A DNA stretch of 64,000 nucleotides from the sequence record OR525698.1; one strand, 5' to 3'. This document shows positions 1 to 64,000 of the stretch, piece after piece. This DNA comes from Escherichia phage vB-Eco-KMB43. The notes below the pieces were generated by a model. That model worked only from the letters and a program-made list of their open reading frames with translations. It was not told the origin of the DNA and ran no database searches. Numbering within the stretch: position 1 is the first letter of the stretch; each line of letters begins with the position of its first letter. A program made the position numbers and the translations under genes.

Positions 1-589
1 ATTGCTTTAAAAGTGCTTCCAGAAACTGCTGACGGGCTTTAGGCGTTACATAGTGTAAGTTAAGACCCAGCATTACAGTATTACCCGCCTTTGTCTTAGA
101 ATCACCCAGACAAATGATCAGCGGGAAAACATCCCAATATGGCAAAGTGTCTTTATACTTCGCATCATACATAAAGGTATAGATTCGCCCTACTTGCGGT
201 TTTACAATCTGGTGTCCCTTTATTCCCGCTTTTATTGTTTTAGTAAACCACTCCTGTGATTTTTCTTTAGGACGACTCTTTGATACAGCACGCATAGACG
301 CACGAAAATCATTAATCATCATCATTGCGCGTTGCTGCTTATTGAGACCCTTTGCGCCTTTCCCTTTTAGTTTTTCAACTTCTATTGCTGTTTTAATTTC
401 GCTTGCATAACGAGACATACTTTTAGTGAAAGTCGCATAGGCTATTCCCTTAGAATCTGCAAATGCTTTAGCTGTCATGCCTTTGGCTTTTGCTTTCGCA
501 AATTCTACACCCAATTCGACCCACTGTTTAGACTTTCTTTTTTGGGGAGACGGCTTTTCGTCTTCTGTGATTATTTCAAATACGCTCAT
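1..589 (-). CDS. gp2: DNA end-protector gp2-like protein, N-terminal ~196 codons; gene runs off the window start
   Basis: ATG at 589 (minus) with open frame to position 1 (translation MSVFEIITEDEKPSPQKRKSKQW...); located next to gene 4 and upstream of gene 53 as in T4. Confidence 0.45.
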   Translation of the reverse strand, partial: MSVFEIITEDEKPSPQKRKSKQWVELGVEFAKAKAKGMTAKAFADSKGIAYATFTKSMSRYASEIKTAIEVEKLKGKGAKGLNKQQRAMMMINDFRASMRAVSKSRPKEKSQEWFTKTIKAGIKGHQIVKPQVGRIYTFMYDAKYKDTLPYWDVFPLIICLGDSKTKAGNTVMLGLNLHYVTPKARQQFLEALLKQ

Positions 590-600
590 AATATTATCCT

Positions 601-1077
601 CTATTTGTTAAGCCCTTTAAAGCCAAACACTTTCTTTAATGCATGTTCGGTGATGATCTTAAACTCCATGTTATGCTTTTGGCACAAATCAACCGCAGCT
701 TTCCACTTTTCCGTGTTTACAGTATATGTGTAACACTCTTGCATGTATCTTTGCTTAGTCTTAGTGGTTATTCTTTTTGGCCTTTCCGGTGGCCGTGTCT
801 CTTTTGCCGGTTTAACTTCCCATAAGAACTCTTTACCATCTACAAATTTCACCCAAAAATCCATATGATACTTTCTGGATCGTTTATCTGCGCTAGACCA
901 GTAAGGTATAATCACACACTCAGAGTTCCATTTAGACACGCTAGGACTACGGTCCAAAAATTTCATTATGTGCAATTCCCAGCTTGATCTATAAGTGATT
1001 TTATGCAAGTTGTTTCCTTTGTACTTCTCAGGATTTTCTGGCTTGAACTTGCCCTTATAAGTGTTAGATCCTCCCAT
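601..1077 (-). CDS. gp4: head completion protein gp4-like
   Basis: 158-aa ORF; synteny between gene 2 and gene 53 as in T4 (gp4 is 150 aa); no motif-level confirmation. Confidence 0.45.
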   Translation of the reverse strand: MGGSNTYKGKFKPENPEKYKGNNLHKITYRSSWELHIMKFLDRSPSVSKWNSECVIIPYWSSADKRSRKYHMDFWVKFVDGKEFLWEVKPAKETRPPERPKRITTKTKQRYMQECYTYTVNTEKWKAAVDLCQKHNMEFKIITEHALKKVFGFKGLNK

Positions 1078-1092
1078 TTTAGCACCCTTTAT

Positions 1093-1100
1093 TATAAATA
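1093..1100 (+). promoter_or_regulatory. T4-type late promoter TATAAATA upstream of gene 53
   Basis: exact TATAAATA about 33 nt upstream of ATG 1133. Confidence 0.5.
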
Positions 1101-1132
1101 CATAATACTATTTATCAATTGAGGGTGCTAAA

Positions 1133-1687
1133 ATGCTCTTTTCTTTCTTCCCTGCCATTGAATACAACGGCAAGATGATTACTGACATTGTGCGCAATTA
1201 CCGCGCCTATTTCAACGCAATAATTTCTGATTATAACATACAAACATATTACATTCAAGGTAGTCCACGACCGGAACAAGTTGCATATGAAGTATACGGA
1301 AACCAACAACTTTATTGGATCTTGCTGATGCTTAATGACGTATACGATCCGTTCCATGACTGGATCACCGATCAAGAGACAGCATATGAATCAGCCGAAC
1401 AGCGATATGCAAATGTAGGAGGAAATCAAGTATTATACCACGTTGATATTGACGGAAACAAGTATTGGAATCTTACCGAATATCCGAAAGGATCAAGCAA
1501 TTGGTATGATAAAGGGGATATTCATCATCGTCATTTGCAGTTTCAAGGTGCACTATCGGCAGTAGACACACTGGAAGATGCGATCCTCCGTAATGAGGAA
1601 CGACGCAAGATCAAGATCATAGATCCTACACAAATTAAACAATTTATTAACGCATTCATTCGAGAAATGGAAAAGGCTGATGTGTAA
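1133..1687 (+). CDS. gp53: baseplate wedge protein gp53
   Basis: 184-aa ORF directly upstream of gp5; T4 gene order 53-5. Confidence 0.6.
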   Translation: MLFSFFPAIEYNGKMITDIVRNYRAYFNAIISDYNIQTYYIQGSPRPEQVAYEVYGNQQLYWILLMLNDVYDPFHDWITDQETAYESAEQRYANVGGNQVLYHVDIDGNKYWNLTEYPKGSSNWYDKGDIHHRHLQFQGALSAVDTLEDAILRNEERRKIKIIDPTQIKQFINAFIREMEKADV

Positions 1688-1698
1688 GGTGATTAATT

Positions 1699-3498
1699 AT
1701 GCTAATGTTTAATAACTCCGTTAAATGGTTTACCGGAATTGTAGAAAACAGGGAAGACCCATTAATGCTGGGGCGTGTTCAGGTTAGGATTCATGGTATA
1801 CATCCCTCGCTATCCGCACACGGTGACATTCAAGGTCTCCCAACCGAAGATCTATTATGGATTACGCCAGTACAAGATATTACAAGCGCGGCGATCTCCG
1901 GTATAGGTCAAAGCCCTACTGGTATTGTTGAAGGTTCAATGGTATTTGGTTTGGCTTTAGATGAACGTTATTTAAACTGCGTTATTCTGGGTACTATTGC
2001 CGGACAATATACAGAGAAACCACTCACTACAGAAGGTTTTTGCGACCCTTCTGGTGCATATCCTCGTTATATTGGTAATGATGTTAATATTCTTGCTCGT
2101 GGCGGTATTAACCCAGAAACCGGACAAACAACAAAACCTGATAGTGTCTATATTCGAGATGAAAACACTGGAGTTGCAGTAAATCCAGACGACGAGCCAT
2201 TAGACCAAATTCCGGTTGATGATAATCCTGATTTTACAATAGAAAAAATGCTGCGGGGCGATGAGGGATATCGCGAGAAATGGTATCTTGATTCAGAAGG
2301 ATATCCGACAATAGGCATCGGGCATTTGATCATTTATAAGAAAACCAGTGATCTGGGTATTATCAATAATGAACTTTCTAAGCTGGTAGGGCGTGAAGTT
2401 ACAAACGGAAGACTTACCGCCGAAGAAGTTAGTAAAGTATTTGCCGACGATATAGAAAAGACTCGTCGTGATATGCGCAAACATCCACGAATTGCACCTG
2501 TCTATAATAAATGTAATGCTTCTCGTCGTATGGCATTAGAAAATATGGCGTTTCAAATGGGTGTTGGTGGATTGGGTAAATTTAAGAATAGTCTTGCTGC
2601 GATGTTAGCGGAAGAATGGAAACAAGCCTATGATGGATTACGTCAATCTGTATGGGCTAACCAAACTCCAGGACGATCCAGCCGTGTTTCTAAAATTATT
2701 TTAACTGGTAACTTAGAATCATATGGCGTAATTGCTCCAAAGAAAGATGAATCTGTTTCTGATGATCCGCGAGCACGTTTGAGAAATGCCCGTATTGCTG
2801 CCTATAAGACGCAGAGAGCAGAAGAAGACCCAGAAGCACCGTTTACCCCACAAGACACACGAATCATGTTTAAAGAGCCTAAGAGTTCGTATTCTGCGAG
2901 GTATCCTTATAACCATGTGTACGAGTCAGAGAGCGGTCATATTATCGAGATTGATGATACTCCTTCTCACGAACGTTATCACCGCAAACATCCTTCTGGT
3001 ACATTTGAAGAAACCAGACCGGACGGAACGAGGGTAGAAAAGATTGAGGGTGATGATTATCTGATCGTTAAGCAAGGCCGGAAAGTCAACGTTAAGGGTA
3101 ATTTGCAAGTTGTTGTTGAAGGTGACGCGCAAGTTTATTATATGGGTAATGTAATGCAAACCGTTGATGGTAACGTCACTGAATTTATTCGTGGCAATGT
3201 TAATCAGACCGTTGAAGGTACTGCTAACATGCATGTTGTAGGTGATGTTACCGCTCAGCTTGACGCTAATTTAACGGCTAATGTCAAGGGTAATGCTGAA
3301 TTAATGATCGAGGGTAACACTACCGAAACAATTAAAGGTAACTATGATTTAACCGTTGAGGGTAATTTTAATATGACCGTCAATGGCACTAAATCAGATC
3401 AGGTTAATGGTGACTGGTCCCGTAATTGTGGTGCAAGCGTTAAAGATATTGCATCTGGTACAGTTAAAATTGATGGTAGCCGTATTGATCTTGGGTGA
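1699..3498 (+). CDS. gp5: baseplate hub/cell-puncturing protein gp5 with lysozyme domain
   Basis: 599 aa; internal T4-lysozyme-like segment YLDSEGYPTIGIGHL; C-terminal octapeptide-like beta-helix repeats (VxGNxxxxV pattern, e.g. VKGNLQVVVEGDAQV, VEGTANMHVVGDV). Confidence 0.85.
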   Translation: MLMFNNSVKWFTGIVENREDPLMLGRVQVRIHGIHPSLSAHGDIQGLPTEDLLWITPVQDITSAAISGIGQSPTGIVEGSMVFGLALDERYLNCVILGTIAGQYTEKPLTTEGFCDPSGAYPRYIGNDVNILARGGINPETGQTTKPDSVYIRDENTGVAVNPDDEPLDQIPVDDNPDFTIEKMLRGDEGYREKWYLDSEGYPTIGIGHLIIYKKTSDLGIINNELSKLVGREVTNGRLTAEEVSKVFADDIEKTRRDMRKHPRIAPVYNKCNASRRMALENMAFQMGVGGLGKFKNSLAAMLAEEWKQAYDGLRQSVWANQTPGRSSRVSKIILTGNLESYGVIAPKKDESVSDDPRARLRNARIAAYKTQRAEEDPEAPFTPQDTRIMFKEPKSSYSARYPYNHVYESESGHIIEIDDTPSHERYHRKHPSGTFEETRPDGTRVEKIEGDDYLIVKQGRKVNVKGNLQVVVEGDAQVYYMGNVMQTVDGNVTEFIRGNVNQTVEGTANMHVVGDVTAQLDANLTANVKGNAELMIEGNTTETIKGNYDLTVEGNFNMTVNGTKSDQVNGDWSRNCGASVKDIASGTVKIDGSRIDLG

Positions 3499-3506
3499 GG
3501 TAACTA

Positions 3507-4073
3507 ATGGTTGAAATTCTTCCGATGAGTTCAAAATTGGAGGATATCAGCGAGCGAGAAATCTTTGAGGTGGTGTTCTCTTATAAAGCAACGCCACCGG
3601 ATGCAAATACCACATACACGATTAAAGAGTTTAAGATCAGCGAGTATCGCCCTAATAAGGGCGTTACCGTTGAAGAAACTAAAATATCTGGTGAGTATCG
3701 GGATAGTTTTTCGCTTGGCGCGGATTCTCTTAAATATATAACGAAAGATAGAATTAAAAAATCTGCCGGAAGTTTTGATGATTTACCAGATCCAACTACC
3801 GCAGATCTATATTATTTTAACGCTCCTACACGTCTACAGGAGGTTTATACTTATAAAGTAACCCTAACCTATATCCAATCTGTTTCAGAGTCTTCTGGTG
3901 GTTCTGATGAAGGAAATAGTGGTGGTTCCAATAGCCGAGAGGGTGCTGGTGAAACTAATCCGCCTCCGGTAGTAACCGAGCACACAATAGAGAAAGTTTA
4001 TACTCAAACCGTTTTTGGAAATTGGGATGTGTGGGCGCAGCAACTAAGAGATTATGTACATAGGGGTGTTTAA
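3507..4073 (+). CDS. 5.1: gp5.1-like hypothetical protein
   Basis: 188-aa ORF in the 5.1 position between gene 5 and the PAAR-like 5.4 ORF. Confidence 0.4.
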
Positions 4074-4366
4074 TGGCTGGATTATCCTACGATAAAGCTA
4101 AAACTACAGGGCACGGAAACTACCCACCTACGGTAATTAATGCAACTCAATCTAAGGTATTTGTTGAGGGTATCCCTGTATTAGTCGAAGGAGACCCAAT
4201 TACACCACATACAAAAACAACAAAGCCTTATGATACACACGGGGGAACTACGGTCGCCAGTACCCCGAAAGTATTTGTTACCGGAAAGAAAGCAATTCAA
4301 ATGGCAGATCGTATTAGCTGTGGCGATACCGTCGCTATGGCATCACCGAAGGTATTCATAAAATGA
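4073..4366 (+). CDS. 5.4: gp5.4-like spike-tip (PAAR-type) protein
   Basis: 97-aa ORF, same length and position as T4 gp5.4; start overlaps the 5.1 stop. Confidence 0.55.
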
Positions 4367-6267
4367 CAAAGCAAAAGATTACACAAATTCCTGATATTTT
4401 TAATGCTGCTACATTCGATGAAATTAAAAGCGCATTAACAGACTGGATGAGAAACCAGGAAGAATTTAAAGATTTTGATTTTAATGGTGCTGGTATTAAC
4501 GTATTGATGGACTTGCTCGCATATAATACCCTTTATATTCAGCAATTCGCCAACGCCGCGCTATATGAATCTTTTATCAGAACGGCAATTAAGCGTAGTT
4601 CAGTTGTTCAAGCCGCGCAAGATTTAGGATATTTGCCAGCAAGTAAAACTAGTGCATCGACTACAATTATGTTGCACGTATCCCATCCGCGAAATCCGGC
4701 AAGTATTCGAATCCCACGAGGAACTAAATTTATTGCAAGTGTGGATCGCCAGACGTCTTACCCGTTTGTGACTACAGAAGACGTTGTGAGCGTTTTAGGT
4801 TCAAATGGTTTATATACGCCCATGCTTAAAGTCGCACAAGGTCGTATTGTTCGTACAGAAATGTTATTTGATCCGAAGAAACAAATTCTGATCCGTGATC
4901 CTGATATTGACCGCGCTCAGGTTAAGTTGTGGGTAGACGGTGCTGAATGGAAAGACTGGACGCGAGAAAGCATTGTTAATGCAACTGGCGCTAGTAATAT
5001 TTTCTATATGCGTGAAACCGTAGACGGACATACTGAAATTTTCTTTGGTGAGGGCGAATCAACTTTATCTGCTGCTGGTGGGGCGCTGGAAGCAAATTAT
5101 ATTGGTGGACTTAAGCCGTCAACTGGTGCTAATATTGTTATCGAATATATCAGCACTAAGGGCGCGGAAGCAAACGGTTCAGTTAATTTCACATACGCGG
5201 ATACCCTTGCATCTATCTCTATTGTTAAAATTATTGAGAATCCGACAAATGATCGTGATTATGTCGGTGCAGATGGTGGTGGTGATCCTGAATCAATCGA
5301 ACGTATCCGTGAACTTGCTCCGGTAATGCGTGAATCTCAGCGTCGTTGTGTAACTGCTTCCGACTACGAGGCTTTTGTATCTAGCCGTTTTGGTAGTATT
5401 GTTCAGGCGGTACAATGTTTCACCGACCGAGAAAAACCAGGTTATGCTTTTGTTGCTGTTAAGCCTAAATCTGGCTTGCGCTTGACAACTGTTCAAAAAG
5501 AAGATATGCGGGATTATCTGGCAAAATATAACCTTGCCCCTATCACGCCGAGCATCATTGACCCTAACTATCTGTATATTAAACAGAATATTAAAGTTTC
5601 CTATTCAATCAATGACTTGTCAGAATCAGAGCAGTGGTTGCGAGGTGCGGTTATTGATCAGATTGATGCATATTATACCGACGAAGTGGAAATTTTTAAC
5701 CAGACATTTAGTAAGTCTAAAATGCTTGCTCGTATTGACAAAGCTGATGTATCTGTGATAGGTTCTAGTGCAGAAATCGAGATGGTGCGAGAGATCGACA
5801 ACTTCTATAAAGCACCGATGGCGGGAATCAAGTTTTTAAACCAGTATAAGAGCGGAATCAAGTCTAGTTCATTCAACTTCGAAAAGGACGACAAGCAATA
5901 TCCGATCCATTATGTAAGTACAGAAATGAACAAAGAATCCGGTTTAGCTAAATTGTTGGTTGGACCTTTCCCTGTTGATTCTACAATCGCTTTACCGCAC
6001 TATTCCGGCACTGATTTTGATAAAGAGGTTATTGACGGGGCGGACCTATACTTTGAGGTTGGAGAGGTTCAGCATTATGACGACCTTATTTCATGGGATC
6101 TGGGTAAACTGAATATCAATAGCGATCGCTTTACTGGTTCATATATTGAGTTGACAGCTAAACCGATTGCTGATAACATCTTTACTAAAGACGGTTCTTT
6201 GATCGTGTTTGAAAACGATCTCCGTCCTCAGTACACAACTATTAGTCTGGAGGCAATTGCTCAATGA
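4363..6267 (+). CDS. gp6: baseplate wedge protein gp6
   Basis: 634 aa; synteny and size (T4 gp6 ~660 aa); ATGA-type overlap with neighbours. Confidence 0.7.
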
Positions 6268-9200
6268 TTAAAGCGCCTAGTGTAACTAGCTTGACAATAG
6301 AAAAATTGTCTGCTAATCAGGCGTATATCACATGGGATGACGTAGGCGAAAACTTCTTTTATTTTGTGGAGTTAGCCGAAACCAGAACACGAGACGGGGA
6401 GATCATCCCCGTCGATGAGTTAAGCTGGGTAAACCTGGGATATACTGCCGACCAAAACTGGTTTGAGGATAAAAACCTTTTTCCAGAATATTATTACAAA
6501 TTTCGTGTAGCAGTAGCCGCAGAAGGATTTGAACAAAGTAAATGGATTGAAACCGAAGAGTTTCAGACATTTAAAACAAACGCATATAATTTTTCTATGA
6601 TGCGAGAGTTCAACCTTGCAAACGAGTTTATAAAGGAAAAATTTACATACGATAATCGAGAGTATGTCAAGTTTAATACCGACCTTATTCAAGCATCATT
6701 GATGAAGGAAGATTTTGTCTTTAGTCCTGAATATGCAAACATGACAAATATCTCAAACTACATTGTAGTTGATGAGAACTTTCATGAAATACAGGATCAC
6801 ATAGAAAAAGTTTGTATTGATATAAACCGCACTATGTTAGCGGAAATGAACGGTGTTTTGTACCTTTTCGAACGGTTCCAGCCGATTGTGAAAGTGTCAA
6901 ATGATAAAGGTCAATCATGGAAAGCATACAAGGCTTTTAATGACCGTGTAGGAAATCCGGTTTCCCGCACATGCGTTTATCAGTCTAAAACCACTACTTA
7001 CGTTTTAGGATATGACCGAATCTTTTACGGACGACAAGCTAGCGATACTCGATGGAGCGCGGACGATGTTCGATTTAGTGATGATACGATCACTTTTGCA
7101 AAGGTTGGTGACGAGAACGATTTAGGCTTTGACGTTGAGGTCTTTGGTGTATTTTCCAGATTAACAGGGGACACCACAAAATACGCCGAAGCTATGGCGT
7201 GCAGTGATGACTATTTGTGGGTTGGTGCTAAAGATGTTATTCGCCGGATTCGTCTTAAGAATACTCCAGTTGATACCGTACAGGGTTCGCCTACGTTTGG
7301 AGAAAAAATATTCGATCCTGATGTTATCCGAGTAACAGGAAATGATAAAGCTGTCATTCAGAAAATGGATGTGATCGACGGTAAATTGCTTGTATTTGTT
7401 ACTGGTGAAGTTAAACAGCGTTATCAAGATCCAACCAAACCAGAAAACGTTGTTCCGTCAGATGATGCGGGTGTATACTTAATAGGGAGTGATGGTCTGT
7501 CTTTTCAGAGAGTATTTGGCAACACTCCGCAGGAAAGGGAATATATTCAGCATGGGTTCAGTAATATGTCAACCAATGGTGATGAGGTGTTCATAAGCCA
7601 TTATAATCATCACTTCGAAAGCATTTTACCTGATCCAGAAACTGCCGAGAAATATGAATTGGGCGAAGCTGTAAAATATTCTCAGGAGCCAACTTATCTA
7701 ACTGATAAGAAAATACATCAAACGACTTTCAGAGCAAGTTATGATGATTTGCGTATTTGGGAATTAGGACCGCAAGCGTATTATAATGAGGCTGATTATA
7801 CATGGATGCGTCGAAACGGTGTTCGTGTATGGATCACAAATGATAATCGCCCGTTGGTTGTTTATCCAGAGGTTATCTATACTCAAGAAGTTGATACTTC
7901 CGGCATTCTTGATAAAAACAGAATTAACCGTGAAGTTTATGATAAAGGGACCGTGACCTGTTATCTTAACAATGTTAAATTTGAAGGATTTAAACAATAT
8001 GCATCCGGTGTAATGTTCCATAAAAACACGGGAGAGATCATAGGATTCTATCAATTTAACTATCGCGTTCGTGATCAGGTTGGTGTATATTGGAAACCTA
8101 CAAATGTAGCATTTGTTGCTGAATTGCAAAATCAGGTTCGAGAGGTTCCCTGGGTTCCGGTTCACTACGATCGAGAACAAGACCCAGATTTGCGACCTTT
8201 ACTGAATAAGATGACACCTGATAGCTTTTTACTTGAGAACGAAAATTTCAGAAAATTCTCTGAATATTATCTGCAATTCTTAAGTGATGGTTCAGGAACA
8301 TATTATAATAAACTAAAAAATCTGATTAAAAACAAATATCCACGCGAGCAAGATGCATATGAGTATCTTTGGTCAGAGATGAACAAACGAAACATCTATG
8401 CAGATAAAAACAAGCGAGATGCGGTCGTAAGATTCTTTGAATCCCGCAAATCAGATTTTTATTCCACTAAGGGCGTGGAGGCTTCTTATAAGTTCTTGTT
8501 TAAGTTACTTTATAATGAAGATGTGGAAATTGAGGTTGAATCACAAGCCGGACTAGAGTATGATATTGTTGTTAGTTCAACGAACATTGACGAGGATATC
8601 GTAGGTCGCACGATTTATACCACGACCGGACGGGCTAACGTGACTTATCTTGAAAGGGAATATGAAGGTGGACGTCTACGCTGGCGAGTAACCATTCATA
8701 ACCTGATCGGGCGGTTCGAAGAAGGTCAAGTGATCAAATCAGAGAAAACAGCGTTTGAAGGGATGATCCTTGTTGGTGTACGTGGTAAAGAGTTGCTGAG
8801 TAGTTCAATCGACTATATCAACCGATCACGAAGCCAATACACCATGAAGATTAAAAGTGCATTGCCAGTTTCGCGCTATGCAAATGATGTAATGCGATTC
8901 GTTCATCCTGTCGGCTTTGGGTTTATCGGTGTTACCCTGCTTACGATGTTCATTAACAGCGGGTTGAGCATGAAGCACACCGAGACTATAATTCAATCTC
9001 TGAAAAATTATAAGTTTGACAGCGGATTGCCTAGCGTGTATCCTGATCGGGTGGCAGACCTTGATGTTGATGGAAATATTAAGATTGACCCACTAACAGG
9101 GAAACCATTATACTTAACGTCACCGACAATTGGCGAAGAGTTCCCTGTTCCTCCTGAATATGATCAGGAGAACAGCGAATTGTTCCACGGACTTAAAGCA

Positions 9201-9350
9201 AGCGAACGAAGATTTGCAATGAGTCCACTGTTTGACCAGTCGGCGGTAACATTCTCTATGTTCCGTGAACTTGTAGATAAAAGGTTGAAGGATAATATAG
9301 GGAATCCACGCGATCCGAAGAATCCGACACAGAGGAAAATTAATGGCTAA
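6264..9350 (+). CDS. gp7: baseplate wedge protein gp7
   Basis: 1028 aa; size and position match T4 gp7 (~1032 aa). Confidence 0.7.
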   Translation: MIKAPSVTSLTIEKLSANQAYITWDDVGENFFYFVELAETRTRDGEIIPVDELSWVNLGYTADQNWFEDKNLFPEYYYKFRVAVAAEGFEQSKWIETEEFQTFKTNAYNFSMMREFNLANEFIKEKFTYDNREYVKFNTDLIQASLMKEDFVFSPEYANMTNISNYIVVDENFHEIQDHIEKVCIDINRTMLAEMNGVLYLFERFQPIVKVSNDKGQSWKAYKAFNDRVGNPVSRTCVYQSKTTTYVLGYDRIFYGRQASDTRWSADDVRFSDDTITFAKVGDENDLGFDVEVFGVFSRLTGDTTKYAEAMACSDDYLWVGAKDVIRRIRLKNTPVDTVQGSPTFGEKIFDPDVIRVTGNDKAVIQKMDVIDGKLLVFVTGEVKQRYQDPTKPENVVPSDDAGVYLIGSDGLSFQRVFGNTPQEREYIQHGFSNMSTNGDEVFISHYNHHFESILPDPETAEKYELGEAVKYSQEPTYLTDKKIHQTTFRASYDDLRIWELGPQAYYNEADYTWMRRNGVRVWITNDNRPLVVYPEVIYTQEVDTSGILDKNRINREVYDKGTVTCYLNNVKFEGFKQYASGVMFHKNTGEIIGFYQFNYRVRDQVGVYWKPTNVAFVAELQNQVREVPWVPVHYDREQDPDLRPLLNKMTPDSFLLENENFRKFSEYYLQFLSDGSGTYYNKLKNLIKNKYPREQDAYEYLWSEMNKRNIYADKNKRDAVVRFFESRKSDFYSTKGVEASYKFLFKLLYNEDVEIEVESQAGLEYDIVVSSTNIDEDIVGRTIYTTTGRANVTYLEREYEGGRLRWRVTIHNLIGRFEEGQVIKSEKTAFEGMILVGVRGKELLSSSIDYINRSRSQYTMKIKSALPVSRYANDVMRFVHPVGFGFIGVTLLTMFINSGLSMKHTETIIQSLKNYKFDSGLPSVYPDRVADLDVDGNIKIDPLTGKPLYLTSPTIGEEFPVPPEYDQENSELFHGLKASERRFAMSPLFDQSAVTFSMFRELVDKRLKDNIGNPRDPKNPTQRKING

Positions 9351-10338
9351 TGAAAATAGTGTGATCTATCGCTCAATCATTACTAGCAAATTCAGAACAG
9401 AAAAACTTCTGAACTTCTATAATTCTGTAGGCGATGGAGCAAATCAAATTACAATTTATGGAACGTTTGGACGTTCGGAGCCGTGGTCAGAAAACGAAAA
9501 AGAGGTGGGCTTTGCCCCACCTTATCCGACCGATTCAACGGCTGGTGTTGTTGACATGTGGACCCATATGATGGGGGCGGTTAAGATTAACAAATCACTT
9601 CTTGATGCGGTTATCCCTCGTAAAGATTGGGGTGATACCGGACAGGATAACCCGCGCACGTTCTTTATCAATGACATTGTTGTCGTAAACTCAGCACCAT
9701 ATAACCGTACAGATGTTGGTAGCGGCTGGATGGTTTACCGTGTAACTGATGTTCCTGATCGCGGTTACTGCTCGATTTCAAGCATTGACGCTAAAGTAGA
9801 GTGTTTGAAGTTGGGCGGAAAGTGGACACCTACCCATGAATCAATTGCGCCACCTGTAGGAAAGGGCGATTCTATTGATATGGGTGATGGGTATCGTTGG
9901 GAATATCTGTACACAATTCCGCCTGATGCGGCGATCAACCGTTGCACCAATGAACATATTGTTGTACCGTTCCCCGATGAACTGCGACAAGATCCGGCGC
10001 GTTGGGGCTATGACAATGTGATCACCTGGTATAATGACTATAATCTGCTTTATCGGCTGAAAGTAGTAACTTTGCGTTTTCAGGCTTATATGGACTCTGC
10101 GCAATTCCCAACTACCGCGTTAGTGGGTAATACTGGTTTCCGTCAGTTAAGCATTATCCTTAACCCATTGGAAAAGAAAGCACGCCCTAGCGATCCAGAC
10201 GTTAAAGCGGTTAAATATAAGTACCGACCGCAAGACTTAGAGCCACACTCAGGAGAAATGATCTACATGGAAAACCGACAACCTATCGTTCGGTCATTAG
10301 ACCAAACAGAACTTGTTTCTGTATTGTTTGAGTTCTAA
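9343..10338 (+). CDS. gp8: baseplate wedge protein gp8
   Basis: 331 aa; size and position match T4 gp8 (334 aa). Confidence 0.7.
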   Translation: MANENSVIYRSIITSKFRTEKLLNFYNSVGDGANQITIYGTFGRSEPWSENEKEVGFAPPYPTDSTAGVVDMWTHMMGAVKINKSLLDAVIPRKDWGDTGQDNPRTFFINDIVVVNSAPYNRTDVGSGWMVYRVTDVPDRGYCSISSIDAKVECLKLGGKWTPTHESIAPPVGKGDSIDMGDGYRWEYLYTIPPDAAINRCTNEHIVVPFPDELRQDPARWGYDNVITWYNDYNLLYRLKVVTLRFQAYMDSAQFPTTALVGNTGFRQLSIILNPLEKKARPSDPDVKAVKYKYRPQDLEPHSGEMIYMENRQPIVRSLDQTELVSVLFEF

Positions 10339-10350
10339 GTGTATGATTTT

Positions 10351-10385
10351 AAAAGCCAATTCGAGAGAGTTGGCTTTTTCCATTT
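10351..10385 (+). terminator. rho-independent terminator after gene 8
   Basis: perfect inverted repeat AAAAGCCAA...TTGGCTTTT followed by T-rich tract. Confidence 0.6.
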
Positions 10386-10391
10386 TTGGTG

Positions 10392-10420
10392 TTGACAATA
10401 TTATTTGGTAAGGTATAATG
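10392..10420 (+). promoter_or_regulatory. sigma70-type (early-like) promoter
   Basis: TTGACA (10392-10397), 17-bp spacer, TATAAT (10415-10420); GGAGGA Shine-Dalgarno before ATG 10449. Confidence 0.6.
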
Positions 10421-10448
10421 CTCACATCTAAACAACGGAGGATAAATT

Positions 10449-10706
10449 ATGGCACGTCGTAAATTTACAGATAATTGTGAAGCAATTCAGGTATCCCCTT
10501 GCGGTTGGTATGTGATCGCGAACGGTGAAAAGATCGGAGAGATCATCGATCATACTCATTCATCACTAGCCGATTACACCGATGAACTATGGGAGGGTAT
10601 CAACTTCATGAATGACACTAAACGATTCAAGACTATCGACGAAGCTATCTATTTTGTGTATAATCCAACTTTCGGTATGTGGGGAACTAGAAAATGGCAC
10701 GCGTAA
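10449..10706 (+). CDS. hypothetical small protein (85 aa)
   Basis: ORF with strong SD (GGAGGA) downstream of a consensus promoter. Confidence 0.45.
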   Translation: MARRKFTDNCEAIQVSPCGWYVIANGEKIGEIIDHTHSSLADYTDELWEGINFMNDTKRFKTIDEAIYFVYNPTFGMWGTRKWHA

Positions 10707-11023
10707 ATATTAAACTGCATTATACAATGGGTAAACCAAAACATCCAATGCATAAAGTGTTTTGGGGCTTGCATCTTCAAGAAAAATGGCATGATAACTA
10801 TTGGTTTTGTGACCATGATAAGAAGTGGCATTCTCAAGATGAAGTTAATGCGATGATGGAACATGGTATAAAATTTAATTACTCTAATTATGACCATAGC
10901 ATTACTTGTATTCGAAAATTGAAACGGTTTATTCGAAAGAATCCGCAATTTAAAAACTTTGTGTTCTTTATGTCTCATGTTTATTTGGGGCATAGCGTTA
11001 CCGTAACAGCAAAGGTTAAATAA
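10694..11023 (+). CDS. hypothetical His/Trp-rich protein (109 aa)
   Basis: ORF overlapping neighbours; begins ATGGCACG like both flanking ORFs. Confidence 0.4.
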   Translation: MARVNIKLHYTMGKPKHPMHKVFWGLHLQEKWHDNYWFCDHDKKWHSQDEVNAMMEHGIKFNYSNYDHSITCIRKLKRFIRKNPQFKNFVFFMSHVYLGHSVTVTAKVK

Positions 11024-11862
11024 TGGCACGACTTTCTAAACAAGAGCAAAAATTACACGATCGGGCGATGGAGCTAATCAATTCAGATCGCCCATTGACC
11101 TATGAAGAAAAAGAATTTTGCTATAACAACTATCATGGCGATGGGCTAGGTGGTTCCGGTGCATTCTTTACCCCAGAAGGGCTTGCCTGGGATTTTACCA
11201 TTGATGCACACTGCACCGGAAAAGTATTGGACCTTTGTGCTGGGATCGGTCGTTTATCTTTTTGTATGTTGCATCGCTGTAAGCCAGAAAAGATCGTATG
11301 CGTCGAACTCAATCCAGAATTTGCGAGGATTGGCAAGCGACTATTACCGGAGGCAGAATGGATCACCAGCGATGTATTCGAATTTGAGTCAAACGAGAAA
11401 TTCGATGTTGTAATTAGCAATCCACCTTTCGGGAAAATCAATACAACCGACACAAAGGATGTATTTGAGTACACTGGCGGCGAATTTGAATTTAAGGTTA
11501 TGACATTAGGCCAGAAGTTTGCCGATGTAGGTTATTTTATTGTTCCTACTGGTTCCGCTGGTTTTGCCTATTCCGGTAGACCTTATTATGATGGATCAGT
11601 GAAGTCTAATAAATATCTAAAATGGAGCAAACAAACTGGTTTGGTGACTTATGCCGGATGTGGGATCGATACATCAATCTATCGCGATGAATGGCACAGT
11701 ACCAACGTTTTAACAGAAGTGGTTGAGGTTCGGTATTACGAGAAAGAAGCCGTAGAAGCGCCTAAATCGCGTCCTAACGAACAAATAGAAGAAAGTAAGG
11801 AGATTACCTTACCGGAACAAGAAACAGCGTCTGGGACGCTCTCAGACTTGTTTGACATTTAA
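11023..11862 (+). CDS. SAM-dependent N6-adenine (gamma-class, M.TaqI-like) methyltransferase
   Basis: motif order GAFFTPEGLAWDF (motif X), VLDLCAGIGRLS (motif I), VISNPPFG (motif IV NPPF/Y). Confidence 0.65.
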   Translation: MARLSKQEQKLHDRAMELINSDRPLTYEEKEFCYNNYHGDGLGGSGAFFTPEGLAWDFTIDAHCTGKVLDLCAGIGRLSFCMLHRCKPEKIVCVELNPEFARIGKRLLPEAEWITSDVFEFESNEKFDVVISNPPFGKINTTDTKDVFEYTGGEFEFKVMTLGQKFADVGYFIVPTGSAGFAYSGRPYYDGSVKSNKYLKWSKQTGLVTYAGCGIDTSIYRDEWHSTNVLTEVVEVRYYEKEAVEAPKSRPNEQIEESKEITLPEQETASGTLSDLFDI

Positions 11863-11867
11863 TTATA

Positions 11868-11892
11868 AGCCGTCCTCGTGGGCGGCTTTTTT
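11868..11892 (+). terminator. rho-independent terminator after methyltransferase gene
   Basis: AGCCGTCC..GGGCGGCT hairpin followed by TTTTTT. Confidence 0.55.
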
Positions 11893-11902
11893 GTATGTAT
11901 TT

Positions 11903-11910
11903 TATAAATA
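11903..11910 (+). promoter_or_regulatory. late promoter TATAAATA upstream of gene 9
   Basis: exact TATAAATA about 28 nt upstream of ATG 11938. Confidence 0.5.
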
Positions 11911-11937
11911 ATACATCATAACATGAGGAATTAAACA

Positions 11938-12792
11938 ATGGCACAAGTTCCAAAGAAAAGAATAGACACAGGTACGGTCGGCAATCCATCGACTGGCGAT
12001 ATCTTATATGATGGCGGTAATAAAATTAACGATAACTTTGATTCAATATATGACGCATTTGCTGATCAACGTCTAAAAGAGATTGATCATGGTGCTGGTC
12101 GAATGATTATTCATGCCACGGGATACTATCAGAAACACCCACGACAAAGCTATGCAGGATCGGCGGTAGAGATTGGTAGCTTACATGATATTGACACAAC
12201 TCAAGGCGCATTAATAGCAATTCTTCCTAAAGCTAAAGTTGGTGAGGGTGTTGTGTTCATAAATAGTAACGGTAGCTTTTCGGCAACAACACCACTAAAC
12301 ATTAGAACTCAAGCAGGAGATTCTATTAGCGGGTATTCCGGTGACGCGGTAATAACTCAACCTTTCTCAAAAGTCACCGTCTGGTGTACTGCCGTCGAAG
12401 GTAGTAGAGTTACCTGGCGGCTGGGCATCGAAAGTATGTTTACCGACACAACCACACCACTAGATAGGACAGTTAATGTAACTGGAGTTGCAACCAACGT
12501 TGCTATTGCAGCAAAAACAGAATATGTATCAATTAAACTATTAACAACCGCTAGCAATACGACGGGTTCAAAAATGCGCTCAAGCGAAACTCTATTGATG
12601 ATTGATGCCAGAGCCGGAAAAGTTTACGCGACAGAATATGCGGTTTTACAGAAAACAGAAGACGAATTATACACGGTTCGTTATTTCATTGGTTCCGGCG
12701 ATAAAGTATATGCAGAGTATAAGGCTACTGGCGAAAATATTCGTTTAGCAGTTAAAGCCACAGACACTATTAAAATCGGGGTTGCTACATGA
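11938..12792 (+). CDS. gp9: baseplate wedge / long-tail-fibre socket protein gp9
   Basis: 284 aa; size and position match T4 gp9 (288 aa). Confidence 0.7.
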   Translation: MAQVPKKRIDTGTVGNPSTGDILYDGGNKINDNFDSIYDAFADQRLKEIDHGAGRMIIHATGYYQKHPRQSYAGSAVEIGSLHDIDTTQGALIAILPKAKVGEGVVFINSNGSFSATTPLNIRTQAGDSISGYSGDAVITQPFSKVTVWCTAVEGSRVTWRLGIESMFTDTTTPLDRTVNVTGVATNVAIAAKTEYVSIKLLTTASNTTGSKMRSSETLLMIDARAGKVYATEYAVLQKTEDELYTVRYFIGSGDKVYAEYKATGENIRLAVKATDTIKIGVAT

Positions 12793-14591
12793 AACAATTA
12801 ATTAATATCGGTAACGTTGTTGATGACGGTACTGGTGATTATCTAAGAAAAGGCGGTCAAAAGATCAACGACAACTTTTCTGAACTTTATACTAAGCTGG
12901 GGGACGGCGATACCCCCCACGCATCCGGTGCATGGAAAACGCATACAGCGCCATTATTAAAGCCTAATTTTGGGGATGCGTGGGCTATCAATACAACAAA
13001 CAACGCGGTGTCGGTAGAGCTTCCTAAAGGTGGAGTTGGTGATTATAACAAGACAATTAAACTTCGTGATGTTTGGCGCTCGTGGGCGTCTCATAACGTA
13101 ACACTTAAGCCAGCACAAGGCGATACAATTAAAGGATCACCAATTGACCGAGAATTGTATAAAGATTTTATGGATGTTGAACTGGTTTATTGTGCGCCTG
13201 GGCGCTGGGAATATATCGAAAACAAGCGAGTTGACACGATCACCACGTCTGACCTAAGCACAGTAGCTAAGGAAGTTTATATTGCCACAGAAGGGCAAAC
13301 AGATTTCCCTAATGTATTTGGTTCTAACACATATAACACTCGAAATGTTGAAGTATATTATCGAGGAAACCTTTTATATTATGGTAAGTCTTTTAGTAAT
13401 GACTCTAACTACGGTTCAATTGGTGAGGATGGATCACTTGTTGAACTTGATGGCAAAAGCATAAAACTTCGTTTTCCTTGTTCGGCTGGGGACACCGTTC
13501 AAATTATTACATACATGGACGGAATTGCATCATTCCGATCTAGTTATATCACACACACAATTAGAGTGTATGATACCGGAATGACAGCACTAGAAACTAT
13601 TCCGGGTGAAGTGTGGGTAGGTGATTTATCGACGAAAAAAGAATTTACCAATGCTGATTTGGGAGTTAGTAAACGTGATATAATTAACCCAAATTCATTT
13701 GAGTTATTAATAAATGGTACTCAAATGATTAAAGCTGGTGATGCTGATCTTCCTTCGTTTGTCTGTGAAGGTGCTGACGGAGAAACCGAAGAGAGTTGCG
13801 CACTTGCTGGCGGTCAGTGGGTACAGTCTGGAGAAGATTATTCACTGGTATTTGATGAGAATAGCATTGTAACAGGGATTAAATTAGCTAAAGCGTTGGA
13901 CAATAGAGATACTATAACAATTCGTTGGTTTAATAACGATATCGGAACTCTATTAGAATGGGATGGTGTCGGCGGAATTAAAGAAAAAGCAGACAAGATT
14001 TATCTCAATAACGAAGACGAAGTTAATTTAACAAAACAAATTGAATATACAGACTTCCAGAATCCTAGTCAGAAAAACACTCGTCCGGCAGAAGAGTATT
14101 CAGGTCGAATTATGGATATATATTCACTGTTTGATATTTTTCATCCGGTCGGCACGATATACGAAAACGCACATAACCCAGCTAACCCAGCGACCTATAT
14201 GGGGTTTGGTATCTGGGTTCGGTATGCGGAAGGAGAATTTCTTGCTGGTTGGTCTTCCGATGCCAGCGACCAGAATTTTGCATTAAACAATAACGATCTT
14301 GATATTCATGGACAACCTACACACACCGCTGGTGGTACTGGTGGTGAAGTTGCCTATCAAATCAAGAAAGATATGATTCCTGAATTACAATCCAGCGATC
14401 GTGTTTTGGTGAAAGACGATACAGGGTCAATTATCATTGGTGGCTGTCAAGTTGATCCTGATGCGGCAGGTCCAGCGTTTACGAAATATAGAGAGGATAT
14501 CGTAAAAGTTAATTCTGGAAATGCCGATCCATCAATGATGGGTATTCTTCCTCCATATCGCACCGTTCATCGCTGGTTAAGGGTAGGTTAA
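12789..14591 (+). CDS. gp10: baseplate wedge / tail pin protein gp10
   Basis: 600 aa; size and position match T4 gp10 (602 aa). Confidence 0.7.
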   Translation: MKQLINIGNVVDDGTGDYLRKGGQKINDNFSELYTKLGDGDTPHASGAWKTHTAPLLKPNFGDAWAINTTNNAVSVELPKGGVGDYNKTIKLRDVWRSWASHNVTLKPAQGDTIKGSPIDRELYKDFMDVELVYCAPGRWEYIENKRVDTITTSDLSTVAKEVYIATEGQTDFPNVFGSNTYNTRNVEVYYRGNLLYYGKSFSNDSNYGSIGEDGSLVELDGKSIKLRFPCSAGDTVQIITYMDGIASFRSSYITHTIRVYDTGMTALETIPGEVWVGDLSTKKEFTNADLGVSKRDIINPNSFELLINGTQMIKAGDADLPSFVCEGADGETEESCALAGGQWVQSGEDYSLVFDENSIVTGIKLAKALDNRDTITIRWFNNDIGTLLEWDGVGGIKEKADKIYLNNEDEVNLTKQIEYTDFQNPSQKNTRPAEEYSGRIMDIYSLFDIFHPVGTIYENAHNPANPATYMGFGIWVRYAEGEFLAGWSSDASDQNFALNNNDLDIHGQPTHTAGGTGGEVAYQIKKDMIPELQSSDRVLVKDDTGSIIIGGCQVDPDAAGPAFTKYREDIVKVNSGNADPSMMGILPPYRTVHRWLRVG

Positions 14592-14592
14592 T

Positions 14593-15237
14593 ATGATTTC
14601 TAAAACACGTTCTAAAGCAAGCGTATTTTCTAGCGACGCAGCATTCATTTCATACGATCCGGGGTCGAAAGACCCCATTATTGGTGACATTCGCCCAATT
14701 GGTGGATTAAACGTAGACCAATCTCGCAAAGGTTCTTTTATTAACAACGTACAATCAGCCATTGATGATTTGTATAGCATTTCTATGCTTAATGTCGGTG
14801 ATGTATTGGTAACTACAAATTCAACTCCACCGGAAGCGGCGGGACAAATAGAAACTCTTTCTTTCACTGGAACGGTAACAAATAAACACGATCCAGCCGC
14901 GACAAAAGTTGTAATTGAAGTTTTGGGTTATCCATTTGTTGTTAATGTTGGAACATCGAATGTTGCATTATGCGAAATGGTCACAACAAAATTTACTGAA
15001 TTGAAAGACAAAAGTATCTTATTCTCTAGAGTTGAGAGGAAAGGTACTGGCAACGATAAAATAGAGATTCAGTATATTGATTCAAATGCACACGAAGCAA
15101 CGGTCGTAGAAAAATATGGTATTAGCGTTCGTGGGGAAATAAATTCCCCTGCTCGTTATGGTTATGGTGCATGGTCCAGAATGGGAACGGAAGAAAAATT
15201 TGGTTCAACACTATTTTATTTTAAGCGTATTGCGTAA
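14593..15237 (+). CDS. gp11: baseplate wedge / tail pin protein gp11
   Basis: 214 aa; size and position match T4 gp11 (219 aa). Confidence 0.65.
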   Translation: MISKTRSKASVFSSDAAFISYDPGSKDPIIGDIRPIGGLNVDQSRKGSFINNVQSAIDDLYSISMLNVGDVLVTTNSTPPEAAGQIETLSFTGTVTNKHDPAATKVVIEVLGYPFVVNVGTSNVALCEMVTTKFTELKDKSILFSRVERKGTGNDKIEIQYIDSNAHEATVVEKYGISVRGEINSPARYGYGAWSRMGTEEKFGSTLFYFKRIA

Positions 15238-15247
15238 GGTGTAAATT

Positions 15248-16651
15248 ATGAATAACACTATTAATCACGTAAAAGACGATGCACAGTATGTTAAGTTTGA
15301 CCCTACCGGAAATTGGCCTAGCAATATAAAAAACGTACAAGCGGCATTAGCCGCTATTCAGGGGTTTGCTATTGCAGGTCTTCCAACGGCAACCGAAGAA
15401 ACAGCGGGTATTGCTGAAATTGCTACTCAAAAAGAAGTAGATGATGGGTTGGATGGAACTAAAATTGTTACCCCAAAAACATTGGCTGTTAAGCTGTCAA
15501 GACCGGACGCAACAAAACTTGTCAAAGGGATCACTCGCTATGCTAATAACGATGAAGCTATGGGCGATACTCCAAATATTGCAATTGGTCCTGATACATT
15601 AACCCATGTATTCGAGAAGAAGAAGGCAACGGAAACCGTACAGGGTACAATTAAAATTTGTTCTATGGATGCGGCAAAAATAGGTAGCGATGACACTATG
15701 GCAGTAACGCCTAAAAAGATGCACGCTGCGATTGCTCAGATTGTTCCTGGATTGATCCCAGAGCAAAATACCGCTTCCGAATCCCGTGAGGGTCTAGTTA
15801 GGCTGGCAACAAGCCAACAAACGCTTGCTGGTACTATCAGAGAAGGATTTGCCGTTAGCCCATATGCATTTTCCAACGCAAGAGCCAATGAAAATCAGGC
15901 GGGTACTGTTAAAATTGCGTCATCCCAACAAATGATTGACGGTAATGACAACACAGTAGTAGTATCAGCACAAAAATTTGCGAACACTAAAGCAACCACT
16001 GGACAATTCGGTGTTGTTAAGCTAACAGATAATCCCGGTTCCGGTGAAGCAAATGCTGCGTTATCTGCAAATGCTCGTGTATTGCCTCTAAGCGGTGGTG
16101 TCGTTACTGGTGATGTGTATCGTCATAGTGGAGGTGACGGAAACCAGTTTACCACTAAAAACGAAATGGATGCATGGTGTATGCCAATTGGTGCAATTAT
16201 TCTAACTGCATTCAATAGCAATGATCACGGTGCATTTAAAATTTGTAACGGGCAATGGTTGAATAAACACCAATATCCTACGCTATTTGCTCGCATCGGA
16301 TTTACATATGGTGGTGACGGTGGAGATCATTTCGCTGTTCCAGATATGCGCGGTCTTGTTGCTCGTGGGTGCGATTGGGGAAGAGGTTTAGACCCAGGTC
16401 GTGGATTTGGTACTTATCAAGACGACACCATGCAACATATGACAGGTAACTTCCCTGTAGCTAACCGTTGGCGCGGTTGGACTGGTGGTGCATTTGCTAT
16501 CACAGGTGGTCAATGGAGCACGAACTATAAAAACGGTGGTGGTGATGATTGGGGTAGTATTGTTAACTTTGACAGCGCAAGACAGGTTAGAACGTCTGGC
16601 GAAACTCGCGTTAAAAGCCTTGCATTAAACTACGTTATAAGGGTACAATAA
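15248..16651 (+). CDS. gp12: short tail fibre protein gp12
   Basis: 467 aa; position after gp11; Gly-rich C-terminal region typical of fibre tips. Confidence 0.6.
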   Translation: MNNTINHVKDDAQYVKFDPTGNWPSNIKNVQAALAAIQGFAIAGLPTATEETAGIAEIATQKEVDDGLDGTKIVTPKTLAVKLSRPDATKLVKGITRYANNDEAMGDTPNIAIGPDTLTHVFEKKKATETVQGTIKICSMDAAKIGSDDTMAVTPKKMHAAIAQIVPGLIPEQNTASESREGLVRLATSQQTLAGTIREGFAVSPYAFSNARANENQAGTVKIASSQQMIDGNDNTVVVSAQKFANTKATTGQFGVVKLTDNPGSGEANAALSANARVLPLSGGVVTGDVYRHSGGDGNQFTTKNEMDAWCMPIGAIILTAFNSNDHGAFKICNGQWLNKHQYPTLFARIGFTYGGDGGDHFAVPDMRGLVARGCDWGRGLDPGRGFGTYQDDTMQHMTGNFPVANRWRGWTGGAFAITGGQWSTNYKNGGGDDWGSIVNFDSARQVRTSGETRVKSLALNYVIRVQ

Positions 16652-18420
16652 TGATCGAACAATTAAACATTCGAAAGATCCCTAACGTCGATGGTGTCCC
16701 TGGAGAGGGACAACATTCTATTAGCTGGATTAAAAATGGTGAATGTCTAAGCGCAGCAACCACAGAAACAGGACACGAGGGGACGCTTAACCGCGCCCCT
16801 TATGCGATTCAAGAAAATATTGTTCGTTTGGATGAAAATTCTAAGACAACGGTAACAAAAGTTAACGAAGTTGTTACAGCAGTTAATGATATTAAAACTA
16901 CTTTAGGCGCGGTTGCTGATGGTAGTATTATTGATATTGTCAATCAAACTATTGCAAAGGTTGAGTCTGTAGAAGAAAATTTAGGAGAAACTTCAAGGAC
17001 ATTACAAACCACAGTAGATGAACTGGCGGAGACAGGAAAGAAAATTGGTGTTCGTCCGGCAGCAGATCCGAGTACACGAACAATATATGATGATATTTCT
17101 TTCATCAAACAAGAATTGGGCGCTTTCCCTAACTTCAATATCAACGGTTATCCAGATCCAGGTAGTTCCGGTTCCGGTATCAAATATCGAGTTATCCAGA
17201 ATACGGAAGCATTAAACAACCACGGTCAGCGAATCCGCCAACTAGAAAACGACTGGCAAGATTCTGACGTTGGAGAGCTAACAGAACAAGTTAACAAAAT
17301 GCGAAGCGAGCTAGGAGACACATCACTAGCAACACAGGACAATGTTTATCTTCGTCTTCGCACAAACACTCGCAATATCGCTAGTATATCAAACGAAGTT
17401 CAGGAAGTAAAGAAAGCGATTCTATTTGAATCAATTCCCGATATCGGGACTAAAGTAACTAAGCTACAATCTGATTATACACAGCTTAATGATGAAGTCA
17501 ACGGCTTTGACGCTGGTATCCGTCCTCGTTTAACTCTTCTGGAAAATAAGATCGGCAATCCTCAAGCCGCTGGAAGTATTGATTATCGATTGACCAATCA
17601 AGAACTGGAATTTGTAGATCTTAAATCTATTGTCGGTGTCAGTGGTGCTGATGGCCTACGTGGTGAGGTTGCACGAATCTCTAACACAGTTGGTACTGAC
17701 AGTGAGCGTCATACTATCGCAGGTCGTCTAAAAATTGTAGAAAACACACAGGGACGACTAGAAGCTAGCGTACAGGATATCGAGCAAATGATCGGCGATC
17801 GAGATTCCGGTCTAACCGCCGGGGTTATTAAGCTGTCAAGCGACATGTACGGCAATCCAGAAGGAAGCACGCAGCTTGAACAAGATGGGATCGTGAAAAC
17901 TGTTAAGGAATTGAGCACATCAAATGCAAGCAAGGTAACAGACGTTCCTGATGATGGTTTCCATTATCTACGTAAGCACGGGGAATGGGTTCAGGTCGCA
18001 TGGGCGGCTGGTGCATTTAAAAACACCGCTCAGATTGATATTACTCTCGACGGACAAGATCAATACAAAGGAATCCCGCTAAACGATATGACCGAAGAAG
18101 TTCCTGCGCGTGGAATGGTTAAGAGCGAATCTCTTGTTACGGTTAACGACAAAGGCTTATTCCGTTGTGTTTTCCGTTGTTCTGTAAATGCGGCACATAA
18201 CGCTACTTTCGTAGTCGGTATTGCTAAAAATGGTCAGATTGTACATGAGGTACGACATGGTCATTATGGAACTGATGATTTAATTAGCTATTCTACCAGT
18301 GCTTTCCTAAATATTGAAAAGGGCGACCGGATCGATATTCGCATTAAGGGCGTATCCGAAGAAGCATTAGCGCAACAGCTACAAATTAAAGAGTTCCTCT
18401 TTGGGATTTCTCCGGTATAA
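16651..18420 (+). CDS. wac: fibritin (whisker) Wac-like with C-terminal extension
   Basis: 589 aa; coiled-coil-like segmented sequence; foldon-like segment DGFHYLRKHGEWVQV followed by ~150 extra residues. Confidence 0.55.
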   Translation: MIEQLNIRKIPNVDGVPGEGQHSISWIKNGECLSAATTETGHEGTLNRAPYAIQENIVRLDENSKTTVTKVNEVVTAVNDIKTTLGAVADGSIIDIVNQTIAKVESVEENLGETSRTLQTTVDELAETGKKIGVRPAADPSTRTIYDDISFIKQELGAFPNFNINGYPDPGSSGSGIKYRVIQNTEALNNHGQRIRQLENDWQDSDVGELTEQVNKMRSELGDTSLATQDNVYLRLRTNTRNIASISNEVQEVKKAILFESIPDIGTKVTKLQSDYTQLNDEVNGFDAGIRPRLTLLENKIGNPQAAGSIDYRLTNQELEFVDLKSIVGVSGADGLRGEVARISNTVGTDSERHTIAGRLKIVENTQGRLEASVQDIEQMIGDRDSGLTAGVIKLSSDMYGNPEGSTQLEQDGIVKTVKELSTSNASKVTDVPDDGFHYLRKHGEWVQVAWAAGAFKNTAQIDITLDGQDQYKGIPLNDMTEEVPARGMVKSESLVTVNDKGLFRCVFRCSVNAAHNATFVVGIAKNGQIVHEVRHGHYGTDDLISYSTSAFLNIEKGDRIDIRIKGVSEEALAQQLQIKEFLFGISPV

Positions 18421-18426
18421 GAAATT

Positions 18427-18449
18427 AAAGGGGCGTTAAGCCCCTTTTC
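18427..18449 (+). terminator. hairpin terminator after wac
   Basis: GGGGCGTTAAGCCCC palindrome followed by TTTTCC. Confidence 0.5.
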
Positions 18450-18466
18450 CGTTTATAGGTGATATT

Positions 18467-19399
18467 ATGTCAGGATATGTAACCAATAACCCAAGAGAAT
18501 TAAAAGACGCTATTCTGCGTCGTTTAGGCGCACCAGTAATTAACGTAGAAGTCACAGAAGACCAGATTTACGATTGTATTCAGAGAGCACTAGAACTCTA
18601 TGGGGAATATCATTTCGATGGTGTGAATAAAGGATATAAAGTATTTCGTGTTAGTGCAGAGCAAGCGCAACACGGGGTATTTGATTTAAGCGATTCTGGA
18701 GTATTCGCAGTAACTAAAATAATTCGAACAAACGTAGGTAGCGCGGCTACGATGGATGGCACTGCCGTTTATCCGTGGTTTACTGACTTTCTGTTGGGTT
18801 TAGCGGGTGTAAATGGCGGTTTAGGATCTGGCTGTAGTAAATTTTATGGTCCAAATGCAATGGGTGGTGATCTAGGATATTTCGAACAGCTTATGAGCTA
18901 TCGAGCCACTATGCAAAATATGCTCAATCCGCTGCCAGACTATTGGTATAATAGCGCAAACGGACAACTTAAGATTACAGGAAACTTCCGAGAAGGTGAT
19001 CTCATTGTTGTTGAATTATATGTTAAAAGCTATATAGACGTTCCTGACATGATCGGCGCGGTTGCTGGTTATGCTCATGCAGGAGGATGTTCTACCGCTG
19101 GCGGGATTAGCGCCGTTTATGATAATCCAACTGCTGGTTTAAGCGGGATTGTTGCTGGAATGGGACCGATCCGTGATAACAAGCAGGGCGCATATAATAA
19201 CCGTTGGGTTAAAGACATGGCAACCGCTTTCACTAAGGAGGTGTGGGGGTCCATCATGGCTAAACATCAAGGTCTGCAATTACCCGGCGGTGTCACTGTT
19301 GATGGTATCCGAATCATTGAAGAAGCACGCGCCGACATTGAGAAATTGCGACAAGAACTAGAATTATTAGATCCTCCGTTCGGCATCCTCATGATTTGA
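18467..19399 (+). CDS. gp13: neck protein gp13
   Basis: 310 aa; size and position match T4 gp13 (309 aa). Confidence 0.65.
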
Positions 19400-19405
19400 T
19401 TTATT

Positions 19406-19421
19406 GGGGGAGTATTCCCCC
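19406..19421 (+). other. stem-loop between genes 13 and 14
   Basis: GGGGGAGTATTCCCCC palindrome; weak T tract. Confidence 0.35.
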
Positions 19422-19435
19422 ATTTGGAGTAACAT

Positions 19436-20176
19436 ATGTTTAACAACACTCTTTTTGCTCGCCTTGAATCGCAGAAGGACTACGAGAATACACGACAAAC
19501 AGAGATTCTTAATCCTTATGTGAACTTTCACAAATATACAAATACTCAGACGTTAGCCGACGTTATGGTCGCCGAAGCTATTCAGATGCGAGGTGTAGAA
19601 TTATATTACATCCCTCGTGAATTTGTCAAACCAGATATGATCTTTGGTGAGGATGTTCAAAGCAAATTTACTAAAGCATGGAAATTTGCGGCTTATATTA
19701 ACTCATTTGATGGGTATGAAGGAGCGGGTAATTTCTTCTCTAGTTTCGGGTATCAAGCTAATGATGAACTAACTTTTACGGTTAACCCCAACCTATTCAA
19801 GCATCAAGTAGATGATCAAGAGCCAAAATCAGGTGACTTAATTTATATTCCTATGAGCAATGATTTATTTGAAATCTCATATGTAGAGCCATATCAGCCG
19901 TTTTTTCAGGCTGGCAAAAATGCCATGCGTAAAATTATTGCAGAGAAATTCGTGTATAGCGGTGAGGAATTGCGACCAGAATTACAACGCAATGAGGGAA
20001 TTAATGTTGATGAGTTTGCGGATCTGGATCTTGCACCGATCACTAATCTGGACGGGTTAACAGATATCAACTTAGATCAGTACAAAGAAGATAAGCAATT
20101 CAGAAGCGAAGGACAAGATTTTATTGATCCGTTTGATCCTATTAATGGCAAGGGTTCACCTTTCGCCGATTTTTGA
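19436..20176 (+). CDS. gp14: neck protein gp14
   Basis: 246 aa; synteny. Confidence 0.65.
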
Positions 20177-21036
20177 TAAATACTCATAAACAAGGGGGTC
20201 AAATGTTCGGTTGGCACTATAATTCGTCAATTAGAAGGTATATTGTATTGCTGGGTAATTTATTCTCCGGCGTACAAATTAAAAGGGTGCGTAGTGACGG
20301 TGAGCGTTTTATTAAAGTTCCTATCACCTACGCAAAGAAAGAAAAATTCATGATGAGTCTGGACAAATATAACAATATCTTAAGCGAGGAAGACGTAGCA
20401 AAGGTAGAAACTATTTTACCTCGTATGTGTCTTTCTTTGATTGATATGACATACGCCCAGAACTTTAAAACCAATATTGCAAATAAGACAGTACCAAAAT
20501 ATACAGAGGATGGAATCAGGAGCGTAACACAATATAATCCTGTACCATATAAGTTTACTTTCGAGTTAGGGATTTATACGCGTAACGAAGATGATATGTT
20601 TCAGATAATTGAACAGATTCTTCCTTACTTCCAGCCTCATTTTAACTGTAAGATTAAAGAACTACACGGTAATGATGTATGGATTGATCGAGATATTCAG
20701 GTCACAATTAGTTCTATTACTCCAGATGAACAGGTAGGCGAAGATAAGTTTTCTCGTCGTCGTCTTGAGTGGACCATTATGTTCGAATTTATCGGGTTTA
20801 TATATCCTCCAGCTACCGACGTTAAGGGGGAAATCAGAACGATTTATCTTGATTTTCATGCTAATTCTCGTGAATTGAATCCTAGCGGTAATTTTGAATC
20901 AGTGGATCACGAGGTCGTTAAACGTGACGTCGAGCAAGAAGATTGGGACGGAACTATCAAAGAATCATATTCTAGTGATATTCCAATACCAGTTGCACCG
21001 ACTCCACCGGGTCCACGTAGTGTAAGAGAATTTTAA
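20173..21036 (+). CDS. gp15: tail sheath stabiliser/terminator gp15
   Basis: 287 aa; synteny. Confidence 0.65.
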
Positions 21037-21049
21037 GAGGTAATTTATT

Positions 21050-23370
<2,321 letters not shown>

Positions 23371-23401
23371 CGATAATGCATAAAAAGATGAGGAAATTCT
23401 A

Positions 23402-25402
23402 ATGACTCTATTATCACCGGGTTTCGAAACGAAAGAAACTACTCTCTCCACTACCATTGTGCAATCTGCGACTGGTCGCGCGGCGCTGGTAGGTAAATTT
23501 CAATGGGGTCCAGCTTTCCAGATTGTTCAAGTAACTAATGAAGTTGAATTAGTTAATAAATTTGGTCAGCCGGATAATAACACCGCAGACTATTTCATGA
23601 GCGGGGCTAACTTCCTCCAGTATGGCAATGACCTGCGTGTTGTTCGTGTACTCAATAAAGAAAAAGCAAAAAACGCAACCGCACTGGCTGGTAACGTCGA
23701 GTTTGAAATCACAAACGAAGGTTCAAACTATGAAGTAGGCGATACCATCAAGATTAAACATAACCGTCAAGATATTGAAACGGCAGGTAAAGTAACTAAA
23801 GTTGATGGTGATGGTAAAGTTAAGGGAGTATTTATCCCAACTGGTAAAATTATCGCTCACGCTAAAGCAATTGGTGTTTATCCAGAACTTGATGGCGATT
23901 GGACGGCAGAGTTCACTTCTTCGTCAGGTAACGGCAGTGCGGCGCTGTCAGTAACTAAAATTGTTACTGATTCCGGTCTTCTGTTAACGGATCTGGAAAC
24001 TTCCCGCGCCAATATCACAAATCAAACTTTCTTGACTAAACTCCAGAAGTATGATATGCCAGCGGTAAGCGCGATCTATGCTGGTGAGATTGGCAACTCG
24101 CTGGAAGTGGAAATTCTGGCGCGTAGTGCGTTTAAGAACACTGCACCGGATCTGACCATATATCCTTATGGTGGCGAGCGCACCGCAGCACGCAACCTGA
24201 TTCCATATGCACCGCAGAATGATAATCAATATGCGTTTATTGTTCGTCGTGATGGTGTTGTGGTAGAATCCTATGTACTGTCTACTCTGAAAGGGGATAA
24301 AGACGTATACGGCAATTCTATCTATATGGACGACTTCTTTGCTCGTGGTTCTAGCCAGTACATCTATGCAACCGCTCAGGGCTGGGTAGATGGTTTCAGT
24401 GGCATTATCTCTCTTGCTGGTGGCGTTTCTGCTAACGAATCCGCAACTGCTGGTGTTGGTGCTGATCCGTTCATCGGTGCGATGATGCAAGGATGGGATC
24501 TGTTTGCTGAACGTGAATCTATTCACGTAAACCTGTTGATTGCTGGTGCATGTGCTGGCGAAGGCGATGCGTTCTCTACCGTACAGAAACATGCTGTTTC
24601 CATCGGTGACGAGCGTCAGGATTGCTTAGTAATGGTTTCTCCGCCGCGTAGCACTGTTGTTAATATTCCGGTGACTACCGCAATTGATAACCTGATTGCA
24701 TGGCGCGAAGGTTCAGGAAACTATAATGAAAACAACATGAACATTAATACCACTTACGCGGTTATTGATGGTAACTACAAATATCAGTATGACAAATACA
24801 ACGACGTAAACCGTTGGGTTCCGTTGGCTGCTGATATTGCTGGTTTATGTGCTCGAACTGATGTGGTATCTCAACCGTGGATGAGTCCGGCAGGTTATAA
24901 CCGTGGTCAGGTCATGAACGTGGTTAAACTGGCAATTGAGCCTCGCAAGGCGCACCGCGATCGTCTGTATCAGGCCGCAATTAACCCGGTAATCGGTGCT
25001 GGTGGTGAAGGGTTTATCCTGATGGGTGATAAAACCGCTACGACTGTTCCTAGCCCGTTTGACCGCATTAACGTTCGTCGTCTGTTTAACATGCTGAAAA
25101 AGAATATCGGCGATTCAAGCAAATACAAACTGTTTGAAAACAACGATAACTTTACTCGCGCTTCCTTCCGTATGGAGGTTTCGCAATATCTCAGCACGAT
25201 TCGCTCTCTTGGTGGCATTTATGACTTCCGAGTACAATGCGACACCACGAACAACACGCCTGATGTAATTGATCGTAATGAATTTGTTGCTAGCATGTTC
25301 ATCAAACCGGCAAAATCGATCAACTATATCATGCTCAATTTCACTGCTGTTGCAACTGGTGCTGATTTTGACGAAATTATCGGTCCAGCTAACCAGGCAT
25401 AA
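23402..25402 (+). CDS. gp18: tail sheath protein gp18
   Basis: 666 aa; position and size (T4 gp18 659 aa). Confidence 0.85.
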   Translation: MTLLSPGFETKETTLSTTIVQSATGRAALVGKFQWGPAFQIVQVTNEVELVNKFGQPDNNTADYFMSGANFLQYGNDLRVVRVLNKEKAKNATALAGNVEFEITNEGSNYEVGDTIKIKHNRQDIETAGKVTKVDGDGKVKGVFIPTGKIIAHAKAIGVYPELDGDWTAEFTSSSGNGSAALSVTKIVTDSGLLLTDLETSRANITNQTFLTKLQKYDMPAVSAIYAGEIGNSLEVEILARSAFKNTAPDLTIYPYGGERTAARNLIPYAPQNDNQYAFIVRRDGVVVESYVLSTLKGDKDVYGNSIYMDDFFARGSSQYIYATAQGWVDGFSGIISLAGGVSANESATAGVGADPFIGAMMQGWDLFAERESIHVNLLIAGACAGEGDAFSTVQKHAVSIGDERQDCLVMVSPPRSTVVNIPVTTAIDNLIAWREGSGNYNENNMNINTTYAVIDGNYKYQYDKYNDVNRWVPLAADIAGLCARTDVVSQPWMSPAGYNRGQVMNVVKLAIEPRKAHRDRLYQAAINPVIGAGGEGFILMGDKTATTVPSPFDRINVRRLFNMLKKNIGDSSKYKLFENNDNFTRASFRMEVSQYLSTIRSLGGIYDFRVQCDTTNNTPDVIDRNEFVASMFIKPAKSINYIMLNFTAVATGADFDEIIGPANQA

Positions 25403-25436
25403 TCAGTAAATTAGCATAGATTAAAAGTTAAATCAA

Positions 25437-25455
25437 GCGGGGAGAAAATCCCCGC
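25437..25455 (+). terminator. hairpin/attenuator after gene 18
   Basis: GCGGGGAGAAAATCCCCGC palindrome. Confidence 0.45.
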
Positions 25456-25475
25456 TCTATTAAGGAATATCAATT

Positions 25476-25970
25476 ATGGCACTCGATTTGAATGATATTA
25501 CACGCGGTTTCGAGTCTGGCGATTTTGCTCGTCCTAACCTGTTTGAAGTTGAGATCCCGTATCTGGGGCAAAACTTTAAGCTGATGTGTAAGGCTGCGAC
25601 CGTCCCGGCTGCGACCGTAGAAAAAATTGCTATAGGTTATCAAAACCGTAAAATTAACATCGCTGGCGACCGTGTATACGACGACTGGACCATCACTGTA
25701 TTCAACGATGACGCACACAAGATCCGTGATGCTATCGTTGCATGGAGCGATCAGACACACGGCACTGGTTCGGCGATCACTGGCGCAACTCCTGCACAGT
25801 ATAAGAAACAAGCTATTGTTCGTCAACTTAACCGTAACACCGAATCAACTAGCGAAAAAACATTGTACGGTATTTTCCCGACCAACGTAGGTGAAGTAAC
25901 CCTCGATTGGGAACAAAACAACGAAGTTGAAACGTTTGAAGTTACTTTTGCTATCGATTGGGTAGAATAA
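25476..25970 (+). CDS. gp19: tail tube protein gp19
   Basis: 164 aa; N-terminal NLFEVEIP and C-terminal TFEVTFAIDW tube motifs; synteny. Confidence 0.85.
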   Translation: MALDLNDITRGFESGDFARPNLFEVEIPYLGQNFKLMCKAATVPAATVEKIAIGYQNRKINIAGDRVYDDWTITVFNDDAHKIRDAIVAWSDQTHGTGSAITGATPAQYKKQAIVRQLNRNTESTSEKTLYGIFPTNVGEVTLDWEQNNEVETFEVTFAIDWVE

Positions 25971-25982
25971 ATATATTATCAT

Positions 25983-26001
25983 GCGGGGAGAAGTTCCCCG
26001 C
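25983..26001 (+). terminator. hairpin after gene 19
   Basis: GCGGGGAGAAGTTCCCCGC palindrome, near-copy of the one at 25437. Confidence 0.45.
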
Positions 26002-26028
26002 CTAATTTCTCCCAATTCGAGGTGAATA

Positions 26029-27594
26029 ATGTTTAGTAGATTAAAAATGCTTGCGCGTTGGGCTGATTTTGACAACGACAAATACGAAGAACAAATTAAA
26101 GATAAAGCAGAGTCTATCGCCGCACCTAAAAACAATGATGGTGCTACGGAAGTAGAAATTAATGATAATTTACCTGCTAGCGCGTGGAACTCTCTTACCC
26201 AGCAATTTTACAGCACCGACCAGAAAATCAGCACAACTAAGCAATTAGTTAACACATATCGCGGTTTGATGAATAACCATGAAGTCGAAAACGCTGTACA
26301 AAATATCGTTAACGATGCGATTGTATTTGAAGAAGGTCATGAAGTTGTTTCATTAAATCTTGAGGCGACTGGTTTTAGTGAATCTGTAAAAGAGCGCATT
26401 CATGAAGAATTTAAAGATCTTTTAAACACTATCCAGTTTGATAAGCGTGGTCAGGATATGTTCCGTCGCTGGTATGTCGATTCGCGTATTTTCTTCCATA
26501 AGATCATCGGTAAAAATCCAAAAGATGGTATCGTAGAATTACGCCAGCTTGATCCACGAAATCTTGAATATGTTCGCGAGATCATTACAGAAGACACCCC
26601 GGAAGGTAAAATTTATAAAGCAACGAAAGAATATTTCATTTACACCGTAGGCAATAGTTCTTATTGCGCGGGCGGTCAAGTATTCTCTCCTAATAGTCGC
26701 GTTAAAATCCCGCGTAGTGCTATTACATACGCTCACAGCGGCTTGATGGATTGCGATGATAAATATATCATTGGTTATTTGCATCGGGCTGTTAAGCCAG
26801 CAAACCAGCTTAAATTGTTGGAAGACGCAATGGTCGTTTATCGTATCACGCGTGCACCGGAACGCCGAGTGTTCTTTATTGATACCGGAAACATGAACAA
26901 CCGCAAGGCTGCACAGCACATGAACTCAGTGGCACAGTCTTTTAAAAACCGCGTTGTTTATGATGCATCGACTGGTAAACTTAAAAACCAGCAAGCAAAC
27001 CTATCAATGACAGAGGACTACTGGTTACAGCGTAGAGATGGTAAAGCAATCACCGATGTTACTACTTTACCCGGTGCATCCGGTATGAGTGATATCGATG
27101 ATATTCGCTACTTTAACCGTAAATTGTATGAAGCGTTGCGTGTGCCATTGTCACGTAGCAATCTCTCCGATGCTAATATGGTGATCGGTGGTGACGGTTC
27201 AGAAATTACTCGCGATGAGTTGGAATTTTCGAAATTCATTAGAACTCTGCAATCACAGTTTTCGGAAGTATTGCGCGATCCGCTTAAATATAATCTGATT
27301 CTCAAAAATGTAATTACGGAAGACGATTGGGATCGTGAAATAAATAATATCAAGGTGGTTTTCCATCGGGACTCTTACTATACAGAAGTTAAAGACGCGG
27401 AAATTTTAGAACGTCGAATCGGTCTAATCGAACGTATTACACCTTACATTGGTAAATATTTCTCTAACCAGACAGTGATGCGTGACATTCTGAAATATAC
27501 CGATGACCAGATGGACACCGAGAAGAAACAGATCGAAGAAGAAGCGAACGATCCGCGCTTTAAACAAACTCCCGATGAAATAGAGGATTTTTAA
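26029..27594 (+). CDS. gp20: portal vertex protein gp20
   Basis: 521 aa; size and position match T4 gp20 (524 aa). Confidence 0.85.
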   Translation: MFSRLKMLARWADFDNDKYEEQIKDKAESIAAPKNNDGATEVEINDNLPASAWNSLTQQFYSTDQKISTTKQLVNTYRGLMNNHEVENAVQNIVNDAIVFEEGHEVVSLNLEATGFSESVKERIHEEFKDLLNTIQFDKRGQDMFRRWYVDSRIFFHKIIGKNPKDGIVELRQLDPRNLEYVREIITEDTPEGKIYKATKEYFIYTVGNSSYCAGGQVFSPNSRVKIPRSAITYAHSGLMDCDDKYIIGYLHRAVKPANQLKLLEDAMVVYRITRAPERRVFFIDTGNMNNRKAAQHMNSVAQSFKNRVVYDASTGKLKNQQANLSMTEDYWLQRRDGKAITDVTTLPGASGMSDIDDIRYFNRKLYEALRVPLSRSNLSDANMVIGGDGSEITRDELEFSKFIRTLQSQFSEVLRDPLKYNLILKNVITEDDWDREINNIKVVFHRDSYYTEVKDAEILERRIGLIERITPYIGKYFSNQTVMRDILKYTDDQMDTEKKQIEEEANDPRFKQTPDEIEDF

Positions 27595-27828
27595 ATGAAA
27601 CAATTTATCGAAGCAATTAAAACTCGCGATCTAACGCTGATCGAAAAAGAATTTGATAAGATCATGGAGGCTAAAAAAGCCCAGATCATCGAATCCCAGC
27701 GTGTCGAAATCGCATCCAGTATCATGATCGAAGGTGAAGAAGAAAAAGACCGCGATGATGAAGATATGGAAGATGAGGACGACGAAGATCGCAAAGACGA
27801 TAAAAAAGACAAAGAAGACGACGAATAA
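27595..27828 (+). CDS. gp67: prohead core protein gp67 (acidic)
   Basis: 77 aa, highly acidic C-terminus (EDMEDEDDEDRKDDKKDKEDDE); position after portal. Confidence 0.55.
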   Translation: MKQFIEAIKTRDLTLIEKEFDKIMEAKKAQIIESQRVEIASSIMIEGEEEKDRDDEDMEDEDDEDRKDDKKDKEDDE

Positions 27829-27840
27829 TAGGAAGCCAAC

Positions 27841-28248
27841 ATGATTAAAGATTTTACTCCTAAAGCTGACTTAGAAACTTTTCTGCCGGAAGCACAGGAA
27901 AAATTGGACATGTTGGCTATGTTTGAGTCAGAAGAACTATTGAAAATCGTTGAAGGTATCTCCGAGGATGAGCCGGAACTGGCGGTAGCAATGCTGTCTA
28001 TCATCGACGGAATTACTGTAAATGAAGCAATGGTTAAACATGTAAACGCACGCGGGGAAGTTGCACGTAAGAAAGATCGCAAAACCCGTGAGCGTAATGC
28101 TTACATGACTACTGGCCTAAGCAAAGCTAAACGCCGTCAAATTGCCCGTCGTGCTGCAAAAACCAAACGTGCAAATCCATCTATAGAACGTCATGCGGAA
28201 CGTAAGCGCAAAAAAGCAATGCGTAAACGTAAGGCGTTAGGATTATAA
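27841..28248 (+). CDS. gp68: prohead core protein gp68
   Basis: 135 aa, basic C-terminus; synteny. Confidence 0.55.
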   Translation: MIKDFTPKADLETFLPEAQEKLDMLAMFESEELLKIVEGISEDEPELAVAMLSIIDGITVNEAMVKHVNARGEVARKKDRKTRERNAYMTTGLSKAKRRQIARRAAKTKRANPSIERHAERKRKKAMRKRKALGL

Positions 28249-28259
28249 CAGGAAACAAC

Positions 28260-28955
28260 ATGGAAAAGAACGAATTACTGATCGAACAATGGGGCGTTCC
28301 TTGTGCTCGCGGTAGTTCGTCATTGCTTGAATCATTTGATGATAAGGCTACAGGAAATCTCTATATTCAAGGGATTTTCCTGCAAGCCGAAACGGTAAAC
28401 CGCAATAAACGCTGGTATCCTCGCAGTGTTCTAGAAAATGCGGTTACTAAATACATACATGAACAAGTTGAGACACATCAAGCTCTAGGCGAACTTAATC
28501 ACCCAGCAAGAGCAATGCCAGATCCATCTAATGCTTGCATCATAATTGAAAAATTATGGTGGGAAGGTAATAACGTGATGGGTAAAGCCCGTGTTATTGA
28601 AGGGGATAAAGGCGCAGGTGATAAACTTGCTGCACTGATTCGCGCTGGCTGGATTCCTGGCGTTTCCTCCCGTGGGTTGGGTCGTTTGAAAGACTCAGGT
28701 CGCGGATACAATATTGTACAGGAAGGTTTTGTGTTGACGGTTGGTGTTGATGTTGTATGGGGTCCGAGCGCACCTGATGCGTGGGTAACTCCGGTGGTTG
28801 AGTCAACGGATAGCGATTCTAGCGCGTCAGACGCACCAGAAAGCGATAAAACCGAAAAAGTGACTAACCCTACAGCCTCGCAACAAAACATCGTAGAATC
28901 GAATAATAGCGCGTTTATGGCGCTCGCAGAAGCGTTATCTAAACGCTATAAATAA
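28260..28955 (+). CDS. gp21: prohead core scaffold/protease gp21
   Basis: 231 aa; synteny between 68 and 22. Confidence 0.7.
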   Translation: MEKNELLIEQWGVPCARGSSSLLESFDDKATGNLYIQGIFLQAETVNRNKRWYPRSVLENAVTKYIHEQVETHQALGELNHPARAMPDPSNACIIIEKLWWEGNNVMGKARVIEGDKGAGDKLAALIRAGWIPGVSSRGLGRLKDSGRGYNIVQEGFVLTVGVDVVWGPSAPDAWVTPVVESTDSDSSASDAPESDKTEKVTNPTASQQNIVESNNSAFMALAEALSKRYK

Positions 28956-28986
28956 TAACGTCGTTATCAACAAGAAGGTTATAACC

Positions 28987-29781
28987 ATGCTTAAAGAAAT
29001 GCTGCTCGAAGAAGCAAAACAGATCACCGTAGACCTTGCTCTCGATGACCTGTTTGAATCCGTCGAACTGTCGCCGGAAGTAAAAGAAAATTTTGGTACT
29101 ATCTACGCTCAGGCGGTAAAAGCTAATGCTGTTGCACTGGCAGAAAGCCACATTGAAAAAATCGCCGCTAAAGCCGATGAACTGGTAGAATCAAAGGTCG
29201 AAGAAGCACGCACCGAGATTGAAACCAAACTGTACGAAGATGCAGATAAATTCCTGAATCACTTAGGCGCTAAATGGCTGGCAGAAAATAAAGAAGCCGT
29301 TACCCGTAATATTAAAGCGGATCTGTGCGAATCCCTGATTGGTTCTCTGAAAGATGTTTTCGTTACTCACAATGTTGTAGTACCGGAAGAATCTGTAGAC
29401 GTTGTTGCTGAACTTGACGAAGCACTCAAAGAAGAAAAAGAAAAAACCTCCGAACTCTTTGATGCCAAACTGCAACTTGAAAGCGAAATTCGTGGCATGA
29501 AGCGCGAACAAGCGATCAATGAAAGCACTCGTGATCTTTCCGATACTCAGAAAGAAAAAGTAACCGCGCTGATTGAAGGTCTGGAATATAGCGAAACTTT
29601 CGATAAGAAATTAACTGCAATTGTCGAAATGGTTGCTAAGAAAGAAGACAAACCAGCGAAGATTGAAGAATCACTAAATACTGATGCCGACAAGCTGAAT
29701 GTTATTGCAGAAGCTGTCGAAGAATCAGAGAAAAAGGCAACTGTAGATTCCGGCGTATCCCGCTACCTGAATTTCATCTAA
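28987..29781 (+). CDS. gp22: prohead core scaffolding protein gp22
   Basis: 264 aa, acidic/helical composition; synteny. Confidence 0.65.
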   Translation: MLKEMLLEEAKQITVDLALDDLFESVELSPEVKENFGTIYAQAVKANAVALAESHIEKIAAKADELVESKVEEARTEIETKLYEDADKFLNHLGAKWLAENKEAVTRNIKADLCESLIGSLKDVFVTHNVVVPEESVDVVAELDEALKEEKEKTSELFDAKLQLESEIRGMKREQAINESTRDLSDTQKEKVTALIEGLEYSETFDKKLTAIVEMVAKKEDKPAKIEESLNTDADKLNVIAEAVEESEKKATVDSGVSRYLNFI

Positions 29782-29799
29782 TGTAATTCAAATCTACTT

Positions 29800-29807
29800 T
29801 ATAAATA
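29800..29807 (+). promoter_or_regulatory. late promoter TATAAATA upstream of gene 23
   Basis: exact TATAAATA about 34 nt upstream of ATG 29841. Confidence 0.55.
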
Positions 29808-29840
29808 CTTTAGGTTAACAACAAACAAGGTTTAAAGAAC

Positions 29841-31439
29841 ATGAAAACTACCAAAGAACTGATGGAAAAATGGTCCCCGCTGCTGGAGAACGAAAAACTG
29901 CCGGAAATCGCAACTGCGTCTAAGCAGAAACTGGTTGCTAAAATTCTGGAATCTCAGGAAGCGGATTTTGCTGTAGACCCGATCTATAAGGATGAAAAAG
30001 TTGTTGAAGCATTCGGTGGCTTTATCGTAGAAGCCGAAGTTGCTGGCGACCACGGTTATGACGCATCTCAGATCGCGGCTGGTCAGACTACTGGTGCAAT
30101 CACTAACGTAGGTCCGGCTGTTATCGGTATGGTTCGCCGTGCTATCCCTAACCTGATCGCATTTGATATTTGTGGTGTTCAGCCGATGAGCACTCCGACT
30201 AGCCAGATCTTTGCAATCCGTTCTGTATACGGTCCAGATCCGCTGGCAGGTGGCAATGCTCAGAATGTTCGTGAAGCATTCCATCCGATGTATGCACCTG
30301 ATGCGTTCCATAGCTCTCTTGCTGCTAAAGGTGCAACTGTAGGTTCACCAACTGGTACTGCATTCGCTAAACTAACTCTCAGTACTCCGATTGCTGCAGG
30401 TGATATTGTACACCACACCTTCGCAGAAACTGGCATTGCATATCTGCAAAACGTTACCTCAGGACAAGTAACCCCGACCAAATCTGGCAGCGAGTCAGAT
30501 GATGAAGTTGTCATGAAGCTGATTGAAGAAGGTAAACTGGCTGAAATCGCTTTCGGTATGGCGACTTCCATTGCCGAAATTCAGGAAGGATTTAACGGTT
30601 CCAGCAATAACCCGTGGGCTGAAATGTCAATGCGTATTGACAAACAGGTTGTTGAAGCGAAATCTCGCCAACTGAAAGCCCGTTACTCTATCGAAGTTGC
30701 GCAGGATCTGCGTGCTGTACACGGTATGGATGCTGACGCTGAACTGAATGCTATCCTGGCTAACGAAGTTCTGCTGGAAATCAACCGTGAAATCGTTGAC
30801 GTCATCAACTTTACCGCTCAGGTTGGTAAGACTGGTATGACTCAGACCGTTGGTTCTAAAGCTGGTGTATTTGACCTGCAAGACCCGATCGATACTCGCG
30901 GTGCTCGTTGGGCTGGTGAATCCTTCAAATCTCTGATCTACCAGATCGACAAAGAAGCTGCTGAAATCGCTCGTCAGACTGGTCGCGGTGCTGGTAACTT
31001 TGTTATCGCTTCCCGTAACGTTGTAAACATTCTGGCTTCTGCTGATCAGGGTATCAGTCTTGCTATGCAGGGTGCTGCAAAAGGTCTGAACACCGACACC
31101 ACTAAAGCTGTTTTCGCTGGTGTTCTGGCTGGTAAGTACAAAGTGTTCATCGACCAGTATGCTCGTCAAGACTACTTCACCGTAGGTTACAAAGGCGACA
31201 ACGAAATGGATGCTGGTATCTACTATGCTCCGTATGTTGCTCTGACTCCGCTGCGTGCAACTGACCCGCAGTCTTTCCACCCGGTTCTGGGCTTCAAGAC
31301 TCGCTATGGCATCGGCATTAACCCGTTTGCAGACAGCAAATCCCAGGCACCGTCCGCTCGCATCACCTCCGGTATGTTGAGCAAAGACAGCGTAGGTAAA
31401 AACGCATACTTCCGTCGTGTATGGGTTAAGGGTTGCTAA
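29841..31439 (+). CDS. gp23: major capsid protein gp23
   Basis: 532 aa; size and position match T4 gp23 (521 aa); highly biased codon usage typical of a highly expressed gene. Confidence 0.9.
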   Translation: MKTTKELMEKWSPLLENEKLPEIATASKQKLVAKILESQEADFAVDPIYKDEKVVEAFGGFIVEAEVAGDHGYDASQIAAGQTTGAITNVGPAVIGMVRRAIPNLIAFDICGVQPMSTPTSQIFAIRSVYGPDPLAGGNAQNVREAFHPMYAPDAFHSSLAAKGATVGSPTGTAFAKLTLSTPIAAGDIVHHTFAETGIAYLQNVTSGQVTPTKSGSESDDEVVMKLIEEGKLAEIAFGMATSIAEIQEGFNGSSNNPWAEMSMRIDKQVVEAKSRQLKARYSIEVAQDLRAVHGMDADAELNAILANEVLLEINREIVDVINFTAQVGKTGMTQTVGSKAGVFDLQDPIDTRGARWAGESFKSLIYQIDKEAAEIARQTGRGAGNFVIASRNVVNILASADQGISLAMQGAAKGLNTDTTKAVFAGVLAGKYKVFIDQYARQDYFTVGYKGDNEMDAGIYYAPYVALTPLRATDPQSFHPVLGFKTRYGIGINPFADSKSQAPSARITSGMLSKDSVGKNAYFRRVWVKGC

Positions 31440-31524
31440 TATAAGCCAATTCCTGAAAACTCCGGTCGGGTGCAATACCCGACTTATCATAAACCTTATG
31501 ACAGTGTAAAGTGTTAATTCCAAA

Positions 31525-31553
31525 GGGAAGACTCGAAAGGGTCTTCCCTTTTT
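31525..31553 (+). terminator. rho-independent terminator after gene 23
   Basis: GGGAAGAC..GTCTTCCC hairpin followed by TTTTT. Confidence 0.65.
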
Positions 31554-31569
31554 GCGTATTATAACCAGT

Positions 31570-31577
31570 TATAAATA
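31570..31577 (+). promoter_or_regulatory. candidate late promoter TATAAATA in the 23-24 intergenic region
   Basis: exact TATAAATA; no long ORF immediately downstream. Confidence 0.35.
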
Positions 31578-31938
31578 AGGTTGCAAGCCTATATTCTATT
31601 GGGAGCGAAAATAGATACACACAACAAAGACAGGAAGATGCAGAACATCGGTGGGTTGCTAGCCTAAATCCGGTGGCTATGATATGTGATTGATTTTGAT
31701 GCTGGATTTATTAAAACACAACAAACAATTCCACCAATTTTCGTAGTAACTGCATGGCAAAGGGACCAATGAATGAAATGAGCGTTCATGTTGATATTGG
31801 GTCGGATAGATTTGGTAGATATACAGATCTGGTGTCTGCCGACCTTGTTATGACATTCCAGTGTGACGCTAGCGGTAATTTTTGGTTTTGGTACGCTGTT
31901 CCCCGAATTAACCCAAAATTCTCCATAAGGAGGAATGC

Positions 31939-32091
31939 ATGAGTAAGAAAGAAAACAGCTATGTTATGACTCGTAAGGAATACAACGAATTGATGTTAGC
32001 ATTAGCTTATGCAATTATTCGTTCTGATCATGCAATTAATCTGGTAAACAAAGTTAACCGTAGCGTTGATAATGTTTCTAGGAAGAAGTAA
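31939..32091 (+). CDS. hypothetical small protein (50 aa)
   Basis: ATG preceded by AAGGAGG at 5-nt spacing; below the 60-aa cutoff of the ORF track. Confidence 0.4.
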   Translation: MSKKENSYVMTRKEYNELMLALAYAIIRSDHAINLVNKVNRSVDNVSRKK

Positions 32092-32130
32092 GTTTATTTT
32101 TGGAATCCTTTGGATTCCTTTTTCTTTTTG

Positions 32131-32138
32131 TATAAATA
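32131..32138 (+). promoter_or_regulatory. late promoter TATAAATA upstream of gene 24
   Basis: exact TATAAATA about 38 nt upstream of ATG 32176. Confidence 0.5.
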
Positions 32139-32175
32139 TGATATATCCATTAAGGCAAATACAGGATTCATAAAC

Positions 32176-33417
32176 ATGACTCATATTTTTACTGAACTGT
32201 TGCGGGAATCTACTTCCTCAGTAGCTAACCAGACAGCGCGACCGCAACTATTATCATTAACTCGCGCGGTAAACAACCTGATTTTCTCTGATCTGGTAGC
32301 AATCCAGCCAACGGATCAACCAGTATCTGCATTGTACGGCCTACGTTATCTTAATCATGATGGTCAGATGACTTTCCGAACTGCTGCAACCTACGGTGGT
32401 GCGGTTGGTGATCGCACAGAGATTGAAGAGTTTTCAAAAGAAAAATCTTATGACGAAGGCGCACTATTCAAATCAGGCGATGTTGTATACGAAGTTGTGA
32501 CCGCTGGTACAGTCGGTGAAGATGCCGAAACTCCAGAAGCTGCGATCTTTAAAGGCGTAATGACAAACAAAATTCGTTTCTATAGCGATTGTGCATCGGT
32601 AGAATACTTTGAAGATAAAAACACCGAAATTGCGTCTACCTCTATGCAGTTTGACAAGTGGCAAGTTAATGTAGGTTCTCGTAAACTGAAAACCTCGTTC
32701 ACCACTGAATTAATGCAGGATCTTGAGGCAAGCCAAATCAACTCTGAAAACTCTGTAATTGATCTTCTGGCTACTGTTGCTTCAGAAGAGATCAACAAAG
32801 ATATTATTCAGAAGTTGATCACTGTATCATCTCGCTATAAAATTAAAGGGATCACCCCTGATGGCGTACTTTCTCTCGTTAGCGTTCAGGATGCACCAAC
32901 ACAAGCGCGTGAACTTTACCGCTATGCTTGCGAGATGAGCAATCAAATGTTGCGGACTTCCTCCTTTGCTGGTACATACGTTTTGGCGTCTTCTCGCGTG
33001 GTTGGCCTCCTGCAATCTTCCGGTTGGATGGAAGAAACCGACAATGCTCTAAGCGAAGGTCGTCTACGTTGCGGTCTGGAAGTGTACGCAGACACGACAA
33101 CACCTTTCGATTATATGCTCGTTGGTTGTAAGCACATGATCGGTGATATGGAGAGTGTCGGTTCTCTGTTCTACTCCCCATATACAGAAGCCGACGGCGC
33201 TGGCGCGTATAAGAGCGTAATTGACCCTAATAGCTTCCAGCATCATGTAGCTATTATGAATCGTTATTCACTCTCTGTCAACCCATATACATCAAAAGTT
33301 GATCAGGAAGAACACCAGGTCATCAAGGGTGACGATTGGGGTAAAATGGCTGGACGTTCAGAAATGTCCTACATTTTAGGAATCGAACTGCCACCGCTTG
33401 AGATTGACAACGCTTAA
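32176..33417 (+). CDS. gp24: head vertex protein gp24
   Basis: in-frame ATG 32176 (MTHIFTELL) downstream of the late promoter; the ORF-track start at 32110 would place the promoter inside the gene; gp23-paralogue position. Confidence 0.8.
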   Translation: MTHIFTELLRESTSSVANQTARPQLLSLTRAVNNLIFSDLVAIQPTDQPVSALYGLRYLNHDGQMTFRTAATYGGAVGDRTEIEEFSKEKSYDEGALFKSGDVVYEVVTAGTVGEDAETPEAAIFKGVMTNKIRFYSDCASVEYFEDKNTEIASTSMQFDKWQVNVGSRKLKTSFTTELMQDLEASQINSENSVIDLLATVASEEINKDIIQKLITVSSRYKIKGITPDGVLSLVSVQDAPTQARELYRYACEMSNQMLRTSSFAGTYVLASSRVVGLLQSSGWMEETDNALSEGRLRCGLEVYADTTTPFDYMLVGCKHMIGDMESVGSLFYSPYTEADGAGAYKSVIDPNSFQHHVAIMNRYSLSVNPYTSKVDQEEHQVIKGDDWGKMAGRSEMSYILGIELPPLEIDNA

Positions 33418-34005
33418 CTAAATATCTAACCAAGACAAGTCAGATCCGCCCAAGATTTTTTCGACGGCGGATCTATTTTCTTGATGATATAAGTTAAAAC
33501 ATGGTATCCCATGTCTACGGGCAACATAAACAGCAATTCTAGTTCCTCCCGAAACGATTCCATTAACTTCTTTCGCCCAAAATATCACACAATCTACCGG
33601 ATCATCAAGTGTCTCACCTAAGACTTGAGCAACATTTCTAGAAAACAGATTTTGCATGTATAACGGTATAGAACGAGGATTATCATAAACATGTTCTAAT
33701 TCATCCATCGCCAGATTTTTTTGTTCTAAGGTTTGCCATGCAATCACATCATGACCGTTATGCTTGTGGTCATAAAACTTCCAATTTGGAATGAAAATTT
33801 TTCTATAATCTGGATCGTAATACTTCATGAAAGCATTGTCCATACCGTAAGCCCCTCCAGAATGCGCTACAACGCGATTTTCTGACAATACCCTCCCAAT
33901 GGTACTAGCCATTATCAAAATGTCGCTAGGCGCTTTTCTAGAGCCGATTAAAGCACATCTACGAAGTGGTTTTACTCCAAATAGATCTTGTAACTGGTCA
34001 AACAT
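33418..34005 (-). CDS. DprA/Smf-like (SLOG-type Rossmann) domain protein
   Basis: 195 aa; motifs LIGSRKAP, HSGGAYGMD, LFSRNVAQVLG, SGGTRIAVYVARRHGIP matching the DprA core pattern GSR / SG.A.G.D / RNR / SGS..TA. Confidence 0.45.
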   Translation of the reverse strand: MFDQLQDLFGVKPLRRCALIGSRKAPSDILIMASTIGRVLSENRVVAHSGGAYGMDNAFMKYYDPDYRKIFIPNWKFYDHKHNGHDVIAWQTLEQKNLAMDELEHVYDNPRSIPLYMQNLFSRNVAQVLGETLDDPVDCVIFWAKEVNGIVSGGTRIAVYVARRHGIPCFNLYHQENRSAVEKILGGSDLSWLDI

Positions 34006-34158
34006 AATATTTCCTCCATAGAAAGCAATATCATACTACAAGTTAATAACAAATACAAGTATCCGCGTAGCGGAAGCGAGCACAGCGAGCATTAAAAACA
34101 CTTCCAGTAATTGATTAATAAATGTTCGAAACAAATTTTTATTATTTTATAAGATAAG

Positions 34159-34329
34159 TCTTCGTTTTGATCATAATTTAAACATACATGTAAAACTACA
34201 CAAAAGGATATCGCTTCGCGAACTCCTACGGAGTATAACATTTGTGTTACAATATGTAGTGATTAATAATTAACCAAAGATACATTTTCTATGTTCTAAA
34301 GATCTTTCTTCGTTTTGATCATAATTTAA
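34159..34329. repeat. pair of direct repeats (23-bp core TCTTCGTTTTGATCATAATTTAA at 34159-34181 and 34307-34329) in AT-rich non-coding region
   Basis: two identical 23-mers plus shared downstream CATGTAAA(A)CT about 148 bp apart. Confidence 0.6.
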
Positions 34330-34385
34330 TCAAACAGTATTAATATTGTGCACATGTAAACTAAAATTATGTTAATAATAGATAC

Positions 34386-34410
34386 AAAAAAGCCGCCCAG
34401 AAGGACGGCT
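34386..34410 (-). terminator. rho-independent terminator (minus strand)
   Basis: AGCCGCCCAGAAGGACGGCT hairpin with T-run on the minus strand, just downstream of the ORF ending at 34419. Confidence 0.6.
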
Positions 34411-34418
34411 AATGTTAA

Positions 34419-34856
34419 TTATTTGTTGATAACGATCTGATTTCGGCGAATGGTAACATTACTCTTAGAGATGATCAGATCATCCGGCACTACGTTAGTT
34501 TTGTATGGTTGGAATCGAACAAGCATCTGATTGCGTTTAGACCCTTCCTTAATCTTGATTTCCATCTGGATATTGTTGCCTACGTGAGCAACCGCAATTT
34601 CACCTTTATTCTCATAGACCCACTTGCTGGTAACGTCTCCAGCAAAAGCCTTAATAACTTGCAATGCTTCGTCGTATGCGGTAGAGCTGTGAACTTTCAG
34701 AAGGCCAGCCGTAGCAAGACGGGAGCAGGTGATCGCCGGAGATTGCCAAACATCAACATTAATTTGCTCAATCATAGTAACACCGCCCTGATCAACTGCT
34801 TTGAATGCTTCGAACATTGCCTTTTTCATTGCTACGTGGTTTTTACGGAATTTCAT
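34419..34856 (-). CDS. hypothetical protein (145 aa)
   Basis: ORF in the 24.x position; no recognised motifs. Confidence 0.4.
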   Translation of the reverse strand: MKFRKNHVAMKKAMFEAFKAVDQGGVTMIEQINVDVWQSPAITCSRLATAGLLKVHSSTAYDEALQVIKAFAGDVTSKWVYENKGEIAVAHVGNNIQMEIKIKEGSKRNQMLVRFQPYKTNVVPDDLIISKSNVTIRRNQIVINK

Positions 34857-34902
34857 AATTATTCACCTCTATTGATTAGTTATTCAGAATATTAATTACA
34901 AA

Positions 34903-35178
34903 TTAGGACATTGCCCGTTTGAATGCGTCCATTATAACAGTGTTATTTGGCTTGTCAACACGTTTTTGAACTTTATTTTTAAATTTTTTGTTGATGTGGT
35001 GTTTACGATAAACAACCTTTTCACGGCTGGCGTAAGCCTCGCGTGCATCTTTTACCATCAACCATTCCTTAGCCGCATCTTGTCCGCTGATCCCGCCAAT
35101 CTTCTTAGCAATATCAACAAAATTAAGACCGTGGTCTTCGCGTAGCATGTAAACCATTAACGCTGTTTTCTTGTCCAT
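34903..35178 (-). CDS. hypothetical basic protein (about 91 aa from ATG 35178; alternative start 35286)
   Basis: ATG overlapping the stop of the upstream ORF (TGATG coupling); basic C-terminus. Confidence 0.35.
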   Translation of the reverse strand: MDKKTALMVYMLREDHGLNFVDIAKKIGGISGQDAAKEWLMVKDAREAYASREKVVYRKHHINKKFKNKVQKRVDKPNNTVIMDAFKRAMS

Positions 35179-35375
35179 CACTTCGCCCCATTGACGATTA
35201 ACAGGATAGTGATCAGTACCGGAAACTGGATCATGACAGTACCAAAAAACCGGATAAACGCATTTTCCGACTTCCACACATGACATGCGACTAGCTGATA
35301 GACCATTGTTGCAACCAAAGCCAGAAAATACATCTCGATTGGTGCTTCTTTGATCAATCGTACAACCTCATTCAT
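35178..35375 (-). CDS. small hydrophobic (membrane) protein, 65 aa
   Basis: strong SD GAGGTGA 5 nt upstream of ATG 35375; two hydrophobic stretches. Confidence 0.4.
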   Translation of the reverse strand: MNEVVRLIKEAPIEMYFLALVATMVYQLVACHVWKSENAFIRFFGTVMIQFPVLITILLIVNGAK

Positions 35376-35569
35376 ACTTCACCTCATACATTCATAAACA
35401 CAACAACGAATAGGACAGTAACAGTTATTAAAGCCATTTTCAACCCCATATTCATAATATTTTCCTCATAGGGTAACGCCCTGTCGATGCGTGCCATTAT
35501 AGGCATCTAAATCGCTCTGTCAAGCACAAAAACAAAAAAGCCACCCCGAAGGATGGCTGATAGATTTCA

Positions 35570-36784
35570 TTAAGCAGGATGCGTTTCACGAATGCGTAGA
35601 ACTCGCTCTAACGTCTCTCGGTCCAGTTTATGTAACTTTTTGGACTGATACATGAAACCATTGCGAGATTCCATGCAAGTGCAATCACTATATTTTTCTT
35701 CCGCTGCCGCGATTGTCTCCAGATCTTTGGCGTACTTGCTGGTTGAATAAACTTCTCGGTTACGCCACTCTAACCCAGCCTCATTGAATTTAACAATCTC
35801 GTCAAATACCCACCATCCAATGTAGATAAATGAAGTTTTGCGCCACGGGATCGGGTGTACGTAACGAAACATTTTAACAACTTCCATTGAACATTTTCTA
35901 CTTGTACTTGTTGCAACTTCTACTGTTTCATCTTCGATCTGTTGATATAGTTTAGCAACACACCAGAATTTGGCTGTGTCATCGTAAGTAGCACTCTCTT
36001 TGAACAGATGACCGTCTGGCATGATAGAAAATCCTTCCTGTGCTTCGCCGACCTCACTACCGATCAGAGTCGGTGACAGTTGCCCTTCGCGCTGCAAATA
36101 CCAGTTATATTTGATCGTCAATTCAGGCATACCGCTAGAATCGCCTACAATGTTCTCTGACACAACATAATTAAGTAAGATCTCATTACCTAGTGCCACG
36201 GTCTTTGATTCCACCACATCCTGATCTACGTTCATTGTTGCCAGCATGATTTTAGTCGATGCGCTAGCGGCTGAATCTTCCGACTCACCCCACACTTTTA
36301 CAGTATACACGCCGTTTTTATCTGCTGTAAATTTTTGGATCGTAATATCCTGTGTTGTGTCTATAACGTCTTCGCCCTTACTCCAACTATAATGTAGTTC
36401 ATAGTTGTCTGCTGGAGTATTCCCACCAGAAAATTTTACTGTTGCATGTAATTCTACGTCTGTTTGTGATGATACGTAGAAATGCTGCGGTTCGGTGATA
36501 TTTACGATTAATTCAGCTTCTTCCATGAGGAAAACTTCAGATTCTACTGATTCCGTCGTATCGGTATCTTGTACCGTTACTTTATAGCTACCCGCATTTT
36601 CACTTGTTGCACCTACTACAGATAGCGTAGCTGTGCTATTTTCATGTGGTTGGTCGTCTTTTGTCCATGTATATGTCAAATTGCTGGGTAATGGTTCGTC
36701 ACCCGCTACAGTCGCCGTTAAGGTGAAACCATCTCCAGCAAGAAAACATCTTTTGTCAGATTTAATTGATACTGTGAAAGTCAT
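35570..36784 (-). CDS. hoc: Hoc-like outer capsid decoration protein with Ig-like domains
   Basis: 404 aa; repeated Ig-like segments (LTYTWTKDD..., GSYKVTV, YTVKVWG); hoc position upstream of inh on the minus strand. Confidence 0.6.
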   Translation of the reverse strand: MTFTVSIKSDKRCFLAGDGFTLTATVAGDEPLPSNLTYTWTKDDQPHENSTATLSVVGATSENAGSYKVTVQDTDTTESVESEVFLMEEAELIVNITEPQHFYVSSQTDVELHATVKFSGGNTPADNYELHYSWSKGEDVIDTTQDITIQKFTADKNGVYTVKVWGESEDSAASASTKIMLATMNVDQDVVESKTVALGNEILLNYVVSENIVGDSSGMPELTIKYNWYLQREGQLSPTLIGSEVGEAQEGFSIMPDGHLFKESATYDDTAKFWCVAKLYQQIEDETVEVATSTSRKCSMEVVKMFRYVHPIPWRKTSFIYIGWWVFDEIVKFNEAGLEWRNREVYSTSKYAKDLETIAAAEEKYSDCTCMESRNGFMYQSKKLHKLDRETLERVLRIRETHPA

Positions 36785-36953
36785 ATAAAGCCACTCCCAT
36801 AGAAAATCCGAATTTAATTAATTGAAATAGTTGATTGCCATCAACCAGATAACCATTGCGAGATTCCAATACATGAGTATTAGAATAGTGATGTAACGAG
36901 GCCGAAATAGTATCGATCTCGTCTGGGTATTTGTTCTGTTTGATGTAATACAT
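36762..36953 (-). other. short ORF resembling the Hoc C-terminal segment (possible duplicated fragment or mini-gene)
   Basis: 63-aa ORF; peptide NKYPDEIDTISASLHHYSNTHVLESRNGYL parallels Hoc SKYAKDLETIAAAEEKYSDCTCMESRNGFM; 18-nt identity AACCATTGCGAGATTCCA at 36852-36869 and 35656-35673; no SD. Confidence 0.3.
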
Positions 36954-37049
36954 TGATTTTGTTAGAAATGTAGTATCCTCTTTTTAATTGCATAACGGAA
37001 CTACAATTAAAATTATAACAAATATTTCACAACTTTTATCACCCAAAAA

Positions 37050-37775
37050 TTACTTGAGTGTGTGGAATTGGCTGTGTTTAGTCTCTCGCACCTTGACAGA
37101 CCCATCGCGTTTGATATAATAGATCAGCGACTTGAGGGTGTCGTGTACATACGCGTGCGGGAAACGTTCTGGATACTTCTTCCAATCTGGAGTATTAACG
37201 ATCCAGTCGAAAATCCACCACGGGCAGGAGTAGTAACCACGACCGCCACCGATCAAGCAAATGGTCGGACGGAAGCCAGTAAGATCGCAAAATGAATCAG
37301 TGTCATGTGCTGGGGAACGATGCTCTGCTTCGTTAGAGAAAATGTTGGCTACCGGAGATTCCACTTTAACTTCCGGTGCTTCTTCAACATCTGACTTAAC
37401 TTCTTCGACCACTGGTTCAACTGCCGGAGATTCTTCTTTTGTTTCTTCAATGACGATCTCAGGTTCTTTCATTGCTTCAACCAGAGACGGATCAACTTCG
37501 TCGAATACCACTTTATCATCTGCGGTGTCTGCTGCCAGAATAAGATCGTTAATACTGGTTCCTTCTGCCGGAGTTTCTTCTTCCATTTCGGAAGCCAGTT
37601 TAGTTAATTCTGTTTCTACGAACTCGATCATGTTCTCTAGCGAGAGCGTCTTTTTGACCTTTATATCAAATTGTTTTGCGTAGTCCGCTAATTCTGTTTT
37701 AGCGGCTTTCTGTGATTCTTTGTCGTCGGACGCCGCAATAGCGCGGAGTTCTTCGAAATATTCTTTATCAAACAT
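37050..37775 (-). CDS. inh: Inh-like protein (inhibitor of prohead protease), by position only
   Basis: 241 aa; acidic central region; location adjacent to hoc as in T4. Confidence 0.3.
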   Translation of the reverse strand: MFDKEYFEELRAIAASDDKESQKAAKTELADYAKQFDIKVKKTLSLENMIEFVETELTKLASEMEEETPAEGTSINDLILAADTADDKVVFDEVDPSLVEAMKEPEIVIEETKEESPAVEPVVEEVKSDVEEAPEVKVESPVANIFSNEAEHRSPAHDTDSFCDLTGFRPTICLIGGGRGYYSCPWWIFDWIVNTPDWKKYPERFPHAYVHDTLKSLIYYIKRDGSVKVRETKHSQFHTLK

Positions 37776-37801
37776 GTTATTCTCCTGATTGGGGGTGTTT
37801 G

Positions 37802-37809
37802 TATAAATA
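37802..37809 (+). promoter_or_regulatory. late promoter TATAAATA upstream of uvsW
   Basis: exact TATAAATA 37 nt upstream of ATG 37846. Confidence 0.5.
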
Positions 37810-37845
37810 TTTGTATACTGTATTTATTGAGTGAGGCTATTCGCT

Positions 37846-39330
37846 ATGCAAGATATTAAAATTCACTTTCTGAACTATTCCCATGTTCAAATTGAATGTA
37901 GCGATTCAATTTTATTAGAAATGCGAGATTATTTTAGTTTTGAAGTCGAGGGAGCGCGGTTTCAAAAAAGATTTAAGTATGGTGGATGGGATGGGCGTAT
38001 TCGTCTTTTAGACTACAACGGAAAGTTGCCTATCGGCCTAACTAAAACCGTGGGAATCTTCGCTAAAAATATGGGCTATAGCGTATGGGTAGATCCTCGC
38101 TTATTCGAAAAAGAACAAGTTACAGAAGAAGAAATTACAAAATGGTGTAATGACTTAGAATTATATTCCGGTGCTAACAGGATCACCCCGCACTGGTATC
38201 AATCAAAGGCTGTCTTTGAAGGTATCCATCATAAACGCCGTATGTTAGTTTTGCCTACGTCCGCTGGTAAATCTGCGATTGCTTGTATGTTGTCTCGCTG
38301 GTACTTAGAGAACTACGAAGGGAAAGTGCTGATCATCGTTCCTACCACGTCGCTAGTGCTGCAAATGCGTGATGACTTTGTTGATTATCGCCAGTTTCCT
38401 TATGAAGCAATTCATACTATCATGAGCGGTACTAGTAAACACGTAGGTGATCGCCTGATCGTTGTTAGTACGTGGCAATCAGCATGTAAACAGCCTCGTG
38501 AGTGGTTCCAACAATTCGGGATGGTTATTGTTGACGAATGTCACAAAGCCACTGCTAAAAACCTGCTAAACATCGTTACTGATATGGATCATTGCCAATT
38601 TAAGATCGGTATGACTGGTTCCCCTCGTGACGGGAAAGCTAACATGATGCAGTATGTCGGGCTTTTCGGTGATATTTCTAAGATCGTGAGTATTGACCGC
38701 CTGATGGAAGAAGGGCAGGTGACAAAACTGAAAATTAACTGTCTTTTCCTTCGTTATACCGATGAGGAATGTAGCGCGGTTAAGGGTAGAGAATATGCGG
38801 AAGAGATCAAGTATATTACGTCTAACCCACGACGAAATAAGTTTGCTTGTAATTTGGCGCTAAAACTCGCTAAGAAGGGCGAAAACGTATTCCTTATGTT
38901 CCGCAATACTAAGCACGGAAAACTTATGTATGACGCGTTACAGAAGGTACACGACAAGGTTTATTATATTGACGGTGGAGTTAAGACAGAAGAACGTGAT
39001 GAATTTAAGAAATTAGCGGAAGGGGAAACCGGGATCATTTGCGTTGCATCCTATGGTGTGTTCTCTACTGGTGTTTCAATTAAGAATTTGCACCATGTTA
39101 TTTTCGGTCATCCAGTGAAGGAATCAACTATCGTTCGTCAGAGTATCGGTCGTGCATTGCGTAAACATGGTTCTAAGGATATTGCAACGGTCTGGGATCT
39201 TATAGATCATCTGGCGGTGAAGACAAAGAGCAAGAATGCTAAGAAACAGTTTAGTCACCTTAATTATGCTCTTAAACACGCGCTTTTGAGGATACAGCTT
39301 TACAATACCGATAAATTTGAGTATGCTTAA
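37846..39330 (+). CDS. uvsW: UvsW SF2 DNA helicase
   Basis: helicase motifs LPTSAGKSAI (Walker A-like) and DECHK (DExH); ATG 37846 (MQDIKIHF) downstream of the promoter; T4 UvsW is about 500 aa. Confidence 0.75.
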   Translation: MQDIKIHFLNYSHVQIECSDSILLEMRDYFSFEVEGARFQKRFKYGGWDGRIRLLDYNGKLPIGLTKTVGIFAKNMGYSVWVDPRLFEKEQVTEEEITKWCNDLELYSGANRITPHWYQSKAVFEGIHHKRRMLVLPTSAGKSAIACMLSRWYLENYEGKVLIIVPTTSLVLQMRDDFVDYRQFPYEAIHTIMSGTSKHVGDRLIVVSTWQSACKQPREWFQQFGMVIVDECHKATAKNLLNIVTDMDHCQFKIGMTGSPRDGKANMMQYVGLFGDISKIVSIDRLMEEGQVTKLKINCLFLRYTDEECSAVKGREYAEEIKYITSNPRRNKFACNLALKLAKKGENVFLMFRNTKHGKLMYDALQKVHDKVYYIDGGVKTEERDEFKKLAEGETGIICVASYGVFSTGVSIKNLHHVIFGHPVKESTIVRQSIGRALRKHGSKDIATVWDLIDHLAVKTKSKNAKKQFSHLNYALKHALLRIQLYNTDKFEYA

Positions 39331-39380
39331 ACACGCGCTTTTGAGGATACAGCTTTACAATACCGATAAATTTGAGTATG
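39271..39380 (+). repeat. perfect tandem duplication, 2 x 55 bp, spanning the uvsW stop codon
   Basis: CTTAAACACGCGCTTTTGAGGATACAGCTTTACAATACCGATAAATTTGAGTATG at 39271-39325 and again at 39326-39380. Confidence 0.9.
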
Positions 39381-39446
39381 TCACGAAAACCATCGAGATT
39401 TAATAAATAGGGGCTTTAATGCCCCTTTATTCTACGGAGATTAAAA

Positions 39447-39683
39447 ATGATTAGCTTTAAACGTTTTTTGGTTGAGGCCGCTATTGACGGTTTCATGCGT
39501 AAGATTTATTCTTGTAATACTATCGAGGGATTAAATGAACTTGAGGCATATTATGAGAAGCGCAAGAAAGAAACAGAATTGAAACCTGCTGATGATATTT
39601 CGATCCGTGATGCCATCGCTGGACGCCGTAAGCAACTGGAAGCGGACAACGAGCCAGAAGATGAGCCGGAAGAGGATTTTTAA
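39447..39683 (+). CDS. uvsW.1: UvsW.1-like small protein
   Basis: 78 aa (T4 UvsW.1 76 aa) immediately downstream of uvsW; acidic C-terminus. Confidence 0.55.
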   Translation: MISFKRFLVEAAIDGFMRKIYSCNTIEGLNELEAYYEKRKKETELKPADDISIRDAIAGRRKQLEADNEPEDEPEEDF

Positions 39684-39689
39684 GATATA

Positions 39690-39713
39690 AAAAAGCCCCA
39701 TCATTGATGGGGC
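39690..39713 (-). terminator. hairpin terminator at convergence of uvsW.1 and the uvsY operon
   Basis: GCCCCATCATTGATGGGGC palindrome with T-run on the minus strand. Confidence 0.55.
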
Positions 39714-39746
39714 AAAATAAACCAATTAAAATCGGTTATCAACAAA

Positions 39747-39923
39747 TTACATTAACAGCATTGTTTGCTCTACGAGTTGTTCTTGTTCTTCGCCGTTCGC
39801 ATCTTCACTAATCGAACGTTCTGTTACTAGCTGTAAGCAGTAGCCAGTGTGAACAACGCCGTTTTCTGTCTGGACGGATAACGCATCCTCGACAGGTTGT
39901 TTACAACAAATACAGATTTTCAT
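39747..39923 (-). CDS. small Cys-rich protein (58 aa), uvsY.-1/-2 position
   Basis: AGGAGG SD 7 nt upstream of ATG 39923; MKICICCKQP...GYCLQ cysteine cluster; not in ORF track (<60 aa). Confidence 0.45.
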   Translation of the reverse strand: MKICICCKQPVEDALSVQTENGVVHTGYCLQLVTERSISEDANGEEQEQLVEQTMLLM

Positions 39924-39944
39924 AAAAATTCCTCCTGCATGTAT

Positions 39945-40352
39945 TTAGCGACCAGATTCCAGCATACGCAATTCTATAGCATTCTTGATCGCAAAGCCAC
40001 GAGATTTAACGATATCAAGTGCGCGACCAGCAAAATCCATTACCATCTGGTAATATGCAATTTTCGTATCAAGTGGTAAGATCTCGTCGTCTGCTGCCAT
40101 GACAACTTTCAATTCTGATTTCTCATATTCAGCACGACACCAGTCATCACTACGGTTAGTGTAAAAATCAAGACGATTTTTCATAGCCTTTTTCTTTTTA
40201 GCCTCAAGAGCAATCGTCTCTCTTTTCGCCTCGCTGTAAATCCTTAACCACTTTGAGTATACTACCGGATTATTCAGCGCCTCCCATTGCAACTTAGTCG
40301 CATCGATCTTCATGTCAGCTTCTAATTGTTCTTTCAAATCGTTTAGGTCCAT
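39945..40352 (-). CDS. uvsY: UvsY recombination mediator
   Basis: 135 aa; strong resemblance to T4 UvsY as recalled (DLKEQLEADMKIDATKLQWEALNN..., C-terminal VKSRGFAIKNAIELRMLESG). Confidence 0.8.
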   Translation of the reverse strand: MDLNDLKEQLEADMKIDATKLQWEALNNPVVYSKWLRIYSEAKRETIALEAKKKKAMKNRLDFYTNRSDDWCRAEYEKSELKVVMAADDEILPLDTKIAYYQMVMDFAGRALDIVKSRGFAIKNAIELRMLESGR

Positions 40353-40399
40353 AATATCCCCTTATTCACACTAAGACCTATATCATATCACACACAAAA

Positions 40400-40786
40400 T
40401 CACTTTGCAAGTCTTATGCGTAGTTGTTCAAGATCATCTGGGTTATCTATTACTGAAAAGTAGATTGATACTATGATTGAGTTATCGTCGTACTGCGGAG
40501 TTACTTCTACTGTCAGGTTTCGGACCCGTGGTTCATAGTTTCGGATCGCCTCATTGATGTTTTTTGATAAGGTGTCCACTGTCAGTGGGTTCATGTTCTC
40601 AAACAGTGATTTATTGAGATCGCATCCAAACAGTGGATCAAATGGACGAGATCCCTTGCGAGTAGTCACGATCAGTAGAATAGAATCCTTAACCGCTTTA
40701 ATCCCTATGTTCTTTTTAACGTCGTTATTCCACGATCTGGATATATTGAGATCCAAATCAGTATACATCTGATTAATAGTTGCCAT
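40400..40786 (-). CDS. gp25: baseplate wedge protein gp25
   Basis: matches T4 gp25 as recalled (TTRKGSRPFDPLFGCDL, FSVIDNPDDLEQ); ATG 40786 with GAGGT SD; ORF-track start 40798 is a TTG. Confidence 0.8.
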   Translation of the reverse strand: MATINQMYTDLDLNISRSWNNDVKKNIGIKAVKDSILLIVTTRKGSRPFDPLFGCDLNKSLFENMNPLTVDTLSKNINEAIRNYEPRVRNLTVEVTPQYDDNSIIVSIYFSVIDNPDDLEQLRIRLAK

Positions 40787-40794
40787 GTTATACC

Positions 40795-41424
40795 TCAAAG
40801 AATTTTAAGGAAACTGGATAGACCTGATAATGAATATACACCAGATTCCCCGCATTCGCACTTGATCGGTACTGCCAGCGTGATTTGATTTCTTGTTAGC
40901 TCGTCGATCACTTCTTCCACTTTATCCGTGGTAAGCATATCCAGCACACGGTCAAAGTCCTGTGCGTTCAGGTCGTCTATATTGAATTGCTGATCGCCGA
41001 TCACGATATATTCGATACATGCAATTACCATCTGCATAATATCAACATCTTCTGTAAATTTAGGTTGACGAAACTTGATTTTTACTTGTCCTAAGTCTAG
41101 AATATATGGTTCAACTTCTGGTATCTGTGTGCGTGAAACATCAAGAGAATATACTTTCTCTTTATTGCATACACCACACACCCAAGTAGCATCAATTTTC
41201 ATCTTATTGAGGCTGTGACACCATAAGAGAAGAAAAATATATTCTGCTTCGCATTTCTCTAGCTCTAATGCATTGATCCCCGTACATTCATGTATGATCT
41301 CTATAACAACCTCTGACAGCTTGCCAGTCTCTTTTGCTGCTACCAGTTTTTGAAATTCGCCGAAGGTGAAAGCACGGGCGTGTATCAACTTTTCGCCTAA
41401 TTGGATCTTGAAAAAGTATTGCAT
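40795..41424 (-). CDS. gp26: baseplate hub protein gp26
   Basis: 209 aa (T4 gp26 208 aa) upstream of gp25 on the minus strand; CGVCNKEK zinc-ribbon-like motif. Confidence 0.6.
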   Translation of the reverse strand: MQYFFKIQLGEKLIHARAFTFGEFQKLVAAKETGKLSEVVIEIIHECTGINALELEKCEAEYIFLLLWCHSLNKMKIDATWVCGVCNKEKVYSLDVSRTQIPEVEPYILDLGQVKIKFRQPKFTEDVDIMQMVIACIEYIVIGDQQFNIDDLNAQDFDRVLDMLTTDKVEEVIDELTRNQITLAVPIKCECGESGVYSLSGLSSFLKIL

Positions 41425-41466
41425 AATAAAACACCCTTTATAAACACATAGAATTATTTAGTATTT

Positions 41467-41474
41467 TATAAATA
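41467..41474 (+). promoter_or_regulatory. late promoter TATAAATA upstream of gene 51
   Basis: exact TATAAATA about 21 nt upstream of ATG 41495. Confidence 0.5.
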
Positions 41475-41494
41475 CCCGAAAGGGGGATTATACC

Positions 41495-42265
41495 ATGAAT
41501 ATTATCCGAATAAAACTACCGGAAGGTGTGCAGAGATTTAAACCCTTCACGGTAAAAGATTATAGAGATTTCCTTCTGGTGTCAACTGAAATTAAGATGA
41601 ATCCAGAAGAAGAACAAACGATTCTGGATGAGCTATTAGAAGAAATATATCCAGAAGTAGATCCGGCATTTCGTGAATATATTTTCCTGAATGTCTTTAC
41701 TAGTTCAATTGGTAAAACTAAGATACCGCTTTGTTTTACTTGCCCGACTTGCAACAAAGAAAGAAAAATGTTGCTTAACTTACAGGTTGAAGCACTAAAA
41801 CCAATCGTTCTAGAGGCCGCAGGGCTTAAAATAACTTTCCGGTATGTTAAACCATCAACCGACTATGCAAAAACGTTTCTGGATGCGATAGAGCGTGTAT
41901 CTGATGGTATTAATGATTATCTATGGACTGAATTACCGGAAGAAGTTAGAGAACAGGTTATCGATTCAATCTCATTTGCTGAATTTGAAGAAGTTGTTAA
42001 GCAGATGCACACAATCAAGATCGAACAAAAGATATCTTGTTGTGAAAGTCATGACCTGAAATACATAGGTCTTCTTCCATTGTTCAAATTGTTGTTGAAT
42101 CCAGATGAGTTATTCATCTTTTATCGAATAAACCATCTATTGGCAAAATCAAATTATTCTATCAGTGATCTTATGGACATGTTACCCGTCGAGAGAAACA
42201 TTGCACTGACACTGGTCGAGAAAGACGTAAAAGAGGCAAACAATGCAAAGAACGGGGTTTCCTAA
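41495..42265 (+). CDS. gp51: baseplate hub assembly protein gp51
   Basis: 256 aa (T4 gp51 249 aa); divergent from gp26; CPTCNKERK motif. Confidence 0.5.
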   Translation: MNIIRIKLPEGVQRFKPFTVKDYRDFLLVSTEIKMNPEEEQTILDELLEEIYPEVDPAFREYIFLNVFTSSIGKTKIPLCFTCPTCNKERKMLLNLQVEALKPIVLEAAGLKITFRYVKPSTDYAKTFLDAIERVSDGINDYLWTELPEEVREQVIDSISFAEFEEVVKQMHTIKIEQKISCCESHDLKYIGLLPLFKLLLNPDELFIFYRINHLLAKSNYSISDLMDMLPVERNIALTLVEKDVKEANNAKNGVS

Positions 42266-43352
42266 TGTCTCAATAAAACTTTATCAGGATTATGAGGCAT
42301 TTCTAAATCATCGCTTTATAGAATTGGGTGCTACCTTTGTTACAATGACTCTGCGTGATTCGATTCGTGGGGTGAACGAAGGATTGTTGCAATTCTATGA
42401 TAATAAGGCGATGCATACAAAATTAAACGGGAGAGAGATCATTCAGATTTCTCTATCCACTGCTAATACAGATGAAGTGTTTAACCGAATCTATGGGATC
42501 TCTCATAGTAATGTAACAATTGACCAAAAATCAGACAACATTTTAACATTCCAGTTAAAGAGTTATCATGAAACCCTAAACCTTAAATTTTCTAGCTCAT
42601 TGACAAATAACGCTGTTAATAACGTAACTAGTATGATTGATGCCATCTATAAGGAAGTTCCTTTATGGAAACCTACTATAAAGGGTGATAACGTTGTTAT
42701 TCCTCGTTGTCCGTGGGTTAGTACCATAAATGACTATATGGATTTTGTTAGGGCATACGGGCAAAGCGTAGAAACCGAGTCTTTCGTGTATTGCTGGGAA
42801 GATTTTGATGGTATAACGATCGCTGGACACGATACAATATTAAAAAATGAGCCAATACCAGCTATAATCTGTGAGCCTAGACTCATGGGGCAATTTATTG
42901 ATATGTCGCCTAATCTGATGGTTTTTAATTTCGAGTGGCAGACTAAGAGCAATGCTAAAGTTAAAAATTCATTTAGCAATGTGACATACACAACTATTGA
43001 TTTTGTTACTAAGCAGTATAATAAAATTATTGTTGGTAATGGGGATAATATTGCACACTTTGCTCATGGCGGCGCTTATGGCGATTTAACTTATAAGAAT
43101 GCGTTTTTGGAAGGTTCTAAACTTGCCACAATAGAACAATATGATTCATATGCTACCGCCGTGTGTCACGGTAATTTTTCGTTGCGCCCTGGTATGGTTA
43201 TTCGATTCTTTGATGAGAAGCAACAAGCACGCAATGATTTTATTGTTGACGAAGTTGTGCATGAAATTAGCCGAGAGCAATCATTAACTCACCTGTATAT
43301 GATCGGTAACAGCGAAGAATTACAGGAAGTCAAATTTGAAGGTAAGATATAA
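42243..43352 (+). CDS. gp27: baseplate hub protein gp27
   Basis: 369 aa; position before gp29-like ORF. Confidence 0.6.
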   Translation: MQRTGFPNVSIKLYQDYEAFLNHRFIELGATFVTMTLRDSIRGVNEGLLQFYDNKAMHTKLNGREIIQISLSTANTDEVFNRIYGISHSNVTIDQKSDNILTFQLKSYHETLNLKFSSSLTNNAVNNVTSMIDAIYKEVPLWKPTIKGDNVVIPRCPWVSTINDYMDFVRAYGQSVETESFVYCWEDFDGITIAGHDTILKNEPIPAIICEPRLMGQFIDMSPNLMVFNFEWQTKSNAKVKNSFSNVTYTTIDFVTKQYNKIIVGNGDNIAHFAHGGAYGDLTYKNAFLEGSKLATIEQYDSYATAVCHGNFSLRPGMVIRFFDEKQQARNDFIVDEVVHEISREQSLTHLYMIGNSEELQEVKFEGKI

Positions 43353-45058
43353 TGACAGAAACTAAACCTATGTTAAAATTTGTTGTTCCTGTAAAAAAAT
43401 TAGAGATAAACGGGAAACATATCAAGATCCCAAAAATGGGGATTAAGCAACATCGATTATTAAAAGATGTTCGTAGCTGTGATGAAACATTAAAGATTCT
43501 TCTTGATTCAATCTGTCCTGGGTTAAACGCTGCCGAGTCTGAATTGGTTATGCTTAACCTTTGTGCGTATGAAGAATTGCAAAAACTCAATAATTTCTCT
43601 TCTCAGATGAATGAGAAATTACGTGGTTTTGGTGTTATGATGGAACGTAGATTTGGTGTTGTCAGTAAAATGGCTAGCGGTATTGGTGCGATTGAAGAAG
43701 CACTGAAAAAACCGGAACAACCGCAAACAATGCCATCACCTCAGCCAGTTTTGCCTACTGTACCGGAACAGCCTAATAATGACAACTATCAAGGTCTTCC
43801 AAAGAAAAAACCAGATGTTGAGGAACGGAAGAAAAAGAACGCCGCAGATAAGCGCAATGCGGATTCTATGGAAAATCTTCTTAAAGTTGTTCGTGGAGGA
43901 TTTAAAGAAACCATAGGTATCTCTAATAAGGTCTTAGGGATGTTATTTAAGATCACCTTGACCGCTATGGCAGAAGCCGCAAAATGGGGCGCTATTTTGA
44001 TGGGTATTGTTTTTGCCATTGATACCCTTATGATTCATTTCAGATATTGGAGTGATTTATTCGAAACAAAATTTGATGAATTTATGGATAAAGCCGGAGA
44101 ATGGGCTGGACCCATTAGTGATATTCTAACAACTATTCGTCAAGTTCGAGATTATTGGTCTAAAGGTGAATATGGAGAATTAATTAAATCTCTTGTTATG
44201 GGTATTGGTGATGCATTCTATAAAACCTTTATCCAACTTGATCGAATTATCACTACTGGTATTGCTAAAATTCTTCGCATGATCCCTGGTATGGGTGATT
44301 ATGCCGATAAGTTAGAATATGGTGCTTTAAAATCTGCTGTCGCTCAAGGTTATACGCCAAATGAAAGAGAACTCGAATTAATGGATAAGGTCGAGTCTGA
44401 ACACGAAGAGGACAAATACGGGGAGCGTACTGGTTGGACCGGAAAAGCCCGTGATATTGGTGAGGCTATCGGTGACTCCATTAAAGATAAAGTTAACGAG
44501 GGTCTTGTTAGTCTGGGTTGGAGAGATCAAAAGGATGTTGACGCAGAGAAGCGACAAGAAGAATTAAAGCGCGGAGAATATGAGTCTGTTTCTGCTGAAC
44601 AACGATCTGCTAGTCGTAAACTTAGAATTAAAAGTGAGGGCGCGATCAACAATATTAATGAAGTTATGGAGAATTTGAGCGGTGACTATGACAAAGAAAG
44701 AATGGGAGAGTTGAAAAAGGATATTGATGTTTACCGTGAGCAAGTTCAAGATCCTACATTAGTTGAAAGTGATCGTTCTCAGTTAGAGCGTCTTATTGAA
44801 AAATTTGATGAGATGTATGCTGATAAAACTAAGGGTGTTGTGCAAACACAGCCGGTTCCTGCAACTGAAACGGAAACAGCAAAACAAGCGGAACGTACTG
44901 AACAAATGCAGAAACAAGCTGCAATCCAGAAACAAACGACAAATCAGACCTCAAACGTAAATAATACACAAATTGTAACAAACAATAGAACTATTAAACA
45001 GGGTGCACCAACAACTAGAATTGATGCCCCCGGTACAATTAATATGGGGAACTTTTAA
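43352..45058 (+). CDS. gp29: baseplate hub / tail-length determinant gp29-like protein
   Basis: 568 aa with central hydrophobic/helical segments; position between gp27 and gp48; no separate gp28-sized ORF present. Confidence 0.5.
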   Translation: MTETKPMLKFVVPVKKLEINGKHIKIPKMGIKQHRLLKDVRSCDETLKILLDSICPGLNAAESELVMLNLCAYEELQKLNNFSSQMNEKLRGFGVMMERRFGVVSKMASGIGAIEEALKKPEQPQTMPSPQPVLPTVPEQPNNDNYQGLPKKKPDVEERKKKNAADKRNADSMENLLKVVRGGFKETIGISNKVLGMLFKITLTAMAEAAKWGAILMGIVFAIDTLMIHFRYWSDLFETKFDEFMDKAGEWAGPISDILTTIRQVRDYWSKGEYGELIKSLVMGIGDAFYKTFIQLDRIITTGIAKILRMIPGMGDYADKLEYGALKSAVAQGYTPNERELELMDKVESEHEEDKYGERTGWTGKARDIGEAIGDSIKDKVNEGLVSLGWRDQKDVDAEKRQEELKRGEYESVSAEQRSASRKLRIKSEGAINNINEVMENLSGDYDKERMGELKKDIDVYREQVQDPTLVESDRSQLERLIEKFDEMYADKTKGVVQTQPVPATETETAKQAERTEQMQKQAAIQKQTTNQTSNVNNTQIVTNNRTIKQGAPTTRIDAPGTINMGNF

Positions 45059-46116
45059 TGAAAATTAGTGTTATCAATGATGCCGTTGATAGCTTTAAAG
45101 CGGGGGTTAAAACCTCCGCTGGTTTTACCTCAAAAAATAAAGGGAAAACATTAACCGCTCAATTCCCCGCTGAACGTGCTAGCGGTAATGATGCTAGCGG
45201 TTATTATATCAACGACTTATATAATAATGGTCTGTTATTCACTGCATACGATTACACCTCTCGTACTACTGGATCGCTGCGTGATTTCAGGAAAAAGAAA
45301 AATGTTGCTAGCGGTTTTGGTGGTAGCGTTAATATCGCTGGTTTTGATTTAAATTTGGGTGGGAGAAATGCTGCATTTGACCGAGAGGCAATTGCTAATA
45401 TTCTTCTTCCTCGTAGTCAATCTGACGTTGACGCTGCCAGCCATAAGTTTAATGATGTTGGTGAATCTGTTATTTCTCGCGGCGGTGGTACTTTAGGCGG
45501 TGCTCTTTCTAATATGGCATCTACTGCCGTTTTTGGTGGTATCGAAAGTATTACTGGTGGATACCTTGCCGATCACGGTGAACAGATTTATAATACTGCG
45601 CGAAGCATGTATGCGGGTGCTGATGCACGAACTAAAAACTACGTATGGCATCTAACCCCACGTAGTATTGAAGACCTTCGCAATATTCTGATCATATACG
45701 AAACGTTTTTAGAATTGTCTTATGGTTCTAGTGGCATTTCCAGCACCGCAAAAGAATTAAAAGCGGAAGTTGATGCGTGGTATAAAAATACACTATTGAG
45801 AAAATCCACCCCAGAGGAAGCGAAGAGAAATGATACTCTGTTTGAAGGGATCACCGATTTTCTATCAAACGTAATTACTGTATCTAACCCGACAATATGG
45901 ATGATCTCTAACTTCGGCAAGCGTACATCGTTTGAAGGGCGTAGCGATGCATTTGGTCCCGCTCAGATCTCAAGTGTACGTCTGGACAAGTCGCCTGATG
46001 GTAAGTTTAATGGCCTTGCTATTTCTCCTAACTTGCCGAGTACCTTTGTTCTGGAAGTATCATTTAGAGAGATCTTGACACTTTCCCGTGGTACTATATT
46101 TGGGAGTGCGGCATAA
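45058..46116 (+). CDS. gp48: baseplate tail-tube junction protein gp48
   Basis: 352 aa; C-terminal tube-like motif TFVLEVSFREI; synteny. Confidence 0.6.
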   Translation: MKISVINDAVDSFKAGVKTSAGFTSKNKGKTLTAQFPAERASGNDASGYYINDLYNNGLLFTAYDYTSRTTGSLRDFRKKKNVASGFGGSVNIAGFDLNLGGRNAAFDREAIANILLPRSQSDVDAASHKFNDVGESVISRGGGTLGGALSNMASTAVFGGIESITGGYLADHGEQIYNTARSMYAGADARTKNYVWHLTPRSIEDLRNILIIYETFLELSYGSSGISSTAKELKAEVDAWYKNTLLRKSTPEEAKRNDTLFEGITDFLSNVITVSNPTIWMISNFGKRTSFEGRSDAFGPAQISSVRLDKSPDGKFNGLAISPNLPSTFVLEVSFREILTLSRGTIFGSAA

Positions 46117-46646
46117 TGTTTGATTTAAATGACTTTAACGAACAAGCCGCTAACCTTGACTTTCAGCGATCGAACTTATTCAGCGTGGCATTTGCCACCA
46201 CTCCAAGTAATAAGACACAAGCGATCCTAGAAAGTATGGGTGGTGCGGTATATGATATTATACCAAATGCATTAAATGACTATTTCGGGATTACTCGTGG
46301 TGATTATACTGACGCATTAACAAATCTTGCTGTGCAGGGTGTTAGGCGTGCTGTTGATTCATCTGGTGTCAAAAAGTATCTTTTAGGTGCAATGTCATCC
46401 CGCGTAGTTCAATCTCTTCTGGGGCAATTTGATGTTGGTACATATGCGCTTGACTGGTTCAATCTGGCATATAAGACAAGCGGTCTTCTGGTGTATGCTG
46501 TTAAGGTTCCAGAAAACAGATTGAATTATGAAATGGACCGTAACCACAATGCGCCAAACATTCGATTAATGGTAAGTGTCTGGAAGAAAAAGATGGTCTT
46601 AAGCTGTCTGATGTGTATATTTGTACAGAGACTGAATTTACTTTAA
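46116..46646 (+). CDS. gp54: gp54-like tail-tube initiator, N-terminal segment (frame interrupted)
   Basis: N-terminus MFDLNDFNEQAANLDFQRSNLFSVAF parallels gp19 N-terminus; last ~18 codons look like out-of-frame read-through. Confidence 0.45.
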   Translation: MFDLNDFNEQAANLDFQRSNLFSVAFATTPSNKTQAILESMGGAVYDIIPNALNDYFGITRGDYTDALTNLAVQGVRRAVDSSGVKKYLLGAMSSRVVQSLLGQFDVGTYALDWFNLAYKTSGLLVYAVKVPENRLNYEMDRNHNAPNIRLMVSVWKKKMVLSCLMCIFVQRLNLL

Positions 46647-46867
46647 ATGGTAAAGTCTTTAAATTTAAAAATCCAATGTATACTTCTGACCCCATTATCG
46701 ATGACGCTGATTTCTTGAGTCATCATTATCACGATCCTAGTGTAGACTTCCATGATTTCCCAGCTTTTATTATGGATTGGGCTACAGGATTAAGAAAAAC
46801 TATTGCACTGGATACACCGGAAGGTACTATCTATGGTGGAATTAACATATTGGATCGCCTATCATGA
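46613..46867 (+). other. middle open frame within the gp54 region (frame 2, GTG-initiated in ORF track)
   Basis: frame open from 46544 to 46867, overlapping the 3' end of the previous segment by ~100 nt. Confidence 0.3.
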
Positions 46868-46972
46868 ATGACGCATTAACATCATTTCGCGGGATGCGCA
46901 AGGAAGCGGAAGAAAACCCGATTGATAAACTTAACAAATTAGATAAACGGACGTGATTTCGATCCGCTTGTA

Positions 46973-47425
46973 TTGAGCTTTAGAATGGACTCTAGCGCAT
47001 CAAACTATCGAGCAATGCAGGATTGGGTTAACTCAGTAGAAGACCCCGTTACAGGGCTTCGTGCGCTTCCTGTTGACGTTGAAGCAGATATTCAGGTTAA
47101 CTTACATAACCGAATGGGAGTTCCTCACACGATCATGATGTTTAATGGTTGTGTTCCTGTTGGTGTGAGTGCACCGGAATTAACCTATGAAAATAACAAC
47201 GAAATAACAACATTCGATGTTACTTTCGCATATCGTTCTATGCAAACTGGTGCTGTAGGAGAGCAAGCCGCGCGAGAATGGATTGAGGATAAGGCAATAA
47301 ACGCAATAACAAACACTTTCGGCAATAATTTACTTGATAGTGGGTTATCTGCTGCTGGTAATGCTTTATCGCGTCTAAATGGCGTTGGTGGGCGTGTGGT
47401 GAATACTGTCACTAACTGGTTCTGA
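46973..47425 (+). CDS. gp54: gp54-like tail-tube initiator, C-terminal segment
   Basis: contains tube C-terminal motif PELTYENNNEITTFDVTFAY paralleling gp19 EVTLDWEQNNEVETFEVTFAI; frame open from 46943. Confidence 0.45.
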   Translation: MSFRMDSSASNYRAMQDWVNSVEDPVTGLRALPVDVEADIQVNLHNRMGVPHTIMMFNGCVPVGVSAPELTYENNNEITTFDVTFAYRSMQTGAVGEQAAREWIEDKAINAITNTFGNNLLDSGLSAAGNALSRLNGVGGRVVNTVTNWF

Positions 47426-47433
47426 TAATCGAA

Positions 47434-47460
47434 AGGCGGGGATTATCCCCGCCTTTTTAT
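47434..47460 (+). terminator. rho-independent terminator after gene 54
   Basis: AGGCGGGGATTATCCCCGCCT hairpin followed by TTTTTATTTT. Confidence 0.65.
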
Positions 47461-47942
47461 TTTGCTAAATCATTGCAATATTTTAGTGCCTTAGTTTGAA
47501 ATTCTGCGCTGTTAAGTTCTTCATAACGGTCATAATCACCGTTTAATGCTGCTTTTCTTGCTTCTTGCTCTATCTGCATGTCAGACATGATAATACAGCG
47601 ATCCCGTGCTTTCATCTTCTCAAGTTGTATAAACTCTTCTTTCTGTTTGCGCAATTCTTCTTGACGCTTCTTTTCTTCTCGTGCTTTCTCTTCCCGCGCT
47701 TCTTTGATTGCATCCTTGAACATCTGCGTTTGTGGTGCTAAACCAACTTTAACGCGACCCACGTCTCGACGTTCCATTTTAGAAATAAAGCATGATTCGA
47801 TCTGATCATCACTTGCATATGCTGCTTTACATTCACGAAGCAAGAAAACCGGATCTGATTTAGCATTCATCATAGCTTCCATGTTAGCACAACCAGTAAG
47901 CATGAATGCAGACGCAAGACCAATTAGTTTAATCATTTTCAT
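47457..47942 (-). CDS. predicted lipoprotein with charged coiled-coil region
   Basis: 161 aa; signal peptide plus lipobox LTGC (MKMIKLIGLASAFMLTGC); Lys/Glu-rich helical segment. Confidence 0.5.
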   Translation of the reverse strand: MKMIKLIGLASAFMLTGCANMEAMMNAKSDPVFLLRECKAAYASDDQIESCFISKMERRDVGRVKVGLAPQTQMFKDAIKEAREEKAREEKKRQEELRKQKEEFIQLEKMKARDRCIIMSDMQIEQEARKAALNGDYDRYEELNSAEFQTKALKYCNDLAK

Positions 47943-48763
47943 TTAGTCACCTCACCGAAAATTGTAAATTGTCTACGATTCTCATCGCCGAAAGATTCTA
48001 CTACGTCGTTTACCTTGACGCAAGTCCCGCGCGGTAAAATTACTTCACATTCGCAAGGATTCCATGCAATTGACCCAACAACAAAACCTTTATGATCTTT
48101 TACGTCAATTACCCACGATACATTACAAGAATGTTGCATCTTTCCGGTCATCGATTCATATCGATTCTCACAATAAAGGCTAGTGCTGTTTGATAGCCAT
48201 CCTCCAAAGATGATCGGTGTCATGCTGGTCGATACAAAGTTTTTAAAGGTAAACTCCTTATCTTCAATGATGCGCTCTATTGTCTGAATGTCAAGATGTT
48301 GACCGCGATAAAGAGTACCGTTTAACTTTTCGGTTTTATCCATGACACAATCCATCAAATCGACAATCTCTGATATCTCGTCGGTCATGTCTTCTTCCCC
48401 TAAGAGAGCACCATTTACCCATTCGTATTGTTCAGATACATAATCACAGATTGCATTATATTCTGCTGGGGTTATGTTGTTATGTTTGTAATGTTTGAAT
48501 ACATTATCTCCAAAGTCTTCGGAATGTACTTCATACATCACATTAATGATTTTCTTGACAAATCCATAATCTTGTGTCTCGCGCTCAAGGAAGCGGATAA
48601 CCTTCACATAATCATCAAAGTTAATCTGATCGCTGATCATCTCAGTGATCATGTAACCATTAATCCCCTCAATGTCATATGTTTCAATATAATTGTCCAT
48701 ACGTTCCATCATTGATTCGCGTGATTCTTCCGAAAGACGAAAATCCTGTAATTTCTTGAACAT
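47939..48763 (-). CDS. ADP-ribosyltransferase, Alt-like paralogue (short)
   Basis: 274 aa; R-S-ExE motifs TLYRGQHL, FVSTSMTP, CECEVILPRG shared with the Alt ORF. Confidence 0.55.
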   Translation of the reverse strand: MFKKLQDFRLSEESRESMMERMDNYIETYDIEGINGYMITEMISDQINFDDYVKVIRFLERETQDYGFVKKIINVMYEVHSEDFGDNVFKHYKHNNITPAEYNAICDYVSEQYEWVNGALLGEEDMTDEISEIVDLMDCVMDKTEKLNGTLYRGQHLDIQTIERIIEDKEFTFKNFVSTSMTPIIFGGWLSNSTSLYCENRYESMTGKMQHSCNVSWVIDVKDHKGFVVGSIAWNPCECEVILPRGTCVKVNDVVESFGDENRRQFTIFGEVTK

Positions 48764-48842
48764 TTTAAACCTCCCATATAACAGAAAACGGGGCTAGTAT
48801 AAAACTAGTCCCCGTTTGAGTCAACCATTATTTCTTAAAAAA
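48764..48842 (-). promoter_or_regulatory. intergenic hairpin plus sigma70-like promoter (minus strand) between alt and the alt-like gene
   Basis: on minus strand TTGACT (plus 48809-48814), 17-bp spacer, TATACT (plus 48786-48791); imperfect palindrome AACGGGGCTAGT..ACTAGTCCCCGTT. Confidence 0.4.
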
Positions 48843-50894
48843 TTACATTTTAAATTTATCTGGCATTGCGTCTACAGATACCAGATCAGCGATAAGCTGA
48901 CGTAGAGTTGCCTTATCTGCTTTCTTACGTTCGGTTTTAGCTTCGCTAATGAAGCTGGAGAAAGACAGGTCAGAAGCAGGTTTAATAACACCTTCACGGA
49001 TGAATGCATCACCGTCTGCGATCATCTCGCCAGATTCTTGTAATGCTGCCAGTTCATTTTTGTTCATAATATGTGCCTCAATGTAATAAGTTTCTTGTGA
49101 ATCCGTCGATGCCGTAGCACGAGTTACCGTATCAAAGGATAACACAACACCGCGAGGAAGTAAAATCTCGCATTCTTTGTAAGCAAATGCTTTGTTACCT
49201 ACTGGCAACACAGGGATGTTTTCCGCGCCAGCAATGGAGAAAGCAACATTAGCGCCACCTTCACCGCGAGAGCCAGCCATAGAATCAACACCAGCAACGG
49301 CACTAGCCACGTTTGCATTCCAGCCGCCAAAAATGTTAGGTGCAAGGGAAGTGCTCACATAGTTTTTAAAGTAAAACGCTTTTTGCTTACGTGCAGTTTC
49401 CCACATTTGAGTCCGGAAGTCCATACCACGATACAGAATAGTACCCGGATCAAGTTTAACGCCATAGTTGGAGAAGGCATTATCCAGTGCATCGCACATC
49501 TTGACCAATTCTTCTGGATCTGCGATGCCTTCAAACTCTTCCAGCTTACGATCAGTTAGGAAGTTGTTCATATTGATGTATGCTGCATCGGCATATTCGC
49601 TCAATACAAAACCTTCCGCGCCCGGCAGATCAAGATCAATATCTGCCATCATTTCACCCATGTTGCTAGCAATTGCTTCAAACATACCGGAAGCAACATT
49701 ACGTAGGGCATCGGTTTTAATCTGGGTGATATGACTACGCAGCATTTCAGCTTTTACATCTGCTGGCATAGACTGGTCTACTCGATCCATTGCCAGGGCG
49801 GTGATCTTGTTTTCGAATACTTCCTCGCTCATGATTTCTTTTAAGCGTTTGATTGATGCTGCGATAACTTCCGCAGACAACGGATCATATTGATCCTGAA
49901 CTTTTACCAGTTCGCTTACTGCGTATTTTGCATCTGCTTCGCTTTCAAAAATAGTACGCATGAAACCATAGCGAGTGATAATATCACTTGTCCAGTCATT
50001 CAGAGAACGGGCGGTTGAACGTTCTAATGCTTGACGATCAATCAGAGTATTAAACTGTTTCTTAGGTTCGGCTTCGGTGATATCTTCTTCCGGTTTAAGA
50101 TTAATTTTTTCTGGATGATTCACATAGTCGCTGTTATAGGTCGCTTGAGTTTTCAGCATTTCTTCTTTAGTCAAACGAGATTTAGCCGCTACGCGTTGTT
50201 CTGCTTCCGCGTTTCGTTCTTCTTCTGACACAAGACTAGCCGCATACGCCTCATCTTTAGTCAGAGATTCACCAGTAGCCTTAGATACCCAGCGATCACC
50301 TAAATCACTTTCTACTTTAGTGAACAAGGATTCATCAAGTTTAATCCCTTTAATCTTATCAATCGCCATCCCGCGACGCTTGACAACAACTAAAGCGATC
50401 TTTTTGCTGGTCATTACTTCCTGCTGGAATACTTCAAACTTCGGTGTACGACGCACCAAACGCTCTATAACGCGCTTAACCAGTTCGGTCTTACCTTTCA
50501 TGCGGGATACGTTAAAACGGAACATAACAGCGTCTAATTGCGCTTTACGGGCTGTTTCCATAACCACATCAAAAGCACTTGCCATAACTGCAATCGGGTT
50601 ATCTCCTAGACCATTTTTAAGCTGTACAATACGACCGCTTTTGTTCATTTCGCACAGTACAACATGTGCGGTCTTGTCACCCATACGAATGATTTTAGGT
50701 GTTTTGTTGGTGAAGTTACAAAGACGGACAATCACATCTTTATCGCGTGTCTGTACTGCAAAAAGCTGTTTAGGATTCTGCTTAGGCTTTAAGCACTGTA
50801 CCGGAGCAATACTGCCAAAGTTTTCTTCCTCTTCCGTCAACAGCCATTTCTCGAAAGATTCAATCATTAGATCGTCGATTTCTAAGTTAAACAT
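48843..50894 (-). CDS. alt: Alt ADP-ribosyltransferase
   Basis: 683 aa (T4 Alt 682 aa); ART motifs ILYRGMDF, YVSTSLAP, KECEILLPRG near C-terminus. Confidence 0.7.
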   Translation of the reverse strand: MFNLEIDDLMIESFEKWLLTEEEENFGSIAPVQCLKPKQNPKQLFAVQTRDKDVIVRLCNFTNKTPKIIRMGDKTAHVVLCEMNKSGRIVQLKNGLGDNPIAVMASAFDVVMETARKAQLDAVMFRFNVSRMKGKTELVKRVIERLVRRTPKFEVFQQEVMTSKKIALVVVKRRGMAIDKIKGIKLDESLFTKVESDLGDRWVSKATGESLTKDEAYAASLVSEEERNAEAEQRVAAKSRLTKEEMLKTQATYNSDYVNHPEKINLKPEEDITEAEPKKQFNTLIDRQALERSTARSLNDWTSDIITRYGFMRTIFESEADAKYAVSELVKVQDQYDPLSAEVIAASIKRLKEIMSEEVFENKITALAMDRVDQSMPADVKAEMLRSHITQIKTDALRNVASGMFEAIASNMGEMMADIDLDLPGAEGFVLSEYADAAYINMNNFLTDRKLEEFEGIADPEELVKMCDALDNAFSNYGVKLDPGTILYRGMDFRTQMWETARKQKAFYFKNYVSTSLAPNIFGGWNANVASAVAGVDSMAGSRGEGGANVAFSIAGAENIPVLPVGNKAFAYKECEILLPRGVVLSFDTVTRATASTDSQETYYIEAHIMNKNELAALQESGEMIADGDAFIREGVIKPASDLSFSSFISEAKTERKKADKATLRQLIADLVSVDAMPDKFKM

Positions 50895-50940
50895 TTTATA
50901 TCCTCTAGTTGATAACCTATAAACCTATATTTATGAAAAA

Positions 50941-50955
50941 GGGGCTTAACGCCCC
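50941..50955 (-). terminator. hairpin terminator (minus strand)
   Basis: GGGGCTTAACGCCCC palindrome with T-run on the minus strand. Confidence 0.5.
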
Positions 50956-50961
50956 CATTTA

Positions 50962-51174
50962 TTATAATGCACCATCGAGCAATTGCTCTAAGGTGTATCC
51001 TGAATAGTCTTTTTCAATCAGGATATATTTTCCTACTCGTTTAATACAACCGCGCATTTCAACGTATTCTGCGTAGTTGATGGTGCGAGTTGTTCCATCT
51101 TCCAGTAATGCAGTACCGATTTCGTTAATGCGGTCATAAGTTACGTCGGTAATGATGATTTCGATGTTAGCCAT
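50962..51174 (-). CDS. hypothetical small protein (70 aa)
   Basis: ORF preceded by cassette copy 1 with AAGGAG SD. Confidence 0.45.
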   Translation of the reverse strand: MANIEIIITDVTYDRINEIGTALLEDGTTRTINYAEYVEMRGCIKRVGKYILIEKDYSGYTLEQLLDGAL

Positions 51175-51245
51175 TTGATACTCCTTAGTAGTTCGTTTCG
51201 GTATGGGTGTATTATGATATACACCCTCTGTTATGTCAACAACTT
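51175..51245 (-). promoter_or_regulatory. promoter/5'UTR cassette copy 1 (PeSL-like)
   Basis: minus-strand TTGACA (plus 51234-51239), 17-bp spacer, CATAAT, conserved UTR ...ACACCCATACCGAAACGA..AAGGAG. Confidence 0.6.
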
Positions 51246-51425
51246 TTAGAACATTTTTGAAATCAATTCTGCTTTGATTTCGCAGAGAACATCTAAAGAT
51301 TTCTCGTCACCTGCTTTTGCTGCTTCTGCTTGCATTTTTGAAATGGCTTCAATGTCGGTGCAATTATAAGCCGCTTGAACTTTAGCGATTGCGATGATTG
51401 CCGATTCGATGGTTAAGTGTTTCAT
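51246..51425 (-). CDS. hypothetical small protein (59 aa)
   Basis: ATG 51425 directly downstream of cassette copy 2; not in ORF track. Confidence 0.4.
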   Translation of the reverse strand: MKHLTIESAIIAIAKVQAAYNCTDIEAISKMQAEAAKAGDEKSLDVLCEIKAELISKMF

Positions 51426-51495
51426 GTTTGATTCCCCTTTCGTTTCGGTATGTGTGTATTATAGGGGATCACCGATCCCCCTGTCAACAACTTTT
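51426..51495 (-). promoter_or_regulatory. promoter/5'UTR cassette copy 2 (PeSL-like)
   Basis: TTGACA (plus 51482-51487), palindromic spacer GGGGGATCGGTGATCCCC, TATAAT, conserved UTR. Confidence 0.65.
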
Positions 51496-51498
51496 TAG

Positions 51499-52014
51499 TT
51501 ATTTTTTTAATTGCTCATCTTGCAATAGGGCAATCACATGCTGGCGATGTTCTTCCGATTGAGGCACACCGAAAAAGTTTGTTTTGTAGAAATACTCTAA
51601 TCGGTCTTCTCGTGTGCTCTCTTCCATCATGATCGCGGGTAGTCCGAGATTTCGGAAACGTCGCTTTTCTGCTGGCGTAAAATCACTGTAATACAACATA
51701 GAATCATCATTACCAGCAATGCTAAACTCATCCTTCATAAAGGAGAATATTGCGTTTAAACGCTGTTTACCGTCCACGATTTCGATCTCATAGCGAGAGC
51801 CATCATCAATCTTAGCCATTGCGATAGCACCGACCGGAAAATCATTAATCAGGTTTTCGATAAACATACGTTTGTTTTCGGTGTCCCATACCAAAGGACG
51901 CTGATAATCTGGGTTCATGTTGATATAGCCATCTTCTAACCATGCTTCGTAAACAGAGATGACAAAGTTTTTAGTATTGGTATAGTAACGGCGTTTAGGC
52001 GTTAAACGGTTCAT
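51499..52014 (-). CDS. DUF262 / ParB-like nuclease-domain protein
   Basis: motifs DYQRPLVW and VDGKQR; ATG 52014 with AGGAGA SD, 1 nt after the upstream stop; ORF-track alternative start 52050. Confidence 0.55.
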   Translation of the reverse strand: MNRLTPKRRYYTNTKNFVISVYEAWLEDGYINMNPDYQRPLVWDTENKRMFIENLINDFPVGAIAMAKIDDGSRYEIEIVDGKQRLNAIFSFMKDEFSIAGNDDSMLYYSDFTPAEKRRFRNLGLPAIMMEESTREDRLEYFYKTNFFGVPQSEEHRQHVIALLQDEQLKK

Positions 52015-52015
52015 G

Positions 52016-52348
52016 TTATAGTCTCCTGAATGGATCATCACGTAAATCAATATCTTTTAAGAACTCATCCCATGAATGGCGGATATTGTTCTTAATTCTC
52101 CAGATAAGCGCAGGGATTGAACGCTCTCCCATCTGGAAGTATGGATCATATGATCCGTATGCCCAATATGCTACTACAATTCCACAATCAGCGCAATAGT
52201 ATTCTATTTCACTTGCTGGCGACCAAAGTCCATCAATATGATCGGTGATCTTGCTTTCGATGTTATGGCTATGACAATCAGGGCAACGGATGCAATGACC
52301 TTGTTTATCGTAATTTGACGTTAGCGAATACTTAAACAATCTCATCAT
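52016..52348 (-). CDS. zinc-ribbon protein (two CxxC pairs)
   Basis: 110 aa; CIRCPDC ... CADCG; start overlaps upstream stop (ATGA). Confidence 0.45.
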   Translation of the reverse strand: MMRLFKYSLTSNYDKQGHCIRCPDCHSHNIESKITDHIDGLWSPASEIEYYCADCGIVVAYWAYGSYDPYFQMGERSIPALIWRIKNNIRHSWDEFLKDIDLRDDPFRRL

Positions 52349-53061
52349 AGATCCTTATTTGCTTCAAATACTGCCTTTGCGAATCCTCGCGGGGTAAGTG
52401 ACCTGATAGTCTTTGTTTTCGTTCCTTTCCCGCCTAGCTTAGAATGCTGTTTACTGTACCCTTTATTAATCTGCAAAGGTTTCTTTTCTGGCATTATAAA
52501 GCCTTGTCCGGTCCATAAGCAAGTCTTTTTCGGGTACATATCACGGGCGGCGATATACTCAGGAAAAGTAGGATGTTTATCATCTTCCGGCAAATAACCG
52601 CCATATTCCCACGGATGGAACATATAATCAGGCTTACGCCACATGCTAGAGATAACGCTTACAGGATTCTCTATCATGTAGGGAACTCCTAGCCATTCAC
52701 CCAAATAAGCGGTTATTTTAGCTGCCCGTACATCATGAACTTGAATCAATGGTCCTTGCTCTCGTTTCTTTCGTTCAAAGTGTGCAGCGCCACTAACAGC
52801 TAAATTGGTGCACGGTGGGAATGCAAAGATAATATCCGGTTTCCCCCATTCAAGGTCCATTGCTCTTTCCAGCCAGTTCAAATCAATCCAGGTGTTTACA
52901 TAGGTAATGTTTGGATGTTCAAATCTGGTATTATACTTTTTGTATGTACCGTGGTCGGCGTCATCCGCATTAAAGCAGACTACCTTATGACCTGCTTTAG
53001 CCCATTCTAGCCCCATTATCCCCGATCCGTCAAAGTTACAGAATATTAATTTTTGTTTCAT
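52345..53061 (-). CDS. C5-cytosine methyltransferase-fold protein (atypical PCT motif)
   Basis: 238 aa; motif I-like FCNFDGSGIMG, motif IV-like DIIFAFPPCTNLAVSGA, motif VI-like MIENP; no obvious target-recognition domain. Confidence 0.5.
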   Translation of the reverse strand: MKQKLIFCNFDGSGIMGLEWAKAGHKVVCFNADDADHGTYKKYNTRFEHPNITYVNTWIDLNWLERAMDLEWGKPDIIFAFPPCTNLAVSGAAHFERKKREQGPLIQVHDVRAAKITAYLGEWLGVPYMIENPVSVISSMWRKPDYMFHPWEYGGYLPEDDKHPTFPEYIAARDMYPKKTCLWTGQGFIMPEKKPLQINKGYSKQHSKLGGKGTKTKTIRSLTPRGFAKAVFEANKDL

Positions 53062-53303
53062 ATACGCCCCTTTAATCCAACACAGATTTTAGAAGGTTCT
53101 TTGCCGTGCCACATTAAGTAAAGTCCATTAATGCGGCCTTGTTTTGTATATGATTCTTTTCTGATCTTCTTATAGTGTCGTGCTTCCTCAGCCGATTGTT
53201 TAGAATACCAATCATAAAGGAAGAGGCACAAAGGCCAACCATTAGCGGCCTTAATGCAGTTATTAAGAAATTCCTTATTGCGTTTAATTAATTTTCTTTT
53301 CAC
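53058..53303 (-). CDS. hypothetical basic protein (81 aa)
   Basis: ORF with overlapping start/stop in the operon. Confidence 0.4.
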   Translation of the reverse strand: MKRKLIKRNKEFLNNCIKAANGWPLCLFLYDWYSKQSAEEARHYKKIRKESYTKQGRINGLYLMWHGKEPSKICVGLKGRI

Positions 53304-53551
53304 GCTGCCCCCATTGGTTTGATAGTAACAGAATCTAAAAGACCTTTGTTAGCCAGTTCGCGGCAAGTTTTCAGATCCGCAACTTCCCAGCCAGCCGCAA
53401 TCAGGTTATCGATGAGGCTGTTAGCAACTTCTTCGCTCATGAAAGAGCACTGTTTGCCGATGGTGTAGCGTACACGCTGTAATTTCAGTTTACGGAAGCC
53501 TTTAACGTTCAGGTCTTTAGCGATTTTCTTTGCGGTTTCGATGTTAGCCAT
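53300..53551 (-). CDS. hypothetical protein (83 aa), first gene of the operon
   Basis: ATG directly downstream of cassette copy 3 (AGGAGAATCAAACAATG). Confidence 0.45.
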   Translation of the reverse strand: MANIETAKKIAKDLNVKGFRKLKLQRVRYTIGKQCSFMSEEVANSLIDNLIAAGWEVADLKTCRELANKGLLDSVTIKPMGAA

Positions 53552-53628
53552 TGTTTGATTCTCCTAAGTGGTATCTAGTCTTGATGGTTGTATTGTAGGG
53601 GAGTTATCCTCCCCTGTCAACACTTTTT
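53552..53628 (-). promoter_or_regulatory. promoter/5'UTR cassette copy 3 (PeSL-like)
   Basis: TTGACA (plus 53615-53620), palindromic spacer GGGGAGGATAACTCCCC, TACAAT, conserved UTR. Confidence 0.6.
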
Positions 53629-53634
53629 ATAAAA

Positions 53635-53802
53635 TTATTTGTTAATTTCCGGTGCGTTGCTAGGATAGTAACCTTCTTTAACTCCGAGGTATTTCGCAAC
53701 CATCCCTACAATCTTCTGTGCTACTACAATGTCAAATTTCAGATAATCTTCGCCGTGGGTTTCAATGATATATGCTTCACATGCTGCTTTAGTCTCGAAC
53801 AT
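53635..53802 (-). CDS. hypothetical small protein (55 aa), paralogue of 57256-57423
   Basis: ATG after cassette copy 4; about 87% amino-acid identity to the second copy. Confidence 0.5.
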   Translation of the reverse strand: MFETKAACEAYIIETHGEDYLKFDIVVAQKIVGMVAKYLGVKEGYYPSNAPEINK

Positions 53803-53873
53803 TTTGATTCTCCTATTTCGTTTCGGTATGTGTGTATTATAGGGGATCTCCCGATCCCCGTCAACAACTTTTT
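53803..53873 (-). promoter_or_regulatory. promoter/5'UTR cassette copy 4 (PeSL-like)
   Basis: TTGACG (plus 53860-53865), palindromic spacer GGGATCGGGAGATCCCC, TATAAT. Confidence 0.6.
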
Positions 53874-53880
53874 TTTAAAA

Positions 53881-54162
53881 TTATTCGTGATTAGTTTCGA
53901 TGTTGTGCATTTTGCACCAGTTCAGCCAATCACCCAGATCCTGATAGTTAATGCTTTTATCTGCTGCCATCGTTTTTGTCTTGATACCCATATGTGCGTT
54001 ATGAGTAAGCATTTTTACAGTGAACTCAATTTTATCACCTTTAGCTTTAACATCAACCAGTTTGGTCCACTGGCTACCAGCGCCGCGAATGTTCATACCA
54101 ACGATGTTTCCGATGTATGCTTCTTTGTTTTTCAGGATTTCGGTTGCTTTGATGAATTTCAT
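53881..54162 (-). CDS. hypothetical protein (93 aa)
   Basis: ORF downstream of cassette copy 5. Confidence 0.45.
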   Translation of the reverse strand: MKFIKATEILKNKEAYIGNIVGMNIRGAGSQWTKLVDVKAKGDKIEFTVKMLTHNAHMGIKTKTMAADKSINYQDLGDWLNWCKMHNIETNHE

Positions 54163-54232
54163 TTTTGATTCTCCAGTTCGTTTCGGTATGTGTGTATTAT
54201 GCTATTTTCTTACTTTGGTGTCAACAACTTTT
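54163..54232 (-). promoter_or_regulatory. promoter/5'UTR cassette copy 5 (PeSL-like)
   Basis: TTGACA (plus 54219-54224), CATAAT, conserved UTR. Confidence 0.55.
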
Positions 54233-54233
54233 T

Positions 54234-54503
54234 TTAGATATTTTCAGAAATAAATTTTAAAACTTGACGTAAATGTTTCTCATCTTTGATAGTCGCCGGA
54301 AGTTCTTCTTTTACTTCCTGTGCAAGATAGATATTTCCGTTCCAAGTGAAAGATCCGTCTTCGTTTACGCGATAGCTGAACATCCACTCGCAATCATTTT
54401 CGATTTCATATACACACAGAAGAGTGTAATCTTCAAAGCTATTGATTTCAAGGTCGAAGCCGTGACGTTTTGCAAAGTTGGTAGTGGTTTTAGTCAGTGC
54501 CAT
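54234..54503 (-). CDS. hypothetical protein (89 aa)
   Basis: ORF downstream of cassette copy 6. Confidence 0.45.
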   Translation of the reverse strand: MALTKTTTNFAKRHGFDLEINSFEDYTLLCVYEIENDCEWMFSYRVNEDGSFTWNGNIYLAQEVKEELPATIKDEKHLRQVLKFISENI

Positions 54504-54580
54504 TGTTTGATTCTCCTAAGTGGTATCTCGTCTTGATGGGTGTATTATGCTATAGGCGTGATCTGGTGTCAATGCTTTTT
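54504..54580 (-). promoter_or_regulatory. promoter/5'UTR cassette copy 6 (PeSL-like)
   Basis: TTGACA (plus 54567-54572), 17-bp spacer, CATAAT. Confidence 0.55.
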
Positions 54581-54820
54581 TTAATTTTATGCAATAAAAA
54601 GACGACACTAAGGTCGGCACATTTTAAAAATTCTTGCCATATATGCAAGCCTCATAATCTAGAGGATGACCGCCAATCCTACCCGGCTTAATATTCCAAC
54701 CGCATCGATATTTGCTGACCATGCTAACAGTTTCGGTTCTTAGAGCATTTTCTTTGCAAATCATACCCCATAAATTCTTTTCTATAAGGACAGTCCGCTT
54801 TGCAAGTTGGCGGTTCTACG

Positions 54821-55012
54821 TCATTTAGCGGGTCGGAAGCAGTTGGCTTTATTATCAATTCTTTGTTTGCAATAATCATAAGCACATCCCATTGAAGACA
54901 ATTTAACATCTTCGCAATAAGTGTTGAATCCGTCAAACACGGTCACTTCGTATTTGACTCCATCAGCGATAGCTTTTACTTTATACCATCCATGCTTGTA
55001 TAAAATCTTCAT
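54821..55012 (-). CDS. hypothetical Cys-rich protein (63 aa)
   Basis: ATG directly downstream of cassette copy 7; overlapped out of frame by ORF 54724-54936. Confidence 0.4.
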   Translation of the reverse strand: MKILYKHGWYKVKAIADGVKYEVTVFDGFNTYCEDVKLSSMGCAYDYCKQRIDNKANCFRPAK

Positions 55013-55082
55013 CTTTATTTCCTCAATCTCGTTTCGATGGGTGTATTATGCTATAGGCTAGACCAGGTTGTCAACAACTTTT
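55013..55082 (-). promoter_or_regulatory. promoter/5'UTR cassette copy 7 (PeSL-like)
   Basis: TTGACA (plus 55069-55074), CATAAT, conserved UTR. Confidence 0.55.
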
Positions 55083-55103
55083 TTAATTTTTTGGAAATAA
55101 AAA

Positions 55104-55124
55104 AGCCGACGCTAAGGTCGGCTA
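55104..55124 (-). terminator. rho-independent terminator (minus strand)
   Basis: AGCCGACGCTAAGGTCGGCT hairpin with TTTTTT on the minus strand; degenerate copy at 54597-54620. Confidence 0.6.
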
Positions 55125-55130
55125 ATAAAA

Positions 55131-55439
55131 TCATTTAGACAAATAATCATTCTGTGCAATCCGGTCGGCGTATGCTGGTGTTACGTCAATCGCCAACACT
55201 TTAACGCGTGCTTTCTTGCGACCTGGGTTTTCTCGTAACCAGTGCTCATGACCGTGCACATTTTTATATTTTGATGCGGTTTCGAAGGTACGGATCGGAC
55301 CTGGATAATCTGCGTAAAGGATCTCTAGGTCTTCGGTGATGTAAAAATATACATCATAATTACTGTTCTCTAGTTTAAGCAGAGAATTGCGAAATTGTGG
55401 TAAATTCTCGCGGGTAAATTCAACTACAAGATTTTTCAT
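55131..55439 (-). CDS. small protein, paralogue family A (HxHW ... AxDV.P..AD), member 1
   Basis: ATG 55439 with GAGGA SD; HEHW and VLAIDVTPAYAD motifs. Confidence 0.5.
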   Translation of the reverse strand: MKNLVVEFTRENLPQFRNSLLKLENSNYDVYFYITEDLEILYADYPGPIRTFETASKYKNVHGHEHWLRENPGRKKARVKVLAIDVTPAYADRIAQNDYLSK

Positions 55440-55468
55440 AGTGATATCCTCATTCAGATAGATTAAAA

Positions 55469-55483
55469 GGGGCTTAACGCCCC
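55469..55483 (-). terminator. hairpin terminator (minus strand)
   Basis: GGGGCTTAACGCCCC palindrome, identical to 50941-50955. Confidence 0.5.
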
Positions 55484-55488
55484 GTATA

Positions 55489-55776
55489 TTAAAACAGTCC
55501 TTCCTGTACACCGTAGTAGAGTTCGTCACTGATAATTTCATTAATGCGACGGTGTGCATATTCCTGATTTGCGAAGTTGTCAGCAAGTTCTACTTTAGTT
55601 TCGCCGTCATGAGTCCATTTAGTGATAACTTTACCATCTGCAAATTTGAAGTTGAACTCTTTAGCTACTGCATCGCGTACCAGACGTGCGAACTTGTTGT
55701 TACGGATTGCATTATCGGTTTCGTGTGCAGCGTGAGCAAATTTGTTAACTTTCAGAGTGATAGTAATGTATGCCAT
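55489..55776 (-). CDS. small protein, paralogue family B, member 1
   Basis: 95 aa; LVRDAVAKEFNFK shared with 58658-58969 (LIREVRKALAKEFNTK). Confidence 0.5.
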   Translation of the reverse strand: MAYITITLKVNKFAHAAHETDNAIRNNKFARLVRDAVAKEFNFKFADGKVITKWTHDGETKVELADNFANQEYAHRRINEIISDELYYGVQEGLF

Positions 55777-55859
55777 AATTTGATTCTCCTAGTTAGAAAG
55801 TGTATCTCGTTTCGATGGGTGTATTATGCTATACACCCGATCCATTGTCAACGCCTTTT
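55777..55859 (-). promoter_or_regulatory. promoter/5'UTR cassette copy 8 (PeSL-like)
   Basis: TTGACA (plus 55846-55851) overlapping the stop codon of the upstream ORF; CATAAT. Confidence 0.55.
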
Positions 55860-56183
55860 TATAAAATAATTTTCGATATCTTTATGATGTTTTTCTCGTG
55901 CTTGGTCTGCCTCGGCTGGCGATACGTTGGAAGCGATAATCTTCACTACTGTTGCACCTTTTTCGGTGTCCGACACCCAATGATTATGGAAACCGCTATT
56001 ATTAAACACTTGATAAGAAAATGATTTAATGCTAGGGAAATTATATGTGTAATAGCGTACCTTTAATTCTGAATCTATGTATAGATAGATCACCGCACCT
56101 AGATAGACCGTCTCACTCGTTCCATCAACTAACAGTAGAGTATTTCGCAATTCTTCTAAATTGTCTTTTGTAAGAAAAATCAT
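55848..56183 (-). CDS. small protein, paralogue family A, member 2
   Basis: 111 aa; LYIDSELKVRYY, HNHW, IIASNVSPAEAD. Confidence 0.5.
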   Translation of the reverse strand: MIFLTKDNLEELRNTLLLVDGTSETVYLGAVIYLYIDSELKVRYYTYNFPSIKSFSYQVFNNSGFHNHWVSDTEKGATVVKIIASNVSPAEADQAREKHHKDIENYFIKRR

Positions 56184-56197
56184 AGTATAATCCTCAA

Positions 56198-56533
56198 TTA
56201 AACCAAATTAACTTTGGTGTTGTGGTGTTTTTCTCGTGCTTCGTCCGCTTCTTCCGGTGTCACGTTACGAGCGACTACAATAACACTTGCTGCCTCTCCG
56301 TGATGAGAGATCTCTACCCAATGGTTATGATTTGTGAATCCGTGTTTTATTGCGTAAGCGAACGGCTTGGACGTCCAGTAGTTACTATAATATCGTACAT
56401 TTAGATCGCTATCAATGTACAAATATGTGCTGTCGTTTACATTGCCACTAACAACAAAAACAAGACAATTGCGAAGATCTGGCAATATTTTGTCTGTCAA
56501 TTTTATAATGTGACTGTTCATAATTAACACCAC
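56198..56533 (-). CDS. small protein, paralogue family A, member 3
   Basis: 111 aa; LYIDSDLNVRYY, HNHW, VVARNVTPEEAD. Confidence 0.5.
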   Translation of the reverse strand: MVLIMNSHIIKLTDKILPDLRNCLVFVVSGNVNDSTYLYIDSDLNVRYYSNYWTSKPFAYAIKHGFTNHNHWVEISHHGEAASVIVVARNVTPEEADEAREKHHNTKVNLV

Positions 56534-56733
56534 TCAAGAGTTTTTGAAAACACATCTATCCATTGTTGAGTATATGCAGTTTCTTTCCACGAGACAATAC
56601 CAGTAGAATAATGATTCTTGTTTCCAGAAAAGGACGGGCATTTTGATGCATCTTCCATCATCTTTTCGGCGAACTCTGGTTCGTATACTCGCAAGATCTG
56701 TTGATATGCTTTGTAGTCTTTAAATTTGCTCAT
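56524..56733 (-). CDS. hypothetical small protein (69 aa)
   Basis: ORF between family A members. Confidence 0.4.
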   Translation of the reverse strand: MSKFKDYKAYQQILRVYEPEFAEKMMEDASKCPSFSGNKNHYSTGIVSWKETAYTQQWIDVFSKTLEWC

Positions 56734-56998
56734 AATCGTTAACTACCTTATCAGCTTCTTTTATTGTTTTTACATCAACTGCGATAACCCGTAAAGGTTC
56801 GTCGTGGTTCCACCAATGATCGTGAATATCAGCTTGTGATTTATCACCAAAGGAATCACGAATATCATTTTTACATTTATAGCTAATGTGACCGTCATAG
56901 TCAACATAAAGGTAATTATCGAAAATCGGCGTTTTTAAGATCATGCCGAAAAATCTTTCTTTGTGTGTCTTATCCAGTGTTGCAGTAATTCGCATCAT
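56720..56998 (-). CDS. small protein, paralogue family A, member 4
   Basis: 92 aa; HDHW, VIAVDVKTIKEAD; AGAGGAA SD. Confidence 0.5.
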   Translation of the reverse strand: MMRITATLDKTHKERFFGMILKTPIFDNYLYVDYDGHISYKCKNDIRDSFGDKSQADIHDHWWNHDEPLRVIAVDVKTIKEADKVVNDYEQI

Positions 56999-57010
56999 AA
57001 TATATTCCTC

Positions 57011-57190
57011 TTAGAAAGGGATGGTCATTTCTTGAGCTTGTACATTCTCGTTAGGATTAAACTTCATCCAACCGATATTGTCTACCAGCATATGCACATT
57101 TTTATCATATCCTACGTGAGTAGTCAATACTAAATGTGCTTTACCTTCAACGATGATTTCCATGTACTTCTGAACTTCGATAGCTTTCAT
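57011..57190 (-). CDS. hypothetical small protein (59 aa)
   Basis: ATG directly downstream of cassette copy 9; not in ORF track. Confidence 0.4.
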   Translation of the reverse strand: MKAIEVQKYMEIIVEGKAHLVLTTHVGYDKNVHMLVDNIGWMKFNPNENVQAQEMTIPF

Positions 57191-57191
57191 T

Positions 57192-57255
57192 TTTGATTCT
57201 CCGTTTGTTGTCTTGATGGGAGTATATTACTACTCCCTTTAATCATTGTCAACTA
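57192..57255 (-). promoter_or_regulatory. promoter/5'UTR cassette copy 9 (PeSL-like)
   Basis: TTGACA (plus 57247-57252), 17-bp spacer, TAATAT; palindrome GGGAGTA..TACTCCC. Confidence 0.5.
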
Positions 57256-57423
57256 TTATTTGTTAATTTCCGGTGCGTTGCTCGGATAGTAACCTTCTTT
57301 AACACCCAGATATTTTGCGACCATTCCGGTGATCTTCTGTGCTACTACAATGTCAAATTTCAGGTAGTCTTCACCGTGGTTTGCTACAATGTATGCTTCG
57401 CATTCTGCTTTAGTCTGGAACAT
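57256..57423 (-). CDS. hypothetical small protein (55 aa), paralogue of 53635-53802
   Basis: near-identical nucleotide and protein sequence to the first copy; ATG after cassette copy 10. Confidence 0.5.
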   Translation of the reverse strand: MFQTKAECEAYIVANHGEDYLKFDIVVAQKITGMVAKYLGVKEGYYPSNAPEINK

Positions 57424-57493
57424 TTTTGATTCTCCTATATCTCGTTGGTATGTGTGTAGTATAGGGGATCACCGATCCCCTGTCAACAACTTT
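57424..57493 (-). promoter_or_regulatory. promoter/5'UTR cassette copy 10 (PeSL-like)
   Basis: TTGACA (plus 57481-57486), palindromic spacer GGGGATCGGTGATCCCC, TATACT. Confidence 0.6.
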
Positions 57494-57802
57494 TTATTCT
57501 TCATCTTCATCTTTATCTTGATATGCGTACGTCATAAATTTGTCTGCTACTTTGTCCGCGTTTTCAGGTTCTACGTCTGACGCTAGGACAACAGCTAGTT
57601 CTGTTTTGTCGTTTCCATCATACCAATGATTATGAGTGTCGTTTTCTTCGATATAAAACGAATCATTTGGAGTTGTGCGACAATATACGTCTAAATTCCC
57701 ATCGATATAAAAGATCCAATCCGAATACAAAATGATTGTTTTAGCAAGATTTTTATTGCCTTCAACGAAAGGTTCGGCTACAAACAAATTAGTATGTTCC
57801 AT
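57494..57802 (-). CDS. small protein, paralogue family A, member 5
   Basis: ATG 57802 with GAGGA SD; HNHW, LAVVLASDVEPENAD. Confidence 0.5.
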   Translation of the reverse strand: MEHTNLFVAEPFVEGNKNLAKTIILYSDWIFYIDGNLDVYCRTTPNDSFYIEENDTHNHWYDGNDKTELAVVLASDVEPENADKVADKFMTYAYQDKDEDEE

Positions 57803-57819
57803 AGTATTTTTCCTCAAAA

Positions 57820-58011
57820 TTATACAGCTTCGTAAACTTCCCAATGTCCAACACCAGCACGCTTAACGAAAAGGTTTTCTTTTATGTTATTCATAAACGT
57901 CTGGATGGATTTAATTCGTTTGGAAGGTTTCCAGTCTTCGTTGGTATTGCGTCGATACATCATAACATTACCAGACCGCTTATATTCAGCAACCATTTTA
58001 AGACCACACAT
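57820..58011 (-). CDS. hypothetical small protein (63 aa)
   Basis: ATG 58011 with GAGGA SD downstream of cassette copy 11. Confidence 0.4.
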   Translation of the reverse strand: MCGLKMVAEYKRSGNVMMYRRNTNEDWKPSKRIKSIQTFMNNIKENLFVKRAGVGHWEVYEAV

Positions 58012-58090
58012 AATATTATCCTCAATTTGTGGGAGAGTATTACCCTCCCGATTATTGTTATACTACATTACGCAAAATGGCGTGTCAATG
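58012..58090 (-). promoter_or_regulatory. promoter cassette copy 11 (divergent variant)
   Basis: TTGACA (plus 58083-58088, inside the 3' end of the upstream ORF), TAGTAT; palindrome GGGAG..CTCCC. Confidence 0.4.
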
Positions 58091-58388
58091 CTTCTTTTGC
58101 TGTTCCGCTAAGATTCTCTATCTCTCCTGGCATAACATCAACCGCCAGAACTTCTACAACATCCTCTGATCCTAACCAGTGAGTATGACCTTTGTAGAAC
58201 TTGATAATCAGACTACCTTCCTCATCCCATTTAACGCTATCGCTAGCCCACCACACATCACCGTCGATAAAGTTGATGTAAAGCACACTACGCCACATTG
58301 AATTAATTACTTTCAATACTGCGCCTTTCATATCTTCCACGGTGTGGTCTTCCATTTTGAAGACCTCGCCTACCTGAACTTTTGCCAT
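58068..58388 (-). CDS. small protein, paralogue family A, member 6
   Basis: 106 aa; HTHW, VLAVDVMPGEIEN. Confidence 0.5.
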   Translation of the reverse strand: MAKVQVGEVFKMEDHTVEDMKGAVLKVINSMWRSVLYINFIDGDVWWASDSVKWDEEGSLIIKFYKGHTHWLGSEDVVEVLAVDVMPGEIENLSGTAKEALTRHFA

Positions 58389-58405
58389 TTAGTCACCTCT
58401 CTTTA

Positions 58406-58585
58406 TTACATAACAATTACGCCAGCCGTTGAAAGTTGATGTTTCAACTGAGCATTTTCTGCTACTGTCAAATCAATGATTTCTTGTGACGCTGCAATCA
58501 TATAGCCATTGGTGATATTGTTTTGCATCAGTTCAATGGTTTCTTCGTTGTAGCGGATTTTAGCGATGATTTCGTTGAAGTTCAT
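58406..58585 (-). CDS. hypothetical small protein (59 aa)
   Basis: ATG 58585 directly downstream of cassette copy 12; not in ORF track. Confidence 0.4.
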   Translation of the reverse strand: MNFNEIIAKIRYNEETIELMQNNITNGYMIAASQEIIDLTVAENAQLKHQLSTAGVIVM

Positions 58586-58657
58586 AATTGATTCTCCTAG
58601 TTCGTTTCGGTATGTGTGTATTATAGGGGAGTTTAACCTCCCCTGTCAACAACTTTT
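58586..58657 (-). promoter_or_regulatory. promoter/5'UTR cassette copy 12 (PeSL-like)
   Basis: TTGACA (plus 58645-58650), palindromic spacer GGGGAGGTTAAACTCCCC, TATAAT. Confidence 0.6.
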
Positions 58658-58969
58658 TTAAAGTTTTTCCATGATAACGGTCATAATTACATCTTCTGCG
58701 CGAGCGGTCAGATTATCAGCGTCAGCATGTGGGCGGTTGGTTGTTACAGAGATAACACCGTTGCGCACTGGTTTGATATTGATATCAAGATGATCCGCGA
58801 AACGTTCGCCAGTTACAGAATGAATTTTGGTGTTAAATTCTTTTGCCAGTGCCTTGCGAACTTCACGAATCAGGATAGCGTTTTTCAGTTGGTTCTCCGC
58901 GCTCATGGTCTTCTGAGTGTTCATGGTTCCGTCGAAGTCAATCATTGGCAGCGTTACGATGTATTTCAT
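58658..58969 (-). CDS. small protein, paralogue family B, member 2
   Basis: 103 aa; LIREVRKALAKEFNTK. Confidence 0.5.
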   Translation of the reverse strand: MKYIVTLPMIDFDGTMNTQKTMSAENQLKNAILIREVRKALAKEFNTKIHSVTGERFADHLDINIKPVRNGVISVTTNRPHADADNLTARAEDVIMTVIMEKL

Positions 58970-59056
58970 TTTTGATTCTCCGTTTAAGAAAGTGTGTTTC
59001 GTTTTGATGTGTGTAGTATAGGGGATACGTGATCCCCTGTCAACAACTTTTTTGAA
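58970..59056 (-). promoter_or_regulatory. promoter/5'UTR cassette copy 13 (PeSL-like)
   Basis: TTGACA (plus 59038-59043), palindromic spacer GGGGATCACGTATCCCC, TATACT. Confidence 0.6.
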
Positions 59057-59401
59057 TTATTTTTTCATGAGCTTAATGGCTTCTTCCATAGCCAGCACAT
59101 TTCGATAGTTAGGGTATCGTGTTAGATCGTCATACATTCGCTTAAGGGTGGAAACTTCCTCAAACTCTGGGTTTTCTAGATACAGTTGAACAAATTGTTT
59201 CTCTACCATCTCGGCTTTTAGCTTGTCTGCTTGTTCCTGTTCATATGATTTCGTTGGACCCAACACCAACAAAATGATAAAGGTGATCAACGGGCTAATG
59301 ATCAATGATAGGATAACATAACCAATAACGCTACGGTTTAAACGGCTTGCGTACATGCCTACAAGGAAAACAAAAAGGATATAGATAAACAGAAAGAACA
59401 T
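59057..59401 (-). CDS. small inner-membrane protein (two predicted TM helices)
   Basis: 114 aa; N-terminal hydrophobic segments MFFLFIYILFVFLVGMYA and VIGYVILSLIISPLITFIILLVLG. Confidence 0.5.
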   Translation of the reverse strand: MFFLFIYILFVFLVGMYASRLNRSVIGYVILSLIISPLITFIILLVLGPTKSYEQEQADKLKAEMVEKQFVQLYLENPEFEEVSTLKRMYDDLTRYPNYRNVLAMEEAIKLMKK

Positions 59402-59408
59402 ATAATGG

Positions 59409-59882
59409 TTACTCCTTATTTTCGCGCTCGTACTTTTCGAAATAAAATTCTACTGGCTGGTCGTGGATTGACAGCAAGCCAAAGCGTTTAGCCGCTCGCA
59501 ATCCCATATTGCGCTGAATGTACTTCTGGAAGTTCTCGCGTATACACTTACGCCAGGATTCTAAGCCCATGCAGCTTTTATAAAGATTGCATTGCACACA
59601 TGCCGGATTCATGTTATCAAGTATATCATGCTCCGGTTTATGCATTCCTACAACCTTATACTTCCACGATCCATCATCATTACGGACAATTCGTCCATTT
59701 TCATCATAGACTACCTTTGAGCGTCGCAATACTGGTTTGATGTGGTCTGCGTGCCAGCGATCCCCTAGTTCCTCGCCACAATAGGCACAACGTCCACCAT
59801 ATTTCATTTTCAGGATCTGGCGTTGCTCTTTCTTTGACAATTTTTTAGGTTTAGGGGCTTTCGCCCCTTCATTATCACACAT
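59409..59882 (-). CDS. HNH endonuclease (candidate homing endonuclease)
   Basis: 157 aa; CAYCGEEL...HADHIKPV...NMNPACVQCN (CxxC-H-N-H-CxxC arrangement); start overlaps ligase stop region. Confidence 0.6.
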   Translation of the reverse strand: MCDNEGAKAPKPKKLSKKEQRQILKMKYGGRCAYCGEELGDRWHADHIKPVLRRSKVVYDENGRIVRNDDGSWKYKVVGMHKPEHDILDNMNPACVQCNLYKSCMGLESWRKCIRENFQKYIQRNMGLRAAKRFGLLSIHDQPVEFYFEKYERENKE

Positions 59883-61377
59883 CGAATACCTCTTTTACTG
59901 TATTTGCAGTGGTCTTGTCGTAGCGAATACGTTTGATGATTGGGAGAAATAAAGAGAACTCCGGTTCATCTTCTTTACGTGATTTGCTGCGAATGTACCC
60001 GTTGCATGTCATCTCAATGACTTTTCCAATCAGGTTATGACGGTCAGCCCATAACATTTCTCGGTCGAGTTCATTTCGACGATCGAACGGAATTACACGT
60101 TCAGTACCATCATCACCTTTTTCGGTTGTAGTGTCGGTTAATCCCGATCCGGTGTTAGTCATCATTCGTCCGCACGCACTACGGACAGTAAAACCGCCTA
60201 CCTTATTGGGGTCTTTACTATGCGGATATACATCAACAATTTCCGCGTCGAAGTCAATCACTTCTTTAAATTTAACCTGATCTTTACTACGGCGATCTTC
60301 AAATACACCATGTAAATTTTTAAGGATAATACCTTCTAAGCCCATGTTGACATAACGATGATATACTTCGCGAGCTTCATCGATATTGTTAACTACAGTG
60401 TTTTCTATGATCTGAACACGAGGATCGTTAAGTTCTTCAACAATCTGTTTTAGTTCTTCGAATCGATCTTTATATTGCTTCGTTGCTTTCTCGTTTCCGT
60501 AATACACATCACGGTCGATAACATCCCAGACAGTGTAAACAATACATTGGGCTTCTTCTTTTGGAATAGTTCCTTTAAGTGATTTGTTGAGGATACCATT
60601 TCCGGTCTGACGATCTGCAACAACGGATTCTTTCACTGCTTCCGCTACTGGCGTTAATGGCATTTCCTCTTCTTCAAATATCCATGACAGAGTACCATCA
60701 TAAACGCTTTCAACGAAGTTCTGCGCTGGTGTTTGCGAAAGGGTAGGCATATATACCAATTCGCCATCTAGAACAATTCCACGGCCTCGTAGACGCTCTA
60801 AAACCGCAAACAAATCATCAAGCCCTTGATAGGTATTACCTGAGCGGGTATAGATTGCTAATGTTTCCCCGTCAATATCAGCCATACCACGAGCGCCATC
60901 GCTTTTAAGTTGTGCATACGCCGGATACTTGATATTAGCAATAGTCTTATCAGAACATGACGATGCAAGGTGGCACGGTTGCTGGGGGATCAGTTTCTTC
61001 CATACCTTGTTTGCAGTGGTAGCGGAACAGCCGCATTCCAGATCACGATTCAGGACCATCATTGCAACTTTAGCATCATCCTCTGACAAGCAAGTCAGAG
61101 TATCGGTAACTAGCTGTAATGCTGCATTACCAGTTACTTGACGCGTGGCAAGTTTATTTTTAAAGACCTGTAATGCACCGGATAAAGACAATACAGACGA
61201 ATAGCGAGACGGTTTATCGTATTTCTTTACGCCAAACGTAACCTGTTTGCAATATGCCAGATAAAAGCATTCTTTCAGCGTTTCATTGCTCGCGGATTCT
61301 TTCAGAATCTTTTCTTTCAGCGATGTTTTGTCTGTTGCTGCAAGCTGATTAATGATATTAAGAATTGACATTTTCAC
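59875..61377 (-). CDS. gp30: ATP-dependent DNA ligase (gene 30)
   Basis: 500 aa; adenylation motif AQLKSDGARG (KxDGxR); size matches T4 ligase (487 aa). Confidence 0.85.
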   Translation of the reverse strand: MKMSILNIINQLAATDKTSLKEKILKESASNETLKECFYLAYCKQVTFGVKKYDKPSRYSSVLSLSGALQVFKNKLATRQVTGNAALQLVTDTLTCLSEDDAKVAMMVLNRDLECGCSATTANKVWKKLIPQQPCHLASSCSDKTIANIKYPAYAQLKSDGARGMADIDGETLAIYTRSGNTYQGLDDLFAVLERLRGRGIVLDGELVYMPTLSQTPAQNFVESVYDGTLSWIFEEEEMPLTPVAEAVKESVVADRQTGNGILNKSLKGTIPKEEAQCIVYTVWDVIDRDVYYGNEKATKQYKDRFEELKQIVEELNDPRVQIIENTVVNNIDEAREVYHRYVNMGLEGIILKNLHGVFEDRRSKDQVKFKEVIDFDAEIVDVYPHSKDPNKVGGFTVRSACGRMMTNTGSGLTDTTTEKGDDGTERVIPFDRRNELDREMLWADRHNLIGKVIEMTCNGYIRSKSRKEDEPEFSLFLPIIKRIRYDKTTANTVKEVFDV

Positions 61378-61837
61378 CTCGTTTTGTTAAACGTTCACGA
61401 ATATCATTGAGGATACTACAAAATTCCGATTCAGTCAATATAGTCTTTAACGGATCAGTTCCACCTATGCTATGACGTAATTTCTTATTTCCGGTAGCAA
61501 GTAATGCTTTACAAAATTCTGGGTTATTCCGTGCCATCGTAACAAATGCCAGATGTACCAGTCTGTAATAATGCTCACTCATTCGATGAATCGGGCGACC
61601 CTGAAAATATAACATGTGATTCTCAATCTTTTCAGTTCTTCCGGTTCTTTTTGCTTTGCCACCGTGCATCAAAAAGATTTCTCTTTGTCTCTGAGGGTTC
61701 TTAAATCTTAGCCCCTGTAAAAATCCTTCTGTGCTGTTAATATCGCAGCCAAATAAACGGAATGGTCTTTTATTGAAATTACTCAATTCACCCGATGGAT
61801 AAGGTCCACCCGCATAGATATCAATTTCAGAAGTCAT
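61358..61837 (-). CDS. NADAR / YbiA-like domain protein
   Basis: 159 aa; GELSNF...STEGFLQGLRF and ALLATGNKKL paralleling E. coli YbiA as recalled (GDFSNF...TSEHYFQAQKF, ALLATAPAKL). Confidence 0.6.
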   Translation of the reverse strand: MTSEIDIYAGGPYPSGELSNFNKRPFRLFGCDINSTEGFLQGLRFKNPQRQREIFLMHGGKAKRTGRTEKIENHMLYFQGRPIHRMSEHYYRLVHLAFVTMARNNPEFCKALLATGNKKLRHSIGGTDPLKTILTESEFCSILNDIRERLTKRGENVNS

Positions 61838-61991
61838 TGAAACTAATCTCGCTAATCAGAGAGAACGGATCATAATCGTCATTAGGAATATCGATAGTAA
61901 TCGAATGAGGATTTACCCATACACCAAACTGGTCTTCTTCGGTGAATACTTCGGTATGGATTTCGTGGATGTTTACATTCATAGTTTTCAT
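61827..61991 (-). CDS. hypothetical small protein (about 54 aa)
   Basis: ATG 61991 with AAGGA SD; overlaps the start of the NADAR ORF; not in ORF track. Confidence 0.3.
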   Translation of the reverse strand: MKTMNVNIHEIHTEVFTEEDQFGVWVNPHSITIDIPNDDYDPFSLISEISFNDF

Positions 61992-62045
61992 AATAAAATT
62001 TCCTTAATAATCAATAACTTACAAAATCATATAGCCAAAATATAG

Positions 62046-62064
62046 GCGGGATTATTTCCCGCCG
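62046..62064 (-). terminator. hairpin terminator after gene 31 (minus strand)
   Basis: GGCGGGATTATTTCCCGCC palindrome with T-rich tract on the minus strand. Confidence 0.5.
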
Positions 62065-62074
62065 TTTAAAATCA

Positions 62075-62398
62075 TTAACCGTAAACTACCACAATATTCT
62101 GTTTGTGTGTTACAGTCCATTTCAGGTCGATCTCTTCTTCCTTCTTAACGCCGTTAATAACGTCTGGATGAGGAACTTTATTCATCTTGCCATGTGGCAG
62201 TAAAACAGTTTTACCCAGCAATTCTTTATCTACCGTTTCACCGATATCAATAATCTTACCTACCAGCGGAATCTCGCCCATAGTGCGCTTTTGCTCAATA
62301 ATGATCCCCATAGAGCTTTTTACTTCTGTCCCTGCGCTTTCTGCTTTAGCTTCAATGATCACATAGTCACCAAGTGCTTTAGGAGTTTTAACGGTCAT
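62075..62398 (-). CDS. gp31: GroES-like co-chaperonin gp31
   Basis: 107 aa; GDYVIIEAK and KVPHPDV paralleling T4 gp31; position between ligase and cd. Confidence 0.6.
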   Translation of the reverse strand: MTVKTPKALGDYVIIEAKAESAGTEVKSSMGIIIEQKRTMGEIPLVGKIIDIGETVDKELLGKTVLLPHGKMNKVPHPDVINGVKKEEEIDLKWTVTHKQNIVVVYG

Positions 62399-62439
62399 AA
62401 TTTTATTACCTCTTCAAATCAATACAGTTTAATGATGAA

Positions 62440-62760
62440 TTATTTATAAATTTCGACGATCTGCGCTGGAGTCAGCCCGTCTACATTAATCAGACTATCA
62501 AGCCCAAAACTACGGAAACCTTCAACTGCAATTTCATATACTGGCAAAGATGTTTCTGATTCTTTACGCGGTTTTTCAACATTCGGAACTAACCACTTTT
62601 CGTATGTTTCAAACGGCATCAGTGCCGGATCTCGCGTGGCGATCATCTCACGGACAGTACCATCTTTCTTAGTAAACTGCAAAGAGTGAGTACCGACCGA
62701 AAACATTTTCTTTAGTGCTTCACGAAGTGCGATATTATCAACTTGTTCAGTCATTATCAA
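62440..62760 (-). CDS. hypothetical protein (31.1/31.2 position)
   Basis: 106-aa ORF between cd and gene 31. Confidence 0.4.
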   Translation of the reverse strand: MIMTEQVDNIALREALKKMFSVGTHSLQFTKKDGTVREMIATRDPALMPFETYEKWLVPNVEKPRKESETSLPVYEIAVEGFRSFGLDSLINVDGLTPAQIVEIYK

Positions 62761-63253
62761 TACCCTTCAAATCAGTCAATAATGCTTTTGGAATACGCGT
62801 GATTGTAATATCTGCATTATTCAGAATATCAGCCCAATCACGCCCACCATTTCGATCATATGTGTCGCAATAGTATAGATGTTTAATACCACTGTTTGCA
62901 ATTGCTTTAGCGCAATCTGGACACGGTGAAGCAGTACACCACATACTAGCGCCTTCAATCGATACACCGCTACGGGCAGCAAACAAAATAGCATTTAATT
63001 CAGCATGGATCTCGTTTTTCTGTGACCATGCACTATGCTCTGGTCGTTTTTCTGGGATCATTTTGCCGTCATCATCCAGCCAACCGTTTTTATGTGCATG
63101 ACAGCTACAATTTACTTGCCCTGCTGGAGTTCCGTTAAATCCAGTAGAAATGATTCGCCCGTCTTTTTCGATCAGTGCGCCTACCTTCCACGAAACGCAT
63201 TTAGAGTTCTTTGCGATTAGATAGGCGATCTGCATGTAAGTTTGTGACAACAT
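62747..63253 (-). CDS. cd: dCMP deaminase
   Basis: 168 aa; zinc-binding motifs HAELNAI and PCPDCAKAI. Confidence 0.85.
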   Translation of the reverse strand: MLSQTYMQIAYLIAKNSKCVSWKVGALIEKDGRIISTGFNGTPAGQVNCSCHAHKNGWLDDDGKMIPEKRPEHSAWSQKNEIHAELNAILFAARSGVSIEGASMWCTASPCPDCAKAIANSGIKHLYYCDTYDRNGGRDWADILNNADITITRIPKALLTDLKGIDND

Positions 63254-63274
63254 AATATAATCCTCACATAGTAA

Positions 63275-63478
63275 TTAACCGTATACGCGAAAGTATTCTA
63301 CTGATCCGTCGCTATACTGTTTTACATTGAATGTATTCACACCATGATTATTTCTCATGATGACATATACACTGCGACGTTCATCGCTAAACGGCATAAC
63401 TGGCGCTGGTTCAATATCAACACTAAAACCACGTTTAGCAAGTGCTTCGCCTAATTGCTTGAGTTTATCGGTAAACAT
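63275..63478 (-). CDS. hypothetical small protein (67 aa)
   Basis: ORF in the cd.x position. Confidence 0.4.
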   Translation of the reverse strand: MFTDKLKQLGEALAKRGFSVDIEPAPVMPFSDERRSVYVIMRNNHGVNTFNVKQYSDGSVEYFRVYG

Positions 63479-63954
63479 TAAAAGTCTCCGTAGTTAACCT
63501 GAAAACATTCTACACCAATTGAGCGGTACATGTCAACCACTTGATCACGGTCATCTACCGCCAAAACAACATGATAACGCGGTGCAATTTCAGAGAAGAA
63601 GATCTCTTTCTTCACTTCATGATCAGGACGACGATCATTAGTTTCACGTTGAAAGTGATCACTCGGTTCAATACCCTGTTCACGCAACCATTGCAGAGTA
63701 TCTTCTTCGCAAACATCCTCACGCCCTGAGCATGTAATGATACGATAACCATTATCACGATACAGTTTAAGCATTTCGACCACTTGCGGACGAGGTTTAT
63801 CTTCTTTGACCTTTGTCCAGTCAAACGGATGACGACCGCCCTTATCCGCTAATGTCCCATCAATATCAAAGATCACTGCCTTTGGCAGCATGGTATTCGG
63901 TTTGTATACTTCTTGACCCATATATTCCTGCATCAGATAAAATTGGTTGCGCAA
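63478..63954 (-). CDS. HAD-superfamily phosphatase-like protein
   Basis: 158 aa; HAD motif I VIFDIDGTLAD; C-terminal acidic motif VLAVDDRD. Confidence 0.55.
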   Translation of the reverse strand: MRNQFYLMQEYMGQEVYKPNTMLPKAVIFDIDGTLADKGGRHPFDWTKVKEDKPRPQVVEMLKLYRDNGYRIITCSGREDVCEEDTLQWLREQGIEPSDHFQRETNDRRPDHEVKKEIFFSEIAPRYHVVLAVDDRDQVVDMYRSIGVECFQVNYGDF

Positions 63955-64000
63955 ATGAGAAAGTGGAATTGCTTTCTCACCGCGATATAAATTACGTTTC

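What the first reader, a model, noticed from the sequence alone, without database searches (positions are those of the whole stretch)
34006..34418. 413-bp AT-rich non-coding region with direct repeats
This is the largest intergenic gap in the window. It contains two copies of TCTTCGTTTTGATCATAATTTAA (34159-34181, 34307-34329), each followed by CATGTAAA(A)CT, and ends in a terminator. On the minus strand the repeats contain GTTTACA and TATGAT elements that could be promoter-like, but spacing is non-canonical. It may hold regulatory sites, a small RNA or an origin-like element.
Basis: seen in the sequence. Interest (0 to 1): 0.4.

Follow-up and report, generated by a model that had tools for sequence, protein, structure and literature searches.

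The report
Tandem non-coding cassettes in RB49-like phage
The AT-rich gap holds two tandem copies of a conserved ~100-base non-coding cassette, present four times in RB49-type (T4-like) phage genomes, that looks like a tiny promoter-to-terminator unit for a small RNA, though no transcript has been shown.

Summary
The 23-mer occurs exactly twice (none expected by chance), inside a 77-nt repeat spaced 148 nt, in the largest ORF-free and least stable stretch of the window.

The window is a Krischvirus (RB49/Phi1-like). The gap lies between ORF165 and the DprA-like ORF164, both on the minus strand.

It holds two tandem cassettes. Each has an AT-rich core followed by 5-bp GC hairpins. They are bracketed by the ORF165 terminator and ORF164's own sigma70-type promoter.

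Two more copies lie outside the window, directly upstream of the late promoters of gene 36 and gene 3.

The same gap with 2-3 cassettes is kept in seven lineages, down to 50% protein identity. Hairpins show compensatory changes. Copies within a genome resemble each other more than orthologues do.

The invariant part of the 23-mer equals the 5' leader motif of the phage's early mRNAs, and the cassette's other arm is antisense to it.

Best reading (0.4): small promoter-to-terminator units making 60-100-nt minus-strand RNAs. Rivals are an R-loop origin, an operator array, or a decayed relic. Promoter activity is not established.

The parts
34391..34410 (-). Intrinsic terminator of ORF165 (8-bp stem, tetraloop, T-run to about 34385)
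   Evidence: Kept with a UUCG-type loop and T-run in every relative. Related hairpins occur at other window sites.
34334..34384 (-). Hypervariable spacer. It holds AGTTTACATG (34362-34353) and TATTAATACTG. On the plus strand TATTAA (34338-34343) is a weak -10 for a possible antisense promoter with -35 TTGATC (34315-34320).
   Evidence: 19 of 51 sites vary among 11 Krischvirus sequences. The antisense promoter is consensus-like in relatives (TTGATG-17-TATAAT and similar; and sequences) but weak here.
34259..34333 (-). Cassette A core.
   Evidence: profile HMM E=6e-13 in the RB49 genome. 5% variable sites.
34211..34234 (-). Cassette A hairpins: H1 ACTCC-GTA-GGAGT (34234-34222) and H2 TCGC-GAA-GCGA (34221-34211). 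A T-rich stretch follows.
   Evidence: Compensatory changes across 9 units: 94% of cells paired, 6 pairs with double changes, 0 of 500 shuffles as good.
34111..34185 (-). Cassette B core. Parts: O1 (34185-34167); 23-mer (34181-34159); -35-position ATGATC (34174-34169); -10-like TATAAA (34151-34146); right arm AAATTTGTTTCGAAC (34138-34124), antisense to the early-leader motif; degenerate O2 (34129-34111).
34076..34090 (-). GCTCGC-TGT-GCTCGC box. It is a direct repeat, not a hairpin, and is conserved in sequence in the last cassette of most lineages.
   Evidence: Sequences. Function unknown.
34046..34074 (-). Hairpin H3 TCCGC-TAC-GCGGA (34074-34062) plus a T-rich tail. This is the terminator closing the cassette array.
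   Evidence: Flagged terminator-like. Compensatory changes across 8 lineages: 97.5% paired, 0 of 500 shuffles as good.
34030..34058 (-). Sigma70-type promoter of ORF164: TTGTAT (34058-34053), 17 bp, TATGAT (34035-34030). Its -35 overlaps the T-tail of H3. The SD GGAGG is at 34017-34013 and the ATG at 34005.
   Evidence: PWM scan. An equivalent promoter sits at the same place in L039, L040, L042, L043 and L087.
33418..34005 (-). ORF164, a DprA-like protein (the downstream gene)
   Evidence: phrog_768 E=1e-60; a weak PF02481 hit; annotation.
34419..34856 (-). ORF165, 145 aa, function unknown (the upstream gene). The model has a weak winged-helix-like resemblance.

Best explanation
The gap is a tandem pair of a ~90-130-bp non-coding cassette. 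Krischvirus genomes carry four copies: A and B here, C upstream of tail-fibre gene 36, and D upstream of tail-completion gene 3. Each copy faces the same way as the gene downstream of it.

Reading the minus strand, a cassette has these parts in order:
- An AT-rich core that opens with an imperfect palindrome (TTGATTAAATTATGATCAA).
- The invariant CAAAACGAAGA.
- A -10-like hexamer 17 bp after the TGATCA.
- An AT-rich arm (AAATTTGTTTCG).
- A second palindrome.
- One or two 5-bp GC hairpins followed by T-rich sequence.

I think each cassette is a tiny self-contained transcription unit. A weak sigma70-type promoter in the core would start a 60-100-nt minus-strand RNA. The 5' part of that RNA would be single-stranded, and its 3' part would be the hairpins plus a U-rich tail, acting as a terminator. 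Termination would occur before the promoter of the next gene.

In Krischvirus the single-stranded 5' part is antisense to the first ~11 nt of many early mRNAs (AUCGAAACGAA / ACCGAAACGAA). The RNA could therefore act on early transcripts.

Shown here: the repeat family, its conservation in place and architecture, hairpin covariation, terminator-like hairpins on the gene strand, purifying selection, and the leader similarity and complementarity.

Inferred: promoter activity and which promoter is used, the existence of the RNA, and any target.
For: Family and specificity:
- BLAST and a profile HMM find exactly four copies in the 162-kb RB49 genome (E 6e-15 to 2e-11) and none in about 660 kb of other loci.
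- Every copy has the orientation of its downstream gene.

Conservation:
- The order 24.3 - ORF165 - gap of 326-575 nt - ORF164 - gene 24 is kept in seven lineages, down to 48-60% amino-acid identity.
- There are always 2-3 cassettes between the ORF165 terminator and the ORF164 promoter.
- A cassette also sits upstream of gene 3 in the relatives L098 and L100.
- Among Krischviruses, cores and hairpins have 5% variable sites against 37% in the adjacent spacer. Flanking genes have 6%; the sites checked by position (ORF165 end) fall on third codon positions.

Hairpins:
- They show compensatory changes: 94-97% of cells paired, 0 of 500 shuffles as good.
- H3 here and H2 of copies C and D are scored terminator-like on the gene strand.
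- Copy D has no co-directional gene upstream. Its terminator only makes sense if transcription starts inside the cassette.

Promoter:
- A -10-like hexamer sits 17 bp after the TGATCA in 13 of 16 units.
- Examples: TTGAAC-17-TATAAT in L044 (12.5 bits), TATAAT in L040_1 and L043_1, TAGAAT in C and D, TATAAA in B.

Leader link:
- The motif [AC][CT]C[AG]AAACGA[AG] occurs 20 times in the genome. Four are the cassettes and about 13 are the first bases of early leaders, 6-8 nt after a -10.
- Right arms pair with early leaders at -12.7 (C), -10.9 (B) and -10.8 (A) kcal/mol (mean of the best 10). Shuffled arms give about -7 to -8 +/- 1.1. This is better than pairing with the cassette's own left arm.

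Not coding: the small ORFs are not conserved.
Against: - No sigma70 consensus promoter is found in cassettes A to D by the standard scan.
- The -35 (ATGATC) is poor. The last base of the -10-like hexamer is T in only about a third of units. Cassette A has TTAGAA.
- Promoter-like hexamers can be drawn in three registers and on both strands, so the start site is uncertain.
- The hairpins have only 5 bp, and their T-tracts are interrupted or offset. H1 and H2 of cassette A were not flagged as terminators.
- The loops are GNA triloops closed by C-G. That motif is far more stable in DNA than in RNA (PMC13037366). Almost no G-U pairs are seen. Neither point favours an RNA role.
- Predicted RNAs do not fold better than shuffles, except cassette A.
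- There is no Rfam match.
- The antisense match to leaders could follow simply from the cassette being a quasi-palindrome built on a leader-like arm. The only early leader available from another lineage does not match that lineage's arm.
- No transcript data exist.
Confidence: 0.4

Rival explanations
1. R-loop-type replication origin(s). A promoter in the core fires into the easily melted AT-rich stretch, which acts as a DNA unwinding element. The transcript stays hybridised and primes leading-strand synthesis, as at T4 oriF and oriG. The GC mini-hairpins form on the displaced single strand. The three loci in the genome would be the phage's origins.
For: - T4 oriF and oriG need only about 100 bp: a promoter plus an A+T-rich DUE. 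T4 origins lie in late-gene regions near strand switches, and oriE uses an early promoter (PMC3016281).
- The gap is the least stable duplex of the 64-kb window at 100-400 bp.
- All three loci lie in late-gene regions. Two are at or next to convergent or divergent junctions and near cumulative GC-skew extremes.
- 24 of 26 hairpin loops are GNA, or its complement, closed by C-G. That gives GCGAAGC, GCGTAGC or CCGAAGG (alignments).
- These are the 'mini-hairpin DNA' motifs: very stable as DNA, weak as RNA, and reported at the phage G4 origin, RSF1010 ssiA and N4 promoters (PMC13037366).
- In relative L099 the place upstream of gene 3 holds about 8 iterons instead of a cassette.
Against: - All of this is resemblance; nothing measures replication.
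- Promoters in the Krischvirus copies are weak.
- T4 origins share no sequence motif, so homology cannot be tested.
- The skew extremes follow gene orientation.
- GCGNAGC is not enriched in the window as a whole.
- Terminator-like hairpins directly after the DUE would cut short the primer RNA.
Confidence: 0.17
2. An array of protein-binding sites (operators or an insulator). The 19-bp palindromes (consensus TTGATTAA-N3-TTAATCAA, two per cassette) and the CAAACG box would bind a phage-encoded dimer, possibly ORF165. This would control the promoter just downstream or organise the DNA locally.
For: - The palindromes are perfect or nearly so in several lineages (L040, L042). In the window they occur only at this locus.
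- The spacer between the '-35' and '-10' positions is better conserved than the hexamers, which is unusual for a plain promoter.
- Copies within a genome are 69% alike against 52% between lineages (p=6e-9, pairs not independent). This is expected if the sites co-evolve with one binding protein.
- The ORF165 fold is weakly winged-helix-like.
- The same CAAACGA motif sits at +1 of early promoters, so a single protein could see both.
Against: - No DNA-binding domain is detected by sequence in ORF165.
- The palindromes are degenerate in cassette B and in L039, L087 and L044.
- Concerted evolution can also come from gene conversion in a highly recombinogenic phage.
- This model does not explain the covarying hairpins.
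Confidence: 0.13
3. Relic or plain insulator. The cassettes would be decayed remains of early promoter-leader cassettes (PeSL type) whose ORF was lost, duplicated in tandem and kept homogeneous by recombination. Only the hairpins would still work, as extra terminators shielding downstream promoters.
For: - The left arm equals the PeSL leader motif.
- In other T4-like genera RNA ligase 2 sits where this gap is, so gene loss at this spot is plausible.
- Overall gap identity to close relatives (0.63-0.66) is about that of 4-fold degenerate sites (0.57-0.73).
- Promoter hexamers are decayed in A and B.
- PeSL recombination is documented in phi1 and RB49 (PMC2839356).
Against: - The cassette architecture has survived to 50% protein identity at two separate loci.
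- Cores show about 7-fold fewer variable sites than the adjacent spacer.
- Canonical PeSLs (TTGACA-GGGG..CCCC-TATAAT) look quite different.
- Copy D needs no shielding from upstream transcription.
Confidence: 0.15
4. One reading: the repeats are tandem minus-strand promoters (GTTTACA as -35, TATGAT as -10) driving ORF164.
For: TTTACA matches TTGACA at 5 of 6 positions. Both elements are on the strand of ORF164.
Against: - The spacing is 13 bp in B, and in A there is no -10 at 16-18 bp.
- GTTTACA lies in the hypervariable spacer and is not kept in relatives.
- A terminator (H3) and a separate conserved promoter lie between the repeats and ORF164.
Confidence: 0.04

Closest known systems
PeSL cassettes (promoter-early stem-loop) of phi1/RB49, Arbiol et al. 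2010 (PMC2839356); Comeau et al. 2014 (PMC4122927)
   Same: Same phages. Both are ~100-bp repeated intergenic motifs combining an AT-rich stretch, sigma70-type hexamers and a stem-loop. Both are thought to act as promoter plus terminator and to recombine with each other. The H3 hairpin plus the ORF164 promoter is a PeSL-like terminator-promoter junction. The cassette's left arm equals the PeSL leader motif.
   Different: PeSLs carry consensus TTGACA/TATAAT with a GGGG..CCCC stem between or over the hexamers, and they run straight into an SD and start codon. The cassettes here have poor hexamers. Their hairpins are 5-bp GNA-triloop stems 30-60 nt downstream. No ORF follows. They sit in the virion-gene regions, upstream of late promoters. 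The PeSL papers do not mention this locus.
T4 oriF (uvsY) and oriG (34) R-loop origins (review PMC3016281)
   Same: About 100 bp consisting of a promoter followed by an A+T-rich unwinding element. Several copies per genome, in late-gene regions near strand switches.
   Different: T4 uses MotA-dependent middle promoters. There is no sequence similarity and no replication data here. Terminator-like hairpins follow the AT-rich part.
Trans-acting bacterial or phage small RNAs in sibling copies (for example OmrA/OmrB; own knowledge)
   Same: A short unit with a conserved single-stranded 5' region, 3' hairpins and a U-rich tail. Paralogous copies, including a tandem pair. A 10-11-bp complementarity to a set of mRNA 5' regions.
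   Different: No transcript has been shown, the promoter is weak and ambiguous, the terminator hairpins are very short, and there is no Rfam family.
Mini-hairpin DNA motifs GCGNAGC / CCGAAGG (review PMC13037366)
   Same: H1, H2 and H3 are exactly these sequences: a GNA triloop closed by C-G.
   Different: The known cases act in single-stranded DNA, in priming or N4 transcription. Here nothing shows that the DNA becomes single-stranded, and the loop is on either strand depending on the copy.

Membership tests
PeSL (Arbiol 2010) | Sigma70-consensus early promoter (TTGACA / TATAAT, 16-18 bp) | tested here: not met
   No such site inside 34060-34385 or in copies C and D. Canonical PeSLs of the same window score 13-15.6 bits. 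The cassettes score 7 or less.
PeSL (Arbiol 2010) | Stem-loop within or overlapping the promoter, often polyG/polyC | tested here: not met
   The hairpins lie 30-60 nt after the -10-like hexamer, have 5 bp and carry GNA loops. An AT-rich inverted repeat around the -10 exists in some units only.
PeSL (Arbiol 2010) | SD and start codon of a downstream ORF at the 3' end | tested here: not met
   Cassette A is followed by cassette B. B, C and D are followed by a separate promoter.
PeSL (Arbiol 2010) | Repeated ~100-bp motif with an AT-rich upstream part | tested here: met
   Four copies per genome; AT-rich.
Intrinsic (Rho-independent) terminator | GC-rich hairpin immediately followed by a T-run on the transcribed strand | tested here: met
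   Met for ORF165's terminator and H3 and for H2 of copies C and D. H1 and H2 of cassette A were not flagged.
T4-type R-loop origin (oriF/oriG) | Promoter directly upstream of an A+T-rich unwinding element | tested here: inconclusive
   The AT-rich, least stable region is present. The promoter is only weakly predicted.
T4-type R-loop origin (oriF/oriG) | Persistent R-loop, or autonomous replication of a plasmid carrying the element in infected cells | not testable with these tools
   Needs experiment.
Iteron origin (T4 oriE-like or plasmid) | Cluster of evenly spaced short direct repeats | tested here: not met
   Only two copies, 148 bp apart. True iterons are seen only in relative L099, at the gene 3 locus.
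Trans-acting small RNA | Own promoter and terminator, giving a discrete transcript | tested here: inconclusive
   Terminator-like hairpins are present, the promoter is ambiguous, and there are no transcript data.
Trans-acting small RNA | Conserved unpaired region complementary to target mRNAs | tested here: inconclusive
   Complementarity to early leaders in Krischvirus is significant against shuffles. It could not be confirmed in other lineages.
Any Rfam family | Covariance-model match | tested here: not met
   nothing near gathering scores over the cassettes.
Type III toxin-antitoxin (ToxI-like) repeat array | Several tandem ~36-nt repeats just upstream of a toxin gene | tested here: not met
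   Two units of 148 nt. The other copies precede structural genes.
MITE-like mobile element | Terminal inverted repeats, target-site duplication, variable insertion sites | tested here: inconclusive
   The arms are imperfect and inconsistent. Positions are conserved across lineages. Target-site duplications were not examined.

The most novel reading that the evidence does not exclude
The cassettes are a four-gene family of small 'anti-leader' RNAs. Their 5' ends pair with the conserved first ~11 nt (AUCGAAACGAA / ACCGAAACGAA) of a dozen or more early mRNAs. This would give RB49-type phages, which have only early and late promoter classes (Desplats 2002, from memory), an RNA-based way to switch off or stabilise the early transcript class as a block. 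Alternatively, or in addition, the same promoter-plus-AT-rich units are the phage's so far unmapped R-loop replication origins.
Probability: 0.2. Interest if true: 0.75.

Novelty: new variant of a known kind. Interest (0 to 1): 0.5.

Why it matters
RB49-type phages are widely used therapy candidates, yet neither their replication origins nor their early-to-late switch has been worked out. I found no description of their origins in the literature I could search (the review PMC2993671 has no occurrence of 'replication origin' or 'iteron').

A conserved, concertedly evolving non-coding cassette sits at three places in the virion-gene regions. It carries the early-mRNA leader motif on one arm and its antisense on the other. 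That makes it a concrete, cheap-to-test candidate for either function.

It also shows that the published PeSL picture does not cover all repeated regulatory DNA in these genomes. Finally, it explains why metagenome assemblies of these phages break at this spot.

Tried and rejected
- Small proteins: the ORFs of 23-49 aa in the gap are frameshifted or lose their start codon in relatives.
- Known RNA families: no Rfam match.
- Dam/GATC cluster, as at oriC or P1 oriR: GATC is not enriched. The gap has 3, the window mean per 413 bp is 2.5, and L042 has none.
- T4 late promoter TATAAATA inside the gap: none. It is present only after copies C and D.
- Enrichment of GCGNAGC in the window: none (18 observed against 16.5 expected).
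- A universal long inverted repeat around the -10: present in RB49 C and D, L040_2, L043_2, L043_3 and L044, but absent or shifted in cassettes A and B, L087 and L039.
- More distant DNA homologues: blastn finds only 58 Krischvirus records. A 17-mer scan of viral contigs gave only chance hits apart from two Krischviruses. The metagenome scan added almost nothing.
- Other T4-like genera: the DprA-like gene is preceded by RNA ligase 2 with no gap.
- GC skew as an origin marker: the extremes follow gene orientation.
- A whole-genome RNAduplex scan timed out and was replaced by motif counts and a leader set.
- The afdb50 fold library was not available, and the Desplats 2002 paper is not held.

Full report
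**Where we are.** The window is a Krischvirus, an RB49/Phi1-like T4-type phage. Fifty-eight phage records match 33400-34900 at 95-99% identity. In Phi1 the flanking genes are ORF165 (window 34419-34856) and ORF164, a 'DprA-like' protein (33418-34005). Both are on the minus strand. Gene 24 converges on ORF164 from the plus strand. Everything below is read on the minus strand unless stated.

- The 23-mer is present exactly twice, and no other match with up to 3 mismatches exists in 64 kb. Zero matches were found in 100 shuffles.
- The two copies are the core of a 77-nt direct repeat, 71% identical and spaced 148 nt.
- The gap has 29% G+C against 41% for the window.
- It is the least stable duplex of the window at 100-400 bp.
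- It is the largest internal stretch without an ORF of 60 aa or more.
- The hairpin at 34391-34410 is the terminator of ORF165.
- The small ORFs in the gap are not conserved. The 49-aa frame is shifted in L039 and the 18-aa ATG is lost in L045.
- No Rfam family matches.

**Anatomy from comparison.** DNA searches find only Krischviruses. I therefore followed homologues of ORF164 and ORF165 into metagenome contigs.

The order 24.3 - ORF165 - gap - ORF164 - gene 24 is kept in seven lineages, down to 48-60% protein identity. The gap is always large (326-575 nt). Its layout is always the same:
1. The ORF165 terminator.
2. Two or three tandem cassettes.
3. A last hairpin with a T-rich tail.
4. A sigma70-type promoter whose -35 overlaps that tail. 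Here it is TTGTAT-17-TATGAT at 34058-34030.

When the units are anchored on the near-invariant 'C AAA(A)CG', they line up over about 100 nt. From 5' to 3' a unit contains:
- An imperfect 19-bp palindrome, O1 (TTGATTAA-N3-ATGATCAA).
- The CAAACG box.
- A -10-like hexamer exactly 17 bp after the TGATCA.
- An AT-rich stretch.
- A second palindrome, O2 (TTGGTTAAT-N-ATTAATCAC).
- One or two GC hairpins.

**A dispersed family.**
- A BLAST of the gap against a complete RB49 genome shows two further copies outside the window.
- A profile HMM finds exactly four copies (E 6e-15 to 2e-11) and nothing else.
- Copy C lies between the terminator of the preceding tail-fibre gene and a perfect late promoter (TATAAATA) for the gene 36-like tail-fibre gene.
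- Copy D lies in a divergent gap, just before an AATAAATA late-like promoter. The gene there belongs to the gp19 family and is followed by gene 1 and acb1, which makes it T4 gene 3.
- Each copy has the orientation of the gene downstream of it.
- Relatives L098 and L100 also carry a cassette upstream of gene 3. L099 carries about eight iterons there instead.
- Many metagenome contigs end inside these regions (L041, L042, L088, L089, L090, L100), as expected for a repeat.

**Signs of selection.**
- Hairpins H1 and H2 (nine units) and H3 (eight lineages) are 94-97% paired. Six plus three pairs are changed on both sides, and 0 of 500 shuffles reach this. I picked the hairpins by eye at homologous places, which favours pairing. 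The slid-partner controls drop to 22-50% for H1/H2 (22-56% for H3).
- Among 11 Krischvirus sequences, cores and hairpins have about 5% variable sites. The spacer 34384-34334 has 37%. Flanking coding DNA has about 6%. The six variable sites at the ORF165 end lie on third codon positions; the ORF164 sites were not checked.
- Overall the gap diverges about as fast as 4-fold degenerate sites in close relatives, and more slowly than saturated sites in distant ones. So the constraint is on blocks and architecture, not on every base.
- Units within one genome are 69% identical, against 52% between lineages. This means either concerted evolution or co-evolution with a shared partner.

**Promoters.** This is the weak point. 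The standard scan finds no sigma70 promoter in cassettes A to D. Three registers can be drawn.
- Forward promoter. The -35 is ATGATC or TTGAAC, then 17 bp, then TATAAT-like. It is excellent in L044 (12.5 bits) and good in L040_1 and L043_1. Copies C and D have TAGAAT, B has TATAAA, and A has a decayed TTAGAA.
- Antisense promoter on the plus strand. The -35 is TTGATC (TTG is invariant because the CAAA box is invariant) and the -10 is the reverse complement of a conserved TTATACTG. It is consensus-like in the first unit of most relatives, weak here (TATTAA at 34338-34343), and absent in L098.
- Upstream promoter using TAAATT or TAAAAT inside O1.

Canonical early promoters of this phage (PeSLs) look very different: TTGACA-GGGG..CCCC-TATAAT. 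The PeSL papers do not mention this locus.

**Why I still favour a small transcription unit.**
- The hairpins are terminator-like on the gene strand: H3 and H2 of copies C and D.
- The array is closed by a conserved terminator even though ORF165 has its own.
- Copy D has no co-directional gene upstream, so a terminator there only makes sense for transcription that starts in the cassette.
- With the forward promoter the RNA would be 60-100 nt. It would have a conserved single-stranded 5' part, then H1 and H2 (or H3), then a U-rich tail. That is the usual build of a small RNA.

**The leader link.**
- The motif [AC][CT]C[AG]AAACGA[AG] occurs 20 times in the RB49 genome. Four are the left arms of the cassettes. 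About 13 are the first bases of early mRNAs, 6-8 nt after the -10 of PeSL promoters. So the invariant part of the 23-mer is the early-leader motif.
- The right arm of the cassette is antisense to it: AAATTTGTTTCGGTT in C and D, and ..CGAAC in B at 34138-34124. That gives 10-11 contiguous pairs including one G-U.
- Against 59 early leaders, the best-ten mean duplex energy is -12.7 (C), -10.9 (B) and -10.8 (A) kcal/mol. Shuffled arms give -7 to -8 +/- 1.1. Pairing is better than with the cassette's own left arm.
- Caveats: the leaders are one repeated motif, so this is one event, not 13. A quasi-palindrome built on a leader-like arm would show the same thing. The single early leader available from another lineage does not match that lineage's arm.

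**Rivals.**
- *Origin.* This reading rests on several resemblances:
  - T4 oriF and oriG are a promoter plus an AT-rich unwinding element of about 100 bp, and T4 origins sit in late regions near strand switches (PMC3016281).
  - The gap is the least stable stretch of the window.
  - The hairpin loops (24 of 26 GNA or its complement, closed by C-G: GCGAAGC, CCGAAGG) are the 'mini-hairpin DNA' motif. It is very stable as DNA, weak as RNA, and known from priming sites (PMC13037366).
  - Iterons replace the cassette in L099.
  - Against it: none of this measures replication, and Foldseek, Pfam and PDB sequence searches give nothing.
- *Operator array.* This explains the palindromes and the conserved spacer, but not the hairpins.
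- *Relic of lost PeSL cassettes.* This fits the leader-like arm and the fact that other T4-like genera have RNA ligase 2 at this place. It does not fit the long-term conservation.

**Verdict.** This is a real, conserved and, as far as the held literature shows, undescribed family of non-coding cassettes. The finding is its tandem pair. The function is not settled. The best-supported model is a small promoter-to-terminator unit (0.4). A possible anti-leader role and an origin role are the interesting, testable alternatives.

Noticed in passing
L099 1040-1240 (Logan SRR29026054_4852, 152.8-kb contig), upstream of the gene 3 homologue: A 561-nt gap holds about eight direct repeats of (T)GAATCGCTAG(TG), like iterons, followed by GC hairpins. 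It sits exactly where Krischvirus and L098 have a cassette.
   Followed up: partly
L039 2270-2440 (IMGVR_UViG_3300005711_000029): This relative has an extra ~200 nt between the last cassette and ORF164. It contains a long hairpin (GATACCCTAAAA ... TTTTAGAGGGTAT) that looks like a structured leader. It is absent from the window.
   Followed up: no
window 51200-59100, minus strand: An array of canonical PeSL early promoters (aaaaagttg TTGACA GGGGATC..GATCCCC TATAAT). They share a strikingly conserved transcript start, ACACACAT-ACCGAAACGAA-..GGAGAATCAAA-ATG. The reason for conserving the first ~20 transcribed bases is unknown.
   Followed up: partly
L091, L092, L093 (Proteus, Klebsiella T4-like phages): In other T4-like genera the DprA-like gene directly follows RNA ligase 2 (rnlB) with no gap. 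In the Krischvirus lineage ORF165 plus the cassette gap occupy that place. DprA-like homologues are present in 1434 phage records.
   Followed up: partly
window 34334-34384: This stretch, between the ORF165 terminator and cassette A, is hypervariable among Krischviruses (19 of 51 sites, including a block replacement). Everything around it is about 95% invariant.
   Followed up: partly
window 11865-11912, 35532-35561, 55099-55126: Copies of the same terminator hairpin family as the ORF165 terminator (AAAAAGCC..GGC TTTTT). These account for the extra 'places' that BLAST reports per genome.
   Followed up: partly
L046 (OQVL01003522.1) 1501-1683: In this metagenome contig only residues 1-61 of ORF164 match (97%), suggesting a truncated or recombined ORF164 downstream of an intact cassette pair.
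   Followed up: no
L041, L042, L088, L089, L090, L100: Six independent metagenome contigs end inside or right next to a cassette, consistent with assemblers breaking at this multi-copy repeat.
   Followed up: no
OZ035808.1 140570-140824 (just outside the window start): An 84-aa coiled-coil ORF (phrog_17832) is inserted in reverse orientation between gene 2 and gene 3, with its own late-type promoter. It forms the divergent gap that holds cassette D.
   Followed up: partly

Follow-up and report, generated by a model that had tools for sequence, protein, structure and literature searches.

Three open reading frames lie in tandem on the minus strand of the 64,000-nt stretch analyzed here (the window), which comes from a Krischvirus, an RB49-like coliphage: orf23 (35455..35384), orf65 (35375..35178), and a gp24.3 (DUF2774) homolog (35178..34903). 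The head-decoration gene hoc lies upstream, and orf23 and orf65 start just 3' of its terminator. The original prediction of a 23-codon ORF, a 65-codon ORF, and a TGATG-coupled basic protein was borne out for all three. orf23 has 23 codons plus a stop, with its ATG at 35455 and its TGA at 35386..35384, and its product, MNMGLKMALITVTVLFVVVFMNV, is a predicted single-pass membrane microprotein. orf65 has 65 codons plus a stop, begins with an ATG at 35375, ends at 35180..35178, and is predicted to encode a two-pass helical-hairpin protein of the inner membrane. The junctions are tight: the orf23 stop falls within the orf65 Shine-Dalgarno (SD) sequence, and the orf65 stop overlaps the gp24.3 ATG (35178..35176) as TGATG. 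All relatives keep the first stop codon within the next SD, the distant L026 as TGAGGGG, and the overlap at the second junction is conserved as TGATG or TAATG, in L026 too.

The orf23 SD, GAGGA (35463..35467, minus strand), lies 7 nt before the ATG and is present in all five variants of the 5' untranslated region (UTR): as GAGGA, as GAAGA with an upstream GAGG, as GGAGGA (L118), or as GAGGG (L026). The orf65 SD, GAGGTGA (35379..35385, minus strand), takes in the final two bases of the orf23 TGA. Although both motifs are present as predicted, their description as strong ribosome-binding sites proved too generous. Their duplex energies with the anti-SD (-6.3 kcal/mol for orf23 and -6.9 kcal/mol for orf65) are typical when set against the median of -5.8 kcal/mol for 49 long ORFs of the window, and they rank in approximately the top 2 to 3% of random positions.

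The third cistron of the operon encodes a basic protein of 91 amino acids (pI 10.0; 21 Lys plus Arg residues) that matches Pfam PF11242 with 97.1 bits (cutoff, 29.2; E = 6.5e-28) as well as phrog_1566, and is annotated as gp24.3 in RB49 and JSE. Its AlphaFold2 N-terminal domain (pLDDT, ~90) resembles a three-helix HTH (sigma region 4, DeoR, GcrA) with weak E-values, and a sequence search of the PDB returned nothing significant. Several records carry an extended 127-aa gp24.3 model that replaces orf65; we rejected it, as this frame is not conserved and contains stops in several relatives. The last gene of the cassette is a 145-aa ORF (34419..34856, minus strand) that belongs to phrog_15652, a family of unknown function, and is syntenic in all relatives. 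Literature searches on DUF2774, ORF167c, and Krischvirus transcriptomics found nothing, and likewise no Krischvirus Ribo-seq or proteomics.

Promoters, terminators, and the PeSL arrangement

An intrinsic terminator stem-loop, AGCCATCCTTCGGGGTGGC followed by a T-run, is located after hoc (35539..35558, minus strand) as the 5' half of a PeSL-type element. Of the 8 pairs in its stem, 5 are GC; TTTTTTG comes next, and the terminator is invariant in the aligned relatives. In RB49, a TransTerm prediction places this terminator in the interval from hoc to ORF167c (Nolan et al. 2006, Additional file 2). Next to it lies a perfect sigma-70-type early promoter (TTGACA-16 nt-TATAAT; 35496..35523, minus strand; 12/12 hexamer match), whose -35 and -10 hexamers are also invariant among relatives. 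Perfect promoters are far more frequent in the window than expected from shuffles (7 observed, 0.09 expected). From this promoter, transcription is predicted to start at approximately 35489 ± 2.

A second perfect TTGACA-16-TATAAT promoter (34931..34958, minus strand) is embedded in the 3' coding end of gp24.3 and probably drives the 145-aa ORF; the gp24.3 residues that lie over it, KRVDKP..TVIMD, are conserved in all homologs. The cassette is closed by another terminator stem-loop, AGCCGTCCTTCTGGGCGGC followed by a T-run (34391..34410, minus strand), which closely resembles the hoc terminator. An equivalent site was called by TransTerm in RB49 (Nolan et al. 2006, Additional file 2).

The arrangement of genes behind the hoc terminator and the early promoter is of the type described for RB49 as "PeSL." This promoter-early stem-loop element of RB49 and phi1 (Arbiol et al. 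2010, PMC2839356; Comeau et al. 2014, PMC4122927) consists of a terminator stem-loop and then a near-consensus sigma-70 promoter, with ORFans directly behind it. The locus here is alike, with the stem-loop at 35558..35539 and the 12/12 promoter at 35523..35496 immediately upstream of an ORFan, and hoc is named among the known PeSL-associated genes (PMC2839356). PeSLs are further characterized by promoter and terminator activity and by mini-circles arising through recombination between flanking PeSLs (Arbiol et al. 2010), for which the signs at this locus are indirect. Crossovers have been mapped between the -10 box and the SD (PMC2839356), which is exactly where relatives of this locus are hypervariable: the 5' UTR between these two points differs among them by indels as well, variation clusters there, and the stretch from the promoter to 24.3 contains the module in some genomes and lacks it in others. 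PeSL is the name of a regulatory and recombination element, not of the proteins encoded here.

Conservation and distribution of orf23 and orf65

orf65 is a full-length member of phrog_16558, with residues 1 to 65 aligned to profile positions 1 to 65 of 65 (E = 1.3e-44; PHROG). It is the family itself (phrog_16558/RB49ORF167c/EpJSE_00172), from which it differs in nothing, and which is annotated as a hypothetical or a predicted or putative membrane protein. Using tblastn, we found orf65 in 58 GenBank phage records, all Krischvirus, at 75 to 98.5% identity; every one of these records has it flanked by hoc and gp24.3. A word search of 5.8e9 proteins yielded only 11 clusters, all Krischvirus-type. 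An exhaustive profile search of 1.84 billion representatives added a distant homolog, P0012, which is 44% identical and has the same gene layout; the second match of that search, P0013, is repetitive and was set aside as false-looking. No match to orf65 was found in Pfam, NCBIfam, or PADLOC, and PHROGs gave only the family of unknown function. The length of the protein is conserved, and pN/pS is 0.41 over residues 1 to 33 and 0.25 over residues 34 to 65. Its N-terminal half occurs in two divergent allelic forms. Positive selection of the arms-race type found no support, as both halves are under purifying selection.

The two hydrophobic stretches attributed to this ORF are present, with Kyte-Doolittle maxima of 1.72 near residues 13 to 33 and 2.39 at residues 43 to 61. 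Similarly, TMHMM places segments at residues 7 to 29 and 39 to 61 of the RB49 ortholog (Nolan et al. 2006, Additional file 2). The AlphaFold2 model (pLDDT, 78) is a two-helix hairpin with helices at residues 3 to 10, 13 to 33, and 39 to 61. On a Hessa-type scale the first helix is marginally hydrophobic (best 19-residue window, +3.1 kcal/mol). A fold search with the model returned only generic helical hairpins at E ≥ 2. We are confident that orf65 is a real gene, almost to the point of certainty.

orf23 needs a more careful argument. The 41% GC genome contains 714 ATG-initiated ORFs of 15 to 45 codons, 20 of which are equally hydrophobic and 4 of which also have an SD-like motif; 2 of these 4 sit out of frame inside a 352-aa gene. 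Hydrophobic, SD-bearing mini-ORFs thus arise by chance, so sequence alone is no proof of a gene, and it is the comparative evidence that supplies the proof.

orf23 (Kyte-Doolittle GRAVY, 1.89; 15-residue maximum, 2.86 at residues 7 to 21) accompanies orf65 at all of its approximately 40 loci. In a comparison of 10 distinct substitution haplotypes, the ORF frame makes 13 of the 22 allele differences synonymous and 9 nonsynonymous (binomial P = 1.6e-4), whereas only 1 to 9 of the same differences are synonymous in the other five frames. By codon position, 13 differences fall in the third, 8 in the first, and 1 in the second. Hydrophobic replacements account for 7 of the 9 (M/V twice, V/I, T/I, F/L, V/L, and M/I), the exceptions being G4R and T11P, and dN/dS relative to L026 is approximately 0.1 over a 17-codon core. 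Indels also respect the frame: FL15 has an in-frame deletion of 12 nt, and PTE-Eco09 has two compensating 1-nt indels (+1/-1). Taken across relatives, these patterns indicate purifying selection on the orf23 frame. Loss of both frames in relatives had been named as the outcome that would count against the original prediction; clearly, both are kept.

The conserved core of orf23 comprises residues 7 to 23, with the ATG of M7 at 35437..35435. L026 has a 17-codon core version (MALIPIIVLLLVVFMNV) from which codons 1 to 6 are absent. Krischvirus-like loci hardly differ in the C-terminal TV(T/I)VLFVVVFMNV, where L117 has M21I and the distant L026 has F16L and V17L. The N terminus is unstable: besides the shortened version in L026, M7 is replaced by V in L118, and an uncompensated 1-nt deletion, which may be a homopolymer sequencing error, puts M1 to K6 out of frame in Delraymugoa. 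Owing to this instability, M1, M3, and M7 are each still candidate starts.

Current annotations handle this gene poorly. RB49, JSE, W115, and the majority of the remaining records examined omit it, and the few that call it do so as a 37- to 42-aa product with a wrong start, using a start codon inside the promoter. The longest possible ORF, of 40 aa (ATG at 35506), was rejected as the gene; it would start upstream of the promoter's -10 box, and relatives lose its ATG and have a 7-nt indel. No paralogs were found in the window, the one weak orf23-like match lying antisense inside the tail-sheath gene, and no homologs of orf23 were found in Pfam, NCBIfam, or PADLOC. We consider orf23 very probably a real gene, and the main new point of this work is an overlooked, selected microprotein gene of 17 to 23 aa. 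The earlier view of the small hydrophobic ORFs as translated membrane peptides is likewise very probable, their frames being conserved under purifying selection, and the hydrophobicity profiles and the model suggest that both products are in all likelihood membrane inserted.

orf23 and orf65 strictly co-occur: both are present (approximately 40 loci with the module) or both are absent. T4 lacks the module, with a gap of 100 nt between hoc and 24.3, and so does the sister lineage L114 to L116, in which the promoter leads straight into DUF2774. Missing from T4 and from one sister lineage, the module is therefore accessory, and phages without it are evidently viable. No homologs of the mini-genes were found outside the Krischvirus-type clade. 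A scan of IMG/VR gave 2 contigs, and a degenerate 17-mer matched 87 stretches in a metagenome collection, all but 2 of which were chance matches and not true relatives. Together, these searches indicate that the mini-genes are restricted to the Krischvirus-type clade.

Proposed operon and competing explanations

On balance, we think it probable that orf23 and orf65 are genuine genes for inner-membrane proteins and that they open an accessory, immediate-early operon of Krischvirus as its first and second cistrons. Host sigma-70 RNA polymerase would initiate transcription from the perfect promoter right behind the hoc terminator (PeSL). Ribosomes would read orf23, stop within the orf65 SD, 8 nt before the orf65 ATG, and then read orf65, whose stop overlaps the gp24.3 ATG. 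Chained in this way on one mRNA, orf23, orf65, and gp24.3 would be made together. The orf23 product would be a single-span hydrophobic peptide of 17 to 23 residues and the orf65 product a 65-residue two-helix hairpin, and both would enter the host inner membrane within minutes of infection. Translation, membrane insertion, and a joint three-helix unit are what we infer from these features; whether orf23 and orf65 act as a pair we put at about even.

The tight junction could also mean that orf23 is a translated leader (uORF) that feeds or tunes orf65 initiation, with a functionless peptide and orf65 as the only functional product. In every relative the orf23 stop lies within the orf65 SD, 8 to 10 nt before the orf65 ATG, and orf23 is very short, with an N-terminal length that varies among 17, 19, and 23 codons. 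Pure coupling, however, constrains position and length rather than amino acids, and orf23 shows mostly synonymous changes, replacements that keep its hydrophobicity, and a C-terminal stretch that hardly varies. Further, orf65 has a good SD of its own (-6.9 kcal/mol), which is not sequestered by structure: 195 of 200 shuffles fold better than the 151-nt leader does (z-score, +1.8). We consider a mere leader improbable. The same comparative data bear on the possibility that orf23 is a chance ORF or a Val-rich attenuator leader, conserved only through a DNA or RNA element such as the PeSL recombination site or the mRNA leader. Mini-ORFs of this kind do occur by chance in the genome, most annotations do without orf23, and its Val/Ile/Leu/Thr richness recalls that of ilv leaders. 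Against this, the substitution pattern is frame specific, the indels in FL15 and PTE-Eco09 keep the frame, and the noncoding stretch just upstream is hypervariable while orf23 is not. With only 8 nt to the next ATG, no terminator or antiterminator follows orf23, nor do the alternative hairpins of ilv/ivb-type attenuators. An RNA-element reading of the locus was rejected, as we found neither structure in the leader nor an Rfam family at the locus. A chance or attenuator origin is, in our judgment, very improbable.

Two further possibilities concern what the peptides might do. At 17 to 23 aa and with its extreme hydrophobicity, orf23 recalls the Escherichia coli Ibs and ShoB toxins, which are of comparable length and hydrophobicity. 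It might then be a membrane-depolarizing peptide of the type I toxin kind (cf. Ibs, ShoB, TisB), serving host shut-off or controlled by an antisense RNA, and early expression would suit host takeover. No plus-strand promoter of at least 10/12 was found within 35178..35560, however, the best plus-strand sites (9/12) lying elsewhere; nor did we find an Rfam small RNA match, a stable RNA structure, or homology to known toxin families. In addition, the peptide is cotranscribed with two conserved genes and does not form an isolated toxin/antitoxin locus. The toxin-like regulator raised in the original prediction thus finds no support in the type I sense, and we rate this role as quite improbable. 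A lysis system, in which orf23 and orf65 would be a holin/pinholin/antiholin-like pair, accords with their small size and their one and two transmembrane (TM) segments, the general look of class II and III holins and antiholins. Yet the promoter is of the immediate-early sigma-70 consensus type, with no late TATAAATA motif, and no endolysin adjoins: in the close relative JSE the T-type holin (EpJSE_00256), rI (EpJSE_00088), and the endolysin (EpJSE_00106) lie 45 to 55 kb away. Holins typically carry a highly charged, usually basic cytoplasmic C-terminal tail after the last TM segment, whereas orf65 ends in ...LLIVNGAK and orf23 in ...FMNV, and related phages without the module lyse normally. 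Given an early promoter and canonical holin, rI, and endolysin genes at other loci, the earlier holin-like suggestion is unlikely, and a lysis pair is the most improbable of the readings weighed here.

As to function, our best guess is that the pair alters an inner-membrane step important early in infection. The leading candidate, put forward tentatively and by analogy, as it is more likely wrong than right, is an Imm-like, exclusion-type block of genome entry by later phages; a second is that the pair neutralizes or modulates a host membrane protein or a membrane-acting defense. Early expression, accessory distribution, and the lack of a detectable T4 Imm homolog provide circumstantial support that makes exclusion plausible. 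Our tblastn search for T4 Imm in Krischvirus found no homolog in the window and ~121 to 148 of the 166 kb of JSE, the coverage lying outside 1 to 10 kb and 132 to 140 kb, so this absence is provisional. In the parts examined, then, Krischvirus has no detectable Imm homolog, and an analogous function may be vacant. RB49, in turn, has at least 14 small ORFs whose products are predicted to span the membrane once or twice (twice for 12 of these ORFs), and such abundance gives any one pair a low prior of being the exclusion factor.

Whatever the function, microproteins of fewer than 30 residues are systematically missed in phage annotation, and the comparative evidence yields a clean, correctable gene model for Krischvirus, a genus widely used in phage-therapy collections. 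Most likely, orf23 and orf65 are an ordinary kind of phage accessory gene. The pair is also a well-defined candidate for how T4-like phages without a recognizable imm handle superinfection or membrane-acting defenses. If functional, it would be a tiny, genetically tractable phage membrane microprotein module on a mobile promoter-terminator cassette; if without phenotype, it would be one more ORFan of the hyperplastic regions, biology of an expected kind either way.

Comparison with known systems

No similarity to any characterized protein, by sequence or fold, was found for orf23 or orf65, and the comparisons that follow concern size, topology, and gene order. T4 Imm and HK97 gp15 are reported to block entry by binding the incoming tape-measure protein (bioRxiv 10.64898/2026.03.06.709160). 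Both are small early inner-membrane proteins that are dispensable for growth, and orf23 and orf65 are predicted here to be like them in these respects. T4 Imm differs in being one protein of 83 aa with hydrophobic helices, whereas the locus here has a one-TM and a two-TM protein without sequence similarity to it: a blastp comparison of orf65 with T4 Imm yielded nothing at E ≤ 100, and orf65 had no Pfam match, Imm_superinfect included, at E ≤ 1. The genomic settings differ as well, the T4 imm locus adjoining genes 42 and 43 and the mini-genes lying between hoc and gp24.3. Extending the analogy further, orf23 and orf65 might form a two-component, three-helix complex, the Krischvirus counterpart of T4 Imm, acting in exclusion or anti-defense against incoming tape-measure or channel proteins with orf23 as an obligatory subunit. 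We regard this version as doubtful. Were it true, orf23 would be among the smallest functional phage-encoded proteins known, and the two N-terminal allelic forms of orf65 would reflect specificity differences between lineages.

Among bacterial proteins, orf23 falls into the size class (17 to 30 aa) and the single-hydrophobic-helix architecture of Ibs, ShoB, TisB, KdpF, AcrZ, MgtS, and CydX. Small membrane peptides perturb the membrane, or else they regulate larger membrane proteins or join them as accessory subunits. Unlike these bacterial small membrane proteins and type I toxins, orf23 is phage encoded, comes first in a polycistronic early mRNA, always accompanies orf65, and has neither homology to them nor an antisense RNA. 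The bacterial small membrane proteins have been reviewed (PMC12648545).

T4 gp24.3 clearly belongs to the same family as the basic protein encoded here, and the gene has the corresponding position after hoc in Mosigvirus, Klebsiella T4-like phages, and T4 itself. In these phages it lies directly behind the promoter, whereas the two hydrophobic mini-genes are inserted between promoter and 24.3 in Krischvirus-type genomes only.

Two short reading frames behind hoc

The minus-strand gene order at the locus is inh, hoc, orf23 and orf65, gp24.3, a 145-aa ORF, and a DprA-like gene, with gp24 and uvsW flanking it on the plus strand, one on each side. All 58 phage records matching the 771-nt region around orf23 and orf65 (90 to 98% identity) belong to Krischvirus, T4-type coliphages resembling RB49, phi1, and JSE. 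After the hoc stop, a terminator hairpin and T-run (35558..35539, minus strand) precede a promoter that reads as a perfect TTGACA-16-TATAAT (35523..35496, minus strand). The 23-codon orf23 (MNMGLKMALITVTVLFVVVFMNV) begins at ATG 35455, with GAGGA 7 nt ahead, and ends at TGA 35386..35384 within the Shine-Dalgarno (SD) sequence GAGGTGA of the 65-codon orf65 (35375..35178, minus strand). The orf65 TGA in turn overlaps the ATG of the gp24.3 homolog (91 aa, pI 10; minus strand). A second hairpin, very similar to the hoc terminator, closes the cassette (34410..34391, minus strand).

The two frames, their SDs, and the overlap-coupled basic protein thus read exactly as the original prediction had them. 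Hydropathy analysis likewise gives the two hydrophobic spans claimed for the orf65 product and one in the orf23 peptide, and TMHMM segments at residues 7-29 and 39-61 are reported for the RB49 ortholog of orf65 (Nolan et al. 2006, supplement). The ribosome-binding sites, described as strong, are present but of ordinary strength for this genome (-6.3 and -6.9 kcal/mol, where long ORFs have a median of -5.8). Chance alone can also yield hydrophobic mini-ORFs with an SD-like motif; the window has four ORFs of this type, two of them out of frame within a 352-aa gene.

Perfect consensus promoters occur seven times in the window against 0.09 expected, so the one ahead of orf23 is not a chance match; judged by its sequence, expression of orf23 and orf65 should be immediate-early, via host sigma-70. 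Another perfect TTGACA-16-TATAAT (34931..34958, minus strand) lies in gp24.3, within the final 56 nt of its coding sequence. Since its hexamers encode parts of the conserved gp24.3 residues KRVDKP...TVIMD and the motif is also retained, as TTGACA...TATGAT, in relatives of the L114 contig type, this stretch seems to be doubly constrained, by the protein it encodes and by its role as promoter of the 145-aa ORF. Elements at 51458..51487 and 58620..58649 (minus strand) belong to the PeSL subclass (stem-loop terminator plus early promoter) known from RB49 and phi1. Antisense within inh, ~710 nt upstream of uvsW, is a perfect consensus promoter that has an extended -10 TG (37093..37120, plus strand); it would produce an antisense RNA over most of inh, or else give uvsW a long leader.

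A 413-nt spacer (34006..34418, minus strand) separates the cassette terminator from the DprA-like gene and carries no annotated gene in the records of JSE or TB34. Within it are a direct repeat of ~24 nt (TTAAATTATGATCAAAACGAAGA), a GTTTACATGT-like motif ahead of each copy, and a small hairpin (34074..34062); early promoters of the T4 style, or a small RNA, could reside there. At this position, downstream of the 145-aa ORF and ahead of the DprA-like gene, the divergent metagenome contigs L118-L120 carry an extra 271-aa gene with a faint CapR Pfam match.

Conservation and gene models

We gathered about 40 related loci from GenBank Krischvirus records, IMG/VR contigs, and metagenome contigs, and orf23 was found wherever orf65 occurs. 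Across 10 distinct substitution haplotypes, 13 of the 22 allele differences are synonymous in the orf23 frame, versus about 22% expected (binomial P=1.6e-4); synonymous counts in the other five frames range from 1 to 9. Third codon positions account for 13 differences and second positions for only 1, hydrophobicity is kept in 7/9 replacements, and dN/dS against the most distant relative is ~0.1 over the shared 17 codons. The stretch from the -10 box to the SD is hypervariable. A 7-nt indel there, upstream of the SD, destroys a longer 37- to 40-aa ORF found in a few records, whose annotated ATG falls inside or upstream of the -10 box.

An in-frame 12-nt deletion in FL15 removes K6-L9 of orf23, including M7, leaving MNMGLITVTVLFVVVFMNV, and PTE-Eco09 has +1 and -1 indels 7 nt apart that restore the frame. 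A lone -1 indel in an A-run of Delraymugoa, which may be a homopolymer sequencing error, puts M1-K6 out of frame and leaves a 17-codon core intact. On L026, a relative's 1-kb contig, the orf65 homolog is merely 44% identical and the layout is unchanged: terminator, consensus promoter, SD, and a 17-codon ORF (MALIPIIVLLLVVFMNV) with its stop inside the next SD, then a 66-aa ORF with a TAATG overlap into DUF2774, the gp24.3 family. These indel variants and the 17-codon version indicate that the conserved unit of orf23 is a hydrophobic core of 17 residues. In Krischvirus proper, six more codons extend it at the N terminus, and M1, M3, and M7 are all candidate initiation codons. The peptide is annotated in three database entries only; orf23 is an overlooked gene, and the comparative evidence for it is good.

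The length of orf65 is constant in relatives save for one 62-aa allele, with pN/pS at 0.41 over residues 1-33 and 0.25 over residues 34-65. Its full-length match to phrog_16558 marks a product already known as a hypothetical membrane protein. Lack of conservation in relatives was to count against the original prediction; both frames are instead kept with a purifying pattern, and orf23 and orf65 are very likely genuine genes that encode membrane microproteins and act early.

Residues 3-25 of orf65 occur in two sharply diverged forms, KEAPIEMYFLALVATMV and EVTPLSVYILVLVSTMV, between flanks that hardly differ (the 3' end of hoc, orf23, and the C-terminal half of orf65), which suggests a local mosaic generated by recombination between lineages. 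The predicted protein P0011 (78 aa, 1.4-kb ENA contig) joins orf65 residues 35-65 (loop and second helix) to an unrelated N terminus, which makes it a recombinant allele or else a chimeric assembly. The SSG23, PTE-Eco09, FL15, and Delraymugoa records leave out orf65 and annotate a 127-aa N-terminally extended gp24.3 (34903..35286, minus strand) overlapping its C-terminal half. Stops lie 3 to 4 codons upstream of the gp24.3 ATG in TB34 and on the related contigs L019 and L117; because the extension is stop-interrupted or lacks a start codon in several relatives, we consider this model an annotation artefact.

Candidate functions

An AlphaFold2 model of orf65 from an 11-sequence alignment predicts a short helix at the N terminus and a hairpin of two helices (13-33, 39-61; pLDDT 78), for which Foldseek returned generic hairpins and nothing more specific. 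The neighboring gp24.3/DUF2774 family is widespread among phages of the T4-like group (tblastn matches in 844 phage records). Its N-terminal 50 residues are well modelled and resemble three-helix HTH domains (sigma region 4, DeoR, GcrA) in a consistent list of matches with non-significant E-values; a basic tail follows, and gp24.3 may be a small protein of early infection that binds DNA or is related to RNA polymerase.

The leader does not behave as an RNA element: its 151 nt fold worse than 195/200 shuffles (z=+1.8), Rfam has no match, and an attenuator would need hairpins, of which there are none at all. The original prediction had offered holin-like and toxin-like roles among others. A holin is unlikely, given that the T-type holin, rI, and endolysin of JSE are located elsewhere and that orf23 and orf65 have neither a late promoter nor a charged C-tail. 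A type I toxin is defined by an antisense RNA, and orf23 and orf65 have no credible antisense promoter to make one. With the holin, toxin, and attenuator readings falling short, what remains is a predicted pair of small inner-membrane proteins, produced together as soon as infection begins.

The best-known precedent in T4-type phages is Imm. It is reported to bind the tape-measure protein of the incoming phage, and HK97 gp15 is cited as working like it (2026 preprint, bioRxiv 10.64898/2026.03.06.709160). Since neither the window nor 121 kb of JSE yielded an Imm homolog (18 kb of JSE fell outside the search), an analogous function for orf23 and orf65 is plausible. In RB49, however, one or two TM segments are predicted for at least 14 small ORFs (Nolan et al. 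2006, supplement), and we regard an Imm-type exclusion role for this particular pair as improbable.

Distribution and the PeSL model

In tblastn against 50,697 phage records, 58/58 orf65 matches were Krischvirus; orf65 forms 11 clusters among 5.8 billion proteins, and an exhaustive profile search gave four matches. orf65 is confined to this Krischvirus-type clade. The hoc-24.3 gap of T4 is just 100 nt, comprising a terminator and promoter, and in Mosigvirus and Klebsiella T4-like phages the next annotated gene after hoc is the DUF2774 match. The sister lineage on contigs L114-116 has hoc, DUF2774, a 145/151-aa ORF, and gp24 in common with the window, and its promoter runs straight into DUF2774. 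On this distribution, orf23 and orf65 are an accessory insertion of two genes, which are always gained or lost as a pair. In RB49 and phi1, ORFans are flanked by PeSLs, recombination takes place between the -10 box and the SD, and hoc is listed as a PeSL-associated gene (Arbiol et al., PMC2839356). The paired gain and loss of orf23 and orf65 fits this model.

What the first reader, a model, noticed from the sequence alone, without database searches (positions are those of the whole stretch)
36762..36953. Mini-ORF upstream of hoc that duplicates the Hoc C-terminal segment
A 63-codon frame overlapping the hoc start encodes a peptide closely paralleling the Hoc C-terminus (KY..D..TI.A....YS.....ESRNG), with an 18-nt exact identity (AACCATTGCGAGATTCCA) between the two loci. 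It has no convincing ribosome-binding site. It may be a remnant of a partial hoc duplication or recombination, or a separately expressed capsid-binding peptide.
Basis: seen in the sequence. Interest (0 to 1): 0.4.

Follow-up and report, generated by a model that had tools for sequence, protein, structure and literature searches.

The report
Relic of a deleted long-Hoc gene
The 63-codon frame upstream of hoc is the dead leftover of a second, much longer head-decoration (Hoc) gene that sister phages still carry intact, so it is ordinary gene decay and not a new capsid-binding peptide.

Summary
The frame 36762..36953 (-) matches the Hoc C-terminus (14/39 identities, E=3e-8). The 18-nt identity is exact and occurs only at 35656..35673 and 36851..36868. 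The frame has no Shine-Dalgarno.

The window is an RB49-like Krischvirus. Six sister genomes (JK32, SSG23, SFHK24, Brandy, UPWr_E1, G2248) and 13 metagenome protein clusters carry an intact 841-847 aa "long Hoc" between inh and hoc. It has about eight Ig-like modules and a Hoc capsid-binding domain.

The window keeps only that gene's leader, ribosome-binding site, first 12 codons and last 36 codons, joined out of frame. Decay went in steps:
- A deletion of about 2.3 kb came first; 12 records (Phi1 type) still show this state.
- A further 75-bp deletion between CAGAA repeats followed, giving the window type (40 records).
- The stop codon was lost (TAA to CAA), the downstream terminator hairpin was lost, and here the start became ATT.

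The mini-ORF's ATG is a frame-shifted by-product of the 75-bp deletion, and that frame is closed in Phi1-type genomes. Substitutions are near neutral in the relics (9 nonsynonymous, 3 synonymous) against 1 and 26 in intact genes (p=9e-6).

Verdict: a pseudogene relic, of low interest.

The parts
37050..37775 (-). inh (inhibitor of prohead protease), the upstream neighbour. The only late-promoter-like motifs on this strand (AATAAATA at 37828..37821, TACAAATA at 37815..37808) lie upstream of it.
36970..37049 (-). Conserved leader of the former long-hoc gene, including its Shine-Dalgarno AAGAGGA (36982..36976). It is 94-100% identical across relic-bearing and intact genomes.
36934..36969 (-). Relic of long-hoc codons 1-12 (I-SNKINVLHQTE). 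The start codon is ATT here (36969..36967) and ATG in all 16 other relic genomes sampled. From this start the reading frame runs out of frame to a TAA at 36882..36880.
36933..36938 (-). Deletion junctions. The single surviving CAGAA copy (36938..36934) marks the secondary 75-bp deletion. GAA|C (36934|36933) is the primary out-of-frame junction of about 2.3 kb, shared with Phi1-type genomes.
36825..36932 (-). Relic of the last 36 codons of long hoc (KYPDEIDTISASLHHYSNTHVLESRNGYLVDGNQLF), corresponding to mini-ORF residues 8-43. The ESRNG codons are at 36866..36852 and the 18-nt identity with hoc is at 36868..36851.
36822..36824 (-). Former long-hoc stop codon, TAA in all intact genes and CAA in all relic genomes sampled. 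Its loss lets the frame run on into hoc.
36785..36821 (-). Former long-hoc/hoc spacer. The intrinsic terminator hairpin of intact genomes (GCCGACCTTCGGGTCGGCTTTT) is reduced to TTCGGATTTT. The hoc Shine-Dalgarno GGAG is at 36797..36794.
36762..36953 (-). The flagged 63-codon frame. Residues 1-7 are frame-shifted N-terminal relic plus junction, 8-43 are the C-terminal relic, and 44-63 are read-through of the lost stop across the spacer into the first 23 nt of hoc.
35570..36784 (-). Resident short hoc: 404 aa, three Ig-like domains plus the capsid-binding domain. Residues 1-304 match PDB 3SHS (RB49 Hoc). Its ESRNG codons lie within the 18-nt repeat at 35656..35673.

Best explanation
The mini-ORF is a non-functional pseudogene relic. 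The ancestor of the RB49 clade of Krischvirus carried two tandem head-decoration genes downstream of inh. One was a long hoc of about 846 aa, with about eight Ig-like modules plus a Hoc capsid-binding domain. The other was the short three-Ig hoc. An illegitimate internal deletion of about 2.3 kb, not a multiple of three, joined long-hoc codon 37 (codon 40 by UPWr_E1 numbering) to a point one base before its last 36 codons. This killed the gene and gave the Phi1-type state. A second deletion of exactly 75 bp between two CAGAA repeats then removed codons 13-37, giving the window-type state. As a side effect, an ATG made from the out-of-frame bases of codons 6-7 (AAT GTA) now reads straight into the old C-terminal frame. 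Later decay removed the stop codon (TAA to CAA) and the downstream terminator hairpin. In this window it also changed the original start (ATG to ATT). The open 63-codon frame is therefore an accident of these events. The DNA now probably serves only as transcribed spacer carrying the hoc ribosome-binding site. Shown: the homology, the junctions, the frames and the substitution pattern. Inferred: the lack of expression, and co-transcription of hoc with inh through the relic.
For: (1) Six Krischvirus records have an intact 2541-2544 nt gene exactly between inh and hoc. No RB49-clade record has it anywhere (only 6 records cover at least 80% of the query). (2) blastn splits the window's inh-hoc spacer into a 5' part colinear with the inh stop, leader and first codons of long hoc, and a 3' part colinear with its last codons and the hoc start. 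Alignments show the junctions. (3) The net loss is 2318-2321 nt, which leaves a remainder of 2 on division by 3, so the original start reads out of frame to a TAA at 36882..36880. (4) The extra 75 bp in Phi1-type genomes is homologous to long-hoc codons 13-40 and is flanked by CAGAA repeats. The right-hand junction is identical in both types. (5) In Phi1-type genomes the ATG-initiated frame hits TAA and the C-terminal frame is preceded by TAG, so no start codon is available. (6) Over the 36 shared codons, 5 intact genomes show 26 synonymous and 1 nonsynonymous differences, while 17 relic genomes show 3 and 9 (Fisher p=9.4e-6). The relic ratio fits the neutral expectation of 77% nonsynonymous (p=0.74). 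The relic-specific residues D7, S10, D/G32 and N33 sit at positions invariant in all 18 intact alleles seen. JSE has ESRNG changed to EYRNG. (7) Stop codon, terminator hairpin and, in the window, start codon are all lost. (8) There is no Shine-Dalgarno before the ATG at 36953. (9) The relic keeps only 36 residues, aligning to window Hoc 349-384 (about T4 Hoc 334-367). It therefore lacks beta-strands 1-2 and helix 1, which carry the conserved contact residues Tyr293, His295, Arg300 and Trp309/310.
Against: There are no expression data of any kind. The frame is open with an ATG in 40 of 52 relic records, and the ESRNG loop is intact in all sampled relics except JSE. Gene callers annotate the frame (RB49p168.2, ELT3_91, SKERS_33) and PHROGs holds it as a family. 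The relic has not been erased in any of the 52 RB49-clade records. That could hint at constraint, although the clade is only 2-4% divergent at this locus, so persistence is also expected by recency. The substitution counts are small: 12 events.
Confidence: 0.9

Rival explanations
1. The mini-ORF is translated into a small protein that keeps the ESRNG capsid-binding loop and binds gp23 hexamer centres. There it would modulate or compete with Hoc decoration.
For: The ORF is open with an ATG in 40 records. ESRNG is intact in the window, and this loop is the conserved capsid-contact element of Hoc. The ORF overlaps the hoc start, so some translational interplay is conceivable.
Against: No Shine-Dalgarno. 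The ATG is a frame-shifted accident of a secondary deletion. The frame is closed in 12 Phi1-type records. The substitution pattern is near neutral. JSE carries EYRNG. Less than half of the capsid-binding domain remains, without beta-strands 1-2, helix 1 or the hydrophobic core described for T4 Hoc. The 20-residue tail is read-through of a former spacer.
Confidence: 0.04
2. The relic is dead as a coding sequence but is retained because it acts in cis for hoc. The conserved long-hoc leader and the transcribed relic would form the promoter-proximal region and 5' UTR through which hoc is expressed. Loss of the terminator hairpin would then have been selected to restore hoc expression. This reading is compatible with the relic explanation.
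For: The 70-nt leader is 94-100% identical across clades in which hoc itself is only 68-93% identical. No late-promoter-like motif (TATAAATA, up to 1 mismatch) lies between inh and hoc in relic or intact genomes; such motifs occur only upstream of inh. hoc must therefore be transcribed through this DNA. The terminator present in intact genomes is destroyed in all relic genomes, and no terminator-like site is found there in the window. The hoc Shine-Dalgarno lies inside the mini-ORF. The leader contains TGTTATAAT, an extended -10-like motif.
Against: No transcript mapping exists. The leader's predicted RNA fold is no better than shuffles (z=-0.59). The sigma-70 scan did not call a promoter there. 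The motif is TATGTT or TATGAT in intact genomes. Conservation within the young RB49 clade is uninformative.
Confidence: 0.2
3. The segment arose by a partial tandem duplication, or by gene conversion, of the 3' end of the resident short hoc.
For: The 18-nt exact identity with the resident hoc. The relic's Arg codon is CGC as in hoc, whereas intact long-hoc alleles have CGT. A micro-conversion of one base therefore cannot be excluded.
Against: The relic is 77-93% identical in DNA to the long-hoc 3' end over 111 nt, but only 36% identical in protein to the resident Hoc tail. Outside the ESRNG codons the two window copies share no extended DNA identity. The relic is also physically joined to long-hoc 5' codons.
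Confidence: 0.02

Closest known systems
Hoc (highly immunogenic outer capsid protein) of T4-family phages, C-terminal capsid-binding domain with the Glu-Ser-Arg-Asn-Gly loop
   Same: The relic's 36 residues are homologous to the last part of that domain and keep ESRNG. The PHROG 'Hoc-like head decoration' profile matches at E=2.9e-6, BLASTP to the window's Hoc gives E=3e-8, and the loop is described in PMC10385173.
   Different: Fewer than half of the domain's residues remain. There are no Ig-like domains (no Pfam hit), no translation signals and no purifying selection. It is a fragment, not a Hoc protein.
Phages with two Hoc genes, one long and one short (Serratia phage Muldoon with 1174 aa and 314 aa; Enterobacter phage PG7), as described in PMC10385173
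   Same: The ancestral state inferred here, still present in JK32, SSG23, SFHK24, Brandy, UPWr_E1 and G2248, is a long Hoc of about eight Ig-like modules next to a short three-Ig Hoc. Both have a Hoc capsid-binding domain, 49% identical to each other.
   Different: In the window the long member has been deleted down to 148 nt. The two-Hoc state in Krischvirus was not found described in the searched literature.
Annotated hypothetical ORFs RB49p168.2 / phrog_32100 and Phi1 ORF168.1 / JSE EpJSE_00174 / phrog_19377
   Same: The mini-ORF is a member of phrog_32100 (E=1.2e-47) and corresponds to RB49p168.2. The overlapping 37-aa frame (36880..36993) belongs to phrog_19377.
   Different: The databases list both as 'unknown function'. 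Here phrog_32100 maps to long-Hoc residues 809-846 and phrog_19377 to residues 1-34, so they are the two ends of one broken gene read in different frames.

Membership tests
Functional Hoc-family capsid decoration protein | Complete C-terminal capsid-binding domain (T4 Hoc residues 281-376: four-stranded beta-sheet plus three-helix bundle, PMC10385173) | tested here: not met
   Only 36 homologous residues remain, aligning to window Hoc 349-384 (about T4 334-367). Beta-strands 1-2 and helix 1, with the conserved Tyr293, His295, Arg300 and Trp309/310, are absent.
Functional Hoc-family capsid decoration protein | Conserved ESRNG loop between beta-strands 3 and 4 | tested here: met
   ESRNG is present at mini-ORF residues 30-34 (36866..36852). 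It is mutated to EYRNG in JSE.
Functional Hoc-family capsid decoration protein | One or more N-terminal Ig-like domains forming the fibre | tested here: not met
   Pfam finds no family in the mini-ORF. The intact long Hoc and the short Hoc both score Ig and PKD families.
Functional Hoc-family capsid decoration protein | Expressed gene: start codon with a ribosome-binding site, frame conserved among relatives, purifying selection | tested here: not met
   No Shine-Dalgarno. The frame is closed in 12 Phi1-type records. 9 nonsynonymous against 3 synonymous changes, compared with 1 against 26 in intact genes. Expression itself cannot be tested with these tools.
Deletion relic (pseudogene) of a gene intact in relatives | An intact homologue at the same position between the same neighbours in related genomes | tested here: met
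   Long hoc lies between inh and hoc in JK32, SSG23, G2248, UPWr_E1 and Brandy. SFHK24 has it too, by tblastn.
Deletion relic (pseudogene) of a gene intact in relatives | Both flanks of the relic colinear with the 5' and 3' ends of the intact gene, with a definable junction | tested here: met
   The blastn split lies at window 36938-36940.
Deletion relic (pseudogene) of a gene intact in relatives | Disrupted reading frame and loss of gene signals | tested here: met
   The net loss leaves a remainder of 2 on division by 3. The stop changed from TAA to CAA, the terminator hairpin is lost, and the start is ATT in the window.
Deletion relic (pseudogene) of a gene intact in relatives | Relaxed selection relative to the intact gene | tested here: met
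   Fisher p=9.4e-6. The relic ratio is consistent with neutrality (p=0.74). The counts are small.
phrog_32100 (unknown function) | Full-length profile match | tested here: met
   E=1.2e-47, residues 1-63 against profile positions 1-63 of 65.

The most novel reading that the evidence does not exclude
The relic is not fully inert. In window-type genomes the accidental ATG-started frame might yield a low-abundance 63-aa peptide. It would carry the ESRNG loop plus beta-strands 3-4 of a Hoc capsid-binding domain, dock weakly at gp23 hexamer centres and tune Hoc occupancy. That would make it a new micro-protein born from a pseudogene. A milder version: the relic and its conserved leader have become the obligatory 5' UTR or promoter region of hoc.
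Probability: 0.04. Interest if true: 0.5.

Novelty: new member of a known kind. Interest (0 to 1): 0.2.

Why it matters
The main value is to annotation and evolutionary history.
- Two 'hypothetical protein' ORFs annotated in many RB49-like genomes, and two PHROG families of unknown function (phrog_32100 and phrog_19377), turn out to be the two ends of one broken gene. They should be flagged as pseudogene fragments.
- RB49, the phage whose Hoc gave the crystal structure of the Ig-like fibre, descends from an ancestor with two Hoc fibres: about eight Ig-like modules and three. The long one was lost in steps.
- The genus therefore holds natural 'long Hoc present' and 'long Hoc deleted' sister lineages. 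These could be used to ask what a second, longer decoration fibre does, and how two Hocs share one binding site per hexamer.

Tried and rejected
- Pfam scan of the mini-ORF found no family.
- Exact TATAAATA, and the same motif with up to 1 mismatch, were sought on the hoc strand between inh and hoc, in the window and in intact loci. None was found; such motifs lie only upstream of inh. A promoter reason for keeping the relic could therefore not be shown.
- The RNA fold of the leader (36940..37049, minus strand) gave -16 kcal/mol, z=-0.59, no better than shuffles. The visible GTAGT...ACTAC stem around the Shine-Dalgarno was not pursued.
- The generic sigma-70 and terminator scan called nothing inside the relic.
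- Literature searches for ESRNG, for Krischvirus plus Hoc, and a read of PMC11162368 (a UPEC phage paper that includes a Krischvirus isolate, vKMB43) found no description of the long Hoc or of the relic.
- I considered that the 18-nt identity reflects gene conversion from hoc. Intact long-hoc alleles differ from hoc by one base (CGT against CGC) inside the same run. The identity is therefore explained by the conserved ESRNG codons plus a single T-to-C change, and conversion is neither needed nor excluded.
- I considered that the long gene was gained in the JK32 group. This was rejected because the relic carries both ends of the gene, joined out of frame, with decayed signals.
- No structure prediction was run. 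A 36-residue domain fragment would not give an interpretable model.

Full report
**Setting.** The window is an RB49-like T4-type phage of the genus Krischvirus. The 2.5 kb around the finding is 96-98.6% identical to W115, Phi1, JSE, GEC-3S and about 50 other records. On the minus strand the order is inh (37050..37775), a 265-nt spacer, then hoc (35570..36784, 404 aa). uvsW diverges on the plus strand. The Hoc protein has Ig/PKD-type domains. Its residues 1-304 match PDB 3SHS (RB49 Hoc), and residues 297-381 match T4 Hoc 282-364.

**Observation check.**
- The 63-codon frame 36762..36953 (-) exists and overlaps the first 23 nt of hoc.
- It aligns with Hoc residues 349-387: 14/39 identical, E=3e-8.
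- The 18-mer AACCATTGCGAGATTCCA is present exactly at 35656..35673 and 36851..36868 and nowhere else, with none expected by chance.
- The sequence before its ATG has no Shine-Dalgarno.

**What it is.**
- A tblastn search with the 63-aa peptide found only Krischvirus records, in three groups: 40 records with full-length matches, 12 lacking the first 5-6 residues, and 6 with 75-85% identity (JK32, Brandy, SSG23, SFHK24, G2248, UPWr_E1).
- In those six the match lies at the end of a 2541-2544 nt gene sitting exactly between inh and hoc. JK32 annotates it as a second 'Hoc head outer capsid protein'.
- Its product of 846-847 aa scores Ig_3, Ig_2 and I-set families and the PHROG 'Hoc-like head decoration' family.
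- It has eight G-x-Y-x-C-x-V-type motifs spaced about 95 residues apart.
- It ends in a domain 49% identical to the capsid-binding domain of the window's Hoc (E=1e-25).
- Thirteen further clusters of 841-847 aa, at 60-97% identity, exist in metagenome assemblies. No RB49-clade record holds an intact copy anywhere.

**Anatomy of the relic.** blastn splits the window's spacer in two. Window 37100..36938 is colinear with the inh stop, an 80-nt leader and the first codons of long hoc. Window 36940..36700 is colinear with its last codons, the spacer and the hoc start. Reading the minus strand:
- The long-hoc Shine-Dalgarno AAGAGGA (36982..36976) survives.
- Six bases later comes the old start, ATT in this window and ATG in all 16 other relic genomes sampled.
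- Codons 1-12 follow (SNKINVLHQTE, identical to UPWr_E1 residues 2-12), then the junction GAA|C at 36934|36933.
- Next come the last 36 codons (36932..36825).
- The former stop is now CAA (36824..36822).
- The net loss relative to intact genes is 2318-2321 nt, not a multiple of three. The old start therefore reads a junk frame ending at 36882..36880. This is the ORF annotated in JSE, and in a longer form in Phi1.

**Two-step deletion.**
- Twelve records (Phi1, GEC-3S, ECD7, the three Makalu phages, MIZ4, MIZ5, G37-3, including RefSeq duplicates) carry 75 extra bases.
- These bases are homologous to long-hoc codons 13-40 and are bracketed by CAGAA on both sides.
- The right-hand junction (CAGAA-CAAATACCC) is identical in both types.
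- The Phi1 type is therefore the older state. The window type arose from it by a 75-bp deletion between the 5-bp repeats, leaving one copy at 36938..36934.
- This has a direct consequence for the finding. The mini-ORF's ATG (36953) is made of the out-of-frame bases of codons 6-7 (AAT GTA).
- Only after the 75-bp deletion does that frame run into the old C-terminal frame.
- In Phi1-type genomes the same ATG meets a TAA after 19 codons, and the C-terminal frame is preceded by TAG, so there is no ATG-started mini-ORF.
- Mini-ORF residues 1-7 are thus frame-shifted N-terminal relic, residues 8-43 are the true C-terminal relic, and residues 44-63 are read-through of the lost stop across the old spacer into hoc.

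**Further decay.** Intact genomes have a GC-rich hairpin followed by a T-run (GCCGACCTTCGGGTCGGCTTTT) between long hoc and hoc. G2248 annotates it as a terminator. In all relic genomes it is reduced to TTCGGATTTT, and no terminator-like site is detected there in the window.

**Selection.**
- Over the 36 shared codons, five intact genomes differ by 26 synonymous and 1 nonsynonymous changes.
- Seventeen relic genomes differ by 3 synonymous and 9 nonsynonymous changes. Fisher's exact test gives p=9.4e-6.
- The relic ratio fits the neutral expectation of 77% nonsynonymous sites (p=0.74), and the intact ratio does not (p=4e-16).
- The relic-specific residues (Glu to Asp, Ala to Ser, Gly to Asp or Ser, Thr to Asn) fall at positions invariant in all 18 intact alleles seen. 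JSE has changed ESRNG to EYRNG.
- The relic's DNA divergence from JK32 (91.9%) equals that of hoc (92.1%), so the deletion is young relative to the split between clades.

**Could the peptide still bind capsids?**
- PMC10385173 describes the T4 Hoc capsid-binding domain (residues 281-376) as a four-stranded beta-sheet under a three-helix bundle with a 14-residue hydrophobic core.
- Capsid contacts come from Tyr293, His295, Arg300, Tyr304, Trp306 and Trp309/310, as well as from the Glu355-Gly359 loop between strands 3 and 4.
- The relic corresponds roughly to T4 residues 334-367. It keeps the loop and strands 3-4 but lacks strands 1-2, helix 1 and most of the core.
- That an isolated fragment of this kind would not fold or bind is an inference, not a test.

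**The 18-nt identity.** It covers TG-GAA-TCT-CGC-AAT-GGT-T, the ESRNG codons. Intact long-hoc alleles read CGT where hoc reads CGC. The run therefore reflects conserved motif codons plus one T-to-C change in the relic lineage. A one-base conversion from hoc is possible but not needed.

**How hoc is probably expressed (inference).** No TATAAATA-like motif, allowing up to one mismatch, lies on the hoc strand between inh and hoc, either here or in intact genomes. Two such motifs lie just upstream of inh. hoc is therefore probably co-transcribed with inh through the relic, which also carries the hoc Shine-Dalgarno (GGAG, 36797..36794). The long-hoc leader is 94-100% conserved across clades in which hoc is only 68-93% identical. 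It may hold a regulatory signal, but its RNA fold is unremarkable. I rate cis-acting retention as a possible secondary role (0.2). It does not compete with the relic explanation.

**Comparison with what is known.**
- Phages with one long and one short Hoc are already described: Muldoon and PG7 (PMC10385173). The six Krischvirus genomes add another example.
- I found no description of this in the searched literature.
- The mini-ORF is annotated as RB49p168.2, ELT3_91 and SKERS_33, and forms phrog_32100. The frame-shifted N-terminal ORF forms phrog_19377. Both PHROG profiles map onto the two ends of long Hoc.
- The mini-ORF fails the membership test for a functional Hoc protein: the domain is incomplete, there are no Ig domains, no translation signals and no purifying selection. 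It passes every tested criterion for a deletion relic.

**Verdict.** This is ordinary gene decay with a cleanly reconstructible history. It is useful for annotation and as a pointer to the two-Hoc state in the genus. Interest is 0.2. Confidence in the relic explanation is 0.9.

Noticed in passing
L004:1580-4120 (JK32); also L005, L006, L007, L009 and proteins P0001-P0013: An intact 'long Hoc' of 841-847 aa (about eight Ig-like modules plus a Hoc capsid-binding domain) sits next to the normal three-Ig hoc in six Krischvirus genomes and 13 metagenome clusters. Its length is tightly conserved while identity falls to 60%. This two-Hoc configuration was not found described for the genus in the searched papers.
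   Followed up: partly
L004 about 4129-4150; L006:4129-4148 (annotated terminator); window 36785..36821: Intact genomes have a strong hairpin followed by a T-run between long hoc and hoc, only about 24 nt before the hoc ATG, so hoc there must depend on read-through. The hairpin is destroyed in every relic genome sampled.
   Followed up: partly
window 36970..37049 (-): The leader between the inh stop and the former long-hoc start is 94-100% identical across clades whose hoc genes are only 68-93% identical. It contains TGTTATAAT (extended -10-like) and a GTAGT...ACTAC stem around the Shine-Dalgarno. A regulatory role is possible but not demonstrated.
   Followed up: partly
window 37093..37120 (+): A perfect 12/12 sigma-70 consensus (TTGACA, 16-nt spacer, TATAAT, with an upstream TG) lies inside the 3' end of inh on the opposite strand. 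It points antisense through inh towards uvsW.
   Followed up: no
window 35558..35539 and 35523..35496 (-): Directly after hoc there is a terminator-like hairpin (AGCCATCCTTCGGGGTGGCT followed by T-rich sequence), then a perfect 12/12 sigma-70 consensus promoter on the same strand.
   Followed up: no
L020:2155-3365 (vB_EcoM_G37-3): In this relative the short hoc is annotated as two separate ORFs (2155..2484 and 2913..3365). hoc therefore seems disrupted there as well, leaving no intact Hoc gene at this locus in that record.
   Followed up: no
L017:372-1103 (vB_EcoM_G5211): A putative group I intron or homing endonuclease ORF sits between the uvsW reading frame and inh in this relative. It is absent from the window.
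   Followed up: no
L003:1480-1677 (phiS) = window about 35373..35570: phiS annotates a 65-aa ORF just downstream of hoc as 'head outer capsid protein'. In the window the same stretch holds only two short overlapping ORFs (35384..35506 and 35497..35589). The label was not checked.
   Followed up: no
window 37050..37775 compared with L008, L012, L013, L017: inh occurs in two allele groups. One is 726 nt and 96-100% identical to the window. The other is 729 nt and only 92-93% identical (RB49, MIZ2, kaaroe, G5211). These groups do not track hoc identity (about 97% in both), which suggests recombination breakpoints around this locus.
   Followed up: no
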